This document shows positions 1 to 64,000 of a stretch of 64,000 nucleotides of DNA, one piece after another. Position 1 is the stretch's first letter; every line of letters starts with the position of its first letter. Both the position numbers and the translations under genes were made by a program. The DNA is from Alphaproteobacteria bacterium. Lineage in GTDB: Bacteria > Pseudomonadota > Alphaproteobacteria > UBA828. The notes beneath the pieces were generated by a model. That model worked only from the letters and a program-made list of their open reading frames with translations, did not search any database and had not been told where the DNA came from. The stretch lies in contig CAXXVO010000015.1 in NCBI GenBank assembly GCA_963422645.2, positions 128,001 to 192,000 on the forward strand. The letters are read 5' to 3'.

Positions 1-635
1 GCAAGCGCGGCGCCCTGCTCTCGGGTGTCTCCGGCATCGTCGTGCACGATCACTGGAAGCCGTACTTCGCGATGGAAGGGGTGGAGCACGGCCTGTGCAA
101 CGCCCATCACCTGCGGGAGTTGCAGGCGCTGGTGGACATCGAAGGGGAGGCTTGGGCCCGGCGGATGCAGCAGCTCCTGCGCCGAGCCAATCGCGCCGCC
201 CGCATCGCGCTGGACAAGGATATCGCCGTTCCGGCGAGGCTTGTGGCGCTGATCGAGCGCCGATACGACGAGATCATCGCCGATGCGCTGGCCTTTCACG
301 AGAGCCAACCACCGTTCTCGCCTGGCAAGAGGAAGAAGCGCCGGAAGCGAAGGATCGGTCACAATCTGGCCTTGAGGCTGCGCGACCACAAATGCGCGGT
401 GCTCCGGTTCCTGATCGACCTCGAGGTCGGGTTCACGAACAACGAGGCCGAGCGCGACCTTCGGATGATGAAGCTGCGCCAGAAGATCTCCGGGGGCTTC
501 CGGTCCGCGCAGGGGGCCGAGAACTTCGCCATCCTGCGCAGCGTCATCACCACCGCCAGAAAGCAGGGCTGGAATATCATCGAAGCCCTGACCAGCCCAT
601 CGGATCGGCTCATCGCCACCGTCAAGTGCGCGTAA
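1..635 (+). CDS. IS66-family transposase, C-terminal part (5' end outside window)
   Basis: LCNAHHLREL and FTNNEAERDLR motifs; near-identical to 19609-21114. Confidence 0.92.
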   Translation, partial: KRGALLSGVSGIVVHDHWKPYFAMEGVEHGLCNAHHLRELQALVDIEGEAWARRMQQLLRRANRAARIALDKDIAVPARLVALIERRYDEIIADALAFHESQPPFSPGKRKKRRKRRIGHNLALRLRDHKCAVLRFLIDLEVGFTNNEAERDLRMMKLRQKISGGFRSAQGAENFAILRSVITTARKQGWNIIEALTSPSDRLIATVKCA

Positions 636-845
636 GCTCACCTGGCACGGGTTCTCCAACAGCGGAGCCATTCTCATAAACGATCATGGTCGACGCCGTG
701 CTGGACCACCCCATAGAATGAAAATCGGTGCCCGTCGCGCGGGCGGACTTCGGGCCACATCGGGGTAGCTTCAGACTTCCTGACCTCTGCTGATTTTAGG
801 TGACACGAGCCGCGCGGATTCCGAGGCCCCGTCGATGTCGTAGAC

Positions 846-3205
846 TCAGACTTCCTGACCTCTGCTGATTTTAGGTGACACGAGCCGCGCGGATTCCGAG
901 GCCCCGTCGATGTCGTAGACTATGCGCAGACGGGTGCCGGGGAAGACCGTTTCGGTGGCGTTCAGGTCGCTCAGAACCGCATCGATCCAACGGTCGCAGG
1001 CGTCGTTTGCGAGGCCAAGAATGTGGACCCGCAGGAGGCCATTGCCAGGATCCGGCAGGATGTCGGCATCGGCGGTGAGCAGCGCTTGAAGCAGTTTCCG
1101 GGGATGGGGCTTGTGGCCCTGCGCCTGCATGACGGGAAGCATCATGCGGGTTTCGGCGCGGTAGGCGATCATCCGGATGACGTCGAGGAGGAGGCGCTCG
1201 CGCGCGGGCAAGGCATCGAGCTGCTCGGCTTCGTCGAGGTCGCCGGCCCGGCAGTGCTTGGGCGTCTCCCTGCGGCTGGCCCTGACGATGTCGCGGACAT
1301 CCTGGAGGTCCCTGACTTCCCTCCTGAGTTCCGCCGTCGGCTGCTTCTTCCGGGCCGTGTCGGCGATGCGGTTGCGCAGGCGGCCAAGCTGGCGGTCGAG
1401 GCGATGGATTGCCTTGTCATAGGCCCGCCGCAGCGGGTTGACGACCATGGCGGCGGGATCGAGAGGCTCGAGCTCGTGGGTCGGCAGGGCGTCGAGATTG
1501 AACTCGTCACGCATGTACTTGAAGAAGTTCTCCTGCGACCAGCGCGAGAACATGGCGCCCGCAACCTCAGCCATCGGCTTGTGCGGATCGGTGGTGATCA
1601 GCGGCACCTGACGGCCGTTGTCGAGCAGGCGGCGGATCTGGCGCACCCTGAAGCCGTTCGGCAACGTCACCGGCTTCTCAGCCAGCCGCATGGTGGCGCT
1701 GCCGTCCGCCGCCGGTCCGTGAATGGGAACGGTCATCGCGCCGAAGTCCTCGGCCGGCCAGTCCTCGCCCCTGAAGTTCTTGTGCCAGGTCAGGCAGGCG
1801 ACGCCGCGCCTCGCCAGCCGGCGGAACAGATCCGGGCTCCAGCCCTCGCGGTCGAAGACCAGGGTGAGCGCCGGCTGGCCGGGATGCTCGGCGGTCAGGT
1901 CCGGCGCCCCGGCGCCAACGATCCCAAGCTCCTGCAGCGCCGGCACCACGTCGGCTTCGATGGCCGCGACCATCTTCGGGTCCAGCGGCTTGTGCAGACA
2001 GAGCAGCGGCTTGCCGCCCAGAGCGTTGATCCAGTAGCTGGCGCTCGCCGGCAGGCACAGCTTCTCGCGCGAGACGAAGTGCTTGGGCAAGCGCCCCTTG
2101 CGGCCGGAGTAGACCTTGACGTGCCCGTCGATGGCCAGCGTCGCCCAGAGCTCCGGCTCGTCGGCGCCTGCCAGCGCCTGGCAAGGGCGAGCTGCCACGC
2201 CCGCACGCCGGCCTCGTCGTCGGCGATGAGAGCGATCTTGCGGCGCAGCGTCTTGACCTCGGGGCAGCGATCGAGGCCGAGAATGGCGCCCCATTCGCCC
2301 GGCGCCTGGTAGCGCAGGCTCTCGGGGTTGCGCACCCGCGCCAAGGTCATGAAGGCCAGGAAGAGCAGGATCGTAGGCAAGCCGTAATAGCCCTTCGGCA
2401 GCAATGGCAGGAGACCGGTCTCGGAGAGAAGACCTTCCTTCAGCAGGGCCGGCAGGGCGGCGAGCACGCCGCCGAAGCGGACACCGCGGGCGGCGGCGGC
2501 GAACTGCGGTTCGACCGGCCCCGCCTGTCCACAACTGGCCAGAACCCGAGCCGGAACATCGCAAGTCGCACGCCCCATCGGCGCCTGCCGGTCCCGCCGA
2601 TCGCGCGCGCTGCGATCCGTTTGCGGCTGCGCTTCCAGCCCCGGCGCCGTCTCCGGCCCCGGGGCACCGGTACTCTCTTCATCGACACGGCCTTCAGGAG
2701 CCGCACCCGCGTCAGGCGGCGCAGCCAGCGCTGAGCGTCCGGGCTCCCCATCCGCCTCCGTGTTGCCGATCAGTCCCTGACGGCGCCACTTGTTGACCGA
2801 TGGCGCTGACACGCCGAGAACCCGGGCCGCCGCAGAGCCGCTCAGGCCCGATGCCAGCAACGCCGTCGCCTTCTCCGCCAACTCCGGAGTGAACACCGAC
2901 GGCCCGCGACCGCGCCGGGGCTTCATGAACCCCGCTTCGCCCTCGGCCAGGTAGCGCCGTCGTGCGCGCTGCACCGTCGCGCGCGAGACAGCGAAAGCGT
3001 CAGCCAGTTCCTGCGGCGAGACCGCGCTGATCGCCGCGAGGCGGCCGATCCGCAAGAGCATGGCCGTGCGGTCATCGGCGGCGTGGCTGTCAAAGGGAAT
3101 GAGGTTGGAAAAGTAGGTGAAGGTGTCGTCCGAGATCAGGACGGCGAAGCAGCTGTTGCCGATCGAGACCGCCTCTGGAGGGCACATTGGGAGGGTACTG
3201 GGCAT
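846..3205 (-). pseudogene. Putative DDE transposase (~786 aa if rejoined) with N-terminal HTH domains; frameshift near 2167
   Basis: ORFs 1895-3205 and 846-2564 join at ...ARRWQ/ADEPELW...; acidic motifs IDGH, VFDREG, RWSQENFF; the stop codon is the last 3 nt of the IR. Confidence 0.8.
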
Positions 3206-3360
3206 GGTTGAGACCGTGCAATTGGTATCAAATTATAATATCAGACCTCGGGCGCGACACCCAGCGAAAAACCGCCTGAAACAACCGAAATGTATCAGAA
3301 TTCAAGGAGTTCCCGGCACGCTGCCCAGAACAGCCAGCATCACGAGGTCAGGAAGTCTGA
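846..3360 (-). mobile_element. IS-X inner copy (2515 bp)
   Basis: Same 17-bp IRs; 3-bp duplication GAC at 843-845 and 3361-3363; removing it restores the 3' end of the outer transposase gene. Confidence 0.9.
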
Positions 3361-3363
3361 GAC

Positions 3364-5648
3364 TATGCGCAGACGGGTGCCGGGGAAGACCGTTTCGGTG
3401 GCGTTCAGGTCGCTCAGAACCGCATCGATCCAACGGTCGCAGGCGTCGTTTGCGAGGCCAAGAATGTGGACCCGCAGGAGGCCATTGCCAGGATCCGGCA
3501 GGATGTCGGCATCGGCGGTGAGCAGCGCTTGAAGCAGTTTCCGGGGATGGGGCTTGTGGCCCTGCGCCTGCATGACGGGAAGCATCATGCGGGTTTCGGC
3601 GCGGTAGGCGATCATCCGGATGACGTCGAGGAGGAGGCGCTCGCGCGCGGGCAAGGCATCGAGCTGCTCGGCTTCGTCGAGGTCGCCGGCCCGGCAGTGC
3701 TTGGGCGTCTCCCTGCGGCTGGCCCTGACGATGTCGCGGACATCCTGGAGGTCCCTGACTTCCCTCCTGAGTTCCGCCGTCGGCTGCTTCTTCCGGGCCG
3801 TGTCGGCGATGCGGTTGCGCAGGCGGCCAAGCTGGCGGTCGAGGCGATGGATTGCCTTGTCATAGGCCCGCCGCAGCGGGTTGACGACCATGGCGGCGGG
3901 ATCGAGAGGCTCGAGCTCGTGGGTCGGCAGGGCGTCGAGATTGAACTCGTCACGCATGTACTTGAAGAAGTTCTCCTGCGACCAGCGCGAGAACATGGCG
4001 CCCGCAACCTCAGCCATCGGCTTGTGCGGATCGGTGGTGATCAGCGGCACCTGACGGCCGTTGTCGAGCAGGCGGCGGATCTGGCGCACCCTGAAGCCGT
4101 TCGGCAACGTCACCGGCTTCTCAGCCAGCCGCATGGTGGCGCTGCCGTCCGCCGCCGGTCCGTGAATGGGAACGGTCATCGCGCCGAAGTCCTCGGCCGG
4201 CCAGTCCTCGCCCCTGAAGTTCTTGTGCCAGGTCAGGCAGGCGACGCCGCGCCTCGCCAGCCGGCGGAACAGATCCGGGCTCCAGCCCTCGCGGTCGAAG
4301 ACCAGGGTGAGCGCCGGCTGGCCGGGATGCTCGGCGGTCAGGTCCGGCGCCCCGGCGCCAACGATCCCAAGCTCCTGCAGCGCCGGCACCACGTCGGCTT
4401 CGATGGCCGCGACCATCTTCGGGTCCAGCGGCTTGTGCAGACAGAGCAGCGGCTTGCCGCCCAGAGCGTTGATCCAGTAGCTGGCGCTCGCCGGCAGGCA
4501 CAGCTTCTCGCGCGAGACGAAGTGCTTGGGCAAGCGCCCCTTGCGGCCGGAGTAGACCTTGACGTGCCCGTCGATGGCCAGCGTCGCCCAGAGCTCCGGC
4601 TCGTCGGCGCCTGCCAGCGCCTGGCAAGGGCGAGCTGCCACGCCCGCACGCCGGCCTCGTCGTCGGCGATGAGAGCGATCTTGCGGCGCAGCGTCTTGAC
4701 CTCGGGGCAGCGATCGAGGCCGAGAATGGCGCCCCATTCGCCCGGCGCCTGGTAGCGCAGGCTCTCGGGGTTGCGCACCCGCGCCAAGGTCATGAAGGCC
4801 AGGAAGAGCAGGATCGTAGGCAAGCCGTAATAGCCCTTCGGCAGCAATGGCAGGAGACCGGTCTCGGAGAGAAGACCTTCCTTCAGCAGGGCCGGCAGGG
4901 CGGCGAGCACGCCGCCGAAGCGGACACCGCGGGCGGCGGCGGCGAACTGCGGTTCGACCGGCCCCGCCTGTCCACAACTGGCCAGAACCCGAGCCGGAAC
5001 ATCGCAAGTCGCACGCCCCATCGGCGCCTGCCGGTCCCGCCGATCGCGCGCGCTGCGATCCGTTTGCGGCTGCGCTTCCAGCCCCGGCGCCGTCTCCGGC
5101 CCCGGGGCACCGGTACTCTCTTCATCGACACGGCCTTCAGGAGCCGCACCCGCGTCAGGCGGCGCAGCCAGCGCTGAGCGTCCGGGCTCCCCATCCGCCT
5201 CCGTGTTGCCGATCAGTCCCTGACGGCGCCACTTGTTGACCGATGGCGCTGACACGCCGAGAACCCGGGCCGCCGCAGAGCCGCTCAGGCCCGATGCCAG
5301 CAACGCCGTCGCCTTCTCCGCCAACTCCGGAGTGAACACCGACGGCCCGCGACCGCGCCGGGGCTTCATGAACCCCGCTTCGCCCTCGGCCAGGTAGCGC
5401 CGTCGTGCGCGCTGCACCGTCGCGCGCGAGACAGCGAAAGCGTCAGCCAGTTCCTGCGGCGAGACCGCGCTGATCGCCGCGAGGCGGCCGATCCGCAAGA
5501 GCATGGCCGTGCGGTCATCGGCGGCGTGGCTGTCAAAGGGAATGAGGTTGGAAAAGTAGGTGAAGGTGTCGTCCGAGATCAGGACGGCGAAGCAGCTGTT
5601 GCCGATCGAGACCGCCTCTGGAGGGCACATTGGGAGGGTACTGGGCAT
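3364..5648 (-). pseudogene. IS-X transposase of the outer copy; same frameshift near 4610; its last codons lie at 771-845
   Basis: Sequence duplicate of the inner copy (offset 2443 nt). Confidence 0.8.
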
Positions 5649-5888
5649 GGTTGAGACCGTGCAATTGGTATCAAATTATACTATCAGACCTCGGGCGCGA
5701 CACCCAGCGAAAAACCGCCTGAAACAACCGAAATGTATCAGAATTCGTAACTACCCAGGTACCCCAATCCTGAGTTGAGGACGGTGATTATGGCGGCGGC
5801 CGCGGCCTGGTTCTGCCACCGCGATTGGTTCTTGACCTCATAGAGTTGCGGGACTATGGACTGCTCTCTCGCGTGACGGGAGCGGTCC

Positions 5889-6554
5889 ATGGGGTATTTC
5901 GGCTCGAAGGCGACAGCAGGTCTGTGCCAAGCGCTGATTGCGCTGATGCCGCCGCACTCCGTCTACATCGAAAGCCACCTTGGGGGCGGGGCGCTGATGA
6001 AGCGCAAGCCGCCGGCCGTGCGTTCGATCGGCATCGACCGCGATGCGCAGGCGCTCGAGGCCTTCGTCTGCGACTACCCGGTCGATCTGGTTCACGGCTG
6101 TGCCCATGACTTCCTGGCCTCGTTCCCGTTCCTGGGCCCGGAGCTGGTTTACAGCGATCCGCCCTATCTGCACGCGACCCGCCGCTCGGCGCAGCGCTAC
6201 CGCTTCGAGTACGAGGAGGCCGGCCACGTCGCGCTTCTCGCGCTGCTCAAGGCTCTGCCCTGCCAGGTCATGATCTCGGGCCATCCGTCGGCGCTCTATG
6301 ACGAGGTGCTGGCGGGATGGCGCCGGCTGGCGCTGCAGGTCACGACCCAGGGTCTGGTGCGAACCGAGGTCGTCTGGTTCAACTACGCCCCCGACCGGAT
6401 GCATTGGGCCAGCCACGCAGGCCGGAACTTCACCGACCGCCAGCGCATCAAGCGCAAGGCAGCCAACTGGGGCCGGCGCTACCAGGCCTTGCCGCCGGGC
6501 GAACGCCTCGCCGTGCTCGCCGCCATGATGGCCGTCGAGGCCGAAGACACGTGA
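5889..6554 (+). CDS. Small Dam/D12-class N6-adenine DNA methyltransferase
   Basis: YFGSK, YIESHLGGG (SAM-binding motif variant) and catalytic DPPY in alpha-class order. Confidence 0.85.
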   Translation: MGYFGSKATAGLCQALIALMPPHSVYIESHLGGGALMKRKPPAVRSIGIDRDAQALEAFVCDYPVDLVHGCAHDFLASFPFLGPELVYSDPPYLHATRRSAQRYRFEYEEAGHVALLALLKALPCQVMISGHPSALYDEVLAGWRRLALQVTTQGLVRTEVVWFNYAPDRMHWASHAGRNFTDRQRIKRKAANWGRRYQALPPGERLAVLAAMMAVEAEDT

Positions 6555-8089
6555 CGGTGTCGCACTGGCACGAAGACCTCGCCGCCCGTAACGAGGCCTT
6601 CTGCTGCCTGAAGGAGCTTCTCGAGCCATCATCCCTCGCAACCACTGTCGTCGTTGCCGTCCGGGAATGGGGGCAGGGGCTGCTGCGATCAGCCACCGCG
6701 CTCGCCCGGGAAAATGCCGCACTCGAGCAGGAGAACGCGGCCCTGCGCGAGCGCATCGCCGAACTCGAGCGCAGCGCGGCCCTCAACAGCACCACAAGCA
6801 GCAAGCCCCCCGCCAGCGACGGGCTCAAGAAGAAAAGCGGAGCCCAGAGGCGCACCCAAAGCCAGCGCGGAAAGTCCGGCGGGCCCAGTGGCGGCCAGCC
6901 CGGCCACAAGGGAACCACCCTCGCGCGGAGCGACAGCCCGGACCGTGTCGTCGATCACCACCCCTCCACCTGTTCCGGCTGTGGCGTCGAGCTCTCGGAC
7001 GCCGACCGGCAAGGCGCGCCCGCCTGTCGGCAGGTCTTCGACGTACCCGAGCCGCAGCCTCTCGAGGTCACCGAACACCGCGCCCATCGCTGCCTCTGCG
7101 GCGCATGCGGCACGCTGACACGAGCCGCCTTCCCGCCGGGCGTCACCGCCCCGGTCCAGTACGGCCCTCGCATCACCGCTTGGGTGAGTTACCTGCTGTA
7201 CGCCCAGTTCGTGCCCGAGAAGCGTCTGGCCGAACTCATGAGCGACATCTTCGCGGTGTCCATCTCCACTGCCACGATCGCCGCCATGGGCCGGCGCACA
7301 GCGCAGCGCTTCGAGGGCTTCCTCGACCATGTCGCCGATCTGATCCGCACGCAGGCGCCGGTCAAGCACCTCGACGAGACCGGCCTGCGTATCGCCGCCC
7401 GTACCCGCTGGCTCCATGTGCTGTGCACCCCGTTGCTCACCGTCCTGCGCATCGGCGAGGGACGCGGCGATGTCGAAAAGAACCTGAAAGGCATCCTCGT
7501 CCACGACGACTTCGCCCCCTACTTCACCATCAAGGGCGTCCGCCACGGCGCCTGCAACGCACATCACCTGCGCGAACTCCAGGCCCTGATCGACATCGAG
7601 AAGGAGGAATGGGCGGCGAGCATGCACCGCCTGCTTCAGCGCGCGCGCAGGGCCGCCCGCTTCGCCCGTGAGAAAGACCGTCAAGTCCCCGCCTCCCTGG
7701 TGGCCCGCATCTCAAGGGCATGGGACCGTATCCTCGAAGAAGCCATCGCCTTCCATGAGGCCCAACCGCCGCTCCAGATCGCAAAGCGAGGGCGAAAGAA
7801 ACGCCGCATCGGCCACAACCTCGCGCGCCGCCTTCAAAAGCATAAGGAGGGCTGCCTGCGCTTCCTCACCGACCTGCGCACGCCGTTCACGAATAACGAG
7901 GCGGAGCGTGACATCCGTATGAACAAAGTGCATGAGAAGATCTCAGGCGGCTTCCGCTCCCTGCAAGGCGCCTGCAACTTCGCCGGAATGCGCAGCGTCA
8001 TCGTCACCGCTCGAAAGCAAGGCTGGAACATCCTGCAAATCCTGGCGCACCCGGAACCGATGCAGCTGATCCCTATACTGCGCTCCTGA
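6551..8089 (+). CDS. IS66-family transposase
   Basis: GTG start overlaps the MTase stop (GTGA); coiled coil, NSTTSSKPPASD, CxxC Zn ribbon, HLDETG, FTNNEAERDIR. Confidence 0.9.
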   Translation: MTVSHWHEDLAARNEAFCCLKELLEPSSLATTVVVAVREWGQGLLRSATALARENAALEQENAALRERIAELERSAALNSTTSSKPPASDGLKKKSGAQRRTQSQRGKSGGPSGGQPGHKGTTLARSDSPDRVVDHHPSTCSGCGVELSDADRQGAPACRQVFDVPEPQPLEVTEHRAHRCLCGACGTLTRAAFPPGVTAPVQYGPRITAWVSYLLYAQFVPEKRLAELMSDIFAVSISTATIAAMGRRTAQRFEGFLDHVADLIRTQAPVKHLDETGLRIAARTRWLHVLCTPLLTVLRIGEGRGDVEKNLKGILVHDDFAPYFTIKGVRHGACNAHHLRELQALIDIEKEEWAASMHRLLQRARRAARFAREKDRQVPASLVARISRAWDRILEEAIAFHEAQPPLQIAKRGRKKRRIGHNLARRLQKHKEGCLRFLTDLRTPFTNNEAERDIRMNKVHEKISGGFRSLQGACNFAGMRSVIVTARKQGWNILQILAHPEPMQLIPILRS

Positions 8090-8544
8090 ACTTCTCCGGC
8101 TCATCCTGAGTATCGCTGTCCTCTCATCTTGTTCGCGACGCGGCGTTCATCATCCTCTCGCGCTCAAGAGAGTAGGCACCCCCGCGGCGTGGGGGCGTTG
8201 ACGCAAAAGGAACTGGCTTGTTCCATAAGAGAGAGGGGGTACCTGGGCAGTTACCAAGAATTCAAGGAGTTCCCGGCACGCTGCCCAGAACAGCCAGCAT
8301 CACGAGGTCAGGAAGTCTGAGCTTACCGGTCGCAGTCCGCAAGAGGGGCATCGTGAGCTGTGAAACCCGGCGACCCCAGAGGAGCACACGGGCGTCGCGT
8401 GGGTAGCGTTGTGCCGAATCCCAGAGAATTTTCACAGCAAGAACCTGGGCAGTTACATCGTTTCTTCAAGACAACCGTTGATTGTCTACGATTTTATGAG
8501 ATCGCAAAACAACACTATTTCGTAAATTGCCCTTTGGTTTGGCG

Positions 8545-9177
8545 TTATGCGCGATGCGCATGAATGATCCGGACTTGTTCAGCCGAGCCGTCCCTGGATC
8601 GCGCGTCCACCATGCGCTGGAGCATGGGAACGAAGTGGGCAAACTCCGGCGTCGCCATGCCGACCCGCTTGCCGGCATCGTCCAGGTATCGGACTGCGAC
8701 GATCTCGTGGAAGCTCGGCTGCGTCTCGAATTGCGCCACCTCTTCCGCGTTCATGGGCCCTCCCTGCAACGTCAGGGAATGCACCGAAGCGGCGCTCAGC
8801 GTATCGAAGTAGCCGGGGTCGGTGGCGCAGAGGTAGCGCTTGGCCGCCACGTGAAAGCGGCAGCAATCGACGACGACCCGGGGGAAGAAGGGTTCGAGAA
8901 GCCGGGCCCCGGCCTTCTCGTGATGCCGGTCCTGCGTATCGTTCATCGAAAATGAGCCGGAGCCGCCGACGATATGGCCGATGTCGTGCAGCAGCGCAGC
9001 GGCGACGATCTCCTCGGGATCGCCCTTCCGCTCGGCGACGGTGGCGCTCTGCAGCATGTGTTCGGCCAGCGTGACGGCCTCCCCGAGATAGCGCTCGCCG
9101 CTGCGGCGCTCGAAGATGTCCTGGATGAAGGCCACGATCGTCCTTTGGTCGAGCCCGATGTCGCCGGTCTCGCTCAT
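8545..9177 (-). CDS. tmpB: HD-domain diiron oxygenase, TmpB/PhnZ-like (phosphonate C-P cleavage)
   Basis: YLGEAVTLAEHMLQ, LLHDIGH, HVAAKRYL, SL.LQGGPM; ATGA-coupled to the upstream dioxygenase. Confidence 0.75.
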   Translation of the reverse strand: MSETGDIGLDQRTIVAFIQDIFERRSGERYLGEAVTLAEHMLQSATVAERKGDPEEIVAAALLHDIGHIVGGSGSFSMNDTQDRHHEKAGARLLEPFFPRVVVDCCRFHVAAKRYLCATDPGYFDTLSAASVHSLTLQGGPMNAEEVAQFETQPSFHEIVAVRYLDDAGKRVGMATPEFAHFVPMLQRMVDARSRDGSAEQVRIIHAHRA

Positions 9178-10319
9178 TCCGCCGCCTCCCTGCACGCAGC
9201 CGTCAACACCGCAAGTTTCGACAGCAGGCCGTCCTTGTCGGCGTAGCACCCCTGAAGCCACCGCCTGCCAGAGCCCGAGTAGGCCTTGCGCGCATGAAGC
9301 ACACGCGTGTTGTCCAGAAGGAAACACTCGCCCGGTTCGAGTCGGACCATGACCTGCATCGCCGGGTCGTCGACGATCTCGCTCAGGCGTCGATAGGCCC
9401 TGTACCAGGTATCCATCCGCTCGAAGGGAACATCCGTCACCGCGGCAAGGGAGCGGTTGTTGAAGCGAATGGCGGTCAGCTCGCCGTCCGGCGCCAGTTC
9501 GAGGATCGGGCGCCGCGCGCGCAGGTTCGTCGAGGGATCGCCGGCGTACTGGAAGCGCGCGCAATACCTGCTCAGCACCTCGAAATCGTCGGGTCGCTCC
9601 TGCCGGAGCCGCTCCGCCGCCCGGAATCCGTCGACCACGATGCTCTCCCCTCCTTCAGCGGAATTCTCCAGGCAATAGAGCACCTGCAGCGTCGGCACCG
9701 GGTCCCTGTATGGATTGTCGGTATGGGCCTGGAGCCCAAGACTGGAGAAAGCGAGGTTGGTCGGATTCACCTCGGTGCGGACCTCGAAGTGCCGGCCGTA
9801 GTTGGTCTCCCTCACGTACCCGAAGAGGTCGACAACATCGAAGAGCGCGCCCGGCCTCGTGCCTCCCCCGACGACCCTGCCGAACCCGAAGCGCACGACC
9901 GCCTCCAGCCATTCCCGCAACCGCCCGCTGTCAGCTTTCAGAGATCCCATGTCCGCTTCGGGAATCTCTGCCAGGGAAGGGCTGTCCCAGGTTTCGATGC
10001 CGGATGCGATCCAGCCCCGTTCGTTGCGGGCCGGGCGGTCGCAGGCGTTCCTCAGGAGCCACCCCAAGTCATACCCGATGGTCTTGTTCTCCGGTTGGAA
10101 CGACACGGTCAGGGTCGCGCCCTCGGCCTTGGCGGTCACGATGGCCGTCTCCTCCGGGATGTCGCCGACCGTGACCAGCCTTTGGCCGTTCTCCGGTGAG
10201 CGGGTCCGCTCGTCCCGGGCATTGTCCCGCAACCACACGGCGTGGAACCGAAGGGGCTCCGGGCCGAGACCGGCTATTTCGACGACCTGTCCATCCGGGC
10301 TGAGAGTGACGTCGGGCAT
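9174..10319 (-). CDS. tmpA: Fe(II)/2OG dioxygenase of the gamma-butyrobetaine hydroxylase family, TmpA-like
   Basis: HAVWLRDN N-domain, HTDNPYRDP, DNTRVLHAR; adjacent HD oxygenase. Confidence 0.75.
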   Translation of the reverse strand: MPDVTLSPDGQVVEIAGLGPEPLRFHAVWLRDNARDERTRSPENGQRLVTVGDIPEETAIVTAKAEGATLTVSFQPENKTIGYDLGWLLRNACDRPARNERGWIASGIETWDSPSLAEIPEADMGSLKADSGRLREWLEAVVRFGFGRVVGGGTRPGALFDVVDLFGYVRETNYGRHFEVRTEVNPTNLAFSSLGLQAHTDNPYRDPVPTLQVLYCLENSAEGGESIVVDGFRAAERLRQERPDDFEVLSRYCARFQYAGDPSTNLRARRPILELAPDGELTAIRFNNRSLAAVTDVPFERMDTWYRAYRRLSEIVDDPAMQVMVRLEPGECFLLDNTRVLHARKAYSGSGRRWLQGCYADKDGLLSKLAVLTAACREAAE

Positions 10320-10419
10320 CGCGCAAGCTCCCCGAATCCCGGAGCGCATGGTAGCGGATCGAGACGGCAACCGGCCCGGAATTCAAGGCGGGTGCCCGTC
10401 CGGACCGCGGCACTCCGGC

Positions 10420-10568
10420 TCAGAGCGTTTCCGTTTCGCATGGAAACGCTCTGATTCTCTGTCGCTCACGGCAGCCGGCCTTCGGCCGGCGCCTGCGCGG
10501 GCGCGCCGCATTCGCGGCGGGCCGCGGTCGCGGCCTGTCGCGCGTCCGTCAAGGACGGACGCGCTCTA
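10420..10568. repeat. Multi-hairpin intergenic palindromic element (RIME/MITE-like)
   Basis: Hairpins CAGAGCGTTTCC...GGAAACGCTCTG and GCGTCCGTC...GACGGACGC; related copy in the opposite orientation at 12865-13001. Confidence 0.7.
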
Positions 10569-12209
10569 TAGCCCGGCGGCGCGCTCCCTGAGCACGTACT
10601 TCTGGACCTTGCCCGTGGAGGTCTTGGGCAGCGCGCCGAACACCACGGTCTTCGGGCACTTGTAGTGGGCGAGCTCGCCCCGGCAGAAATCGATCAGCGC
10701 CGCCTCGTCCGTGCTGGCGCCATCCTTCAACGTGACGAAGGCGCAGGGCGTCTCACCCCAGGTCTCGTCGGGCCGCGCCACCACGGCGGCCTCCAGCACA
10801 GCGGGATGGCGGTAGAGCGCGCCTTCGACCTCGATGGTGGAGATGTTCTCGCCGCCCGAGATGATGATGTCCTTGGCCCTGTCCCTGAGTTCGATATAGC
10901 CGTCGGCGTGGACAACGCCGAGATCGCCGGTGTGGAACCAGCCGCCGGCGAAGGCCTCCGCCGTCGCCTGCGGATTGTCCAGGTAACCCTTCATCACCGT
11001 ATTCCCGCGCATGAAGACCTCGCCCATGGTCTTGCCGTCCGCCGGCACCGGCTCGAGCGCCTTGGGGTCGGCCACCATGAGCCCGTCAAGGGTGGCGTAG
11101 GGCATGCCCTGGCGTGCCTTGAGCGCGGCCTGCTCGTCGAGCGGCAGCGCGTTCCACTCGTCGTGCCACGCGCACACGGTGGCCGGGCCGTAGACCTCGG
11201 TGAGCCCGTAGACGTGGGTGACGTGGAAGCCGGCTGCCTCTATCCGTGCGATAACGGCAGCGGGCGGCGGGGCGGCGGCGGTCATGATCTCGACGCGATG
11301 ATCGAAGGCGATGCGCTCATCCTCCCTCGCGTTGTTGAGCAGGTTGAGGACGATGGGCGCCCCGCAGAAGTGCGTGACCCTGTGCGCCGCGATCGCCTGA
11401 AAGATTGCCCCCGCCTCGACCCTGCGCAGGCACACGTGGGTGCCGCCGTAGGCGCTGATCGCCCAGGTGAAGCACCAGCCGTTGCAGTGGAACATGGGAA
11501 GCGTCCAAAGATAGACCGGGGCATGAGGCATGGCCCAGGTGACGCCGTCGCCGAGGCAATTCAGGTAGGCTCCCCGGTGGTGATAGACGACACCCTTGGG
11601 ATTGCCGGTGGTGCCGGAGGTGTAGTTGAGCGAAATCGCGTCCCACTCGTCCTCGGGCCAGGGCCAGTCATAGTCGGGATCGCCCTCTGCCAGCAGCGCC
11701 TCGTATTCGATCTCGCCGATCAGGTCGCCGCCTTCCTCGGGCGTGTCGTCGATATCGATGACCACTGGCGCCGCGGCTGCCCGGGAAAGGGCGTCCGCGA
11801 TCACCGGCGAGAACGAGCGGTCGGTGAGCAGCACCGTGACGTTGGCATGGTCCAGAATGAACGCGAGGGAGGCGGCATCGAGCCGATAATTCAGGGCGCT
11901 GAGCACGGCGCCGCACATGGGAACGCCGTGGTGCGCCTCCAACATCGCCGGCGTGTTGGGGGACATGATCGCAACCGTGTCTCCCTTGCCGACGCCGCGC
12001 TTGGCCAGCGCCGAGGCGAGGCGCCGGCTGCGCGCGTAGAACTCGGCGTAGCTCGCACGCCGGGTGCCGTGAATCCATGCCGTCCGCTCGGGGAACACTG
12101 CCGCGGCGCGGCGCAGGAAGGAGAGCGGGGTCAAGGGAACGTAGTTTGCATCGTTGCGCTCGAGCCCGGCCTCGTACGGGCTCTTGTCGGTGCGCTTCCC
12201 GCCCATCAT
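10566..12209 (-). CDS. Acyl-CoA synthetase (AMP-forming)
   Basis: YTSGTTGNPKG, YGLTE, FHTGD, LPKTSTGK. Confidence 0.93.
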   Translation of the reverse strand: MMGGKRTDKSPYEAGLERNDANYVPLTPLSFLRRAAAVFPERTAWIHGTRRASYAEFYARSRRLASALAKRGVGKGDTVAIMSPNTPAMLEAHHGVPMCGAVLSALNYRLDAASLAFILDHANVTVLLTDRSFSPVIADALSRAAAAPVVIDIDDTPEEGGDLIGEIEYEALLAEGDPDYDWPWPEDEWDAISLNYTSGTTGNPKGVVYHHRGAYLNCLGDGVTWAMPHAPVYLWTLPMFHCNGWCFTWAISAYGGTHVCLRRVEAGAIFQAIAAHRVTHFCGAPIVLNLLNNAREDERIAFDHRVEIMTAAAPPPAAVIARIEAAGFHVTHVYGLTEVYGPATVCAWHDEWNALPLDEQAALKARQGMPYATLDGLMVADPKALEPVPADGKTMGEVFMRGNTVMKGYLDNPQATAEAFAGGWFHTGDLGVVHADGYIELRDRAKDIIISGGENISTIEVEGALYRHPAVLEAAVVARPDETWGETPCAFVTLKDGASTDEAALIDFCRGELAHYKCPKTVVFGALPKTSTGKVQKYVLRERAAGL

Positions 12210-12310
12210 GATCTCCCCATCGCCGAAACGGCGCGCGATTCTGGTCGCGCGCTACCGCGATTGCAAAGGGCGAATGCAACCGGACCGGCAACCGCGAGCG
12301 GGGAGGCGGG

Positions 12311-12829
12311 GTGCGGCGGCTCTACTTGATGCGCCACGGCAAGGCCCAGGCCGGCATGCCGGCCGGCGGCGGCGACCTCGAGCGCGCGCTCGTCGGCAGG
12401 GGCCGGAAAGAAAGCCAATGGATGGGCGCCTTCTGCCGCGATCAGGCCCAGCCGCCGACGCTGATCCTCTGCTCGCCCTCGCGGCGTACTGTGGAGACCT
12501 GCGACTCGTTCTGCGAAGGATTTGGCGAGAGCCTGCCGCGCCGTGTGGTCGACGGCATCTACATGGGCAGCCCGTCGGCTCTGCTCTACGCGGTGGCCGA
12601 GTCCGGCGGCAGTGAGGACGGCGTCCTTCTCATCGGCCACAATCCCGGCATTCACGCGCTGGCCCTCGCGCTCGGCGGACGCGGACACGGACCCGCCTAC
12701 GCGCAACTCTCTTCGAGATTTCCGACGGCGGCTCTCGCCGTATTCGAGACCGACATCGACGACTGGGCCGCGCTCAGAGCCGGGAGCGCGCGACTCGTCG
12801 CCTTCAAGATCGCAAAGGAAATGCGCTGA
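12311..12829 (+). CDS. sixA: SixA-family histidine phosphatase
   Basis: LMRHGKA, CSPSRRT, LIGHNPG. Confidence 0.85.
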   Translation: MRRLYLMRHGKAQAGMPAGGGDLERALVGRGRKESQWMGAFCRDQAQPPTLILCSPSRRTVETCDSFCEGFGESLPRRVVDGIYMGSPSALLYAVAESGGSEDGVLLIGHNPGIHALALALGGRGHGPAYAQLSSRFPTAALAVFETDIDDWAALRAGSARLVAFKIAKEMR

Positions 12830-12864
12830 GCCTCCACCCCCTCGGCGCCAGGCCTGTTCCCGAG

Positions 12865-13001
12865 TCAGAGTGCGTCCGTATTTGACGGACGCACGACAGG
12901 CCGCGACCGCAGCCCGCCGCTAATGCGGCGCGCCCGCGCAGGCTCCGGGTCGCGCCGCAAGGCGCGCGGAATCCAATAAGAGCCGGCTGCCGTGAGCGAC
13001 A
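12865..13001. repeat. Second copy of the palindromic element, between convergent genes (may act as terminator)
   Basis: Reverse-complement similarity to 10459-10568, with a different central hairpin. Confidence 0.7.
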
Positions 13002-13010
13002 AATTTTCAG

Positions 13011-14048
13011 TTAGTGCACTCGCTGGGTGCAGAAATCGACCACGTCGAGCAGGGCGTCCTTCGCCTCGGACGCGGGGAAGAGGCCGAGCGCATCACGGGC
13101 CATGGCGCTGTAGTGGCGCGCTCGCTCCACCGAATCGGAAATCGCGTCATGGCGGGTGAGTAGGGCCATCGCGTGCGCGAAGTCGCCGTCTTCCTGCTGC
13201 TCTTCCTCCATGGTCCGCCGCCAGAAGGCGCGCTCCTCGTCGTCGCCCCGACGAAACGCCAGCACCACGGGCAGCGTGATCTTGCCGTCACGGAAGTCGT
13301 CGCCCACCGACTTGCCGAGCACCGCTTCGCGGGCGCCGTAGTCGAGGGCGTCGTCGACCAGCTGATAGGCGATGCCGAGGTTGAGCCCGAAGCTTCTGAG
13401 CACCTCCTCCTCGGCGGCGGAGCGCTCCGCCACCACCGCGCCGAGCTGACAGGCGGCCGCGAAGAGCGCCGCAGTCTTCGCGGTCACCACCTTGAGATAG
13501 GCGGCCTCGCTGGTCTCGGTGTCGTTGGAGGTGGTGAGCTGCATCACCTCGCCTTCGGCGAGCGTCGCGGCGGTATCAGCCAGAATGCCGAGCACGCGGA
13601 GCGAGCCGTCGGCGACTGAAATCTGGAACGCGCGGCTGAACAGGAAGTCGCCCACCAGCACGCTCGGCTTGTTGCCCCAGACCGCGTTGGCGGTCGCCGT
13701 GCCCCGCCTGAGCGCGCTGTCGTCGACGACATCGTCGTGAAGCAGCGTCGCCGTGTGTATGAACTCGACGCAGGCGGCGAGGTCGATGTGACGCTTGCCG
13801 GTGTAGCCGCAGAGCCTGGCGGAGCCGAGGGTCATCATCGGCCGGAGACGCTTTCCGCCCGCCGCAACGATATGCGCGGCGAGCTGCGAAATAAGCATCA
13901 CCGAGCTTTGCATGTTGTCCAGAATGACGCCATTGACGGCGCGCAAGTCGTCTGCGACCAGACCGTGAAGTGGGTCCAGCGAGGCCCCGGAGGCCGCCTT
14001 GCGCCGTGCAGCAGCCCGCCCTTCGAGCGGAACGACCGTATTCGACAT
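13011..14048 (-). CDS. ispB: Polyprenyl (octa/decaprenyl)-diphosphate synthase
   Basis: GGKRLRP, LLHDDVVD, YQLVDDALD. Confidence 0.9.
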   Translation of the reverse strand: MSNTVVPLEGRAAARRKAASGASLDPLHGLVADDLRAVNGVILDNMQSSVMLISQLAAHIVAAGGKRLRPMMTLGSARLCGYTGKRHIDLAACVEFIHTATLLHDDVVDDSALRRGTATANAVWGNKPSVLVGDFLFSRAFQISVADGSLRVLGILADTAATLAEGEVMQLTTSNDTETSEAAYLKVVTAKTAALFAAACQLGAVVAERSAAEEEVLRSFGLNLGIAYQLVDDALDYGAREAVLGKSVGDDFRDGKITLPVVLAFRRGDDEERAFWRRTMEEEQQEDGDFAHAMALLTRHDAISDSVERARHYSAMARDALGLFPASEAKDALLDVVDFCTQRVH

Positions 14049-14153
14049 AGACCCTCTCGCTTGACGGCGCGCTCGCGCAAGGGCATCCATGCGCAACTGC
14101 GTTGCCCTTAACCTAACAGCTAGCGCGCGGTTGGACACGGGAGTCAGGACAGA

Positions 14154-14366
14154 ATGATCGAGCTCCTGCGCACGAACGACCTGGTGCAGCTCTCGTTCCT
14201 CGACGCCGTGCTGAGAGACGCCGGAATCGAGCCCATCGTGCTCGATCAGCACATGAGTGTGCTGGAGGGGAGCGCCGGCGCGATCCCGAGACGCCTCATG
14301 GTCGCCGACGAGGACGCCGATACGGCACGACGCATCTTGAAAGAGGTCGACGCCCTCGATGACTGA
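14154..14366 (+). CDS. DUF2007-type small protein
   Basis: ELLRTND...DQHMSVLEGS pattern; usual position between ispB and the methyltransferase. Confidence 0.75.
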   Translation: MIELLRTNDLVQLSFLDAVLRDAGIEPIVLDQHMSVLEGSAGAIPRRLMVADEDADTARRILKEVDALDD

Positions 14367-15150
14367 GACCGAGTCCGCGCGGGTCACCAGCGATACGCTG
14401 CTCGGTGGCCGGGTCGCGCTGCAGCAGCCGGCGGCGGGCTACCGAGTCGCGATCGATCCGGTCCTGCTCGCGGCCGCAGTGCCGGCCTCGGACGGTGAGC
14501 GCGCGCTCGATGTCGGCTGCGGCGTCGGCGCCGGAGCCCTCTGTCTCGCGAGCCGTGTGACTGACCTGCACGTCACGGGGCTCGAGGTGGACCGCGCCTT
14601 CGCGCAGCTCGCCAAGGATAACGCCGCGCTCAACGGGCTGGAGGAACGGCTCGACGTCTGGGTCGGTGATTTCGAGCGGCCGCCGCCCAAGTTATCCCCG
14701 AAAGGCTTCGACCACGTGTTCGCGAATCCGCCCTTTTTCGAGCAGGGCGCGAATCAGCCGCCAGCCTTCCGCGGCCGCGCGCAGGCGACGGTGGAAGGCG
14801 CGGCCGGGCTCGACACCTGGCTCGAGTTTTGTGCTCGGATGGTCCGCCCGGGGGGCACCATCACGATTATCCATCGGCCGGAGCGACTGGCCCAGATTCT
14901 GGGCGGACTTTCTCCGGCGCGGCCCGGCGCCATCGTCGTCTATCCGCTGTGGTCGCATAATCCCTTCAGCGGCGCGCGCACCAGGAAGACCGCGAATCGC
15001 ATCATCGTGCAGGCGACGGCCGAGCACGGCGGACCTTTGCAGATCGCGGCCGGCATGATCCTGCACGATGACGACGGCAGCTTCTCCCACGCAGCAGATC
15101 GTGTCTTGCGCGGGGGCGCCGCACTGACCCTGCTGGAGGAAGAGTCCTGA
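14359..15150 (+). CDS. tRNA1(Val) A37 N6-methyltransferase-like protein
   Basis: QPAAGYR, LDVGCGVG, ANPPF. Confidence 0.82.
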   Translation: MTETESARVTSDTLLGGRVALQQPAAGYRVAIDPVLLAAAVPASDGERALDVGCGVGAGALCLASRVTDLHVTGLEVDRAFAQLAKDNAALNGLEERLDVWVGDFERPPPKLSPKGFDHVFANPPFFEQGANQPPAFRGRAQATVEGAAGLDTWLEFCARMVRPGGTITIIHRPERLAQILGGLSPARPGAIVVYPLWSHNPFSGARTRKTANRIIVQATAEHGGPLQIAAGMILHDDDGSFSHAADRVLRGGAALTLLEEES

Positions 15151-16004
15151 TGAGGCGGCTGCTGATGCGCCTGACGTTTCGGCGCCCGCCGCCAGTCGTC
15201 TCGGTCGTGCGGCTATCGGGCGTGATCGGACGGGCCGGCATGTTCGGCGGCCGCATCAACATGGAGGCCGTCGCCCCCGTGCTGCAGCGGGCCTTCCGCC
15301 AGCCGGGGCTGAAGGCCGTGGCGCTCGAGATCAATTCGCCGGGAGGCTCCGCGGCGCAGTCGGCGCTGATCCACAACCGGATTCGCGCCCTTGCGATGGA
15401 ACGCGACGTGCCGGTGATGGCCTTCGTGGAGGATGTCGCAGCATCGGGCGGATACTGGCTGGCTGCGGCGGCCGACGAGATCTTCGTGGACGACAACTCC
15501 ATTCTCGGCAGCATCGGCGTCATTTTCTCGGGCTTCGGATTCCATGAAGCCATCGAGAAGCTCGGCGTCGAGCGGCGGCTCTACACCGCCGGCGAGAAGA
15601 AGTCGCTGCTCGACCCCTTCCTGGCCGTGCAGCCGGACGATCTCGATCGCCTGCGCCGGGTGCAGGGGGACATTCACGACAACTTCAAGGAGCTGGTCCG
15701 CGCGCGGCGCGGCGCGCGCCTCGCCGAGAGCAATCCCGACCTCTTCAGCGGAGAGTTCTGGCTGGGCCGCAAGGCGATCGGGTTGGGGCTCGCCGACGGC
15801 ATCGGCGATATCCGAAGCGTGCTGCGCGAGCGCTACGGCCGGAAGGTGGTCATCCGCAAGATCGGCCGCCCGCGCGGGTGGCTGGCGCGGCGCCTGCGGC
15901 CGGGCCTCCTTCTCGGAGGCGACGGCGAGGAGGCCGGCTCGCTCGCCGGCGAGCTGATCGGCGCCATCGAAGCCCGTCTCTGGTGGTCCCGCTACGGGCT
16001 CTGA
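15150..16004 (+). CDS. S49-family peptidase
   Basis: INSPGGS, AASGGYW, GSIGV. Confidence 0.9.
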   Translation: MRRLLMRLTFRRPPPVVSVVRLSGVIGRAGMFGGRINMEAVAPVLQRAFRQPGLKAVALEINSPGGSAAQSALIHNRIRALAMERDVPVMAFVEDVAASGGYWLAAAADEIFVDDNSILGSIGVIFSGFGFHEAIEKLGVERRLYTAGEKKSLLDPFLAVQPDDLDRLRRVQGDIHDNFKELVRARRGARLAESNPDLFSGEFWLGRKAIGLGLADGIGDIRSVLRERYGRKVVIRKIGRPRGWLARRLRPGLLLGGDGEEAGSLAGELIGAIEARLWWSRYGL

Positions 16005-16044
16005 GCAGCCTGAAACGCCGCGTTCCGGACCTGCGCGCGGCCCC

Positions 16045-16755
16045 TTAGAAGCGCTCCAGCCAGAGATCCAGAAAGCGATCGAGCCAGCGGTGCACCGCCG
16101 GGTCGTAGCGCAGGGAGTCGGAGCGCTGACGATCGGCGGACGGAACCTCGGGCCGCAGGAAATATTTCTGGGCCTTCGAGTTGTTGAGCCAGCGCTCATG
16201 GGTCACCGGCGTCATCTCCGGGTGAAACTGGACTCCGAACGCCCGCTCACCGTGACTGAACGCCTGATTCTCGAAGATGCCCCCCCGCGCCAGCAGCTCC
16301 GCTCCCGGCGGCAGGTCGAAGCCCTCCCGGTGCCAGTGATAGACGTGGAAGGGTGACGGGAAGAGCGCGCAATCCGGCTTCGCAGGCCGAAGCGGCTGAT
16401 AGCCGACCTCGCAGAGACCGTCCGGATGGGGATAGACGCGTCCGCCGAGGGCGCGGGCCATGATCTGGGCGCCGAGACAGATGCCGAGCAGGGGCGCATC
16501 GGCCGCAAGCTGTGCGGCGATCCAATCGGTCTCTTCCCGAAGGAAGGGAAGGTCGTCGACATCGCTCGCGCTCATCGGCCCGCCGAACACAACGGCCGCA
16601 TCGTAGCCGTGCAATCGAGCGCCGTTCATGGGCGGCAAGGCCGCACCACCGGCCGCGAAGCAGACTTCGGTCTCGCAGCCCCGCGCATGCAGCGCCTCGC
16701 GCACCTTGCCGGGATTGGCACGCTCTGAATGTGTGACCAGGACGATGCGCGTCAC
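16045..16755 (-). CDS. Class I glutamine amidotransferase-like protein
   Basis: GGPMS, GICLGAQ, QFHPE; GTG start preceded by AAGGAG. Confidence 0.85.
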   Translation of the reverse strand: MTRIVLVTHSERANPGKVREALHARGCETEVCFAAGGAALPPMNGARLHGYDAAVVFGGPMSASDVDDLPFLREETDWIAAQLAADAPLLGICLGAQIMARALGGRVYPHPDGLCEVGYQPLRPAKPDCALFPSPFHVYHWHREGFDLPPGAELLARGGIFENQAFSHGERAFGVQFHPEMTPVTHERWLNNSKAQKYFLRPEVPSADRQRSDSLRYDPAVHRWLDRFLDLWLERF

Positions 16756-16909
16756 GGTGCTCGTGTTCTCCTTCGCCAACGGTCGATGAGGTTGCCCCTT
16801 CGCAGCGGCTGTTTGCCCTATCGCGGCGCGGTCGGCAAGCGTGCGGGCGTTGGCGGGTGTGTTGGCGGGTGTGGTCCCGTGCCCTGCGCCGTGACACCAT
16901 GGCCCAGCC

Positions 16910-17992
16910 ATGAGCGAGAGCACCGTCCCCGTCGTCGACATCGCGCCCTTTCTGGGCGGCGGCGATGGGCAGAAGGCGGCGGTGGCGCAGGCGGTCGACC
17001 GGGCCTGCCGCCGCATCGGCTTCCTGATCGTTGCCGGCCACGGCGTCCCATCCGCCGTCATCGACGATGCCCTCGCGGCGACCTGGGCCTTCTTCGACCT
17101 GGGCGACGCCGAGAAGCGCCAATGGATGTCGCCCAAGGGCGATTTTCGCCGGGGCTACCTGCCCGTGGGCGGCAATGCGCTGGCCTACACGCTAGACCGA
17201 GAGTCGCCGCCGGACCTGATCGAGGCCTTCACCTTCGGGCGCTTCGATCTGCCGCAGACCCCCTACTTCGCCGCGCACCGCGAGACCTGGTTCGAGCCCA
17301 ACATCTGGCCCACCCGGCCGCCCGGCTTTCGGGAACGCCTCTGCACCTACTACCGCGCGATGGAGCGCTTGGCCGAGACCTTGATGCGCATCTTCGCGCT
17401 GGCGCTCGACATGCCCGAGCACTTCTTCACCGACAAGATCGACCGCCACATCACCGCCATGCGCCTCAACCACTATGCCGAGGCGAGCCGCCCTCCCCTG
17501 CCGGGCCAGCTGCGCGCGGGCGCGCATAGCGACTACGGCAGCCTCACGATCCTCCTTGCGACCGATGCCGCCGGCGGCCTGCAAGTGCGCGGCGGTGACG
17601 GAACCTGGTGCGATGTCGCCCCCGTGCCCGGTACCTTCATCGTCAATCTCGGCGACCTCATGGCACAGTGGACCAACGACCGCTGGGTCTCGACGCTGCA
17701 CCGCGTGGTCAACCCGCCGGCGGCTCGCCGCGCGGGCAGCCGGCGCGCTTCCATCGCCTTCTTCCACCAGCCGAACCACGACGCCCTGATCGAGTGTCTG
17801 CCCACCTGCCGGCACCCCGACGATCCGCCCCGCTACGCGCCGACGACCTCCGGCGCGCACCTGCTGCCAAGACCGCGAAGGAGACCGGGGCGACCGCACG
17901 CTGAGCACCCGATGCCGCGTCCGCGCCGTGCACGCGGCGAACAAGGTGAGAATTTGCGAGACTACGTGAGACTCAATGAGATTCGGGGCTAG
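16910..17992 (+). CDS. Isopenicillin N synthase-family 2OG-Fe(II) oxygenase; native end probably 17904 (1-nt indel near 17866)
   Basis: PVVDI, HSDYGSLTIL, STLHRV, RASIAFF; an alternative frame gives ...AKTAKETGATAR*. Confidence 0.85.
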   Translation: MSESTVPVVDIAPFLGGGDGQKAAVAQAVDRACRRIGFLIVAGHGVPSAVIDDALAATWAFFDLGDAEKRQWMSPKGDFRRGYLPVGGNALAYTLDRESPPDLIEAFTFGRFDLPQTPYFAAHRETWFEPNIWPTRPPGFRERLCTYYRAMERLAETLMRIFALALDMPEHFFTDKIDRHITAMRLNHYAEASRPPLPGQLRAGAHSDYGSLTILLATDAAGGLQVRGGDGTWCDVAPVPGTFIVNLGDLMAQWTNDRWVSTLHRVVNPPAARRAGSRRASIAFFHQPNHDALIECLPTCRHPDDPPRYAPTTSGAHLLPRPRRRPGRPHAEHPMPRPRRARGEQGENLRDYVRLNEIRG

Positions 17993-18243
17993 ATCAAGGA
18001 GGGTGCGAAGGCCAGGAACGCCGCCATTGTCAGCGCCAACAGTATCCAGAGAGCCCATCCCATGACCGATGCCGCGGCGCGTACCCCGTCGGCAGCGCCT
18101 GCCGTGGGTCGTTGCCTGCGACGGGTCGGCGCGTGGACCGCTAGCTCGTTCCCGGAGCGTTGCGCGGGCGCGAGCTCGGCGGAATCGGATCGCGTTGCAT
18201 CGGTGGGATCGGGGGATTGTGCGCCGGAGGTGTGAACGGCCAT
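17989..18243 (-). CDS. Small hypothetical protein with C-terminal hydrophobic helix
   Basis: GAGGA upstream of the ATG; TM-like segment WALWILLALTMAAFLAF. Confidence 0.4.
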   Translation of the reverse strand: MAVHTSGAQSPDPTDATRSDSAELAPAQRSGNELAVHAPTRRRQRPTAGAADGVRAAASVMGWALWILLALTMAAFLAFAPSLI

Positions 18244-18547
18244 GATCCGAAGTCCTCGCGTTTCGCTTCGAGAACACCTCGAAGGGCATCTCCTGAGGAC
18301 TCACGTAATCGGCATAGCCATTACGACAAATATCGAATGTTCATCGATTCCATAAGAAACTCATATGAAGCGCCGAACACCAGGTGAAGCCGATCGCCCG
18401 GTCGCGGGCAGCGACGCAACGGATCGCTCCTCACGACTGGTAAAGTCGGGAGCGGCACACCAGATCGGTGTATAGGAGCGGCATGAAGACGATGCGAAGG
18501 CTTGGGTTGCGTCGGCGCCAGTCTAGGATGGGCCGGATGGACCGGGC

Positions 18548-19171
18548 ATGAGCTCCGGGCGCGGGCCCTGGAGCCGCCTCCGCACGGAGGCCGGATGGCA
18601 CCGGCAGGGGCCATCGCCCCAATTCCCACGACCGCCGCGTCCGCCGGCGACCGGCAAGCTCCTCCGCAGGCTTCGCCACGCCGCCGTCTGGTTCGCGCTC
18701 ACCGGCATTCTGGCGATCGGCTACAGCTATCGCTTCGAGCTCACGGACCTCGTGAACCGGCTGGGCGGGGAGATCGTCCCCTACGCGGCGGTGACCACCG
18801 AGGACGGCGCCGTGCGCGTCCGCGCCCATCGCGACGGCCACTTCTACATCGACTCCCGAGTCAACGGCGCCGACGTCAGATTCCTGATCGATACCGGCGC
18901 GACCATCGTGGCCCTCAGCCCGGAAGACGCCGAGCGCATCGGCTTCGACCCGGCGCAGCTGAGCTTCTCCCAGCGGCTGCACACCGCCGGCGGCATCGTG
19001 CGCGCCGCGCCGGTCGTGATCCGCTCGCTCGAGCTCGGCGACATCCGCCTGAGCAATGTGCGGGCCGTGGTCAACAGCGAGCGCCTGCCCCACTCGCTGC
19101 TCGGCATCAGCGCGCTGGAGCGCTTGAGCGGCTACGAGGTCCGCGACGGCACGCTGACACTGAGGCCTTAA
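18548..19171 (+). CDS. Membrane-anchored clan AA (retropepsin-like) aspartic protease
   Basis: TM helix, DGHFY, FLIDTGAT, SLLGIS. Confidence 0.88.
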   Translation: MSSGRGPWSRLRTEAGWHRQGPSPQFPRPPRPPATGKLLRRLRHAAVWFALTGILAIGYSYRFELTDLVNRLGGEIVPYAAVTTEDGAVRVRAHRDGHFYIDSRVNGADVRFLIDTGATIVALSPEDAERIGFDPAQLSFSQRLHTAGGIVRAAPVVIRSLELGDIRLSNVRAVVNSERLPHSLLGISALERLSGYEVRDGTLTLRP

Positions 19172-19340
19172 CCCCCCTACTCCCCCCAGACCTCGGCGAG
19201 GAAGCGCAGCCAGTTCTCGCCCATGACCTTGCGGATGCGGCCCTCGGTCCAGCCGGCACGCTCCATGGCTTGGGTGAGGTTGGGGAGCTGCCCGATGGTC
19301 TCCACGCCCTTCGGGTTGGACATCGGGGTGAACTTTACGA

Positions 19341-21228
19341 GTAACTGCCCAGGTTCTTGCTGTGAAAATTCTCTGGGATTCGGCACAACGCTACCCACGC
19401 GACGCCCGTGTGCTCCTCTGTGGTCGCCGGGTTTCACAGCTCACGATGCCCCTCTTGCGGACTGCGACCGGTAAGCTACCCCGATGTGGCCCGAAGTCCG
19501 CCCGCGCGACGGGCACCGATTTTCATTCTATGGGGTGGTCCAGCACGGCGTCGACCATGATCGTTTATGAGAATGGCTCCGCTGTTGGAGAACCCGTGCC
19601 AGGTGAGCTTACGCGCACTTGACGGTGGCGATGAGCCGATCCGATGGGCTGGTCAGGGCTTCGATGATATTCCAGCCCTGCTTTCTGGCGGTGGTGATGA
19701 CGCTGCGCAGGATGGCGAAGTTCTCGGCCCCCTGCGCGGACCGGAAGCCCCCGGAGATCTTCTGGCGCAGCTTCATCATCCGAAGGTCGCGCTCGGCCTC
19801 GTTGTTCGTGAACCCGACCTCGAGGTCGATCAGGAACCGGAGCACCGCGCATTTGTGGTCGCGCAGCCTCAAGGCCGGATTGTGACCGATCCTTCGCTTC
19901 CGGCGCTTCTTCCTCTTGCCAGGCGAGAACGGTGGTTGGCTCTCGTGAAAGGCCAGCGCATCGGCGATGATCTCGTCGTATCGGCGCTCGATCAGCGCCA
20001 CAAGCCTCGCCGGAACGGCGATATCCTTGTCCAGCGCGATGCGGGCGGCGCGATTGGCTCGGCGCAGGAGCTGCTGCATCCGCCGGGCCCAAGCCTCCCC
20101 TTCGATGTCCACCAGCGCCTGCAACTCCCGCAGGTGATGGGCGTTGCACAGGCCGTGCTCCACCCCTTCCATCGCGAAGTACGGCTTCCAGTGATCGTGC
20201 ACGACGATGCCGGAGACACCCGAGAGCAGGGCGCCGCGCTTGCCGCTGACCCGGTACGCCGCCAGCAGCGGCGTGCAGATCACATGAAGCCACTGCGTCT
20301 GACCGCCGATCCGCAAGCCGGTCTCGTCCATGTGTTTCACCCGCGCCGTGCCCGCCGCCAGGTCCTGTATGTGCAAGGCCGCGTCCCGCAGCCGCTCGGC
20401 CGCCCTCTCGCTCATCGTCGCCAACGTCGCAGCCGTCACCGGCGCGCCGAAGAGCTCGGCCATCACCTGCGACAGCCGATCCTCCGGCAGGAAGTGAGCG
20501 TGCTGAAGGTAGACCGCCACCCCGGCAATGCGCGGGCCGTACTGCACCGGCGCCGACACCCCGTCGGGGAACGCCGCCCGGGTCACCGTCCCGCAATGCC
20601 CGCAGCACTTGGCATGCGCCCGGTGCTCGGTCACCTCCAGGGGGCTCGGCTCGGGCAGATCGAACACCTGGCGGGCGACGGGCGTTCCCGCCCTGGCCGC
20701 GTCCGAAAGCGGCGAACCGCATCCCTTGCAGGAAGCCGGGACGTGATCCTTCACCCGATCCGGGTGATCGGCGCGGCGCAGCGTCTTGCCCTTGTGGCCG
20801 GGCTGGCCACCGGGCTTGCGGCCCGATTTGCCGCGCAGGCTTCGGGTTCGCCGCTTCGAATTCGGCTTCCTCAGCCCATCGCTCGAAGGCGGCTTGCCGC
20901 TGTTGCCGCTGTTGAGGCCGAGACGGCGCTCCAACTCCTCGATGCGCTCGACGAGACGCGCGACTTGCTCTTCCAGCCGCGCGTTCTGCTGCCGAAGCCA
21001 GGCATTTTCCTCCCGAAGCCGGGCGTTCTCCTCCTCCAGGCGGGCGATCTTCTGCGCGGGCGTTTCGGGCGCTGCTCCCGTCGAAGGGCCGCGCGGCGAC
21101 TCGGGATTGCTCATGTCGTTGTTGAGTCATTTCCCGAAATTCCCGTCAAGCCCTTTCCACCAACTCCGAACGAGAAACGCCTCAATCCACTGGCCCAAAA
21201 TGACAAATCAGACGACCTGGGCAGTTAC
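19341..21228 (-). mobile_element. Complete IS66-family element (1888 bp)
   Basis: IRs GTAACTGCCCAGGT; 8-bp TSD CTTTACGA at 19333-19340 and 21229-21236. Confidence 0.95.
19609..21114 (-). CDS. IS66-family transposase
   Basis: Coiled coil, NSGKPPSSD, Zn ribbon, HMDETG, FTNNEAERD. Confidence 0.93.
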   Translation of the reverse strand: MSNPESPRGPSTGAAPETPAQKIARLEEENARLREENAWLRQQNARLEEQVARLVERIEELERRLGLNSGNSGKPPSSDGLRKPNSKRRTRSLRGKSGRKPGGQPGHKGKTLRRADHPDRVKDHVPASCKGCGSPLSDAARAGTPVARQVFDLPEPSPLEVTEHRAHAKCCGHCGTVTRAAFPDGVSAPVQYGPRIAGVAVYLQHAHFLPEDRLSQVMAELFGAPVTAATLATMSERAAERLRDAALHIQDLAAGTARVKHMDETGLRIGGQTQWLHVICTPLLAAYRVSGKRGALLSGVSGIVVHDHWKPYFAMEGVEHGLCNAHHLRELQALVDIEGEAWARRMQQLLRRANRAARIALDKDIAVPARLVALIERRYDEIIADALAFHESQPPFSPGKRKKRRKRRIGHNPALRLRDHKCAVLRFLIDLEVGFTNNEAERDLRMMKLRQKISGGFRSAQGAENFAILRSVITTARKQGWNIIEALTSPSDRLIATVKCA

Positions 21229-22166
21229 CTTTACGAGCGGGCGGGCATCGCCCTTGTCGTTGGTGATCCAGTCGAAGAACTCCTGGCCGTAGCCTTGGGT
21301 GAAGTCGGTGCCGAAGGCGACCGAGTCCTCGCCGGCGACCGAGATCACGTGCTCCATCGCCCCCACGTAGTCGTCCACCGTCGAGTGCTCGCCGCCGCTG
21401 AGGAACGCCGGGAACATGGTGACCCCGATCATGCCGCCCTGCTCGGCGATGAGTCGAAGCTCCCCGTCGCCCTTGTTGCGCTGGTGCGGCTTGAGGGCCG
21501 AGGGCAGGCAGTGGGTGTAGGCGACCGGCTTCGAGGATTCGCGAATCGTCTCCTCGGACGTGCGGGAGCCCACGTGGCTCAAGTCGATCAGCATCCCCAC
21601 CCGGTTCATCTCGGCCACCAGCTCGCGGCCCCAGTCGCTGAGCCCAGAGTCGCGGCTCTCGTAGCAGCCGGAGCCCGCGAGGTTCTGCGTGTTGTAGGTG
21701 AGCTGGGCGATGCCGACGCCCACATCCTTGAAAAGCTGGACCGCGCCCAGCTTGTCCTCGAAGGCCGACGTGTTCTGGAAGCCGAGGATGATCGCCGTGC
21801 GGCCTTCCTCCTTGGCCCGGCGGATGTCGGCGGCGGTGCGCGCCTTGACGATCAGGTCGTCGTGGTCGCGGAACCAGCCGTTCCAGCGGGCGACGTTGGC
21901 CATGGTCTCGGCGAAGCCTTCCCACACGCAGCAGGTGCAGTTGGCAGCGGTGAGCCCGCCCTTGCGCATGTCGCGGAAGACCTCCTCCGACCAGTTGGAG
22001 ACGATCAGCCCGTCGATGACGATCAGATCCTCGTGCAGCGTACTCACGTCACGTCCCTCCCCCGGTGCGCCGCGCCTGGCGGGCGCTTCCGCCCGATAGC
22101 CCGTTGTCTCCCCCGACTGAGGGGCTAAGATACGGTCACCCTCTGCGCGCGCGAAGGAGAGATATT

Positions 22167-22628
22167 ATGCCCTTGCTCGACCTGCACCACGTGGCCATCA
22201 AGTCCAAGAACCTCGAAGAGACGGTAGCGTTCTATTGTGACGTGCTCGGCATGGAGCAGGTCGAACGCCCGGAGTTCTCGTTCCCCGGCGCCTGGCTCCA
22301 GATGGGCGAAACCATGTTCCACATCTATGGCGGCGACCCCGCCAAGACCCACAGCGGGAACTACAAGTACAACCAGCGAGTCTCGCCGATAGACCATATC
22401 GCGCTCCGGGCGTCGGGCTTCGACGAGATGAAGAAGAAGCTGATGAAGCACAAGTGCGATTGGCGCCAGATGAACATCCCGGACTTCAAGCTCTGGCAGC
22501 TCTTCGTGCTCGACCCGAGCGGCGTGGTCATCGAGCTCAACTTCGAAGTGGAGAAGGAGCCGAAGGGCAGCAAGGGCCCGTCCGGGCAGAAGAAGTACGA
22601 ATTCGGCCGCTTCGCCGCCGCCGCCTGA
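22167..22628 (+). CDS. VOC/glyoxalase-family protein
   Basis: LHHVAI, FYCDVLG, DHIAL, DPSGVVIEL; AAGGAG upstream. Confidence 0.85.
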   Translation: MPLLDLHHVAIKSKNLEETVAFYCDVLGMEQVERPEFSFPGAWLQMGETMFHIYGGDPAKTHSGNYKYNQRVSPIDHIALRASGFDEMKKKLMKHKCDWRQMNIPDFKLWQLFVLDPSGVVIELNFEVEKEPKGSKGPSGQKKYEFGRFAAAA

Positions 22629-23053
22629 GGCACCGCACGCCACGCCGGCCGCCCGACAGGAGCCGGCACAAGCCTGTTCAGGATCGCGGAACCCGCGGCA
22701 CGCCACGGGGCAGGGTGTCGTGCCGCGGCAGATCGTCCCCCATCTCCAGCCACGGCATGCGTTCGCGCACGAAGACGTGCCGCTCCGGCGCGAGCGTCTC
22801 TGGCTTGTCGAGCGTACCGGCCATGATGTGGACCTCGCCGGGGTAGACCGCCGCCACGTAGGTGAGCGGCGTGCCGCAGGCGCCGCAGAAGGTGCGCTCC
22901 ACCCGGGGCGAGCTCTCGTACGAGCCGGGCGTGCCGGCGACGAAGGCAAACCCGGTGTCACTCACACCGACGAAGGTCGAGACCGGCGCGCCGGACGAGC
23001 GCCGGCACTCCTCGCAGTGGCAATGGGAGACCCAGAGCGGCCCGCCCTCGGCC

Positions 23054-25526
23054 CAATGGCATTCACTTAGCGGTTTTCGACTGTTCACTTAAGGAGTCGT
23101 GTTCTTGCGCTGTCGGTTGCGTGCGTTTCTGTCGTTCAGGTGTTCAGGCGACGGCCCGCTTTGCGCGTGCCCACTTGCCGCGGGGTTTGCGCGACCTGCG
23201 TTCGCAGGACCGGCCGGGGCGCGGGCGCTGACGCGCCTGGTTGATGCAGGAGAGGACATGGCTGAGGGTTTCGGCGACCATCGCCGTATGGCGCAGCAGC
23301 AGCGCTTCGAGGTTGCGCGCGACGGTGGCGAGGCCGTTGCTGAAGTTGGCTTTCATCGCCGGCTTGCCGTCGGCAGGGCGCTCGGCGTCGAGGCTTGCGT
23401 TGCTGCGGTTGGTGAAGAGCCGGGTCATGGCGATGAGGTTGAAGTGGGCGAAGAGCTCCTGGCGGACGCCGCGCTCGGTCTGGCTGTGGAAGGCCTCGAC
23501 GGCCATGGCCTGTTTCGAGGTCTTGTAGAGTTCCTCGATTCCCCAGCGCGCGTGATAGAGCTCGGCCAGTTCCGCGACGCTCCAGGCCTTGGGGTCGAGG
23601 AGGGTGGTGGCGAGGATGAAGACCGTGCTGCCGATGCGGTAGCGGACCAGTCGCAGGCGCAGCGGGGTGGCGTCGACGTGCGGCGTCTTGCGGCGCAGCT
23701 TTCTCAGGGTGTCCTTTCCGGGAGCGACGGTGATCGGCGCGTCCGTGCGGCCGTCGGCGATGAAGGCGTCGAGGGCGGCGCCTGCCTTCTTCTTGATCCG
23801 GAACACGGGGTGCAGGCCGCGGGCGACATGGGCGTGCAGCATCTCCCAAGAGTAGTAGCCGCGGTCATAGACCACGATGTCGTTGGCCGAGAGCGCCTTG
23901 AGGTGGGCGAGGGCGGCCCTTCTTTCGTCGCCGTGCGCGACCAGGTCGAAGTCCACCGGGATGTTCGCGTGCAGCCGGTAGAGGCAACTCAGCAGGCCCT
24001 GCGGGTAGTGGGCCGCCTCGGAGGGCGTGCGGTAGCCGGCCTTGAGCAGCGGCCGCGGCAGGTTGAGCTTGGAGCCGTCGACCGCGAACACGCGGTGGCC
24101 CTTCCAGGCCGGGCCGTCGGCGCGCTTGAGGATCTCGGCGTGCAGCGTCTTGAACACCGCCTCGTCGACCTTGGCCCGCGCCATGCACATCGCCGAGGCC
24201 GAGACCGGCGCCGGCTGCGGCAGTGCGACGCCCAGGACCCGGCACTGCTCCCACAGCCCGGCCAGCGTCGTGGCGTAGCCCGCGCGGCCGTTCGAGAACG
24301 CCAGCCGGAAGATGAAGAGCATGACGAGAAGGGTGTCGAGGACCCGCCGGCGGCTCTGCCACACCCGGTCGTGATCGGCGGCCACCGCCGCCAGTGCGCC
24401 GATCAGGTCCTGCCACAGCGCCACGAAGGGATCGTCCGGCGCCAGCGCTGCCGGCCGTGTCCTGTTCCCGCGCCGCGCCGGCCGCGGGCCTTCGAGCAGG
24501 ATCGAGCGGAAGTCCGGCGTCAGCGGGTAGACGTAGACGCTTTTGCGGGTCTTGCCCTTGCCGCCCCCGGTCTCGCCGAGACAGCGCCAGTTGGCCGCGC
24601 GGTAGCAGGCGCCGTCGAAGAGGCTGGGGTCCACGAAGGTCTCCACCAGAACCGGGCGCGCTCCGAAGCGCGCCTCCCAGTCGCCGGGCAGCTGGCGCAG
24701 CGCCATCGACAGCGCTTTCGACGCCAGGTTGTCGACCCGGACCCAGGGAAAGATCAGGAAACGCGTGTGACCCACGACCAGATCGAGGTGCTTGCGGAAG
24801 CCTTCCGCCGGCCACCCGATCCACTCGTCGCGGCAGGGCAGCGTGCGCGACGCCCGGGCAAACAGAAGGCAGCCCAGAGGCCGCCCGTGGCGGTCCAGGA
24901 GAAAATAGCGCAGATGCGCGCCGACCAGACGATGCAGCCCGAGATAGTGGTGGCGCGCGACGAACTCGTTCCACAGCCCGCCCTCCTCCTTGCCCGCCGC
25001 AATCGACAGGCGCAGCGGCATCAGCGCGGCCAGGTCCTCCGCGATCGCCGCGGCCGGCGCCGTCCGCTCGCTCCGGGCCATCGCCTCCTGCGGCCCCCGC
25101 ACCTGCGCCTCGTCCCGCGCCGGCAGGGTCAGGATGCCCAGCCGCTCCAACTCCTCCAGCATCCGCAGGCAGACCGCGACACGGTTCCGCCCGCTCGGCG
25201 CGCGCCAGTTCAAATGCTCGCAGATCGTGTGCCCGAGCTCGTTGCGGCTGATCGCCGGAAACAGCGCCACCGTCTCCTGGATGTCGGCAATCTGCCGGCG
25301 GGTCAGACGTCTGCCGAAAAAGGTCGTCGACTTCAGCGCGGTGATGCGGGGGTCCATGGGCCGGCTCCACTGACAGGGGGACAGCCACAGTGTGCCAAAG
25401 CACACGCCGCCGGTCAATCCCCCTCGTGCGGGAAACGCCGAGACCGACAATCCACACAAGAAATCAACTCGTTACGACACCACCAAAAAACCCCGGAACA
25501 ATCTTCGCGCCAAATGAATGCCATTG
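23054..25526 (-). mobile_element. IS4-family element (2473 bp)
   Basis: IRs CAATGGCATTCA; 10-bp TSD GCCCTCGGCC at 23044-23053 and 25527-25536. Confidence 0.92.
23144..25357 (-). CDS. DUF4338 (DruA-like)-IS4 DDE transposase fusion
   Basis: N-half HHYLG, RDEWIGW, RFLIFPWV, ETFVDP, CYRAANW; C-half AVDGS, VYDRGY, YHARWGIEE. Confidence 0.85.
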   Translation of the reverse strand: MDPRITALKSTTFFGRRLTRRQIADIQETVALFPAISRNELGHTICEHLNWRAPSGRNRVAVCLRMLEELERLGILTLPARDEAQVRGPQEAMARSERTAPAAAIAEDLAALMPLRLSIAAGKEEGGLWNEFVARHHYLGLHRLVGAHLRYFLLDRHGRPLGCLLFARASRTLPCRDEWIGWPAEGFRKHLDLVVGHTRFLIFPWVRVDNLASKALSMALRQLPGDWEARFGARPVLVETFVDPSLFDGACYRAANWRCLGETGGGKGKTRKSVYVYPLTPDFRSILLEGPRPARRGNRTRPAALAPDDPFVALWQDLIGALAAVAADHDRVWQSRRRVLDTLLVMLFIFRLAFSNGRAGYATTLAGLWEQCRVLGVALPQPAPVSASAMCMARAKVDEAVFKTLHAEILKRADGPAWKGHRVFAVDGSKLNLPRPLLKAGYRTPSEAAHYPQGLLSCLYRLHANIPVDFDLVAHGDERRAALAHLKALSANDIVVYDRGYYSWEMLHAHVARGLHPVFRIKKKAGAALDAFIADGRTDAPITVAPGKDTLRKLRRKTPHVDATPLRLRLVRYRIGSTVFILATTLLDPKAWSVAELAELYHARWGIEELYKTSKQAMAVEAFHSQTERGVRQELFAHFNLIAMTRLFTNRSNASLDAERPADGKPAMKANFSNGLATVARNLEALLLRHTAMVAETLSHVLSCINQARQRPRPGRSCERRSRKPRGKWARAKRAVA

Positions 25527-25588
25527 GCCCTCGGCCCGGTAGCGCACCGCGCTGCAGCGGCAGCCGCCCTCGATGGCGGGGGCCTCGC

Positions 25589-26362
25589 TCATTCCCTGAG
25601 CGTGCACCAGATCGGCGTGTGGTCCGAGGCCTTCACGCCGCCGCGAGGCCCTGAGTCGATCTCGCAGGCCTCCAGCCGGTCCGCCGCCTCCGGCGAGAGC
25701 AGCAGATGATCGATCCGCAGCCCCTCGCCCCGCTGCCAGCGGCCGGCCTGGTAGTCCCAGAACGTGTAGGACCGCCGGTTGGGGTGCAGCGTGCGGAACG
25801 CCTCCACATAGCCGCTATGGAGCAGCGTGCGGAAGCGCGACCGCGATTCATTGCGGCAGAGCGCGTCGTCGCGCCAGGCTTTCGGATCGTAGCAGTCGAG
25901 GTCGGCCGGGATGACGTTGTAGTCGCCGCCGAGCACGACCGGCTCCTCGTGCCTTAGCAGCACGTCAGCGCGCGCGGCGAGCCGGTCCATCCATGCGATC
26001 TTGTAGGGAAACTTCTCGGTCGCCACCGGGTTGCCGTTGGGCAGATAGATCGAGGCGATCCGGACGCCGCCGGTGGTGGCCTCGACGTAGCGCGCCTGCT
26101 CGTCTTCCTCATCGCCGGGGAGGCCGATGAAGACATCCTCCAGCGGCCGTTTGCTCAGGATGGCGACGCCGTTGTAGGTCTTCTGCCCGTGGACGAGGAG
26201 GTTGTAGCCGCAGTCCTCGATCTCGAGTCGCGGGAAGGCCTCGTCGAGCGACTTGGTTTCCTGCAGCAGCACGACATCGGGCGCGGCGCTGCCGAGCCAC
26301 TCCAGCACGGCGGGCAGGCGGACCTTGATCGAGTTGACGTTCCAGGTCGCGATCTTGAGCAC
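25589..26362 (-). CDS. xth: Exodeoxyribonuclease III
   Basis: ATWNVNSI, LQETK, GDYN, RIDH, SDHTP. Confidence 0.95.
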   Translation of the reverse strand: MLKIATWNVNSIKVRLPAVLEWLGSAAPDVVLLQETKSLDEAFPRLEIEDCGYNLLVHGQKTYNGVAILSKRPLEDVFIGLPGDEEDEQARYVEATTGGVRIASIYLPNGNPVATEKFPYKIAWMDRLAARADVLLRHEEPVVLGGDYNVIPADLDCYDPKAWRDDALCRNESRSRFRTLLHSGYVEAFRTLHPNRRSYTFWDYQAGRWQRGEGLRIDHLLLSPEAADRLEACEIDSGPRGGVKASDHTPIWCTLRE

Positions 26363-26366
26363 GGGC

Positions 26367-26741
26367 TCAGACGAGGGAGAAGGACGTGCCGCAGCCGCAG
26401 CCGGAAACCGCGTTCGGGTTCTTCACCTGGAAGGAGGCGCCGATCAGGTCCTCCACGTAGTCGATCTCCGAGCCCGTCATGTAGCCGGCCGAGACCCGGT
26501 CCACCAGCGCAACAATGCCGTCCCGCTCGATGGCGATGTCGTCCGGCCGCTGCTCGGTCTCGAAGGCGAAGCCGTACTGGAAGCCGGAGCAGCCGCCGCC
26601 CGAGACGCTGACCCGCAGCATCGTGCCCGAATCGTCCTCATCGGCGATCAGCGCTGCGATCCGCCGGGCCGCGCTGGCCGAGAGCGTGATGTCCTCGTTG
26701 CCGCCTGCGAGCGGTTGAACTGCGTCGAATGCGCGTGCCAT
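26367..26741 (-). CDS. erpA: Fe-S cluster insertion protein, ErpA/IscA family
   Basis: GGGCSGFQY, NPNA.SGCGCGTSF; adjacent to xth. Confidence 0.88.
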   Translation of the reverse strand: MARAFDAVQPLAGGNEDITLSASAARRIAALIADEDDSGTMLRVSVSGGGCSGFQYGFAFETEQRPDDIAIERDGIVALVDRVSAGYMTGSEIDYVEDLIGASFQVKNPNAVSGCGCGTSFSLV

Positions 26742-26910
26742 GGCGTCTGTTGACCTCACCTGCAATCCTAAGGATTAGATAGCGCCGCCCGAGCGCTTGT
26801 CAATCGACGGGACGGAAATGACGCGAAGGGGCGGCGCCCGCCTGCCGGCCCGCACGTTGAGATTCGCTGGCTATCTAGACATCCTATAGGATATCACTAA
26901 TATAGTTGCG

Positions 26911-26961
26911 GTGAGGCTGGTGTTGGACACAAACGTCGCTTATTCTTTTATACTGTCCTAA
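26911..26961 (+). pseudogene. Possible 5' stub of a PIN-domain toxin gene
   Basis: Reads MRLVLDTNV, then shifts abruptly to AT-rich sequence and a stop. Confidence 0.45.
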
Positions 26962-27564
26962 TTTACTGTATTTGCAAGATTTTTATTTTCCCCCATGATG
27001 CTCGTAAGCAATCCGGAAGCGAATTTGAGTGAAAGGCTGCGCGTTCCGACGCAGCGTTGTCGACGGAAACCGCCTACCGTGCAGGAGAATTCGTTCGGTC
27101 ATCAGTGACGCGGACGGCGGGCGAGCGGGGGTTTGAGGCACTGCCCTATCGCAGGCAGCGGATCTCGGGGCCTTCTCATAACCGTCACCGCGTCACCGCA
27201 TCGATACCGCTCAGGCAAACGGTTCTACAAGCTGCAAACGGGAAGTCGGAGTAAGTGTTCCGTCGGGCCGGCGTAGACCGACAGACCGGCACACTTATGC
27301 AGGCAGGCGCGGTTCAATCGAGCGGAATCCGGAGCGTCGACAGACCAGCGGTTGGTTCAGTCTGTCAATCGGCTTTCAATACTGACCCCCGATCGGCGTG
27401 CAAAATTGACCCCCCTGAGTGGCACGGCGGAGGTTGTCCCGGTAGCCAATAGGGGGGACCCGCGCGGCTTCGTGTGGCGCCCTGCGCTACGCGGAGCGAA
27501 GCCGCGTGGGGGGTCCCTGTTGGCCCACCGGGGCAACCGGGCCGCAAGGGAGGCCGGCGGCGGG

Positions 27565-28293
27565 TCAGGAGCGGTTCTTGAAGCGCCAGCTCTCGTTGCC
27601 GGTCTCGATGATCTCGCAATGATGGGTGAGGCGATCGAGCAGCGCTGTGGTCATCTTGGGGTCGCCGAAGACGGATGGCCATTCGCCGAAGGCGAGGTTT
27701 GTGGTGATGACGATCGAGGTGCGCTCGTAGAGCCGGCTCATCAGATGGAAGAGCAGCTGCCCACCGGCCTGGGCGAAGGGCAGGTAGCCGAGCTCGTCGA
27801 GGATGACGAAGTCGCGGCGGACGAGCTGGTCTGCAGTGCGGCCCTGGCGTCCGGCGCGAAGCTCGGCCTCGAGGAGGTTGACCAGGTCGACGACGTTGTA
27901 GCACCGGCCGCGCGCGCCCTTGCGGATGCAGGACCGCGCGATGGCGACGGCGAGATGGGTCTTGCCGGTACCGGTGCCGCCGACCAGCACGATGTTGCGT
28001 TTGCCCTCGAGGAAGCCGCCGCCGGCGAGCTCCTGGATCAGGGGCTCGTTGACCGGCGAGGCGGCGAAGTCGAAGTCGGCCAGCTCCTTGACCGTCGGCA
28101 GCTTGGCGGAGGCCATCTGGTACTTGATCGAGCGGGCCCTCTTGTCGGCGATCTCGACCTGCAGCAGCGTACCGATGATCTGTTGCACCGGATGGCGGCG
28201 CTTGAGCCCGTCGGCAAGGATGTCGTCGTAAGCGGCGCGCATACCTGCGAGCTTCAGCTGGGTCATCATCTCCAGCACATCATGACGCTCCAT
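27565..28293 (-). CDS. istB: IS21 helper ATPase
   Basis: [26 protein letters not shown]. Confidence 0.95.
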
Positions 28294-29806
28294 GACCGGC
28301 CTCCCTCAGGCTGTCGTAGCGCTGACAGTCGGCTACCGGCTTGTGGCGAAGCTGCAGGCCCTCGGGCGTCGGGATGATTGCCGGCGGTGCCGGCTGGCGC
28401 TGCCGGGCGAGGATGTTGAGCACCACGTCGGCGCTGCAGGCACCGCAGTCGAGCGTCTCGGCACAGGCCGCCTCAACCGCCTCCAGTCCGTCCTCCAGCA
28501 CCGCCGCGAGCACCTTGACGAACTGCCGGTCGCCGTCGTCGTGGCCCGCGAGCCGGGTTCGCAGGCGGCCGAGCGCGTTGGGCAACTGCCAGTCCTTGAA
28601 GGGCGCGCCATTGCGTAGCGCGCCGGGCTTCCGCGTCAGGATCGGCACGTAATGCCACGGATCGTAGACGAACCGGCCGCGCCCGAAGCTGCGGGGGTGC
28701 TCGGCAACGGTCTCGCCGTCCTGGCGGATGACGATCCGATCGGCATAGGCCCGCACGTCCACCGGCCGGCCGACGGCGCGGGCCGCGACGCTGTACTGGT
28801 TGTTGTCGAAGCGCACCAGACAGGTCTTCGAGACCGACACCTCGCTGGCATGGAAGCCGTCGAAGGGGCCGCGATACGCCATCAGGAAGGGCTGCTCCTC
28901 CTCGAACACCTGCCACACCGTCTTGCCCGGGATTGTCGGATGCGGATGCTTCTTGGCGTCCTCGATGCACCGATCCATCAGCCACTCGTTGATCTCGGCG
29001 TAGGAGCGGCCCCGCGGGATGGGCACGAACAGGCGGCCGCGAAGGTCACCCACCTGCTTCTCGACCTGCCCCTTCTCCCAGCCAGCCCCTGGCGTGCACG
29101 CCACAGGCTCCACCAGATGGTGCGAGCACAGCTCCTGGAAGCGGCGGTTGTAGTCCCGCTTCTTGCCCACGAAGATCGTGCTCACCGCCGTCTTCATGTT
29201 GTCGTAGATGCCCCGCCGGCAGACCCCGCCGAAGAAGCGGAAGGCACGCTCGTGCGCCTCGAAGACCATCTCCTGGCTCTCGCGGGGAAAGATCTGGACC
29301 AGATACATCCGGCTGTGGCACAGCCGCATGTGCGCCGCCTTCACCCTGGTCGTCGCGCCCGACAGACGCGCGTACTCGTGGCTCCAGTCGAACTGGTAGG
29401 CCTCGCCGGGATCGAAGATCAGCGGCACATAGGCCTGCGCCGGCGACAACAGCCGCCACCGGCGCCGCCAGGCCCTGGCATAGCGGCGAACCGCGTCATA
29501 GCCGCCCTTGTAGCCCAGCGACACAAGGTCTTCATGAATCCGCAGAAGAGACAGCCGATCCTTGCGTGCCTTCTTCTCGTTGGCCTTCAGCTGGCGCTCA
29601 AGCTCCTCCACCCACAGCCCAAGCTTCGGCATCGGCTGGATCTTGCGCTCGTAGCTGTGCGAGGTCGCATCGCCCCGCACCACCTTGCGTATCGTGTTCT
29701 TGGAAACCCTCAAATCCCGGGCGAGCTTCTTGATCGGAACGCCCTTCACCAGATGATCCCGACGGATCTTCGCGATCGTTTCCACAACCAGCATCTCCCC
29801 CACCAC
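28280..29806 (-). CDS. istA: IS21 transposase
   Basis: [24 protein letters not shown]. Confidence 0.95.
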
Positions 29807-29913
29807 CCCGTCCGTCCAAACGACGAGGTGTGTTCATGGACACAAATCCAAGGGGGTCAATTTTGGACGCCGATCACCCCCAATAGGGGGTCACTTTTCC
29901 ACGCTTAACAACA

Positions 29914-30491
29914 CCGTGCCGGGCGATGAGCGTGCGCCGGGCATGCTCTGCCGTGAGGTGGGGGCCGTGGTGGAAGGCGAGCGCTTCCAGCGTCCCGCGC
30001 CAGGCCGCGTCGCCGTCGATCGGCGACGGCCGGCCCGTGCGTTCACCGTCCAGCAGCGCCACGACGCGCCCGCCCTCCGGCAGGCCCCGCACCCGGCGCC
30101 GCCAGGACGCCGCGGCCGAGGCCGAAACACCGGCCTCCGAAGCCGCAATGCCGTCCGCCTTCGCACGCGGCATCCCGGCGGCGTGCAGATCGTCCGAACG
30201 GCGCACCGCCGCCAGACGAGCTCGCGCACGATCCCGATCCTCATCCGCCGCCCGGTCCCACGCCGCGCCGTCCGCCAGGACCTCGCCCGTCCCGGGGTCG
30301 TGGAAGACGCGGGCAGCGGGGTCGTGCACCGCCCCCGCAGCGCCCGCACACGGGGCCTGCACGGGCGTTGCGGGGGCCATGCGCAAGAGCGGCTTCAGAG
30401 CCATTCCGGCGGCGCCCCGCGTTGGAAGCGATCGTCGAGCAGGGAGACCAGGCGCGCAATCGGCCTGCGACCGCAATAGCGACGCCGCCAC
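29914..30491 (-). pseudogene. Probable N-terminal DNA-binding part of a MuA-like transposase, cut by IS21
   Basis: A.ARL.AV...HTH...LL...GRP pattern; ORF runs into the IS end; position in the early operon; start uncertain. Confidence 0.55.
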
Positions 30492-30808
30492 TTTCCGACC
30501 GTCCCCGCCGACAGGCCTGTCTCACGTCCGCCCGCGGCGTCGGCGTGGTACAGCGGAAAACCGCGCGCCACCGCACGCATCGATGCCTCCACGGCACTCA
30601 ATCGTGTCCGTGCCGCATCCCGTGCCTCCTGCGGCGCCGTGTCCCAGATCCGCTGCCACGCGGCCGCCCGCTCGATGTCGATGGGATCGATCCATGCGGT
30701 TCGCATCGGAACCGCGGCGTTCCGTTCGTCGCCACAGACGGTCGAAGCATCGCGATACGCCTGCGTGGCGATCCGGGCGCCGCCCTTCCGGGTCAGCTCG
30801 CCGGTCAT
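30395..30808 (-). CDS. Phage HTH protein resembling the adjacent transposase N-terminus
   Basis: ARTRLSAV...GLSAGTVGKWRRR...LVSLLD parallels ARARLAAV...GVSASAAASWRRR...VVALLD. Confidence 0.5.
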   Translation of the reverse strand: MTGELTRKGGARIATQAYRDASTVCGDERNAAVPMRTAWIDPIDIERAAAWQRIWDTAPQEARDAARTRLSAVEASMRAVARGFPLYHADAAGGRETGLSAGTVGKWRRRYCGRRPIARLVSLLDDRFQRGAPPEWL

Positions 30809-31773
30809 GGCTCGCCCGCCAGATGCTCCAGCGCCGGCTGGATCTCGTCCTGAAGAACCGTTTGCGCCCCCTCGATGCGGGCGTCGATCGCCGCCTCCAG
30901 ACGCTGTGCCAGCGCACGCCGCTCCGCCGGCGGCATCCCCGCGGCATCGCGCGATGCCTGTGCGATCCGACCCATCACGGCCCGCAGGACCGGATCGATC
31001 CCGTCCATGAGAGCCGCCACGGCGCGCTCGTCCGCGCCCGCCCCGCCCGCCTCCGGGCCCTCGATCGGCGCCAGCGCCGCCGCCGCGTCGGCGTGCCGCG
31101 CGCGCAACGCAGCGCCCGCCTTGCCGAACTCCCGGCGGATATCCCGCGCCAGGCCGTACTGGGCGCTGCGGTGCATCGCCCGGATCTCCGACGACCGCGA
31201 CGCCTCGACAGCGACCTTCGTCATGCGTCCGGCGGCGCCGGCGGCCACTCGTTGCTCGGCACCGATCCGATCGCGCATCCGGTCCGCTGCGTCCCGCGCC
31301 CTGGCAGGATCGGTCGGCTTGTAGCCGCCGCCCCGCGCCTCCCGAACTGCCTCGCGCACCCGCTCGCGCGGCCAGCCGCCGGCCTCCGCATCGTCCAGAA
31401 TGCGCTCGGCCGTCTCCGCGTCGAGCGCCGCAACCTCGGCATGAGACGAAAAGCTGACACCCGCCCGACGGCGTGCCGGATCCTCAAAGCGCCGGGCAAC
31501 GCCCGCGCAGTGATAGAGCGTCTTGCGCGCAATCCCGATCTCGGCGGCCGCGACCGTCAGATCGCCCCAGTGACGCTCCCCATGCCGCGCCCAGTCGCCC
31601 AGATGCCATCCCGAAATATCCCGCCGGCGGGATATTTCCTTGCCAAGAGCCAACCAGTCGTCACGCCCGAGAGCGTCGTCAAGCGCCAGCCCGGGCGCCG
31701 TCGCGCGCCCGGCGGCCGCCGCATCGTCGGCAGGCTTGACGCCCACAACCCGAAGATCGGGCCGATCGCTCAC
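30805..31773 (-). CDS. Phage protein with LmbU-like DNA-binding domain
   Basis: WHLGDW..HGE, VARRF..RRR..VSFSSHAEVA; GTGA coupling. Confidence 0.6.
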   Translation of the reverse strand: MSDRPDLRVVGVKPADDAAAAGRATAPGLALDDALGRDDWLALGKEISRRRDISGWHLGDWARHGERHWGDLTVAAAEIGIARKTLYHCAGVARRFEDPARRRAGVSFSSHAEVAALDAETAERILDDAEAGGWPRERVREAVREARGGGYKPTDPARARDAADRMRDRIGAEQRVAAGAAGRMTKVAVEASRSSEIRAMHRSAQYGLARDIRREFGKAGAALRARHADAAAALAPIEGPEAGGAGADERAVAALMDGIDPVLRAVMGRIAQASRDAAGMPPAERRALAQRLEAAIDARIEGAQTVLQDEIQPALEHLAGEP

Positions 31774-32015
31774 GCCGCCTCCGCCGGAGCCGGCGCAACC
31801 ATCCGGTAGAGCCAGATGCGCTGCCCGCTCGCCGGGCTCGCGATCTGGCGGCACACGATCTCCGCCCCACCGGCCCGCAACTCCGCGACGCAAGAGTTGA
31901 CCGCGCATACCCCGGCCCTGGTCGCGATGTCCAGCGTCGAATGCTCCGCACCGTCCGACAGCATGGCATGCACCCGTTGCAGCCGAGCCGACCGGTCCAG
32001 CCGTGCCGCGTGCAT
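31770..32015 (-). CDS. Small phage winged-helix-like protein
   Basis: RLQRV..LSDG.EHSTLDI...VNSCVAELR; coupled to the next gene. Confidence 0.6.
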   Translation of the reverse strand: MHAARLDRSARLQRVHAMLSDGAEHSTLDIATRAGVCAVNSCVAELRAGGAEIVCRQIASPASGQRIWLYRMVAPAPAEAA

Positions 32016-32076
32016 CAGGCAGACTCCACCCGCACCGGCACCGACGCGACGAGGCCCGGGAAACGCCGGCGGTGCA

Positions 32077-32481
32077 TCATCCCGTCCTCCCTTTCAGCCC
32101 GTCGCGCTCAACCACGCGACCGTCAATCTTGCGAACCAGGCGGGGGTCGCCCAGCCGGCCGCCCCGCCCGGGCGGGGCAAGGCCGAGGCGCGCCGCCCGA
32201 AGACGCCTGGTCTTCGCGATGTTCGAGAGGTCCGCATACCGCCGCCGGTCGCGCCCGCGCCCGAAGGTCTTGAGCCGGTGGCACTCCCCATGAATCGGAT
32301 ACGCATTCGGGCCGTCGTCGTCCGAACCCCCGAACCACAACGGAACCGCATGGTCGATCTCGAAAGGTTGGTCGGGCTCGATCGCCTCGTGACACCAGCC
32401 GCACACCCCGTCATGGGCGGCGAAGATGCGAAGACGCCTGGCCGCGCCCATCGAACGGCGCTTCGTCGCAACCACGCCCAT
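32077..32481 (-). CDS. HNH endonuclease
   Basis: CGWC...EIDHAVPL..GG...N....H..CH..KT. Confidence 0.85.
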   Translation of the reverse strand: MGVVATKRRSMGAARRLRIFAAHDGVCGWCHEAIEPDQPFEIDHAVPLWFGGSDDDGPNAYPIHGECHRLKTFGRGRDRRRYADLSNIAKTRRLRAARLGLAPPGRGGRLGDPRLVRKIDGRVVERDGLKGRTG

Positions 32482-32753
32482 CACGCCGCCTCCTTCCCCG
32501 ACGCCGCCTCCGCAGAAGGCGAGCCCGGCGACGCCGCAGGGCGCGGGATGTCGGAGGGCCACGGCGTGCCGGAGGGCCAGTGGTCGGAGAGCCATTGGAG
32601 GACGCCCTCAGCTCGGCGGATCGTGACGCGGGCAGCGGCCAAGCGCTTGAAAAACTGGCCATCGTTGGCCGCATATGTGCCGACCGTCGCGAGCGTGATA
32701 CCGCGAGCGGTAGCGTAGATAGTGGCCACACGGAGGATGTTGTCGGAATACAT
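32481..32753 (-). CDS. Cro/Ner-like small regulator
   Basis: First early gene, divergent from the repressor; ends WP.G.PWP.DIPRP...EAA. Confidence 0.65.
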   Translation of the reverse strand: MYSDNILRVATIYATARGITLATVGTYAANDGQFFKRLAAARVTIRRAEGVLQWLSDHWPSGTPWPSDIPRPAASPGSPSAEAASGKEAA

Positions 32754-32847
32754 GCCGACAGTATCGGGATAAACGCCGATGACGTCAAGCGGGAATCGGG
32801 GTAAATTCCGATTTACCTCTCAAGACCCATTCGGTATATATCCTGAA
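32742..32847. promoter_or_regulatory. Phage switch region: four 18-bp palindromic operators and divergent promoters
   Basis: GTCGG-N8-CCGAC (32742), ATCGG-N8-CCGAT (32763 and 32795), TTCGG-N8-CTGAA (32830); leftward TTGACG-N17-GATACT. Confidence 0.8.
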
Positions 32848-33686
32848 TGGACGCAGGGGCCTTCCCGGAGACCGTTCGGCGTCGGCTAGCAAAGACTGGA
32901 TTGACGCAACACCGTGCGGCGATCGACCACGACTTGCCGCAGGACGCAATTCGGTCGGTACTGGATGGCCATATTCCACGGCTAGACCGCGCCGCCGCGA
33001 TCTGCGATGCCTTGGGCCTCGAATTCTACGTTGGCGATCCGCGACCTAAGCAGCCGGACACGGAGACCGGAAGCCCGCCGCCGATCCCGCTTTCCGACCT
33101 GGAAGGCCACGCGCAGGGGCTGGCGCGGATCGTGACGGACGCGGGCGGCGACCCGATCCCAGAGGATCTGCGGCCTGTGCTTGTCGAGCGATGGGATCTG
33201 ACGCCGCCGGCTTCCGGCCTCGCGGACCCGTCCGCCCTGGCGGTAGGGGCGGTCGACGAGGACGGGATGCCGCCCGGGGCGCGGCCTGTGGACGTGCATG
33301 GCCTCCGGGCGGCGGCGGGCGGCGGGGCGCTGGTGGAGAGCGAGGAGGTCCGGTCCCAGGCGTGGTTCCGTCGCGACTGGCTGGACCGTCACGGGCTCGA
33401 TCCGACGCGCTGCCTGATCGTGGACGTGGCGGGCGGCTCGATGGAGCCGGTGCTGCCGGACGGCTGTTCGGTTCTGGTGGACCGGAACCGGCGGCGGCGC
33501 TACGTCGGGCGCATCTATCTGGCGCGGACGGACGAGGGCCTTGTGGTGAAGCGCGCGGGCAAGAGCGCGGGCGGCGGCTGGCTGCTGACAAGCGAGAGCG
33601 ATGCGCCGGAGCACGCGCCGATCCCGTGGCCGGCGGACGCCGAGACCATCGGCGAGGTCAGGTGGATGGCGGCGAGTTTTCCGTGA
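32847..33686 (+). CDS. CI-like repressor (HTH plus S24 peptidase)
   Basis: N-terminal HTH; AAGGG cleavage region, GGSMEP, VVKR. Confidence 0.88.
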   Translation: MDAGAFPETVRRRLAKTGLTQHRAAIDHDLPQDAIRSVLDGHIPRLDRAAAICDALGLEFYVGDPRPKQPDTETGSPPPIPLSDLEGHAQGLARIVTDAGGDPIPEDLRPVLVERWDLTPPASGLADPSALAVGAVDEDGMPPGARPVDVHGLRAAAGGGALVESEEVRSQAWFRRDWLDRHGLDPTRCLIVDVAGGSMEPVLPDGCSVLVDRNRRRRYVGRIYLARTDEGLVVKRAGKSAGGGWLLTSESDAPEHAPIPWPADAETIGEVRWMAASFP

Positions 33687-33932
33687 GCCGCGAGACCCGG
33701 CATGTCGTACAGCCCTACCGGTCGGACAAGCGCCGCCTTGTCCCGGACGCCCCGATCCGTGGTGAGGAACGCCCTGGTGGCATTGCCTGGTCGGACGGGA
33801 AAGGGCAAGACCGCAATGGCGAAAGATGGCAGGAGCATATCGGCTCCGAGGATAGCGGATTCGGGAAGGCTGCCGGAGCGATAGCTTCTACCTGCACTTG
33901 TTGTCGATGAACCATCGCAGAGGAGGTTTACC

Positions 33933-34847
33933 ATGGGCTGGAAGACGATAAGCGAAAAGAAGGGCTTGGCGAAGACCGCAGCGGCTGTTGCGTTCATCCT
34001 GCTGCCACTATCCGCGTGCGGCGGGGGCGGCGATGGCCCGGCCGCCAGCATTGGTGACATCAGAGATCTGACTGGCTTGTCAGCACCGGCAGAGACGCCT
34101 GCGTCGCAGAATGCGCGCGCACCAGCCATGGTCTCGCGCGCCGACTCGCTAATCATGTCCACGATGCACGGGGAGACGACCCATCCTGACGTTCCCCGGT
34201 TTCAACTAAGGGCACGTTGCTCGGGGACTCGGTGTTCGCGATCGAACCCCGTGACCGGGTGGACCGACACTGTGCGGCTTGCCGACTTGGAATTTCGGGG
34301 CGGTGACACGGAGGCGGTCGGAACCAAGCATGGCATCACTTTGATGTCGGAAACCGTCCGGAACCAGGACTATGTTCTCACTAGTTTTGGCGCATGGATG
34401 CGACATGGCGCGTTTGCCATGGTGACCGAGAAATGGAGTTTACGGGGCGTCTCACAGAACGCTCGAAACGGCATAGCCGGTGGAGATCTCACGGGCACCC
34501 GGCTGACTGGGCACGCAAGGTGGCTTGGCCTCATGGTCGGAACACCAGCCACCGGAAGCAACCGCGGTGATCGGCTGCTAGGAGACGCGGCTCTGAGCTA
34601 CGACCTGAGCTCCGATTCTCTCGGCGTCGAATTCAGCAGGATCAAGAACATCGACCGCGGAACAGCGCACTCAACGGAGACAGTGACGTTCCAGAATGTC
34701 CGGACAGGTTCAGGGGGAGGGACTTTCGAAGCCGGCTTGTCCGGGAACCGCATCCAGGGCGGCTTCTACGGTCCGGGCCACGCCGAGGCGGCGGGCATTT
34801 TCGAGCAATCGAACATCGTCGGCGCATTCGGGGCGAAACGCCAGTAG
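33933..34847 (+). CDS. Surface lipoprotein with TbpB-like C-terminal beta-barrel
   Basis: GGAGG RBS, lipobox LSAC-GGGG, C-terminal GGFYGP..AEAAGIF...GAFGAKR. Confidence 0.78.
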   Translation: MGWKTISEKKGLAKTAAAVAFILLPLSACGGGGDGPAASIGDIRDLTGLSAPAETPASQNARAPAMVSRADSLIMSTMHGETTHPDVPRFQLRARCSGTRCSRSNPVTGWTDTVRLADLEFRGGDTEAVGTKHGITLMSETVRNQDYVLTSFGAWMRHGAFAMVTEKWSLRGVSQNARNGIAGGDLTGTRLTGHARWLGLMVGTPATGSNRGDRLLGDAALSYDLSSDSLGVEFSRIKNIDRGTAHSTETVTFQNVRTGSGGGTFEAGLSGNRIQGGFYGPGHAEAAGIFEQSNIVGAFGAKRQ

Positions 34848-34872
34848 AAGAAGAACTGCGTTTAGAGGGACG

Positions 34873-34987
34873 TCTCCCGGTTCGGGGCGTTGTAGCGCCC
34901 CGACCCCCGCCTCTGGCCCCCGGCACAAGTCCGGGGGGCGGGCTCTTCCGGGTCTTTCGGGCGCGGGCTGAGACGGACTCCAGCACA
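34873..34987. repeat. Structured direct repeat, copy 1 (downstream of the phage methylase)
   Basis: Shares TCTCCCGGTTCGGG, CCCGACCCCCGCC, CAAGTCCGGG, GGCTCTTCCGG and GAGACGGA.TCCAGCACA with 35978-36122. Confidence 0.75.
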
Positions 34988-35055
34988 CTGAAGCGCGCAT
35001 GTCAGATTGCGCGACATCCCGACCGAAGCCCCTCCGATCAGGGCGACCGCTCTCG

Positions 35056-35889
35056 TCATCCCGAGATCAGAAGCTCTCCGGCTCTCCGCGTGGCCTTTGC
35101 GTTGGCGGAGTATCGGGTTTCCACGGCTTCGATCTCGAAGCCCCTGAACATCTCCCGCGTCTCGGGCGTGTCATTCAACGACAGGATGAAGCGCCCCTTG
35201 AGCCCGCGCAGCATCGCGGCCATACGCCCAAAATCCTCCCGCGAGAACAGTCCCTTGCCGTAGTCCTGTTCGTGCCCCCGGTACGGGGGGTCGATGTAGA
35301 ACAGCACGAACTCCCGGTCGTAGCGGCGGACGAACACGGTCCAGTCCAGGCAATCGACATGGACGCCCTGTAGCCGGCGGTGTGCGGCTTCTATGAGACG
35401 GCGCATGCGCGCGGAGCGGAAGCGTGCCCTGTGGTGGGGCGTGACCATGCCGGTCTGTCCGGGGGTGGCATCGGTTGCGGGTTTTCCGCCGAAGGCGTTG
35501 GTCTGGAGATATGCGAACCTGGCGGCCCTCTGTATGTCGGTGAGGGTCTCGGGGTCGACGGCGCAGAGACGGTGGAACTCGGCTCTTGAGGACGAGGCCC
35601 AGTCGAACTGCCGGGCCAACTCCTGCGGATGTTCCCTCACCATCCTGAACAGGTTGACGATGTCTCCGTTGATGTCGTTGACGATCTCGCTTTTCGGCCT
35701 CTTGCGCCGCCTGAGGAACACGCCGCCCATGCCGAGGAAGGGTTCGGCGTAGCAGGCATGCGGGACGGCCTCGATGCGCTCGATGATGCGGGCGGCGAGG
35801 TATTTCTTGCCGCCGAACCAGGGCGCGAGCGGCGTTGCGGGTTCGACGGCCTCGAGGGCTTCCGGCGCGCGGCCCGAACGACTCGACAC
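35056..35889 (-). CDS. Phage Dam-like (D12 class) DNA adenine methylase
   Basis: PWFGGK, YAEPFLGMGG, NDIN, YIDPPY, LSLND. Confidence 0.9.
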   Translation of the reverse strand: MSSRSGRAPEALEAVEPATPLAPWFGGKKYLAARIIERIEAVPHACYAEPFLGMGGVFLRRRKRPKSEIVNDINGDIVNLFRMVREHPQELARQFDWASSSRAEFHRLCAVDPETLTDIQRAARFAYLQTNAFGGKPATDATPGQTGMVTPHHRARFRSARMRRLIEAAHRRLQGVHVDCLDWTVFVRRYDREFVLFYIDPPYRGHEQDYGKGLFSREDFGRMAAMLRGLKGRFILSLNDTPETREMFRGFEIEAVETRYSANAKATRRAGELLISG

Positions 35890-35977
35890 GGGGGTCGCCT
35901 CCCACGATCATGCTCCCGCCCCGTGCGGGGTGGCGGGACGGCCACAGCTGGGCCGGTTGCGGTCGTGGGAGGCGTTA

Positions 35978-36122
35978 TCTCCCGGTTCGGGATGTTTGCG
36001 CATCCCGACCCCCGCCCCGGCCCCCCGGATACCCGGAACAAGTCCGGGCATGTCCGGGGGCAGGCTCTTCCGGACGGCCTTCGGGCCGTCCGGGGCGTGG
36101 GTTCGAGACGGATTCCAGCACA
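35978..36122. repeat. Structured direct repeat, copy 2 (upstream of the phage methylase)
   Basis: Same conserved blocks as copy 1, with longer and different hairpins. Confidence 0.75.
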
Positions 36123-36193
36123 TTTTGCGTCTTTCGTTCAGGGGACCATGGTCCCCTGACGCGGTTTCCGATTGTGTGCCTATATTCGGCCCC

Positions 36194-37423
36194 ATGAGCG
36201 CACTGGACGGCTGGATCGACGTTTGCCGGACGGGGACCTGGACCGACCTGTCGGGGCAGGAGGTCCTGCTTGGCGAGGACGATCTCGAGCGTGTCGCTGC
36301 GGCCTACGGGTCTGCGGACCCTGCGCCTGTTGTTGTGGGCCATCCGGAGACGGACGCGCCGGCCTGGGGCTGGGTTGACGGCCTGCGGCAGGTGGGCGAC
36401 CGGCTTCAGGCGAAGCTGCGCGATATCGCGCCCGAGTTCCGGGAGGCTGTCGAGGAGGGGCGCTACGCCATGCGCTCGGTGGCGCTGCACGGCGACACGC
36501 TGGTTCACCTCGGCTTTCTGGGCGGTCGGGCGCCTGCGGTCGACGGCCTTGCGCCGACGCGGTTCTCGGGTTCTGCGGACCGGACGATCCTTCTGGCGGC
36601 GTCGGACCTGGCGGACTCGGAGCGCTGGGCGTGGGGGGCGGTACGGCGGACGCTCAGGCGCCTGCGCGACTGGGTAATCGAGCGCGACGGCGTGGAGAAG
36701 GCCGATGCGCTGATCCCGGAATGGGATATCGAGGCGATCGGCGAGCACATGGATGCGTCCGATACGCCGGCGACGCTCGCCGGCAATGCGGGCGCGGCGG
36801 CGGCCCGCGAGGCCGTCAGGCGGATGTCCGATACCGTCAACCGGATGTTGGATACCTACGGCGACACCGGCGGCGGCGCGGACTCTCACGACACCGGCAC
36901 CATCGACGACGACACGGAGGAGGGCGCGATGCCCGACGAGGACAAGGAGGCCAGGCTGGCCGCGGAGCGTGAAGAGCTGGCTGCCGCCCGCGCGGCGCTT
37001 GCGGCGGAGAGGGCGGCGCACGAGTCGGCGGTCGCTGCGGCGGAGCGCCTTGCGGCGGCGGATGAGGAGATCGAGGGCCATGTGAAGGCGGGGCGTGTGC
37101 TTCCGGCGGAGGGGCCGCGGCTGTCGGCCCTTCTGGCGTCGCTGCCGGACGACGACGCCGGCGAGACGCGGCTGGCGTTCGCGGCGCCCGGCGCGGGCGA
37201 GGTCCGGGAGACCCCGCGAGCGGCGCTGGCCGGGTTCCTGGGCGGTCTGCCGAAGCGTGTGGACTACACCGAGCGTGCGCCGGACGGGGACGCTGCGGCG
37301 GAGGAGGCGCGCGATCCGCACGCGCTTGCGTCCCGGGCTCGGGCGCTGATGGCGGCGGATGCGACGGGGAGCATGACCATCGCCCAGGCGGTGCGCCGGG
37401 CGGCGGCGGAGAACGCGGGATGA
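36194..37423 (+). CDS. Mu-like prohead protease/scaffold; possible internal scaffold start at 36929
   Basis: APVVVGHP..DAPAWGWV, HLGFLG..AP.V.GL; GGAGGA precedes an in-frame ATG before the coiled-coil tail. Confidence 0.85.
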   Translation: MSALDGWIDVCRTGTWTDLSGQEVLLGEDDLERVAAAYGSADPAPVVVGHPETDAPAWGWVDGLRQVGDRLQAKLRDIAPEFREAVEEGRYAMRSVALHGDTLVHLGFLGGRAPAVDGLAPTRFSGSADRTILLAASDLADSERWAWGAVRRTLRRLRDWVIERDGVEKADALIPEWDIEAIGEHMDASDTPATLAGNAGAAAAREAVRRMSDTVNRMLDTYGDTGGGADSHDTGTIDDDTEEGAMPDEDKEARLAAEREELAAARAALAAERAAHESAVAAAERLAAADEEIEGHVKAGRVLPAEGPRLSALLASLPDDDAGETRLAFAAPGAGEVRETPRAALAGFLGGLPKRVDYTERAPDGDAAAEEARDPHALASRARALMAADATGSMTIAQAVRRAAAENAG

Positions 37424-37998
37424 ACGAATATCTTCTGACGAAGAACTTCGCTGCGGCTGGCGCGATCGGCGCCCACCGTATCGTCGCCGTCGGCGCGGCG
37501 GCCGGGACGGCCGCCCAGGCGGGGGCGAAGAACGCTCCGCTGCTCGGGATCGCCGACGAGCTCGGTGCGAAGGGCGGCGCCCGGGTGGACGTGCATCTGG
37601 CCGGCATCGCGCCGGTCGAGGCGTCCGGGGCCTTCGACAGCGGCGCGTTGCTCGCTGCCGATGCCGACGGCAAGGCGGTCGCGGCCGCGCCCGCGAGCTA
37701 CAGCGCCGTCGTCGACGGCGCCGCCGCCAACGGCGACATTGCAGTGGCGGGCCTGCTCAAGGCGACCGACAGGCTGACGGCGGTCATCGAGCTGGCCTCG
37801 GACGGGGCGGCGGTGGTGCCGCGCACCGCCGCCAGCAGCGTCCACGGCGACGGCGTGATCCGCTGCACTCAAGGCACCGCCAACAAGAAGCTGCTGGTGC
37901 TGTGGGATCGCCGGATACAGGCGGTCGGGCGCGCGCTCGGGGCCGCTGCGGCCGACGGCGACATCGTCCCGGTGCTGATCGCGCCGGCGACGCTCTAG
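37420..37998 (+). CDS. Capsid cement/decoration protein (DUF2190-like, with central insertion)
   Basis: Position between protease and capsid; G.L..DADGKAV and VGRAL.AA.ADGDIVPVLI motifs. Confidence 0.65.
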   Translation: MNEYLLTKNFAAAGAIGAHRIVAVGAAAGTAAQAGAKNAPLLGIADELGAKGGARVDVHLAGIAPVEASGAFDSGALLAADADGKAVAAAPASYSAVVDGAAANGDIAVAGLLKATDRLTAVIELASDGAAVVPRTAASSVHGDGVIRCTQGTANKKLLVLWDRRIQAVGRALGAAAADGDIVPVLIAPATL

Positions 37999-38013
37999 GG
38001 GAGGGATCGAGCC

Positions 38014-38958
38014 ATGCCTGACAACATTCTCTCGACCTACCCGGTCGATTACGAGCGGACGGCGATCGCCGTCGGCTATTCCAACCCGGCCTATATCGCC
38101 GACGAGGTTCTGCCGCGTGTGACGGTGGGCCGCAAGGAGTACCGCTACACCGAGTATCCGCTGGGCGAGAGCTTCACGGTTCCGGACACGCGGATCGGGC
38201 GGCGGAGCGCGCCGACCATGGTTCACTTCACGGCGAGCGAGAAGCCGGGCGCCTGCGAGGACTACGGCCTCGAGGACGCGATCCCGGACGACGACGTGAG
38301 GAACGCGCCGCCGACGGCGGCGAGCCCGGTCGACCGCTCGACCATGCGGCTCACGGACCTCTTGATGATCGCCCGGGAGAAGCGTGCGGCGGACCTTGTG
38401 TTCGACAAGGCCCGGTATCCGGACACCAACAAGGTGACGCTGGCGGGCAACAGCCAGTGGAGCGCGGGCCACGCGGATTCGGACCCGATCGACGACATCG
38501 TGGGCGCGATGGAGGGGATGGTGGTCCCGCCGACGCATCTTCTGCTGGGCAGCGCGGTGTGGCAGAAGCTGCGGACCCACAAGGTCGTCTTGAAGGCGCT
38601 GAACCGGAGCGAGGGGGACCGGGGGATTGCGAGCCGCCAGGCTGTGGCGGACCTGTTCGACCTCCGGTCCGTCATCGTGGGCCAGACCTGGATCAACTCG
38701 AAGGCGCGCGGGCAGGACGCGGTGCTGGAGCGGGTCTGGGGCAAGTCTGCGCTTCTGTTCCGGCGCGACCCGAACGCGGACGCGAGCGGCCCGCCCACTC
38801 TGGGGATCACGGCGTCCTGGCGGGGCCGCGAGGTCCGCTCGGGCTTCGACGCGGCGATCGGCGCGCGGGGCGCGCACCGCATCCGCGTGGTGGACAGCGT
38901 GGAGGAGCGGATGGTCGCGCCCATGGCGGGCTATCTGTTCGACGCGGCGGTTGCATGA
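38014..38958 (+). CDS. Major capsid protein
   Basis: LTAIA.GY.N..YIAD.VLPRV-like N-terminus, REKR.A, C-terminal AGYLF..AV; 314 aa. Confidence 0.85.
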   Translation: MPDNILSTYPVDYERTAIAVGYSNPAYIADEVLPRVTVGRKEYRYTEYPLGESFTVPDTRIGRRSAPTMVHFTASEKPGACEDYGLEDAIPDDDVRNAPPTAASPVDRSTMRLTDLLMIAREKRAADLVFDKARYPDTNKVTLAGNSQWSAGHADSDPIDDIVGAMEGMVVPPTHLLLGSAVWQKLRTHKVVLKALNRSEGDRGIASRQAVADLFDLRSVIVGQTWINSKARGQDAVLERVWGKSALLFRRDPNADASGPPTLGITASWRGREVRSGFDAAIGARGAHRIRVVDSVEERMVAPMAGYLFDAAVA

Positions 38959-39359
38959 CGGGGGAGGCCGCCATGATGTACCGGGTTCTGTCGCCGCTCC
39001 GGGTCGGGCGCGTGCGGCACGAGCCGGGGGCGGAGATCGCGTTGCCGCTGGAGCCCGAAGACATCCGCCCGCTGATCGAGCGCGGCATCGTCGCGCCGGC
39101 CGCAGATGCCGGCGGCGACGCCGGAACCGGGACCGCCACCGGAACGCCTCGCCCGGCCGGCGGCGCGGGGGAGGGCCGGGAGGCTGCGATCCTCGCCGCC
39201 ATCGCCGGCCTGGAAGAGGGCAACCCGGACCACTGGACGCAGGACGGGCGTCCCGAGGTTCGGGCGCTCAGGGCGGCGAGCGGGCTTGGCGACATCGCGG
39301 CGGCCGATCGCGACGCGGCGTGGGCGGCATATCGGGAAGCACGGGAGGAAGCGGAATGA
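38955..39359 (+). CDS. Mu-like post-capsid protein (HI1506-like)
   Basis: HWTQDGRPEVRAL...AADRDAAW; ATGA overlaps on both sides. Confidence 0.6.
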   Translation: MTGEAAMMYRVLSPLRVGRVRHEPGAEIALPLEPEDIRPLIERGIVAPAADAGGDAGTGTATGTPRPAGGAGEGREAAILAAIAGLEEGNPDHWTQDGRPEVRALRAASGLGDIAAADRDAAWAAYREAREEAE

Positions 39360-39439
39360 GCAAGGGCGAGCTGCGCGTCGGGATCGGGTTCAACCCGTCC
39401 GGCGACGGGACGGTTGCGGCGATCAAGCGGGCGGGGTGA
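39356..39439 (+). pseudogene. 27-codon ORF resembling the N-terminus of Acb2/Tad1-like phage proteins
   Basis: MSKGELRVGIGFNPSGDGTVAAIKR; GGAGG RBS; coupled on both sides. Confidence 0.45.
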
Positions 39440-39867
39440 TCGTGTCCTACGCCACGCCCGAGGATCTGCGGACGCGCTACGGGTCCGGGGAGCTGGACCG
39501 GCTGCTCGACGAGGGCTGCGACGGCGAGCCCGACAAGGGCCGTGTCGAGATGGCGCTTTCGGACGCCTCGGCCGAGATCGACAGCACGCTGGCGCGGGCC
39601 TTCGGCCTGCCGCTGCCGGCGGGCGGCTATCCGGCGCTCACGGCGATCTGTTGCGACCTGGCGCGCCAGCGGCTCTACGACGACGCGCCGACGGACGCGG
39701 TGAGCAACAAGGCCCGGCGTGCGCGGGCTCTGCTGAAGGCCATTGCCGAGGGCGAGGCGGCGCTGATCGACGCGCAGGGCGGGACCGTCTCCCGCCGCGG
39801 CCCGGCGGCTCCGGCCCATTCCGGGCCTGCGCCGGTCATGACGCCCGAGACCCTGGCGGGGATGTGA
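39436..39867 (+). CDS. Mu gp36-like head-tail adaptor (DUF1320)
   Basis: YAT.EDL..RYG..EL, DASAEID..L, CDLAR.RLY. Confidence 0.85.
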   Translation: MIVSYATPEDLRTRYGSGELDRLLDEGCDGEPDKGRVEMALSDASAEIDSTLARAFGLPLPAGGYPALTAICCDLARQRLYDDAPTDAVSNKARRARALLKAIAEGEAALIDAQGGTVSRRGPAAPAHSGPAPVMTPETLAGM

Positions 39868-39904
39868 TGTCTGCCCTCGGGCAGCGCCGCGGCAGGGCGC
39901 GATA

Positions 39905-40426
39905 ATGTCCGGCGCGGGGGTGCGTGTCGACGTGGAGTACGACGACCGCGAGGTGCGCGCGGCGCTGGTGCGCCTGATCGCGCGCATGGACGACCCGCGC
40001 CCGGTCATGGACGGGATCGGGCAGAAGCTCGTGACCTCGGTCATCGACAGGTTCGAGCGCGAGCAGGAGCCAAACGGGGTGCCGTGGAAGCCCTCGCAGC
40101 GAGCGCTCGAGGAGAGCGGCCGGACGCTGACGGACACCGGGCGGCTCCGGGCCTCGATCACCCATCGCGCCTCGCGCGACGGGGTCGTGGTCGGCACCAA
40201 TGTCGTCTATGCCGCGATCCACCAGTTCGGCGGACGCACGCCGGCGCGCACGATCCGGCCGCTGGGGAAGAAGGCGCTGTTCTGGCCGGGGGCTGCGCAT
40301 CCGGTGAAGAAGGTCGAGCACCCGGGGTCGACGGTCACGGCGCGGCCCTTCCTGGGCGTGAACGGGGGCGACCGCGACGCGATCCTGCGGCTGCTCGGGC
40401 GCCACCTGGCGGGGGCGGTGTCGTGA
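39905..40426 (+). CDS. Phage virion morphogenesis protein (Mu gpG-like)
   Basis: RF..EQ.P.G.PW, L.DTGRL..SI, YAAIHQFGG, ARPFLG. Confidence 0.88.
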   Translation: MSGAGVRVDVEYDDREVRAALVRLIARMDDPRPVMDGIGQKLVTSVIDRFEREQEPNGVPWKPSQRALEESGRTLTDTGRLRASITHRASRDGVVVGTNVVYAAIHQFGGRTPARTIRPLGKKALFWPGAAHPVKKVEHPGSTVTARPFLGVNGGDRDAILRLLGRHLAGAVS

Positions 40427-41007
40427 GCGCTGCGGTGCTCGATATGGATTTCCCGGCCGCCGACGCGGCCGTGGCGCGGTTGCGCGCGCTGTTCACGCGG
40501 AAGGGGCGCGAGGGCCGCGACCTGCCGGAGTGGGCCGACGAATACGTGGCCGCGACCGGCGGCCTGCGCGACGTGCTGGGCCTGCTGGACTGGCCCGGCG
40601 CGGCGAAGGTCCACCCGCCGCTGGCGGGTGTGGCGCCGGTCGAGACGGTCGCAGGCGAGAACCGGGGCGGCGATGCCGGCGCGGTGCAGCTGATGACGGC
40701 GACGATCGCGGTCGCGGTCGTGATCGCAGCGCCCGACGACCCCGGCGGGGCGTCGGCGCGAAACCGGCGCGAGCTGGGCGAGCACCTGGCGGCGACGCGC
40801 GCGGCGCTGATCGGCTGGTGTCCGCCGGAGGCGGGCGAAGACGAGGACGCGGGGCGGCGCTGCGAGCCCCTGAGCTTCCGCTCGGGCCGGCTGCTCGGCA
40901 TCGAGGACGGGCGCATCGCCTGGGAGGACCGCTACGAGACGCGGTACTGGATCGCCGGCGGCGCCGGCCTGACGAGGGAGGGGTGCTGCGATGGCACAGA
41001 CGGCTGA
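40423..41007 (+). CDS. Putative tail terminator/completion protein
   Basis: Position; ALIGW.P...G.L...W.D.Y pattern; GTGA coupling. Confidence 0.6.
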   Translation: MSAAVLDMDFPAADAAVARLRALFTRKGREGRDLPEWADEYVAATGGLRDVLGLLDWPGAAKVHPPLAGVAPVETVAGENRGGDAGAVQLMTATIAVAVVIAAPDDPGGASARNRRELGEHLAATRAALIGWCPPEAGEDEDAGRRCEPLSFRSGRLLGIEDGRIAWEDRYETRYWIAGGAGLTREGCCDGTDG

Positions 41008-41818
41008 CGCGGGAGGGAACACGCTGATCCTGGGAGGCGGCAGGCTCTACGTCGCCGAACTCCGGGACGGCGGCCAGGGCGAGCTGCGTTATCTGGGGGC
41101 TTCGCCCGGGGCCAGCCTGAGCATCGAGCAGCAGCGGCTGACGGTGATGGACCCTGACGGGCCCGACCCGGCCGCGAAGCTCGCGGACATCGTGACCGAC
41201 ACGACGCGCACGCTCTCGATGACGCTGAACGACATCAGCGCCGGGAACATCGCGCTCTTCCTGTCGGGCGCGACCGACGAGGCGGGAGCGAACGAGGTTA
41301 CCGAGCTGATCTCGCCGGCGGTCAGGGACGCCTGGTATCAGCTCGGCACGGGGCGCAAGGCCGACGGCACGGCCCTCGACATCGCCGGGCCGATCCTCAG
41401 GGTCGGGTCCGTCAAGGAGGCGCTCAAGGGCGCGACGGCGGTCGACAAGGTCGCGTACGGGTCGGACGGCCGCAAGGAGAAGTACGTCGTCGACGAGGCC
41501 CACGGGCGCGTGAAGGTGGTCGGCGACACCGGCGCCGGCGCCCTGATCCACGGCGACCCGGCCGCGTTCCGGCTTGTCTACACACCGGTCGCCGGCCACG
41601 CCGTGGCCGCGGCGTCGCGCGAGATCAAGGTTGCGCTGCGCTACCAGGAGAGCCGGCCGATGCGCGGCGGTATCGGCAAGGCGCGGCACCTCTACAGCGA
41701 CTGCGTCTCGATCCGCCCGGGCGGCGAGTGGGCGCTCAAGAGCGAGGGCCAGGTCCAGCAGCTCCCGCTCGTCGCCGAGGTCCTCGGCGGCCTGTGGGTC
41801 TATGCGGAGGGCGAGTGA
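40991..41818 (+). CDS. Tail tube protein (non-contractile type)
   Basis: LG.GRLY...RYLG, P.GE.ALK motifs; no sheath gene nearby. Confidence 0.7.
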   Translation: MAQTADAGGNTLILGGGRLYVAELRDGGQGELRYLGASPGASLSIEQQRLTVMDPDGPDPAAKLADIVTDTTRTLSMTLNDISAGNIALFLSGATDEAGANEVTELISPAVRDAWYQLGTGRKADGTALDIAGPILRVGSVKEALKGATAVDKVAYGSDGRKEKYVVDEAHGRVKVVGDTGAGALIHGDPAAFRLVYTPVAGHAVAAASREIKVALRYQESRPMRGGIGKARHLYSDCVSIRPGGEWALKSEGQVQQLPLVAEVLGGLWVYAEGE

Positions 41819-42477
41819 TGGCGCGCAAGGCCGGGGCAACTCCCAAGCCCGGGGCGGACGGCGAGGCGGCAGCGGAAGCCGGGGCCGGCACGGCGGACGA
41901 CGAGCTGAAGGTGCTGTTCCCCGACGTCGAGATCGAGGTCCGGGACCCTGACACGGGCGAGCCCGTCGTTCTCACGGTGCGCGAGTTCCGCTTCCGCGAG
42001 GGGCTGGAGGCGGCGGCGCTGGCGCGGCCGCTGATCGCGGCGCTGGAGGCGCTGGTGCCGGAGGACGCGGAGACGGCGCTGCCCGACCCCGCGGCGCTCG
42101 ACGCCGCCCTGGGCGCGCATGCCGATCTCTGGCTTGAACTGGTGGCCCGCGCGTGCGGGCGCGATGCGGCCTGGCTCGCGCGGCTCGGCGACGGCGACGC
42201 TCACGCTGTTACCCTGGCGATGTGGGGGGCGAACGGGGGTTTTTTTTGTGCGCCGCGTCGTGGGCGCCGTCGCGGCGCGGGCGGAGACGGCGCGCCTGTT
42301 CCGCTCTCCCGCGTCCTTGGCGACCTCGCCGCCGCCGGCCACGGGCGCGGGCACGCCGGGCTCTGCGAGACACTGACATGGCGGCAGATGGAGCTGTTCT
42401 GGCGGCGCGCCGGGGAACGGCGCGCGGAGGAGCTGGAGGCGCTCGCCGCCGGCCTCGGGGTCAGGCTGTCAGGATGA
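41818..42477 (+). CDS. Tail assembly chaperone with slippery GGGGGT(8) site
   Basis: DELKVLFPD, TVREF.F.EGL, W.ANGGFF; lies directly before the tape measure gene. Confidence 0.7.
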   Translation: MARKAGATPKPGADGEAAAEAGAGTADDELKVLFPDVEIEVRDPDTGEPVVLTVREFRFREGLEAAALARPLIAALEALVPEDAETALPDPAALDAALGAHADLWLELVARACGRDAAWLARLGDGDAHAVTLAMWGANGGFFCAPRRGRRRGAGGDGAPVPLSRVLGDLAAAGHGRGHAGLCETLTWRQMELFWRRAGERRAEELEALAAGLGVRLSG

Positions 42478-42641
42478 GCACTGCGAACAGAACGGCGAGC
42501 CGGCAGGCCGCCGCGGCGCAGTCCCCTGCGACGCGCCCGATCAGGGCGTCGATCCCGTCTGCCCGGTGCATGGCCGCGAGTATGCGGCGCGGGGCGGCCG
42601 GTCGCAACGCCGCGGCGGATATCATGGCGGGAGCGCGCTAG

Positions 42642-43072
42642 ATGGCGCGCGATCTCGAGCTTGCGCTGCGCGTCCGCGCCGACCTGGAGCAGGCGGTGCG
42701 CGGCATGAAGCGGCTGGAGGGCCGTCTCGGCGGGACTGCCCGCCAGGGCGGCCGCGCGGCTGCGAGCATGCGTGCGATGGGCGCCGCCGCCGAGCGCGCG
42801 CGGCGGGGCGTCTTCTCGCTGCGCGGCGTTCTGGTCGGGCTCGGCCTGGCGGGCGCCATGCGCGGTATCGCGCGGGCGACGATCCGCCAGGAGCAGGCGA
42901 TCGCGCAGGTGGAGCGCGGCATCCGCAACCTCGGCGAGGCCACGGAGCTCACGACCGGGGACCTGCGCCGGATGGCGGCGGAGCTTCAGCAGGTCACGAC
43001 CTTCGGCGACGAGGCGATCCTGGAGATGCAGTCGCTGCTGCTGACCTTCCGCGAGCTCGGCGCCGCCGGGCC
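42642..43072 (+). pseudogene. Tape measure protein, N-terminal fragment cut by IS21
   Basis: LELALRVRAD start, helical A/G-rich sequence, A.ELQ..T.FGDE.I. Confidence 0.8.
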
Positions 43073-43179
43073 TGTTGTTAAGCGTGGAAAAGTGACCCCC
43101 TATTGGGGGTGATCGGCGTCCAAAATTGACCCCCTTGGATTTGTGTCCATGAACACACCTCGTCGTTTGGACGGACGGG

Positions 43180-44706
43180 GTGGTGGGGGAGATGCTGGTT
43201 GTGGAAACGATCGCGAAGATCCGTCGGGATCATCTGGTGAAGGGCGTTCCGATCAAGAAGCTCGCCCGGGATTTGAGGGTTTCCAAGAACACGATACGCA
43301 AGGTGGTGCGGGGCGATGCGACCTCGCACAGCTACGAGCGCAAGATCCAGCCGATGCCGAAGCTTGGGCTGTGGGTGGAGGAGCTTGAGCGCCAGCTGAA
43401 GGCCAACGAGAAGAAGGCACGCAAGGATCGGCTGTCTCTTCTGCGGATTCATGAAGACCTTGTGTCGCTGGGCTACAAGGGCGGCTATGACGCGGTTCGC
43501 CGCTATGCCAGGGCCTGGCGGCGCCGGTGGCGGCTGTTGTCGCCGGCGCAGGCCTATGTGCCGCTGATCTTCGATCCCGGCGAGGCCTACCAGTTCGACT
43601 GGAGCCACGAGTACGCGCGTCTGTCGGGCGCGACGACCAGGGTGAAGGCGGCGCACATGCGGCTGTGCCACAGCCGGATGTATCTGGTCCAGATCTTTCC
43701 CCGCGAGAGCCAGGAGATGGTCTTCGAGGCGCACGAGCGTGCCTTCCGCTTCTTCGGCGGGGTCTGCCGGCGGGGCATCTACGACAACATGAAGACGGCG
43801 GTGAGCACGATCTTCGTGGGCAAGAAGCGGGACTACAACCGCCGCTTCCAGGAGCTGTGCTCGCACCATCTGGTGGAGCCTGTGGCGTGCACGCCAGGGG
43901 CTGGCTGGGAGAAGGGGCAGGTCGAGAAGCAGGTGGGTGACCTTCGCGGCCGCCTGTTCGTGCCCATCCCGCGGGGCCGCTCCTACGCCGAGATCAACGA
44001 GTGGCTGATGGATCGGTGCATCGAGGACGCCAAGAAGCATCCGCATCCGACAATCCCGGGCAAGACGGTGTGGCAGGTGTTCGAGGAGGAGCAGCCCTTC
44101 CTGATGGCGTATCGCGGCCCCTTCGACGGCTTCCATGCCAGCGAGGTGTCGGTCTCGAAGACCTGTCTGGTGCGCTTCGACAACAACCAGTACAGCGTCG
44201 CGGCCCGCGCCGTCGGCCGGCCGGTGGACGTGCGGGCCTATGCCGATCGGATCGTCATCCGCCAGGACGGCGAGACCGTTGCCGAGCACCCCCGCAGCTT
44301 CGGGCGCGGCCGGTTCGTCTACGATCCGTGGCATTACGTGCCGATCCTGACGCGGAAGCCCGGCGCGCTACGCAATGGCGCGCCCTTCAAGGACTGGCAG
44401 TTGCCCAACGCGCTCGGCCGCCTGCGAACCCGGCTCGCGGGCCACGACGACGGCGACCGGCAGTTCGTCAAGGTGCTCGCGGCGGTGCTGGAGGACGGAC
44501 TGGAGGCGGTTGAGGCGGCCTGTGCCGAGACGCTCGACTGCGGTGCCTGCAGCGCCGACGTGGTGCTCAACATCCTCGCCCGGCAGCGCCAGCCGGCACC
44601 GCCGGCAATCATCCCGACGCCCGAGGGCCTGCAGCTTCGCCACAAGCCGGTAGCCGACTGTCAGCGCTACGACAGCCTGAGGGAGGCCGGTCATGGAGCG
44701 TCATGA
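43180..44706 (+). CDS. istA: IS21 transposase
   Basis: Identical protein to 28280-29806. Confidence 0.95.
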
Positions 44707-45421
44707 TGTGCTGGAGATGATGACCCAGCTGAAGCTCGCAGGTATGCGCGCCGCTTACGACGACATCCTTGCCGACGGGCTCAAGCGCCGCCATCCGGTG
44801 CAACAGATCATCGGTACGCTGCTGCAGGTCGAGATCGCCGACAAGAGGGCCCGCTCGATCAAGTACCAGATGGCCTCCGCCAAGCTGCCGACGGTCAAGG
44901 AGCTGGCCGACTTCGACTTCGCCGCCTCGCCGGTCAACGAGCCCCTGATCCAGGAGCTCGCCGGCGGCGGCTTCCTCGAGGGCAAACGCAACATCGTGCT
45001 GGTCGGCGGCACCGGTACCGGCAAGACCCATCTCGCCGTCGCCATCGCGCGGTCCTGCATCCGCAAGGGCGCGCGCGGCCGGTGCTACAACGTCGTCGAC
45101 CTGGTCAACCTCCTCGAGGCCGAGCTTCGCGCCGGACGCCAGGGCCGCACTGCAGACCAGCTCGTCCGCCGCGACTTCGTCATCCTCGACGAGCTCGGCT
45201 ACCTGCCCTTCGCCCAGGCCGGTGGGCAGCTGCTCTTCCATCTGATGAGCCGGCTCTACGAGCGCACCTCGATCGTCATCACCACAAACCTCGCCTTCGG
45301 CGAATGGCCATCCGTCTTCGGCGACCCCAAGATGACCACAGCGCTGCTCGATCGCCTCACCCATCATTGCGAGATCATCGAGACCGGCAACGAGAGCTGG
45401 CGCTTCAAGAACCGCTCCTGA
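44693..45421 (+). CDS. istB: IS21 helper ATPase
   Basis: Identical protein to 27565-28293. Confidence 0.95.
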
Positions 45422-45623
45422 CCCGCCGCCGGCCTCCCTTGCGGCCCGGTTGCCCCGGTGGGCCAACAGGGACCCCCCACGCGGCTTCGCTCCGCGTAGC
45501 GCAGGGCGCCACACGAAGCCGCGCGGGTCCCCCCTATTGGCTACCGGGACAACCTCCGCCGTGCCACTCAGGGGGGTCAATTTTGCACGCCGATCGGGGG
45601 TCAGTATTGAAAGCCGATTGACA

Positions 45624-46356
45624 TTCCTGCTCGCCGCCTTCTCGGTGGTCGCCGTCCCCGCCTGGCGCGTATGGGAGCGCACCACCGGCTACGAGTGGTA
45701 CGCCGCCGCCATGGTCACCGTCGCTGAGGCCAAGCTCGGGCTCGGCTACCAGCGCACCTCGCGCCAGGAGGTGCGCCAGCCCGACGGCAGCACCGTCGTC
45801 TCCTTACTCCCCGACATCGCCTCTTCCCCCCGGGCGCTCGCCATGCGCGAGAAGGTCCGCGACGAGGTGTTCGCGGGCGCGCTCCTCGGGGCCAAGGCGT
45901 CGCTCGCCGCGATGGCGCTCTTCCTCGCGCTGTTCTGGATCCGTGGGCGGCAGTTGCAAGCCCGGCGCCGCATCCGGGGCGCGGAGCTCGCCACCGTCGG
46001 TCAGCTCCGCCGGCGCATCCGACCGCTTCACCGGCGCGCGCTCGGGGTCGTGTTCTCGAACCTGAAACACCCGCCCTACCGGATCGCCGGCGTGCCCTGG
46101 CCCGAGCGCGCCGAGACCCAGCACACCATCGTCTCCGGCACCACCGGCTCGGGCAAGACCGTGCTCATCTCCGACCTCGTCGACCAGATCCGAAAGCGTG
46201 GCGAGCGCTGCGTCGTCTACGACAAGATGGGGAGCTACACCCGCGCGTTCTACGACCCCGCGCGGGACGTGCTGCTCAACCCGCTCGACGCCCGGAGCCC
46301 GCGCTGGTCGCCCTTCTTCGAGGCGCGCAGCCCCCGCGACTTCGACACCATGGCGC
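45624..46356 (+). pseudogene. traD: Type IV coupling protein (TraD/TrwB-like) internal fragment
   Basis: RRIRGAEL, ETQH..VSGTTGSGKT, YDKMGSY, LNPLDARS..W; truncated at both ends. Confidence 0.85.
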
Positions 46357-46476
46357 GCACCTGCGGTGCTAACGTACTGACATAGCATTGCTTGTTTCCT
46401 CCTGTTCTGGCCGGAATACACGGAATTCCTCCGTGATTTTGCCCCGGCTGCAACGCAAGGTGCAGGAGGAATATCA

Positions 46477-47601
46477 ATGGCGACGCTTCGCCTCAATCAA
46501 CGCCGCGTCGACGCACTCAAGCCCCGCAAGTCCGCCTACGACGTGCGCGACCTCGATCTCAAGGGCTTCGGCGTAAGGGTTCTGCCCTCGGGCGCCAAGC
46601 GCTACTTCGTCCATACCCAGCACCAGGGCCGGCGGGTCTGGAAGATCGTCGGCCAGGCCGGAGTCATCAGCGCCGACGAGGCCCGCGACCGGGCCAGGAC
46701 TCTGGTGGCCTCGGTCCGCAAGGGCAACGGCGGCGAAGCCGCGGCGGCGCCGGACATCCCGTTCGAGACGGTCGCCGATGAAGTCTTCCGCGGCTACGCC
46801 CGAAACTGGAAGCCGTCGACGCTCAAGGTCAACCGGTACTACTACCGCAACCAGATCCTGCCCTGCTTCGAAGGGCGCCCCATCGCCGACATCACCGCCA
46901 CCGACATCCGGCGCTGGTTCGCGCGCCTTCACGAGACCCCGGTGGCGGCCGACCGCTCGGCTCCCATCCTCTCGGTGATCATGCGCCAGGCCGAGGTCTA
47001 CGGCTACCGGCCGGAGGGAACCAATCCGTGCGCGGGCATCAGGCGATACCGTCGCCAGGGGCGGGAGCGCTTCCTGTCAGCGGCGGAGATACGCCGGCTG
47101 GGCGAAGTGTTGGCACGCCACGAGGCCGACCACCCGCAGTCCGTGACGATCATACGGTTGCTGCTGCTCACTGGATGCCGAAAAGGGGAAATCGTCTCCC
47201 TGAAATGGCGCTACTACCGCGAGGGCAAGCTGTTCCTGCCCGACAGCAAGGTCGGGCCGCGCACGGTCTGGCTCTCGTCCGCCGCACGCGCCATCCTCGA
47301 CGACCTGCCCCGTGAGAAGCCCTGGATCTTTCCCTCGCCGCGAACAGACGGTTTCCTGCATGCCGAGACGGTTAGCAAGGTCTGGCAACGCATGCGGGCG
47401 GAAGCGGACCTGTGTGATGTCCGCCTTCACGATTGCCGACATACCTACGCCAGCATGGCCCTGGCGCAAGGCGAGACGGTGCTGACTATCGGCCGCCTGC
47501 TCGGGCACCGCGATCCGGCAACCACGCTGAAATACACGCATCTATCCGACGTCCTGGTGCGCGAAGCTGTCGACACAGTCGGCGCTGCGCTGGAGGGTTG
47601 A
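46477..47601 (+). CDS. Tyrosine integrase with arm-DNA-binding domain (int 1)
   Basis: GFGVRV.PSG.K; LLTGCRKGE, SK, RLHDCRH, LGH...TLKY. Confidence 0.92.
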   Translation: MATLRLNQRRVDALKPRKSAYDVRDLDLKGFGVRVLPSGAKRYFVHTQHQGRRVWKIVGQAGVISADEARDRARTLVASVRKGNGGEAAAAPDIPFETVADEVFRGYARNWKPSTLKVNRYYYRNQILPCFEGRPIADITATDIRRWFARLHETPVAADRSAPILSVIMRQAEVYGYRPEGTNPCAGIRRYRRQGRERFLSAAEIRRLGEVLARHEADHPQSVTIIRLLLLTGCRKGEIVSLKWRYYREGKLFLPDSKVGPRTVWLSSAARAILDDLPREKPWIFPSPRTDGFLHAETVSKVWQRMRAEADLCDVRLHDCRHTYASMALAQGETVLTIGRLLGHRDPATTLKYTHLSDVLVREAVDTVGAALEG

Positions 47602-48107
47602 CCCATGGCCGCGAAGAGGCGGCGTCTGACGGACGCCAACGTGGCGAAGCTGGCGCCGGCGGCCCACGAGTACACGGTCTGGGACACCCGCTTTGCGGGT
47701 CTCGGTGTGCGCGTGCGGCCTTCGGGTCACAAGAGCTTCGTGTATTACCGGAAGGGCGAAGACGGCGTGCGCCGAATCACGCTCGGGCCTGTGGCGCTGA
47801 CGAGCGTCGAGGAGGCGCGTGCCGAGTGTCTCGAAATCGAAACCGCGCCGCCCGCCGGCAGGCCGGAACGGGACGCGGTCCCGACCTTTGCGGAATTCGT
47901 CGCGGGTCCGGCGAACGCGTGTTTTGCCCGCTGCAAGCCGTCGACGAAAGAGACCGTGCGCCTGGCCTTGAGCGCACACCTGCTTCCGGCCTTCGGTTCC
48001 TCGCCGCTGGACCGGATCACCCGTGCCTGTGTCAACCGCTGGTTCGACGAGTACAGCAGGATCGCGCCCGGCGGCGCCAATCGCAAGCTGGACTTGCTCT
48101 GTCGCAT

Positions 48108-49432
48108 CACTAGTGTCCCAAGAAAATTGGAGAGACCCTTGTTAAGTTATTGACAAAGCGCGATTAAGCGCCATTTCGCGCTGTTACCGACTTGAAGTGG
48201 CCGGCGCGAGTGCCGAGGCTGGGTTCTCCGATCCAGAGGGAGCCCGGTCATGTCCACGGGACAACTTGTCTTCTCGCAGGTGATGGACCATCTGCCCCTG
48301 CATTCGTTCCGCAAATGCGTCGAACAATACGATGGTAATCGGTACGTCAAATCGTTCTCATGCCTGAGCCAGTTTTTCTGCATGGCCTTCGCACAATTGT
48401 CCTATCGAGAAAGCCTGCGCGACATCGAGATTTGTCTGCGTGCCCAGAATAACAAGCTTTATCACATGGGAATTCGGGGACCGGTCTCGCGCAACACTTT
48501 AGCGAACGCCAACGCGCAACGCGACTGGCGCATCTATGCCGAGTTCGCCCAGGAACTGATCGACATCGCACGCCCACTCTATGCCGGCGAGGACCTCGGT
48601 CTTCAACTCGACAATACCGTGTACGCTCTCGACGCGTCGACCATCGATCTGTGCCTGTCGGTCTTCCCCTGGGCTCTGTTCCGCTCAACCAAGTCGGCCG
48701 TCAAGCTTCACACTCTCCTTGACTTGCAGGGCAGTATCCCGGCCTTCATTCACATCTCCGACGGCAAGCTCGGCGATGTGAATGTCCTGGACATCATCAT
48801 TCCGGAGCCCGGCGCCTTCTACATCATGGATCGCGCCTACCTCGACTTCAAGCGCCTCAACGCCCTGGATATGGCGGGAAGCTTCTTCGTCATCCGCGCA
48901 AAGGCCAACACGAAATACCGGCGCCAATACTCCCGTACCGTCGACAAAGACGCCGGACTGCGTTGCGATCAAACCATCGTCCTGACCGGAAAGGCGAGCA
49001 AAAGCCGCTACCCAAAGCCGCTCCGCAGGGTCGGCTACAAGGATACTGAAACCAACAAGACCTTCAACTTCCTGACCAACAACTTCGCTGTTCCGCCCCT
49101 CACCGTCGCAGAGCTCTACCGCTATCGCTGGCAGGTCGAACTCTTCTTCAAATGGATCAAGCAAAACCTCCGCATCAAGGCCTTCTTCGGCACCTCCGAA
49201 AATGCCGTAAAGACCCAAATCTGGATCGCAGTCTCCGTCTACGTCCTGATTGCCATCATCAAGAAGAGGTTGAGACTCGATGCCAGCCTCTACACAATTC
49301 TACAGACCCTGAGCCTCACCCTGTTCGAAAAAATCCCGCTCAATGCGCTACTTACGCATAAGGCACTCCCGGTGGGCCAGAGCCGCGAAGATAAGCAACT
49401 GATTCTATTGTAGTTTTAATGGGACACTAGTG
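48108..49432 (+). mobile_element. IS4-family element (1325 bp)
   Basis: IRs CACTAGTGTCCCA; 9-bp TSD CTGTCGCAT at 48099-48107 and 49433-49441. Confidence 0.95.
48250..49413 (+). CDS. IS4-family transposase (DUF4372-type N-terminus)
   Basis: LDASTI, MDRAY, YRYRWQVELFFKWIKQ. Confidence 0.93.
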   Translation: MSTGQLVFSQVMDHLPLHSFRKCVEQYDGNRYVKSFSCLSQFFCMAFAQLSYRESLRDIEICLRAQNNKLYHMGIRGPVSRNTLANANAQRDWRIYAEFAQELIDIARPLYAGEDLGLQLDNTVYALDASTIDLCLSVFPWALFRSTKSAVKLHTLLDLQGSIPAFIHISDGKLGDVNVLDIIIPEPGAFYIMDRAYLDFKRLNALDMAGSFFVIRAKANTKYRRQYSRTVDKDAGLRCDQTIVLTGKASKSRYPKPLRRVGYKDTETNKTFNFLTNNFAVPPLTVAELYRYRWQVELFFKWIKQNLRIKAFFGTSENAVKTQIWIAVSVYVLIAIIKKRLRLDASLYTILQTLSLTLFEKIPLNALLTHKALPVGQSREDKQLILL

Positions 49433-50323
49433 CTGTCGCATATTGAACCACGCGGTTGCGAGCGGCCATCTCCAGATGAACCCGGCGCGGGGCATCAAGC
49501 GGAACCCCCGCCCGAAACTCACACGCTTCCTCTCGCGCGAGGAAGTCCGCCGCCTTCATCGCGAGCTGGACCGTCATGCAGGAGACCGGCCGTCGCGCGC
49601 CCGGCAGGCGGACATCATTCGCCTTCTGTTGCTGACCGGCTGCCGGAAGAGTGAGATCCGTACACTGCGCTGGCGGGATGTGGACGGGCAAGTACTCAAT
49701 TTGAGGGACGCCAAGACCGGACCGAGACAGGTCATTCTAAGCGCGCCGGCCCGCGCCATCGTGCAACGGCAGCCGCGATCGGAAAGTGCCTACGTTTTCC
49801 CCTCACCGTCGAATCCGGACCGGCCGCTCTCTCGCAACCTGTCGCTCTGGCTTTCGGTGCGCAAGGAGGCCGGGATCGAGGATGTGCGCCTTCATGACCT
49901 TCGCCACACGTTTGCGAGCCACGCCGTGCTGCAGGGAGTCCCGTTGCCGGTGGTCTCCCGCCTGCTCGGCCACAGGCATCCGAGCATGACGCTGCGCTAC
50001 GCTCATGTCGGCGACCGGGAGACCGAGGCGGCGGCGGAACGCATCGGCGCTTCCATCGCGCGGGAATTGGATGGTAGTATGGCCAGCACAACAGGCGACT
50101 GACTCAAAGCACTCGTGTCCGCGCCGTCAACGCATTTCAAAGAGGCTAGGGTCGAGAGAACCCGGATAACCTCGTGTAGTGGCGATGCAGATAGCACTGA
50201 AGAAGGTCGGCGATAATGGTTGGTGGGCCACCCGCCGTCGCCGGGTTTCCTCAGGCAGGAACAGGGCGCATACAGTGCAGCGCATACTATTGATTCCCAC
50301 GATGTGCTTGACCGATACGCCAG

Positions 50324-51451
50324 ATGAAAAGCATTGAGGCCCATTTCAAGGTCGCGACGCCATGCTTCGTCGGATCAAGCAATAACAACGCCGAAGTTCG
50401 GGTTTCCTCGATCAAGGGTGCGCTGCGATTCTGGTGGCGCGCGCTCGCATGGGCGCAGTGTGCCGGCGAGGGTGGAGCCAGAGACACGGTCCGGCGCATA
50501 AGAGAACGAGAGCACGCATTGTTCGGCTCCAGCGACGCCGGGCAGAGCAAAGTCGCGATGCGGCTCGACATGAAGGCTATGCCCGAGATCGTGGAAAAGG
50601 GCAAGGTGCTGCCCGTCGGCCCCGGCGCACGCTACCTCGGCTACGGGGTAGCCTTCGGAAGCAAGAAAACAGGCACGAAACCGGGGCAGTTGATCCGCCC
50701 CTGTCTCGCGGCCCCGTTCCCGTTCTCCTTGCGAATTGCCGCACGGGACGCGCGGGCATTGTCTGACATCGCACCTGCACTGCGGCTTCTCGGTTTGGTC
50801 GGCGGTGTGGGGGCTAGGGCCCGCAAGGGCTACGGCAGCCTCGTTCTGACTTCTCTCGAAGGCGACGGTATCACCGGATGGCGGCCGCCCCGAGATATCG
50901 AGACATACTGCGGCCATCTGAGTTCGCTGTTGAAGGGCGTGGAGGCCATTGGCCGCGAGCCGGAGATCAGCGTGTTCTCGGCATGCGCGCGCGTCGATCT
51001 GATGTCCGAGAATGCCCGTACGCCCGCGGAAGTTCTCGACGAATACGGCAAGGCGATGGTGCGCTACCGAAGCTGGGGCCGAAACGGCAGGATTCTCGAC
51101 GGCGAGCCTTCCAAATGTCGTTTCCGCGAAGACCATGCCTGGATGAAAAGCGAACAAGCAGCCGACGATTTTCACCCGCGCCGCGCGGTGTTCGGGCTGC
51201 CGCACAACTACGGGAAAAACATAGACGTTAAGCCGGATCAGCACGACCGGCGCGCGAGCCCCCTCTTCTTTCATGTCCACGAAATCGGCGCTCGGTATGC
51301 GGGTATCGCGTTGTTGTTGCGATCACGCTTTCTGCCCGAAGGCGAGAAGATCAGGGCGCGCGGAAAGGCTGTTCCTGCCAAACCCGACTGGGGCGTGTTG
51401 ACGACGTTTCTGGATGAAAACCGGACACGCGGACTCTGGCCTGATGGCTGA
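50324..51451 (+). CDS. cmr1: Type III-B RAMP protein Cmr1
   Basis: SIKGALRFWWRAL, E..LFGS, GGVGARARKGYG, FGLPH, RRASPL. Confidence 0.92.
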   Translation: MKSIEAHFKVATPCFVGSSNNNAEVRVSSIKGALRFWWRALAWAQCAGEGGARDTVRRIREREHALFGSSDAGQSKVAMRLDMKAMPEIVEKGKVLPVGPGARYLGYGVAFGSKKTGTKPGQLIRPCLAAPFPFSLRIAARDARALSDIAPALRLLGLVGGVGARARKGYGSLVLTSLEGDGITGWRPPRDIETYCGHLSSLLKGVEAIGREPEISVFSACARVDLMSENARTPAEVLDEYGKAMVRYRSWGRNGRILDGEPSKCRFREDHAWMKSEQAADDFHPRRAVFGLPHNYGKNIDVKPDQHDRRASPLFFHVHEIGARYAGIALLLRSRFLPEGEKIRARGKAVPAKPDWGVLTTFLDENRTRGLWPDG

Positions 51452-53366
51452 CCGAATCCTGCACGTTTCGATCGGACCGGTGCAAGGCTTCGTCGCCCAG
51501 GCGCGGCGCACTCGGGACTTGTGGGCTGGGTCATTCCTGCTGTCGTGGTTGGCGGGACAGCTCATGGCAGCGGCGCTGCGCCGGGGCGGTCGGATTCTCT
51601 TACCCGTGGTCGGCACGGAGCGAGAACCGAGGGATTCGATGCTGGCCGCCGTTCTCGGGCAGCCGCTGTCCGGCGAACTGCCGCGTATCGGCAGCCTGCC
51701 TAACCGCTTCAAGGCGGCGGTCTCTGACGTCTTCGATCCCGAGGCGGTGGCGGACGAGGCACGGCGGAAGTGGCGCGATCTGGCCGAATGCGTATGGCGG
51801 CGCTTCGTCGCTGGCGAAGTTGGCCTCGGCCACGATACCCGCGCCATCTGGGACCGCCAGATCGATGGGTTTTGGGACATCCAGTGGGTGGCGGGCGCCG
51901 ACCCGGGCGACGGGAGCGACGCCGCCTGGCTTGACCGGCGCAAGAACTGGCGTACTCACTGGTCGCCCGAAGAAGACGGGGACCATTGCACGACGATGGG
52001 CGACCGACAGGAACTGTCGGGTTTCGTTCGCAGCCGCGAGCGGTCGGACCAGGACGCTTTCTGGCGCGCGTTGCGAACGCGGACGGGGCGGCTCGATCTT
52101 CGCGACGGCGAGCGTCTCTGCGCGATCGCGCTGGTCAAGCGCTTGTTCCCCCGGCTCGAACCGACGGAACTCGAGCAGACAATCGGCTGGAGGATCAGCA
52201 CGACGAACTGGCCCTCGACAGCCTATATGTCGGCGGTGCCTTGGCTCGCCCATGTCGCTGCCCATACTGAGCACCGTGCTAAATTGCAGGATTACGTCGA
52301 AACCGTCCGTAAAGCCGTTGGTCCGTCAACTTTCAGCAAGCTGAGCGGCGAACGCGCCGCGCGGCTGCCCAGGCTCGCCCCGCTCGGCGCCGCCGCGGAC
52401 TTGGACGGCAACCTGTTTCTCGAAGCTGCGCTGGCGAACCCTCGCGCGACACCATTGAGCGACGACGTACGCCTGCCCGGCGAAGCCGATGGGAAAGACG
52501 ACCCGGACGCGGCGCCTCGCGTGCGGTTGTCAAGCGCTTTGCACGAACTCAGCGAGACGGTCGGCGCCGCGCGGCCGTTCTATGCGCTGTTGCTGATGGA
52601 CGGTGACCGACTCGGCGAGTTGCTGCAAGAAAATGGCGAGGAACGGGTTTCCGAGGCGTTAGCAGAATTCGTTCGCCGCGTCCCCGACATCGTTCACGAT
52701 AACGACGGTATGACCGTCTATGCTGGAGGCGACGATGTCTTGGCGATGCTGCCCGTCGATCGAGCGATCGATTGCGCGACTGCATTGCGCCGTGTCTACG
52801 GCAAGGTGTTTGCGAGTCGGGCTTTCGTGGAAGGCGATAAGGAGGGCGTATCCGCTACCGCGTCGTGCGCCATTGTCTTCGCGCATTATCGCAATCCGCT
52901 ACGCGAAGTATTGGCGCTGGCTCACAGGGAACTCGACGAGACGGCCAAGGAAAGAAATGGGCGCGACTCCTTGACGCTCTCCGTCATGCTGCCCAGCGGC
53001 GTGAACCACTATTGGGTCGCACGTTTCGGAGGGGCGCCGGAGGCGCTTGAGGCGCTCTGGCGGAAGCGTCTTCCGGCGAGCTTCTTGTACAATTTGCGTC
53101 AACGCTACGATGTCCTGATCGGCGATCTCGACCCGGGCGACCGACGCGCCGTAGTTCTGGCCGAATACGTCAAGGGCGCACCACCGAATACCGAGGACGG
53201 ACATGCACGCGCCGAAGCCGCTGTGGACGGGCTGCTTGCCGCCTGCACCACGCTTCGCGGAGACGACGCGCCCGACGAGGTAGGGACGTTCCGTCTCGAT
53301 GGCGCATTCATCGCCCGCTTCCTAGCAGAATCCAGCGACTTCGAGCGCGCGGCGACGCCATCATGA
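51444..53366 (+). CDS. cas10: Cas10/Cmr2 without HD domain; cyclase GGDD intact
   Basis: SIGPVQGFV.QARRTRDLW.GS at the extreme N-terminus; LMDGD; VYAGGDDVL. Confidence 0.93.
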   Translation: MADRILHVSIGPVQGFVAQARRTRDLWAGSFLLSWLAGQLMAAALRRGGRILLPVVGTEREPRDSMLAAVLGQPLSGELPRIGSLPNRFKAAVSDVFDPEAVADEARRKWRDLAECVWRRFVAGEVGLGHDTRAIWDRQIDGFWDIQWVAGADPGDGSDAAWLDRRKNWRTHWSPEEDGDHCTTMGDRQELSGFVRSRERSDQDAFWRALRTRTGRLDLRDGERLCAIALVKRLFPRLEPTELEQTIGWRISTTNWPSTAYMSAVPWLAHVAAHTEHRAKLQDYVETVRKAVGPSTFSKLSGERAARLPRLAPLGAAADLDGNLFLEAALANPRATPLSDDVRLPGEADGKDDPDAAPRVRLSSALHELSETVGAARPFYALLLMDGDRLGELLQENGEERVSEALAEFVRRVPDIVHDNDGMTVYAGGDDVLAMLPVDRAIDCATALRRVYGKVFASRAFVEGDKEGVSATASCAIVFAHYRNPLREVLALAHRELDETAKERNGRDSLTLSVMLPSGVNHYWVARFGGAPEALEALWRKRLPASFLYNLRQRYDVLIGDLDPGDRRAVVLAEYVKGAPPNTEDGHARAEAAVDGLLAACTTLRGDDAPDEVGTFRLDGAFIARFLAESSDFERAATPS

Positions 53367-54469
53367 CCCTTGTTTGTTTCGAGCCCGTGGATACGCTTTT
53401 CTTCCGTGACGGGCGGCCGTACGAACAGGGAGAGGCGAGCCAGGCGGGAGTCGTGAGCGGATTTCCACCGTCGCCACCAACCCTCGTCGGAGCAGTCCGC
53501 GCCGCCCTGGCCCGATCCATGGGTTGGGCGCGCGGCAGCTGGAGCGCCGACATATGCGCGCGTCTGGGGGATGGCGGCGACCTCGGCCCGCTGCGGTTCC
53601 GGGGGCCGGTCGTGTCGCGAGACGGCGAAAGCCTGTTCCCCGCCCCGGCACACCTGATGGGCGGACCACGGCGCGAAGAATTCGACCCCGGATCGCTGAC
53701 CTTGCTGTCGCCCGGCGGCGGCTTGACCTGCGATCTCGGTCCGGATCTGGCGTTGCCGTCCGCCGCCGGCGCCGTGAAGTGCGTCAAGCCGCTACTCGAT
53801 CAAGGCTGGTGGATTACCGCGTCGGGACTCGCAGCGGTTCTGCAAGGTGACGTTCCCGCCTCCGGAGACTTGGTTCACCGCCGCGATTTGTGGAGGGAGG
53901 AGTCGAGGGTCGGCATCTTCCGTTCGGAAGGTACGCGCGTCACAGCCAAAGGTGCGCTGTATTCTCCGAGCCATATCCGCCTCGGGCGCCGGGTTGCGTT
54001 AGCGGTCGAAGCCTGCGGGCTGCCGCCGGATCACGCCGACGTCCTGGCCGGACGACCGCACCCCGTGGGGGGCGAAGCGCGCGCCTGCTGGATGCGCTGC
54101 GTTGAGGGGCGGCTGCCTCTTCCAGCGCCGCCCGATTTGCGAGCCGCGCCGGGGCCGCTTCTCTATACTGTGACCGTTCTGACGCCCGCCAATACGGAGG
54201 CGCCGCCGCACCCCGGAGAGCGCGAATATGCGGGGCTGCCCGGCCACATCGTAAGCGCCTGTTTACCCCGCCCGACCCTCGTTGGCGGTTGGGATTCGCA
54301 AGCGGGAAGACCGCTGGCGTTGCGCTCCCATCTGGCGTCTGGCAGCGTCCTTTTCCTGAAGACTCGACGAGACGACGTATCCCGGGTCGCGGCGCTGCAC
54401 GGTGCCGCCGTCGGCGCGCGCGCCGCTTGGGGCTTTGGGCTGGTTGCCATCGGTAAATGGAAGCGCTGA
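53363..54469 (+). CDS. cmr3: Cmr3
   Basis: PVDTLFFRDGRP, FPPSP.T..GA.R, GGE.R, GGWD, GSV, GFG. Confidence 0.9.
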   Translation: MTLVCFEPVDTLFFRDGRPYEQGEASQAGVVSGFPPSPPTLVGAVRAALARSMGWARGSWSADICARLGDGGDLGPLRFRGPVVSRDGESLFPAPAHLMGGPRREEFDPGSLTLLSPGGGLTCDLGPDLALPSAAGAVKCVKPLLDQGWWITASGLAAVLQGDVPASGDLVHRRDLWREESRVGIFRSEGTRVTAKGALYSPSHIRLGRRVALAVEACGLPPDHADVLAGRPHPVGGEARACWMRCVEGRLPLPAPPDLRAAPGPLLYTVTVLTPANTEAPPHPGEREYAGLPGHIVSACLPRPTLVGGWDSQAGRPLALRSHLASGSVLFLKTRRDDVSRVAALHGAAVGARAAWGFGLVAIGKWKR

Positions 54470-54495
54470 AACGACCGAACTCGGGAGCTGCCGCA

Positions 54496-55329
54496 ATGAA
54501 CCATGCGTTTCTCGGCCTTCTGGCCGAAACCTTTGTCCACCCCGGCACCGGCCAAAGCGGCGGCGCCATCGACCTGCCGGTCGCGCGCGAGGCGGCGACG
54601 GACTATCCGTTCATTCCCGGTTCCGGCTTGAAAGGTGCCTTGCGCGATGCTGTGGGGCAGGGCCTGGAACCGGAAGAACGGGACCGGATGTTCGGCAAAC
54701 CCGACCAGGCCGGCGCCTTGCTGGTCTCCGACGCGCGGTTGCTCCTGCTTCCGATCCGTAGTCTGACCGGTGCATACCGCTGGGCGACATGCCGCCATCT
54801 GCTGGAGCGGCTGGCGCGCGATCGACGACGCGTCGACCCCGCGAACGCTGCGGAAAGTTTGCCCGATGTCGAGCCATACAGCTACGTTGCCGTGTCGTCA
54901 GCGGAAGGCGGCGACAAGCTCTATCTTGAGGAACGCAGTTTCCGTGCCATGCCGTCGGCTGGCGCCGGTCTGGGCGGTTGGATCAATGTCATTGCCGACC
55001 TGATCGCCGACCCGATGGCGCGCGAGCGGCTAGCCAGTCAACTGGTGTTGTTGTGTGACGATGATTTCTGCTGGTTCGCCCGAAACGGCCTCGCCGTCCA
55101 GGCGCGCAACGTGCTCGACGAGCGCAAAAGGAGCGAGAATCTCTGGTACGAGGAAACCTTGCCGCCGGATACGTTGATGTACGCGCTCCTCGCGGAACGG
55201 GTGTCCGAGGCCGGCGGCATCAAGGCGGTCGGCGCGGCGTTCGAGCGCCGGCCCTACATCCAGGTCGGCGGCAACGAGACCGTCGGCCAAGGCTGGTTGC
55301 GTACGGCATGGCGGGAGATGAGCGGATGA
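54496..55329 (+). CDS. cmr4: Cmr4 (target RNase backbone)
   Basis: HPGTG....IDLPVARE (catalytic Asp present), PGSGLKG, LWYEE.LP, QVGGNETVG.G. Confidence 0.92.
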   Translation: MNHAFLGLLAETFVHPGTGQSGGAIDLPVAREAATDYPFIPGSGLKGALRDAVGQGLEPEERDRMFGKPDQAGALLVSDARLLLLPIRSLTGAYRWATCRHLLERLARDRRRVDPANAAESLPDVEPYSYVAVSSAEGGDKLYLEERSFRAMPSAGAGLGGWINVIADLIADPMARERLASQLVLLCDDDFCWFARNGLAVQARNVLDERKRSENLWYEETLPPDTLMYALLAERVSEAGGIKAVGAAFERRPYIQVGGNETVGQGWLRTAWREMSG

Positions 55330-55748
55330 CCGCCCGCAGCCTTGACCAGCGCCGCGCCGAGCACGCGCTGGGTCGAATCAGGAAACGGCAGGCGCACCCG
55401 AAGAAGTCCAACTACTTGGCCTATGCCAAGGCATTGCCGGCATCGATCCTGCAAAACGGGTTCGGGCAGGCAATGGCGACTCTGCGCGCGGCGGCGAAGT
55501 CAGGGGACGGCAACGACCCGCACCTTCTTCTGTATGAAGATGTCCGTGACTGGCTGTGCGGCGACGACGAGGATGCACCCTATCGAAACGAGCTGGATCT
55601 GCTCGAAGCAATTGTTTGCAGCGACCAACGGACCTATCTGCTTGCGCATGCTGAAGCGCAGAGTTATCTTGGCTGGCTGAAGAAGTTTGCCGCCGCTTGG
55701 CTTAGGCCGTCTCTGAAGCCGTCGTCGGAAGAAGACGACAATGGGTGA
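55326..55748 (+). CDS. cmr5: Cmr5 small subunit
   Basis: LDQRRA..A, LPA.IL.NG.GQA.A, WLKKFA. Confidence 0.9.
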   Translation: MTARSLDQRRAEHALGRIRKRQAHPKKSNYLAYAKALPASILQNGFGQAMATLRAAAKSGDGNDPHLLLYEDVRDWLCGDDEDAPYRNELDLLEAIVCSDQRTYLLAHAEAQSYLGWLKKFAAAWLRPSLKPSSEEDDNG

Positions 55749-56745
55749 ACGGCCGCTGTACCGGGGCGCCGATATCCGGTCTTTGCCGAAGGGCGGCAAT
55801 GCCGGGCTATGGTACGACAAGTTCTGCCATTCTTGGACGAGACTATCTGCGCGAGACGCGGACTTCGACAAGGCAAAGTGGGTCAGCGACGCCGCTGGGC
55901 GGTGCGGAAACGCGGACGAACTGCGGCACCGGGCGGAACGGCAACGGGAGCTGATCGAACGCCTGAACGGCCGCTGCCTCGATCTGCAAACGGCCGGCCC
56001 GTTCGTTGCGGGCCTTGGCCGCGCGCATCCGGTGGAGAACGGGTTTCTGTGGCATCACCGTCTCGGGGTTCCCTATCTGCCCGGCTCGTCGGTGAAGGGC
56101 GCGGTCAGCACCTGGGCCAAGCGGTGGAAAGCGGAGTGCGATGCCGATTGCTACCGTATTCTCGGGTCGGAAGAGCGGGTTGGCGACGTGATCTTCTTCG
56201 ATGCCTTGCCGACGAAGCCCGTGCAAACGAGAGTCGACGTGATGACTCCGCATTACGGCGAATATGACCGGGACGGCAAGCCGCCGGGAGATTGGATTTC
56301 GCCGGTCCCGATACCATTCCTCTCGGTCGCGGAGGGAGCCATGTTCCGTTTCGCCGTCGCGCCACGGCGGCAATCCTCGGAAGCATCGCGCGACACAGCG
56401 TGCCGATGGCTCGAAGACGCGTTGGAATGGCTGGGAGCAGGTGCCCGGACCGCCGTTGGCTACGGACGCTTCGGCAAGGCTCGCCCGACCCCACCGCGTG
56501 AAGTCAAGAAAGGAGACGAGGTCGAGGCGGTCTTGTTCAGGGATAAGAAAGATCGCTGGTGCGGGCGTACCGGAGACGGGCAGGAAGGCACAGTGTTCTC
56601 CAGCAGCTTGGCGCCGGACGACGCCACCGTCAACGAGATCAGAACCCTTTATGTACGCGTCGTGCGACCTCTTCAATTCCAGTGGAGTAAATCCGTGCCG
56701 AAATCGCCGCCCCGGCGGTCACCGGAAAAATTCCGTCGCCGTTGA
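55741..56745 (+). CDS. cmr6: Cmr6
   Basis: GLG..HPVENG, GVPYLPGSSVKG, FFDALP, DVMTPHY, GAGARTAVGYG. Confidence 0.92.
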   Translation: MGERPLYRGADIRSLPKGGNAGLWYDKFCHSWTRLSARDADFDKAKWVSDAAGRCGNADELRHRAERQRELIERLNGRCLDLQTAGPFVAGLGRAHPVENGFLWHHRLGVPYLPGSSVKGAVSTWAKRWKAECDADCYRILGSEERVGDVIFFDALPTKPVQTRVDVMTPHYGEYDRDGKPPGDWISPVPIPFLSVAEGAMFRFAVAPRRQSSEASRDTACRWLEDALEWLGAGARTAVGYGRFGKARPTPPREVKKGDEVEAVLFRDKKDRWCGRTGDGQEGTVFSSSLAPDDATVNEIRTLYVRVVRPLQFQWSKSVPKSPPRRSPEKFRRR

Positions 56746-57097
56746 TTTGTGACGGCGCGCCATGCCGCAACCGCAGCCCACACATAACCTGTTGATCGCG
56801 ACTGTCGGCGGCAAACCGGAACCCTTGGTCGCCTCGATCGCGCACTGGCGGCCCGACCGGGTTCTGTTTGTGCCTTCGAGCGATACTGCCGACCAGATCG
56901 CCAGTATCCGGCACCTGCTAAACAAGCAGGGGCGCAATCTGTCCGAAGGTGCATACGACACGGTTCCGCTATCGGACCCTCAAGACTTCTTGCAATGCGT
57001 GCAGGAAATGCGCTCCGAATTGGAGTCGTGTGTCCTCCAATGGCGCGGGCGCGGCGAGGGATATGATTGCATAGTGGATTTCACCGGCGGCACAAAA

Positions 57098-58865
57098 CAG
57101 TCATGGTCCCCGCGGTTCTGAGCCACCCCGTGGCATGAAACAGGAGCGGTTCGGCTGACGTTTTCCTTGCGCTTGCACCCATTTGCCGTGTCAGGATGGG
57201 TATTGGCGGAGGTGGGGACGTGTGAGCGTCGTTATATCGGTGACGTAGTTCCCGATGACAAAACTGCTTCCGGCGGCCGGCTCCGCACCCCGTATTGTAC
57301 CCGGCCCGTGGCCGTGGACGCGCGGCAAATTGCACCGCACCCGCTCGTCGGATGCGTGTTCTTCCGACCGCTGTCCCCGCCTCCACCGTGGCGATGCCAC
57401 GGCGTGATCGTACGCCGCCGTGGCGAGAGCGCAAATGAGGAGGAAGGCGATGAAGACGGAAGGCTTGCACGTCGTCCGGCCGCGCGCGGCGGGTCTGGAC
57501 GTGCACAAGATGGAGATCACCGCGACGGTTCGCCTCTGTGAGGGCGAGGGTGAGCCGGTGGTGGAGACGCGCTGCTTCGGCACGCTGCCGAGCGGTCTGG
57601 AGGAGATGGTCGCGTGGCTGACCGGTCACGGCGTCGAGGCTGCGGTGATGGAAGGGACCGGGGTCTACTGGCAGGCGCCCTTCGCGGCCCTGGAGGCGGC
57701 CGGGCTCGAGGCGATCCTGGTGCATGCGCGTCAGGTGAAGCAGTTGAAGGGGCGCAAGACCGACGTGGCGGACAGCGTGTGGCTGGCCTGCGTGTGCCAG
57801 TTCGGGCTCTGCACGCCTTCCCACGTTCCGCCTGAGCCGTTCCGGGAGCTGCGCGCACTGAGCCGCCAGCGCCGCGTCCTGGTCAGGCAGCGCTCCGCCG
57901 TGCGCAACCGCGTGCAGAAGATCATCGACCGCGCCGGTGCGCGCATCGGCGGCATCCTCTCCGACGTCTTCGGCGTCAACGGCCGGAAGATCCTCGACGG
58001 CCTGGCGCAGGGGACGGCGCGCGAGGTCATCCTCGCCTCGCTCACCAGCCACGTTGCGAACAAGCTGGAGGGGCTCGGCGAGGCGCTCACCCTGAGCCTG
58101 GGCGACAACGACCGCTTCATGCTCAACGACCTGCTGGAGGAGCATGACGCGCTTGAGGCGCGCATCGCGTCCTACACCAGGAAGATCGACGGGCAGATGA
58201 CACCGTGGGAGGAGCAGCTCCGTCTGCTGACCACCATCCCCGGCATCGACCGCACCGCCGCCTCGACCATCCTCATCGAGATCGGCCCCGACATCGGCGT
58301 GTTCGCCTCCAAGGAGCACTTCGCCGCCTGGGCCGGGCTCTGCCCCGGCAACAACGAGAGCGGGGGCAAGCGCCGCAACGCACGCACCCGCATGGGCTCC
58401 AAGACCCTGCGCGCCTGCCTCGTCGAGTGTGCCCACGGCGCGGCCCGAACCAAGGGGTGCCAGTTCGAGGCTCATCACCGCGCCCTCGCCGCCCGGCGCG
58501 GCTACAAGCGCGCCATCGTCGCCGGCGCTCACAAGATGCTGCGCATCATCTATGTGGTGCTCAAGACCGGCAGGCCCTACTACGACCGCACGGCCGACTA
58601 CGACGCTCTGATGGTCAAGCGCAACGCTCCTCGGTGGATCCGCATGCTCCGCCGCTACGGCTACATCGAGCCCGTAGGCGCGGAACTCAAGGCCGCCTGA
58701 GCGGCCCGCATCTCGTCAGCCGGCTACGCGGGACCGCTTCGGACCACATCGGGGAAGTCCACCGCTCGTCTCCGCCGCGCCGACCCTGGCGGTCTCAGCC
58801 AACGCCGTGACCTCGGGGTTGGAGCGTCACCGCGCGTCCCTCGCCAGAATCTGTTTCACGGCAAA
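57098..58865 (+). mobile_element. IS110-family element
   Basis: Inserted at a shared AAA core with no long TSD; ~350-bp upstream and ~160-bp downstream non-coding ends. Confidence 0.88.
57450..58700 (+). CDS. IS110 DEDD recombinase
   Basis: GLDVHK, MEGTG.YW, KTD..D, TIPGI, WAGL.P...ESGG; AGGAGG RBS. Confidence 0.95.
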   Translation: MKTEGLHVVRPRAAGLDVHKMEITATVRLCEGEGEPVVETRCFGTLPSGLEEMVAWLTGHGVEAAVMEGTGVYWQAPFAALEAAGLEAILVHARQVKQLKGRKTDVADSVWLACVCQFGLCTPSHVPPEPFRELRALSRQRRVLVRQRSAVRNRVQKIIDRAGARIGGILSDVFGVNGRKILDGLAQGTAREVILASLTSHVANKLEGLGEALTLSLGDNDRFMLNDLLEEHDALEARIASYTRKIDGQMTPWEEQLRLLTTIPGIDRTAASTILIEIGPDIGVFASKEHFAAWAGLCPGNNESGGKRRNARTRMGSKTLRACLVECAHGAARTKGCQFEAHHRALAARRGYKRAIVAGAHKMLRIIYVVLKTGRPYYDRTADYDALMVKRNAPRWIRMLRRYGYIEPVGAELKAA

Positions 58866-60100
58866 TGCATGAGTGCCGCGCTCGCCTTGGTCGCCCGACC
58901 GTGGCTGAACTCCCGGTTCTCGTATGTCGGTGGTGCCGAACGCGACCGGAACAATGTCGGCATCGTGGTCTCCGGCAGCGAGCGGGTCGTACACGCAGCC
59001 AATCCGTGGGACGCGCTCGGTTATCAGGCGGTCGAGGATGCCGTGGCGGCATTTGACAGATACGCTTTCGGCGAAGGCGCTCAACTGCTTCGGGACGCCT
59101 TGAAGAGGATTTCGGATGACGGATCCCGCAAGAGCGAACTTAACGCTCTTGCCACGTTCATGGATGCTTACGATCTCTGGAGTCGGTCGGAGTACGGGAA
59201 GGCTTTTGAGAAATTTGAGCAGTGCGAAAAGCGCCTGAATGATCTGGCGGCCGCCCTCCACCCGAACCCCAGGAATCGACTGAAAGATCACATCAATGAG
59301 GCAAGAACCCGCTTGGAAGGCCTGAAGCGAGGTTTCGACCATCCGACGCGGGCATTGCTTGAAGACCTGATCTCCGATGCCAAACGGCGTCAGCAGGAAG
59401 GCCGTCACGTAGATGCCTTGGCCCGGCTCTACCGCGCGGTCGAGGCGACGGCCCAACTGCGCTTGTGGGAAAAGTACGAGATCCGCACTTCCAGCGTACC
59501 ATTGGAAAAGCTGCCGCAACCCATGCGCGAACGCTTGAAAGCTCAAGCTGAAGACGGGACAGTGAAGCTTGCACTGCAGGCTTCCTTCGAGTTGTTACGA
59601 TGTTGGCAGGATCCTTTGGGTGAACGCTTCGCAGAACTGGGCTGGCATGGTCGTGGTTCGCCGCTGATCCGGCGCAACGAGTCGATCGCGGGGCACGGTT
59701 TTGCACCCGTATCGCCGGAAACATCCGTCCAGCTGTGGGAAGGAGCGCTGTCGCTGGCGGAATTGGCCGATAAAGACGTCTTCCGGTTTCCACAGCTTGG
59801 TCGATGAGCGCGCTTCGCAATCGGCCTTACCAAGGGGCGCCTGCTCGCCGTCGCCGAGACCATGCGCAATCTGGCCAGGAAACCGGGGCGGGTTCTCGGC
59901 TTCCCGAAAATTACCGACGATGTTGCCCCGCGGCCAGCACCCGGCTGACTGCCCCCTCCGAGCCGCGTCCATCGCCAACCCTCGGCACGCAGGGAGCGAG
60001 CCCTTATGCTCAGATGAGGCCGTGCTCGGCACTCGCGTCCAAGGGGGACCCTCTGGGGCGGCACGATGCCGGCTAAATCCAGCGCACAGCCGCTGCAAGG

Positions 60101-60502
60101 ATGCCTACCGACGATGAGTGGGCGTTGATCGAACCCCACATGCCCGAGGTGCAATCTCTGGGCCGGCCGCGGACGACGGACTTGCGGGAGGTGGTGAACG
60201 CCATCCTGTATGTCCTGCGCTCGGGCTGCCCCTGGCGGTTGATGCCCAAGGATTTTCCGCCGCGTTCGACGGCGCTATTTCGCCGCGTGGCGGGACGAGG
60301 GGCTGTGGGCTGGGATCAACCACGCCTTGCTGACAGCGGCGAGGGAGGCGGAGGGTCGTGAGGCCGCTCCGTCCGCCGGCGTCATCGACAGCCAGTCGGT
60401 GAAGAGCACGGAAAGCGGTGGTCCACGGGGCTTTGACGCTGGCAAGAAGGTGAAGGGCCGCAAGCGCCATATCGTACCGACACCGGCGGCCTGCTGCTCG
60501 CC
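60101..60502 (+). pseudogene. IS5-family (IS1031-like) transposase fragment, frameshifted and cut by IS21
   Basis: TDDEW, GRPR, NAILY..RSGC.WR..P.DFPP, IDSQSVK, KVKGRKRHI. Confidence 0.85.
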
Positions 60503-61310
60503 TGCAAGATCTGGCCGCATTTGACCGCAGTTCTGATTTTATCTGACCGCCATTCTGATTTTATTTGACCGAAGTTCTGGCGACATCTGACCGCGATTCC
60601 GGCGGCACTTGACCGTCGGAGGTCGGGTCCGAGGCCCGGCCTGATCACCCTGCGGGCGCCACCCACATCCATGTTCCCGGGCGCGCCGATCCTCTCCCGG
60701 CTCAGCCTCATCGATTCATCGATCGACTCGAGGAGGCAGGGCCCCAATGAAGAGGATCGACACCATGAGCATCAGGGACATCCTTCGGCACCATCACGAC
60801 CTGGGCTTGCCCCGGGCGGAGATCGCGGTGGCCGTGAGCGTGAGCGCGGGGACGGTATCGAACGTTCTGGAGCGCGCACAGGCGGCGGGTCTGTCATGGC
60901 CATTGCCGTCCGATCTCGACGATGACGGGCTGCGCGCGCGCCTGTATCCGCCGGCGCCGCGAGAGAGCGGGTATGCGCAGCCGGACTGGGATGGTGTGCT
61001 CCGTGAGCTTCGAGCCAGGCGGAAGCGGCGCCGGGTGCACGCGACGCGCCGCACGCTTTGGGAGGCGTACCGCGACGAGACCAGGGCCCGGGGTGGGAAG
61101 GCGTACAGCTATAGCCAGTTCTGCGCGCGCCTGAAGGCGCACCAGGGCAGCTGCGGCGGCTCGGCGCAGATGCACTTCGACTGCGAGCCCGGGCTGTACG
61201 GGATGGCGGACTTCTCCGGCAAGACGCTGGCCCTTCGCACCGGGCGCGGCGAGACCGACGTGGAGATCTTCGTCGCGGTCCTTGCGCATTTGAACCTTCC
61301 GTAATGGGGC

Positions 61311-61741
61311 AGTTGATGTCAAACACAGATATTCACGATCTTCCGGCTTGGCACGGTCTCTTGAACATGAAGAACCATCGCCTGCGGCCGATCGTCGTCC
61401 CAGGCATGGTCAACATAGGTGGTTACCTTGGCAAAAGCTGCTAACTGACTCGCCCGGCGCGGCACAGAGAAGGAACTACGATCCCGGATGTGTCCGCCGC
61501 CAGGCTCTCGCTTCCGTCCGTGGTCGGCGCAGCGGCCGCCAACGTCATGCCTGGTCCAAGACGATTCCCGAGTGCCGATCTGATCTACGTGCTCGACCGC
61601 AACAGGGCGGTTCGGCGAACAGGGTTCAAAACGCGCATCTTCGGGAACCGCGTCCCGGCGAGGGGACACCGGTGGATCGCCACCTTCAGGCGCGACTCTT
61701 TCCTCCTCTCCTAATTGACTGTCGGTGGGATGCAGCCGCGC
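61311..61741 (-). ncRNA. Candidate bridge/seek RNA region
   Basis: Non-coding region 3' of the recombinase containing matches to both halves of the insertion site (61580-61589 and 61623-61630); RNA boundaries unknown. Confidence 0.7.
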
Positions 61742-62785
61742 CTATGCCGTCTGCAGCGCCATCGCCTCCTCGCGCGTAAACCGGAACCCGGCGCCGTCCC
61801 GCCACATCCGATGGAGCACCACGCCGATGCGCCGGGCCAAGGCAACCGTTGCACGCTTCTTGCCCCGGAGCTTCGTCAGACGCTGCGCCCAGGCCTTCAA
61901 CCAGTTCGGGCCGGTGGTGCGGTTCAGCATCACCGTGGCAGCCTGATAGAGCGCCGAGCGCAGACCTGCGTCGCCACACTTCGTGATGGCGCCGACGATA
62001 TCTCGCTCGCCGGATTGGGCCCGTCCCGGCGTCAGCCCCACCCAGGGGCCGACATCCTTCGATCTTCGGAAGCGCCCGGGATCGTCGATCGCGGACATGA
62101 AGGTCAGCGCTATGACGTGGCCGACGCCGGGCATGGTCATGAGCAGCCGGCACACCGGATCTTCCCTGGCCAGATTACGGACCAGCTTCTCCAGGCCGGC
62201 CAGCTCGCGGCGCAGAGCCGCCCGCGCGCGCAAGATCGGTTCGGCCGCGGCTTCCAGCATCGCGTTGCCGGCGATCAATTCCCGGACGCGGGCCTCGTAG
62301 CGGCCCTTGGAGACCTGGCCCAGCTTCAGGCCGAAGTTGCGCAACACGCCGCGCAGTGACAGCTCCATATTGGTGAGCGCGTTCAGCACCGACTTGCGCG
62401 AGGTCAGCAGCGCGCGCATCTCCTGCGATGACACCGACTTGCAGTGCACCGGCCGGAACCAGCCCATCTGCAGCAGCCGTGCGATGCCCTCCGCATCCCG
62501 GCGATCCGTCTTGATCGGCATCGCCTTCAGCGCGGCCTTCACCCGCCGGGTCTCCATCAGCACGGCCTCGAAGCCGGCGCCGGTCAGACCCTTGTGCAAC
62601 CAGTGGGACAAGGGACCGGCCTCAAGACCGATCGCGGCGATCTCGTGCTCCAGCTTGCCCATGAACGCAACGAGTGCTTCAGGCGTGCTGGCTACCTGCG
62701 CCTCGGTAACGATCTTCCCCTTCTCGCCGATGACGCAGATTGACGTGCTTGCCAGCGATACATCCAGCCCGATATAGACGTTCAT
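61742..62785 (-). CDS. IS110/IS1111 DEDD recombinase
   Basis: YIGLDVS, GLEAG, KTDRRDA, MPGVG, GLTP...QSG. Confidence 0.95.
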   Translation of the reverse strand: MNVYIGLDVSLASTSICVIGEKGKIVTEAQVASTPEALVAFMGKLEHEIAAIGLEAGPLSHWLHKGLTGAGFEAVLMETRRVKAALKAMPIKTDRRDAEGIARLLQMGWFRPVHCKSVSSQEMRALLTSRKSVLNALTNMELSLRGVLRNFGLKLGQVSKGRYEARVRELIAGNAMLEAAAEPILRARAALRRELAGLEKLVRNLAREDPVCRLLMTMPGVGHVIALTFMSAIDDPGRFRRSKDVGPWVGLTPGRAQSGERDIVGAITKCGDAGLRSALYQAATVMLNRTTGPNWLKAWAQRLTKLRGKKRATVALARRIGVVLHRMWRDGAGFRFTREEAMALQTA

Positions 62786-63986
62786 GTCGTTGCCCTTTCC
62801 TTCGAGGAATTGGGGCGCGCCTTGCGGCAAGACCCCGTGAACACGCTGAGCGTGTAAGGGCAACGACACCCGATTCGCTACCATCGCGACAGGCTTCAAC
62901 GGTGCCGATTGGTGCCGAGCCCCATTACGGCATCTGATCTGATCTGATCTACGCCGAGGCGGTCCCCGACCAGACGGTGCGCCACTGGACGATGGCCCAC
63001 CGGCGCGCGCTCGGGTACTTCGGCGGCACCCCCCGCCGGTGGATCATCGACAACCTCAGGTCAGGCGTGGACGATCCCGACCGCGACGATATCCGGCTCA
63101 ATCCGAGCTTCCGGGAGTTCGCGCTCCATTACGGGATCGCAGTGCTGCCTGCGCGCAAGTACCGGGCCACCGACAAGGGGCTGGTCGAGAGCTGCGTCAA
63201 GGCCGTCCAGACGCGCCTCCTGCTGGCGCTGCGCCACCAGACCTTCTTCTCCCTCGACACCATGAACGCGGCCATCCGCCGCGAGCTCGATCGCCTCAAC
63301 GATGCCCCCATGGCCAAGTGCGGCGAGAGCCGCCGCGCGCTCTTCGAGGCGAACGAGCGGACGGCCCTGGCCGCGCTGCCGGCTCACGCCCGGGAGTGGG
63401 GAGAGTGGGTCGAGCGCAAGGTCGGGCCGAACTGTCACGTCCGCTTCGAGCGAAACCACTACTCCGCGCCGGAGCGCTACATCGGCCGCCAGGTCGACGT
63501 CCGCGCCGGCGAACGCATGGTCGAGGTGTTCCTCGAACGCGGCGGCGAGCGCATCGCCGTTCACCGCCGCAAGGCCGGGCGCAACCAGTACGCCACCACC
63601 CCCGAGCACATGCCGGAGAACCACCGGGCGGTCTGCGATATCCGCCGCCCCGATTACGGCGACATCCTGCTCGGCCAGGCGCGCCGTATCGGAGCCAATG
63701 CCCTGGCCTGGGCCGAGCGGTGCTACGCCTCGCGCGACTTCCCCGAGCAGGCCTTCGCCACCGTGCAGGGCATGATCCGCCTCGCCGACGATCATGGCGG
63801 CGATCGCCTCGACGCGCTCTGCGCCGAGGCCCTCGACCTCAACCGCCTCGCGTCTGGCTTCCTCAGGGAGAGGATCAAGAACGGCGGCGAGCCCGGTCGG
63901 CCGCGCCCCGAGCACGACGAGACCATCCCCAGCCACGGCAACATCCGCGGTGGCGACTACTACGGCAACAACGGAGGAGCGACACC

Positions 63987-64000
63987 ATGACCCTGCGACA
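63987..64000 (+). CDS. istB: Start of probable IstB (truncated by window)
   Basis: GGAGG RBS and ATGA overlap with the istA stop. Confidence 0.55.

Follow-up and report, generated by a model that had tools for sequence, protein, structure and literature searches.

An IS1111-type insertion element with a putative two-loop bridge/seekRNA splits an IS21 istA gene in an alphaproteobacterium

The interrupted istA gene and the inserted element

The window is a 64,000-nucleotide stretch from an Alphaproteobacteria bacterium of the UBA828 lineage (GCA_963422645.2, contig CAXXVO010000015.1, forward-strand positions 128,001 to 192,000). Within it, an IS21 istA gene is split by a 1648-bp insertion sequence of the IS110 family, IS1111 group, which carries its transposase on the minus strand and is here called e1 (Table 1). 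The transposase matches PF01548 (DEDD, RuvC-like N-terminal domain; E 5.5e-16) and PF02371 (C-terminal; E 4.7e-23), and reaches 248 bits against the NCBIfam profile NF033542, 'IS110 family RNA-guided transposase', for which the cut-off is 140, over profile positions 1-341 of 343. Transposases of the IS1111 group are described as having 330-350 aa and the motif GL-P----S(t)G (PMC11187229, section 6); this motif is present in the e1 translation as GLTPGRAQSG. The subterminal inverted repeats of 12 bp are perfect, lie within the 7-17 bp range of the group and are kept in relatives, and the non-coding region is longer downstream of the gene (444 nt, 61298-61741) than upstream of it (about 155 nt, 62789-62943), as is usual for the group. 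The initial annotation had proposed an IS1111-type element with its RNA region 3' of the gene, and these features bear that out.

Table 1. Features of the interrupted istA locus, in window coordinates
Feature	Position	Strand	Basis or remark
IS21 istA, N-terminal part	60747..61295	+	NF033546 profile 1-146; 91-97% identical to uninterrupted same-genus copies
IS21 istA, C-terminal part	62944..63990	+	NF033546 profile 150-294; Pfam rve (sub-cut-off), Mu-transpos_C_2
Element e1	61296..62943	-	Run contigs joining 61295 to 62944; 100%-identical copies; uninterrupted IS21 in relatives
Core CT, left junction (window + sense)	61296..61297		Common to occupied and empty e1 sites; likewise e2
Subterminal inverted repeat, arm near RNA end, CCGTAATGGGGC	61299..61310		12 nt, 100% complementary to 62919-62930
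Putative donor loop, 3' side, RNA ACGGA-AG	61511..61517	-	Same sense as RNA-proximal end and core (+ strand CT-TCCGT, 61296-61302)
Putative donor-loop hairpin	61518..61543	-	A2 pair 127/140: AU in 8, GC in 6 sequences
Putative donor loop, 5' side, RNA GGCAU	61547..61551	-	Complementary to ATGCC, transposase-proximal element end
Outer stem closing target loop, 3' strand	61560..61579	-	RNAalifold, 11 and 14 sequences
Target loop, 3' side (right target guide), RNA UAGAUC-AG	61580..61587	-	8/8 against native istA site; hypervariable; covaries with right flank
Target-loop inner hairpin	61588..61621	-	Two pairs changed on both sides in plasmid relatives (A2 columns 50/68, 51/67)
Target loop, 5' side (left target guide), RNA UUUGAAC-CC	61622..61630	-	8/9 against flank; hypervariable in A1 and A2; covaries with left flank
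Outer stem closing target loop, 5' strand	61632..61652	-	RNAalifold, 11 and 14 sequences
Transposase gene, 348 aa, ATG at 62788	61742..62788	-	Pfam and NCBIfam profiles
Subterminal inverted repeat, arm near transposase start, GCCCCATTACGG	62919..62930		Pairs with 61299-61310
Core CT at usual right end (...ACGGCAT-CT)	62933..62934		As in other e1 copies and all relatives
Ten additional bases (two further GATCT units)	62935..62944		Absent from native IS21 site, other e1 copies and relatives

Both halves of the interrupted gene match NF033546, the IS21 IstA equivalog, at 63.3 bits for the N-terminal and 147.2 bits for the C-terminal part, each alone below the cut-off of 160, and closely similar uninterrupted copies occur in same-genus genomes. 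Removal of e1 leaves ...GCGCATTTGAAC-CT-GATCTACG. The initial annotation had held that this removal restores istA, and the same empty site is indeed found in same-genus IS21 copies and in contigs from three public runs. Fifteen IS21 loci from same-genus genomes were considered, ten of which hold the anchor (including the window's own, occupied locus) and five of which lie in the opposite orientation and were left unread. In the nine uninterrupted copies the sequence is GCGCA(T/C)T(C)(G/C)(A/G)AC-CT-GA(T/C)CTACG, in which CTGAT occurs once and nothing is inserted; TCGAACCTGATCTACG is present in six of the copies, and the codon stretch AH[S/L]NLIYAEA is kept in all nine. Their right half-site is identical in eight of nine and their left half-site is 1-2 letters off the guide described below, the exact guide-matching TTTGAAC occurring in none of the nine copies read.

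In the three public runs, contigs pass straight from 61295 to 62944 and leave out 1648 bases, 2 letters being ambiguous. The depth at this joint is 3.4 in run X1, where the flank stands at about 9.5-10, and 27.4 in X2, where it stands at 54-58. The left, occupied junction is spanned without differences by a 652-nt contig of run X6, which has no cover in 62444-62747. A second IS21 copy that could serve as an empty site was not found in the same genome by blastn; IS21 is single-copy there.

Three 100%-identical copies of e1 are present in the genome. One lies on contig C8, where its flanks are in frame across a single AG/CT; this contig bears a head-to-tail e1 pair, lacking about 60 nt at the junction. 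If the element circularizes with its ends abutted, the circle would read ...CCCCATTACGGA-AG-ATGCCGTAATGGGG... in the element sense; no circle junction is among the run contigs listed. A close relative, e2, is 85% identical to e1, has six copies in the same genome and differs in the two guide blocks only. Target duplication is not seen: empty and occupied e2 sites share CT alone, and the run joint across e1 holds just the 2 ambiguous letters. Because this CT core is shared, the e1 boundaries can be slid by 2.

The downstream non-coding region and its two loops

The non-coding region downstream of the transposase gene contains two segments that resemble the flanks of the element. The left flank TTTGAACC (61289-61296) has its counterpart in GGTTCAAA (61623-61630), and CTGATCTACG occurs at 61580-61589 and again in the right flank at 62944-62953, as part of a 13-nt direct repeat (61577-61589 and 62941-62953) that is 100% identical; letters and positions are all as the initial annotation had reported them. 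Read as minus-strand RNA, UUUGAAC-CC has the same sense as + strand TTTGAAC-CT and would therefore anneal to that target's bottom strand, and UAGAUC-AG is complementary to the right target CT-GATCTA of the + strand. The RNAalifold consensus of 11 and of 14 relatives places both blocks as the unpaired sides of one internal loop, between a conserved stem and an inner hairpin. Thus, the two segments lie on opposite sides of the loop, address opposite target strands and overlap at the core, an arrangement that was compared with the strand rule in the available parts of PMC11208160 and in section 9 of PMC11187229. Compensatory changes affect 5 of 70 pairs in alignment A1 and 5 of 33 in A2, and are few because the stems are highly conserved. 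Against this, the e1 RNA folded on its own is no more stable than shuffles (z -0.03), and in that fold the two guides pair with one another over five letters each.

At the positions of the core CT the left guide has CC, which leaves one core letter mismatched. Among relatives, one on a Pseudosulfitobacter plasmid also has CC, ungapped, and a Leisingera element has CA, with a one-base shift fitting its flank better. At the right guide, the 10-nt match put forward initially is retained in part: the programmable portion comprises about CT and five further letters, whereas the last three letters, ACG, are largely scaffold and read GCG in relatives.

A second, putative donor loop lies closer to the RNA-proximal end of the element. 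One position of GGCAU pairs with the element end as C:G in e1 and as U:A in the relative on the Pseudosulfitobacter plasmid, which suggests covariation on the strength of few events. The third letter of ACGGA and the corresponding letter of the element end are G and G in e1 and the Leisingera relative, A and A in e2, its sister element from genome G034 and a Yoonia relative, and C and C in a Paracoccus relative; in one further relative, G stands opposite T as a wobble. There are therefore three covarying letter states at one position and two at another, in few independent events. A consensus scan of 61250-63000 found no promoter or terminator, and in the RNA runs X17-X20 a fraction of 0.07-0.11 of the sampled words was present.

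Guides, flanks and insertion sites across relatives

Among 14 related elements, the scaffold is kept and the two guide blocks change along with the flanks of each element. In e2, AGTGGGCCC is the reverse complement of the flank GGGCCCA-CT, a 9/9 match, and two elements of G034 differ by one guide letter, with the flank changing accordingly. Guides and flanks were compared in 21 cognate rows from 24 loci and in 376 non-cognate pairs. The mean match is 7.33 of 9 (left) and 5.95 of 7 (right) in cognate rows, and 4.49 and 3.53 in non-cognate pairs; a summed match of at least 14 of 16 is reached in 11 of the 21 cognate rows and in 0 of the 376 non-cognate pairs. Two of the 21 rows are flawed, one being mis-anchored and the other having a tandem junction as its left flank, and the counted copies and lineages are related and thus not independent. 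This is the outcome that the initial annotation had set as a check on its guides and, together with the conserved internal loop, it upholds the identification of the two segments as the guide pair of an IS1111-type bridge/seekRNA.

In the 5.9-Mb genome, the 15-mer is matched with 0-1 mismatches by the restored IS21 site alone; elsewhere there are 0 such sites, 2 with 2 mismatches and 34 with 3. The other e1 copies lie at partly matching sites, none of them in IS21. The C8 copy, for example, interrupts a large chromosomal repeat-protein gene at a site that matches the left guide in 4/7 and the right guide in 4/6 letters. An exact scan for the e1 guide pair in a collection of species-representative genomes, from which the window's own genome may be excluded, gave 0 hits, and blastn against plasmid records returned e1 relatives of at most 74% identity.

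Several relatives also lie within mobile elements. Those e2 copies whose flanks were read are in the terminal inverted repeats of an IS3-family element, one copy of which has e2 in both ends, and a relative in genome G043 splits the same IS3 type near the start of orfA. Of the G034 elements, one (G034a) lies in an IS66 transposase, separating its LZ_Tnp_IS66 domain from its DDE_Tnp_IS66 domain, and another (G034b) lies in a TrwC relaxase gene. One copy in genome G037 lies in a reverse-transcriptase gene, and the element at locus L024 adjoins DDE_Tnp_1. Outside mobile genes, another G037 copy lies in an AtzD-type gene, and two are at the start of a HU-like gene. Annotation of the longest frame per flank gave 3 hits in 27 frames and was then widened to 81 frames, in which many flanks still lacked a family hit, in part since the loci extend for only about 325 nt on one side.

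Guided insertion, target choice and the extra junction bases

Very probably, e1 is a recently active member of the IS1111 group whose bridge/seekRNA, with a target and a donor loop, guided its insertion into istA. The anatomy of the element, the covariation of guides with flanks, the uniqueness of the site and the presence of both empty and occupied forms in public runs are all directly observed. By analogy with published work on IS621 and ISEc11, the RNA would be made, bind the recombinase and take part in strand exchange. The non-coding region downstream of the transposase gene would thus encode a minus-strand RNA with two internal loops, in which GGCAU and ACGGA-AG of the donor loop would recognize the two ends of e1 itself. 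The DEDD recombinase and the RNA would then exchange strands at the shared CT core and so deliver e1 to the only position in the genome to which both guides correspond. This position is in the integrase-core region of istA, and the insertion would inactivate that IS21 gene. The RNA is of the kind described for IS1111 elements in 2024, and the mechanism is already known.

Such seekRNAs were reported for the IS1111 elements ISEc11, ISKpn4, ISPa11 and ISPst6 (Siddiquee et al., 2024; PMC11187229), and the bridge RNA for IS621 (Durrant et al., 2024; PMC11208160; Hiraizumi et al., 2024; PMC11208158); the comparisons made here concern the available parts of these papers. In common with the IS1111 elements of PMC11187229, e1 has a DEDD transposase of about 340-350 aa with the GL-P----SG motif, subterminal repeats, a long downstream non-coding region and two short target matches that overlap at the insertion point. 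The matches also come in the same order, with the bottom-strand match 3' of the one that is complementary to the top strand in element sense, and natural re-targeting by a swap of blocks with the stems kept, as described for ISEc11/ISXne4, is likewise seen in e1 relatives. However, the e1 guides and their target, a codon stretch of IS21 istA, differ from those in that paper. The extension from repeat to flank is 5 bp (AGATG) in most copies, as against 7 bp called required there, and the window copy has ten bases more.

With IS621 (PMC11208160), e1 shares target and donor internal loops, a CT core within the guides, and a pairing scheme in which the 5' loop side would pair to 8-9 nt of the bottom strand, and the 3' side to 4-7 nt of the top strand. 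It differs from IS621 in that its RNA is located at the element's other end, on the opposite strand with respect to the CT-oriented reading, in its long inverted repeats, and in the CC that its left target guide has at the core positions. No new mechanism is revealed by e1. It does provide a clear natural example of a guide pair that is directly legible against an exact empty site, and it adds transposase coding sequence to the mobile-element targets of the IS1111 group. In addition, close relatives of 80-85% identity that keep the scaffold and swap the guides offer material from which natural reprogramming rules, namely guide lengths, the tolerated core mismatch and donor-loop pairing, could be learned for this less-studied group.

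A reading without guide function, in which the similarity is due to chance or to leftover target DNA that an earlier recombination had captured, is extremely improbable. An Rfam 15 scan of 61000-63200 at E up to 1 gave 0 matches (Rfam may hold no model of an IS1111-type bridge RNA), and this result and the absence of a stability signal in the single-sequence fold would suit it. However, when the 444-nt region was shuffled 200000 times, a left match of at least 8 nt that abuts the junction arose in 1401 shuffles, a right match of at least 10 nt in 97, and both matches of at least 7 nt in opposite senses in 123. Moreover, the same two scaffold positions match the flanks in at least ten differently targeted relatives, and no non-cognate pair reaches 14 of 16; the covariation leaves this reading close to refuted. 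If guidance is accepted, there are two accounts of why istA was the target. On balance it is probable that the guides have no evolved relation to IS21 and that e1 landed at its closest match, which by chance lies in istA. Since the restored site is unique at 0-1 mismatches, any RNA-guided insertion would be expected there, and the other e1 insertions at half-matching sites agree with the half-match off-target insertion described for IS621 in the available part of a preprint (10.64898/2026.08.31.748434). Against this, a perfect 15-of-15 site is expected only about 0.01 times (2 x 5.9e6 / 4^15), so that guides and site are unlikely to be unrelated: the guide evolved here, or e1 arrived with this IS21 type. 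The frequent presence of the clade in mobile elements also points away from pure chance.

The alternative account, that the e1 guides were selected for IS21 istA and that, more generally, guides of the clade stay directed against other mobile elements, is tentative and seems somewhat unlikely; it adds to guided insertion by a bridge/seekRNA and leaves that mechanism unreplaced. Its rationale is that mobile-element targets come in many copies, spread horizontally and can be lost at little cost to the host. It gains from the position of the guide match in the AH[S/L]NLIYAEA stretch and from the insertions of relatives in IS3 ends, the IS3 orfA start, and IS66 transposase, relaxase and reverse-transcriptase genes. 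There is also a precedent, listed as reference 10 in PMC11208160, in IS4321/IS5075, which reportedly target the inverted repeats of Tn21. Like these, e1 is an IS1111-type element with a specific target inside another transposable element, as is e2 with both ends of its IS3-family element, but e1 targets the transposase coding sequence of its victim and not terminal repeats. This account is at odds with the single-copy state of IS21 in the genome, the lack of exact TTTGAAC in the uninterrupted copies, the absence of the guide pair from the species-representative genomes searched and the low identity of the plasmid relatives. It also sits poorly with the e1 copies in a chromosomal repeat-protein gene and the relatives in AtzD-type and HU-like genes. 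The tally of mobile-element targets is moreover biased, because in dispensable mobile DNA an insertion is more likely to persist, regardless of how it was targeted. The initial annotation had described e1 as an RNA-guided parasite of IS21. The guide-matched istA site is unique in the genome, as this would require, whereas dedication to IS21 does not follow, since only one e1 insertion lies in IS21. The insertion hints that IS1111-type elements may limit or exploit other insertion sequences.

The right junction holds a feature that a simple insertion does not explain and that counts against guided insertion in its plainest form: ten extra bases between the usual end of e1, ...ACGGCAT-CT, and the istA flank. 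The initial annotation had placed both junctions correctly, as the run joint confirms, but had folded these bases into the element, so that its right end needs correction. Among the run contigs listed, none spans the three GATCT units of the right junction, and the ten bases are seen in the assembly only. Because CT recurs within the right half-site (CT-GAT-CT), recombination may be able to shift by 5 nt, with one GATCT gained per cycle of excision and reinsertion; such a slip would explain the ten bases. The joint proposition that an IS1111 clade of one genus repeatedly rewrote its target loop against other mobile elements (the istA integrase core, both IS3 terminal repeats and the orfA start, IS66 transposase and conjugative relaxase) and that e1 underwent the GATCT slip is speculative and, we think, unlikely; if true, mobile elements would here be waging RNA-guided warfare on one another, or seeking safe harbour in one another. 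Size differences among relatives (1658 versus 1637 bp and 1657 versus 1647 bp) were considered as junction extensions and rejected. They are internal indels, and the 10-base extension is thus unique to the window copy.

An IS1111-group element inside istA

The protein of the element in the window, e1, matches the Pfam families DEDD_Tnp_IS110 (PF01548) and Transposase_20 (PF02371), scores 248 bits against the NCBIfam equivalog "IS110 family RNA-guided transposase" (cut-off 140) and contains the motif GLTPGRAQSG, and 444 nt of non-coding sequence lie downstream of its gene. By the criteria of two published descriptions (PMC11187229; PMC11208160), these features place e1 in the IS1111 group.

Coordinates of e1, its predicted RNA, the interrupted gene and related insertions
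Feature	Position or locus	Strand	Details
e1	61296-62943		1648 bp
e1 transposase gene	61742-62788	minus	348 aa; sole long gene of e1
Subterminal inverted repeats of e1	61299-61310 and 62919-62930		perfect, 12 bp
Right guide block	61580-61587	minus	
Left guide block	61622-61630	minus	
Target-loop outer stem	61632-61652 with 61560-61579		conserved; RNAalifold
Target-loop inner hairpin	61588-61621		RNAalifold
istA, left part	60747-61295		profile 1-146, NCBIfam IS21 model
istA, right part	62944-63990		profile 150-294, NCBIfam IS21 model
Sister element e2 in IS3 ends	G000:C8:523874-528399 (L036, L038) and four more places		window's own genome
Relatives with other guide pairs, in or near mobile-element genes	L018, L024, L030, L020, L035		genomes G034, G043, G037

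A single IS21 istA gene flanks e1 on both sides. Among 15 IS21 loci from same-genus genomes, ten contained the anchor and five, in the other orientation, were not read. One of the ten is the window's own occupied locus (L043), and the remaining nine are all uninterrupted, reading ...GCGCATTCGAAC-CT-GATCTACGCCGAGG... (AHSNLIYAEA) or near variants. In contigs of three public sequencing runs, 61295 is followed directly by 62944, so that 1648 bases are missing, and two letters at the joint are ambiguous; the istA site restored in the initial annotation is therefore correct. In run X4 the joint is carried by a 1938-nt contig from a diverged IS21 copy, and in X1 (depth 3.4, against about 9.5-10 in the flank) and X2 (27.4 against 54-58) by short contigs. 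In X1 and X2, then, the site seems to exist in both occupied and empty form, the latter being either an excision product or an allele not yet hit. In X6, the left junction is bridged by a 652-nt contig with 0 differences. At 61291, the window reads T (TTG, Leu). Of the nine uninterrupted copies, the six closest have C here (TCG, Ser) and the other three, with TCC, also lack T; with T, the left half-site matches the e1 guide perfectly.

Covariation of guides and flanks, and the predicted RNA fold

Every string quoted in the initial annotation was confirmed at its position, and the 13-nt repeat (61577-61589 and 62941-62953) was recovered independently by a repeat search. When the non-coding region of e1 was shuffled 200000 times, a junction-abutting left match of at least 8 nt arose in 1401 shuffles, a right match of at least 10 nt in 97, and both matches of at least 7 nt in opposite senses in 123, making chance an unlikely source of the matches.

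In the genome, e1 is present in three identical copies and e2, which is 85% identical to e1, in six. Their non-coding regions are near-identical except for two blocks, the right one being CT-GATCTA in e1 and CT-CCACAG in e2, and the left one GG-GTTCAAA and AG-TGGGCCC, respectively. On its left e2 is flanked by GGGGCCCA-CT and on its right by CT-CCAAT, and empty e2 sites (GGGGCCCACTCCAAT...) are found elsewhere in the genome; the second e2 block is thus the exact reverse complement of left flank plus core (9/9). The non-coding region was found in 7 of the 44 genomes searched in the family, all in the window's genus, and the set was extended by four plasmid relatives with about 70% identity. The scaffold is kept in all of these relatives, and the two guide blocks differ.

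Each guide block was then scored against its own flanks and against those of differently guided elements; 24 loci gave 21 rows, three having no detectable end. The mean left match was 7.33/9 for the 21 cognate rows and 4.49/9 for 376 non-cognate pairs, and the mean right match 5.95/7 and 3.53/7. A left match of at least 8 occurred in 13/21 cognate and 2/376 non-cognate cases, a right match of at least 6 in 14/21 and 7/376, and a sum of at least 14 in 11/21 and 0/376; flanks do track guide blocks, although the rows are related copies from about ten differently guided lineages, so that the counts are descriptive and do not test independent events. Two flawed rows, L017 (mis-anchored) and L026 (left flank a tandem junction), lower the cognate figures.

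RNAalifold consensus folds of 11 sequences and of 14, the latter including plasmid relatives, both place the two guide blocks as unpaired sides of one internal loop. Compensatory changes are few (5 of 70 pairs and 5 of 33, respectively) because the stems are highly conserved. Folded singly, e1 is no more stable than its shuffles, and its guides are partly paired with each other. The argument for the structure therefore comes from the consensus and the guide-flank covariation, not from folding energy. After the target loop comes a second hairpin domain, whose flanking strands are GGCAU (61551-61547), complementary to ATGCC at the transposase-proximal end, and ACGGA-AG (61517-61511), identical to the other element end plus core. 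The third letter of AC[G/A/C]GAAG tracks the element end in e1, e2, a G034 sister of e2 and three plasmid relatives, with a G-T wobble in the fourth, and the C/U of G[C/U]AU tracks G/A in the element end. This domain can be read as a donor loop, from fewer events than the target loop.

The guide strands of e1 would pair by the rule stated for IS621 (PMC11208160), and, as described for IS1111 seekRNAs (PMC11187229), the match to the top strand is located, in element sense, 5' of that to the bottom strand. A difference from the stated rule is that the left guide reads CC opposite the core CT. A Pseudosulfitobacter plasmid relative, read ungapped, also has CC, and in a Leisingera plasmid relative a one-base shift fits the flank better and gives CA; pairing at this position seems not to be strict. 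The 10-nt right match noted earlier is present, but its final ACG, where relatives conserve GCG, is probably scaffold rather than guide. Overall, covariation, consensus fold and strand rule bear out the reading of an IS1111-type RNA guide pair, and e1 is a well-documented further example of an already known RNA-guided system.

IS21 and other targets

The initial annotation went further and described e1 as an RNA-guided parasite of IS21, an ecological reading that outruns the evidence. The restored site is the only one in the genome within one mismatch of the guide-defined 15-mer (two others differ from it at two positions and 34 at three), by our own arithmetic chance would yield a perfect 15-mer about 0.01 times in this genome, and the target lies inside a conserved istA codon stretch. 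However, none of the remaining e1 copies is in IS21: a pair on contig C8 sits in a large repeat-protein gene, matching 4/7 and 4/6 guide letters, and the match is partial for a C5 remnant and for two more left flanks that appear in runs as loose ends. IS21 is single-copy in this genome, the exact TTTGAAC occurs in 0 of the nine IS21 copies read, the guide pair was found in no genome of the species-representative collection, and plasmid records hold distant relatives only. We therefore accept, from sequence comparison, that e1 was inserted by RNA guidance at its cognate site in IS21, and regard dedication to IS21 as doubtful. A literature search found no IS110-family element aimed at IS21 istA in titles and abstracts.

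The inverted repeats of Tn21 are a known target of IS4321 and IS5075, cited in PMC11208160. All e2 flanks read (four left, six right) fall within terminal inverted repeats of an IS3-family element (Pfam HTH_21, rve, rve_3), at GGGGCCCA-CT-CCAAT(A/C)GGGGGTCA; one IS3 copy has e2 in both ends, and two e2 copies have the RNA-proximal end replaced or truncated. An element of this IS3 type is also split by the G043 relative, close to the start of orfA. In G034, G034a sits in an IS66 transposase, between its LZ_Tnp_IS66 and DDE_Tnp_IS66 parts, a further copy adjoins DDE_Tnp_1, and G034b is inside a TrwC relaxase gene. In G037, one copy is inside a reverse-transcriptase gene, two are at the start of an HU-like gene, with a phage integrase next to one of these two, and another is in an AtzD-type gene; the flanks of several relatives gave no family match. 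Relatives thus appear often in mobile elements; since insertions persist where the DNA is dispensable, much of this pattern could come from survival bias.

Junctions and surroundings

The C8 pair (G000:C8:627084-630309; L002, L003) lies head to tail, in frame, at GGAGTTC-AG-GTTCCTC (element sense). Its downstream copy lacks about 60 nt of the transposase-proximal end, and the two copies join at AG (GGA-AG|CGAATC), unlike the guide-defined target; the pair may be a rearranged tandem or a circle-junction product. The right end of the window copy reads ...ACGGCAT-CT-GATCT-GATCT-GATCTACG instead of the ...ACGGCAT-CT-GATCTACG expected from the native site. These ten extra bases (62935-62944; two GATCT units) occur neither at the native IS21 site nor in the other e1 copies or any relative, and none of the run contigs listed bridges them. 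Since CT recurs after five bases in the right half-site, they could stem from a 5-nt register slip at excision that carries one unit into the circle per cycle; the plainer explanation would be simple replication slippage on ATCTG-ATCTA.

A linear scan for a promoter found none. A minus-strand TTGACA lies at 61317-61322, about 20 nt from the RNA-proximal end, and TTGAC(A) is kept in e1 and 4/4 plasmid relatives; it may be a -35 box whose promoter becomes complete only at the circle junction, as reported for ISEc11 (PMC11187229). The transposase leader holds a perfect 13-bp inverted repeat (62785-62797 and 62856-62868), whose predicted hairpin would cover AAGGG and the ATG at 62788 and may occlude the ribosome-binding site.

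The IS21 copy stands in a pile-up of insertion sequences, with a fragmentary IS4/IS5-type transposase (DUF4096, E 5e-23) immediately upstream at 60101-60361 (+). Just upstream of this cluster, a 312-aa ORF at 58869-59807 (+) gives a match to the Csm6 HEPN domain (PF09670, E 5e-27) and a weak one to Csm6_6H; its product looks like a CRISPR-ancillary-type nuclease.
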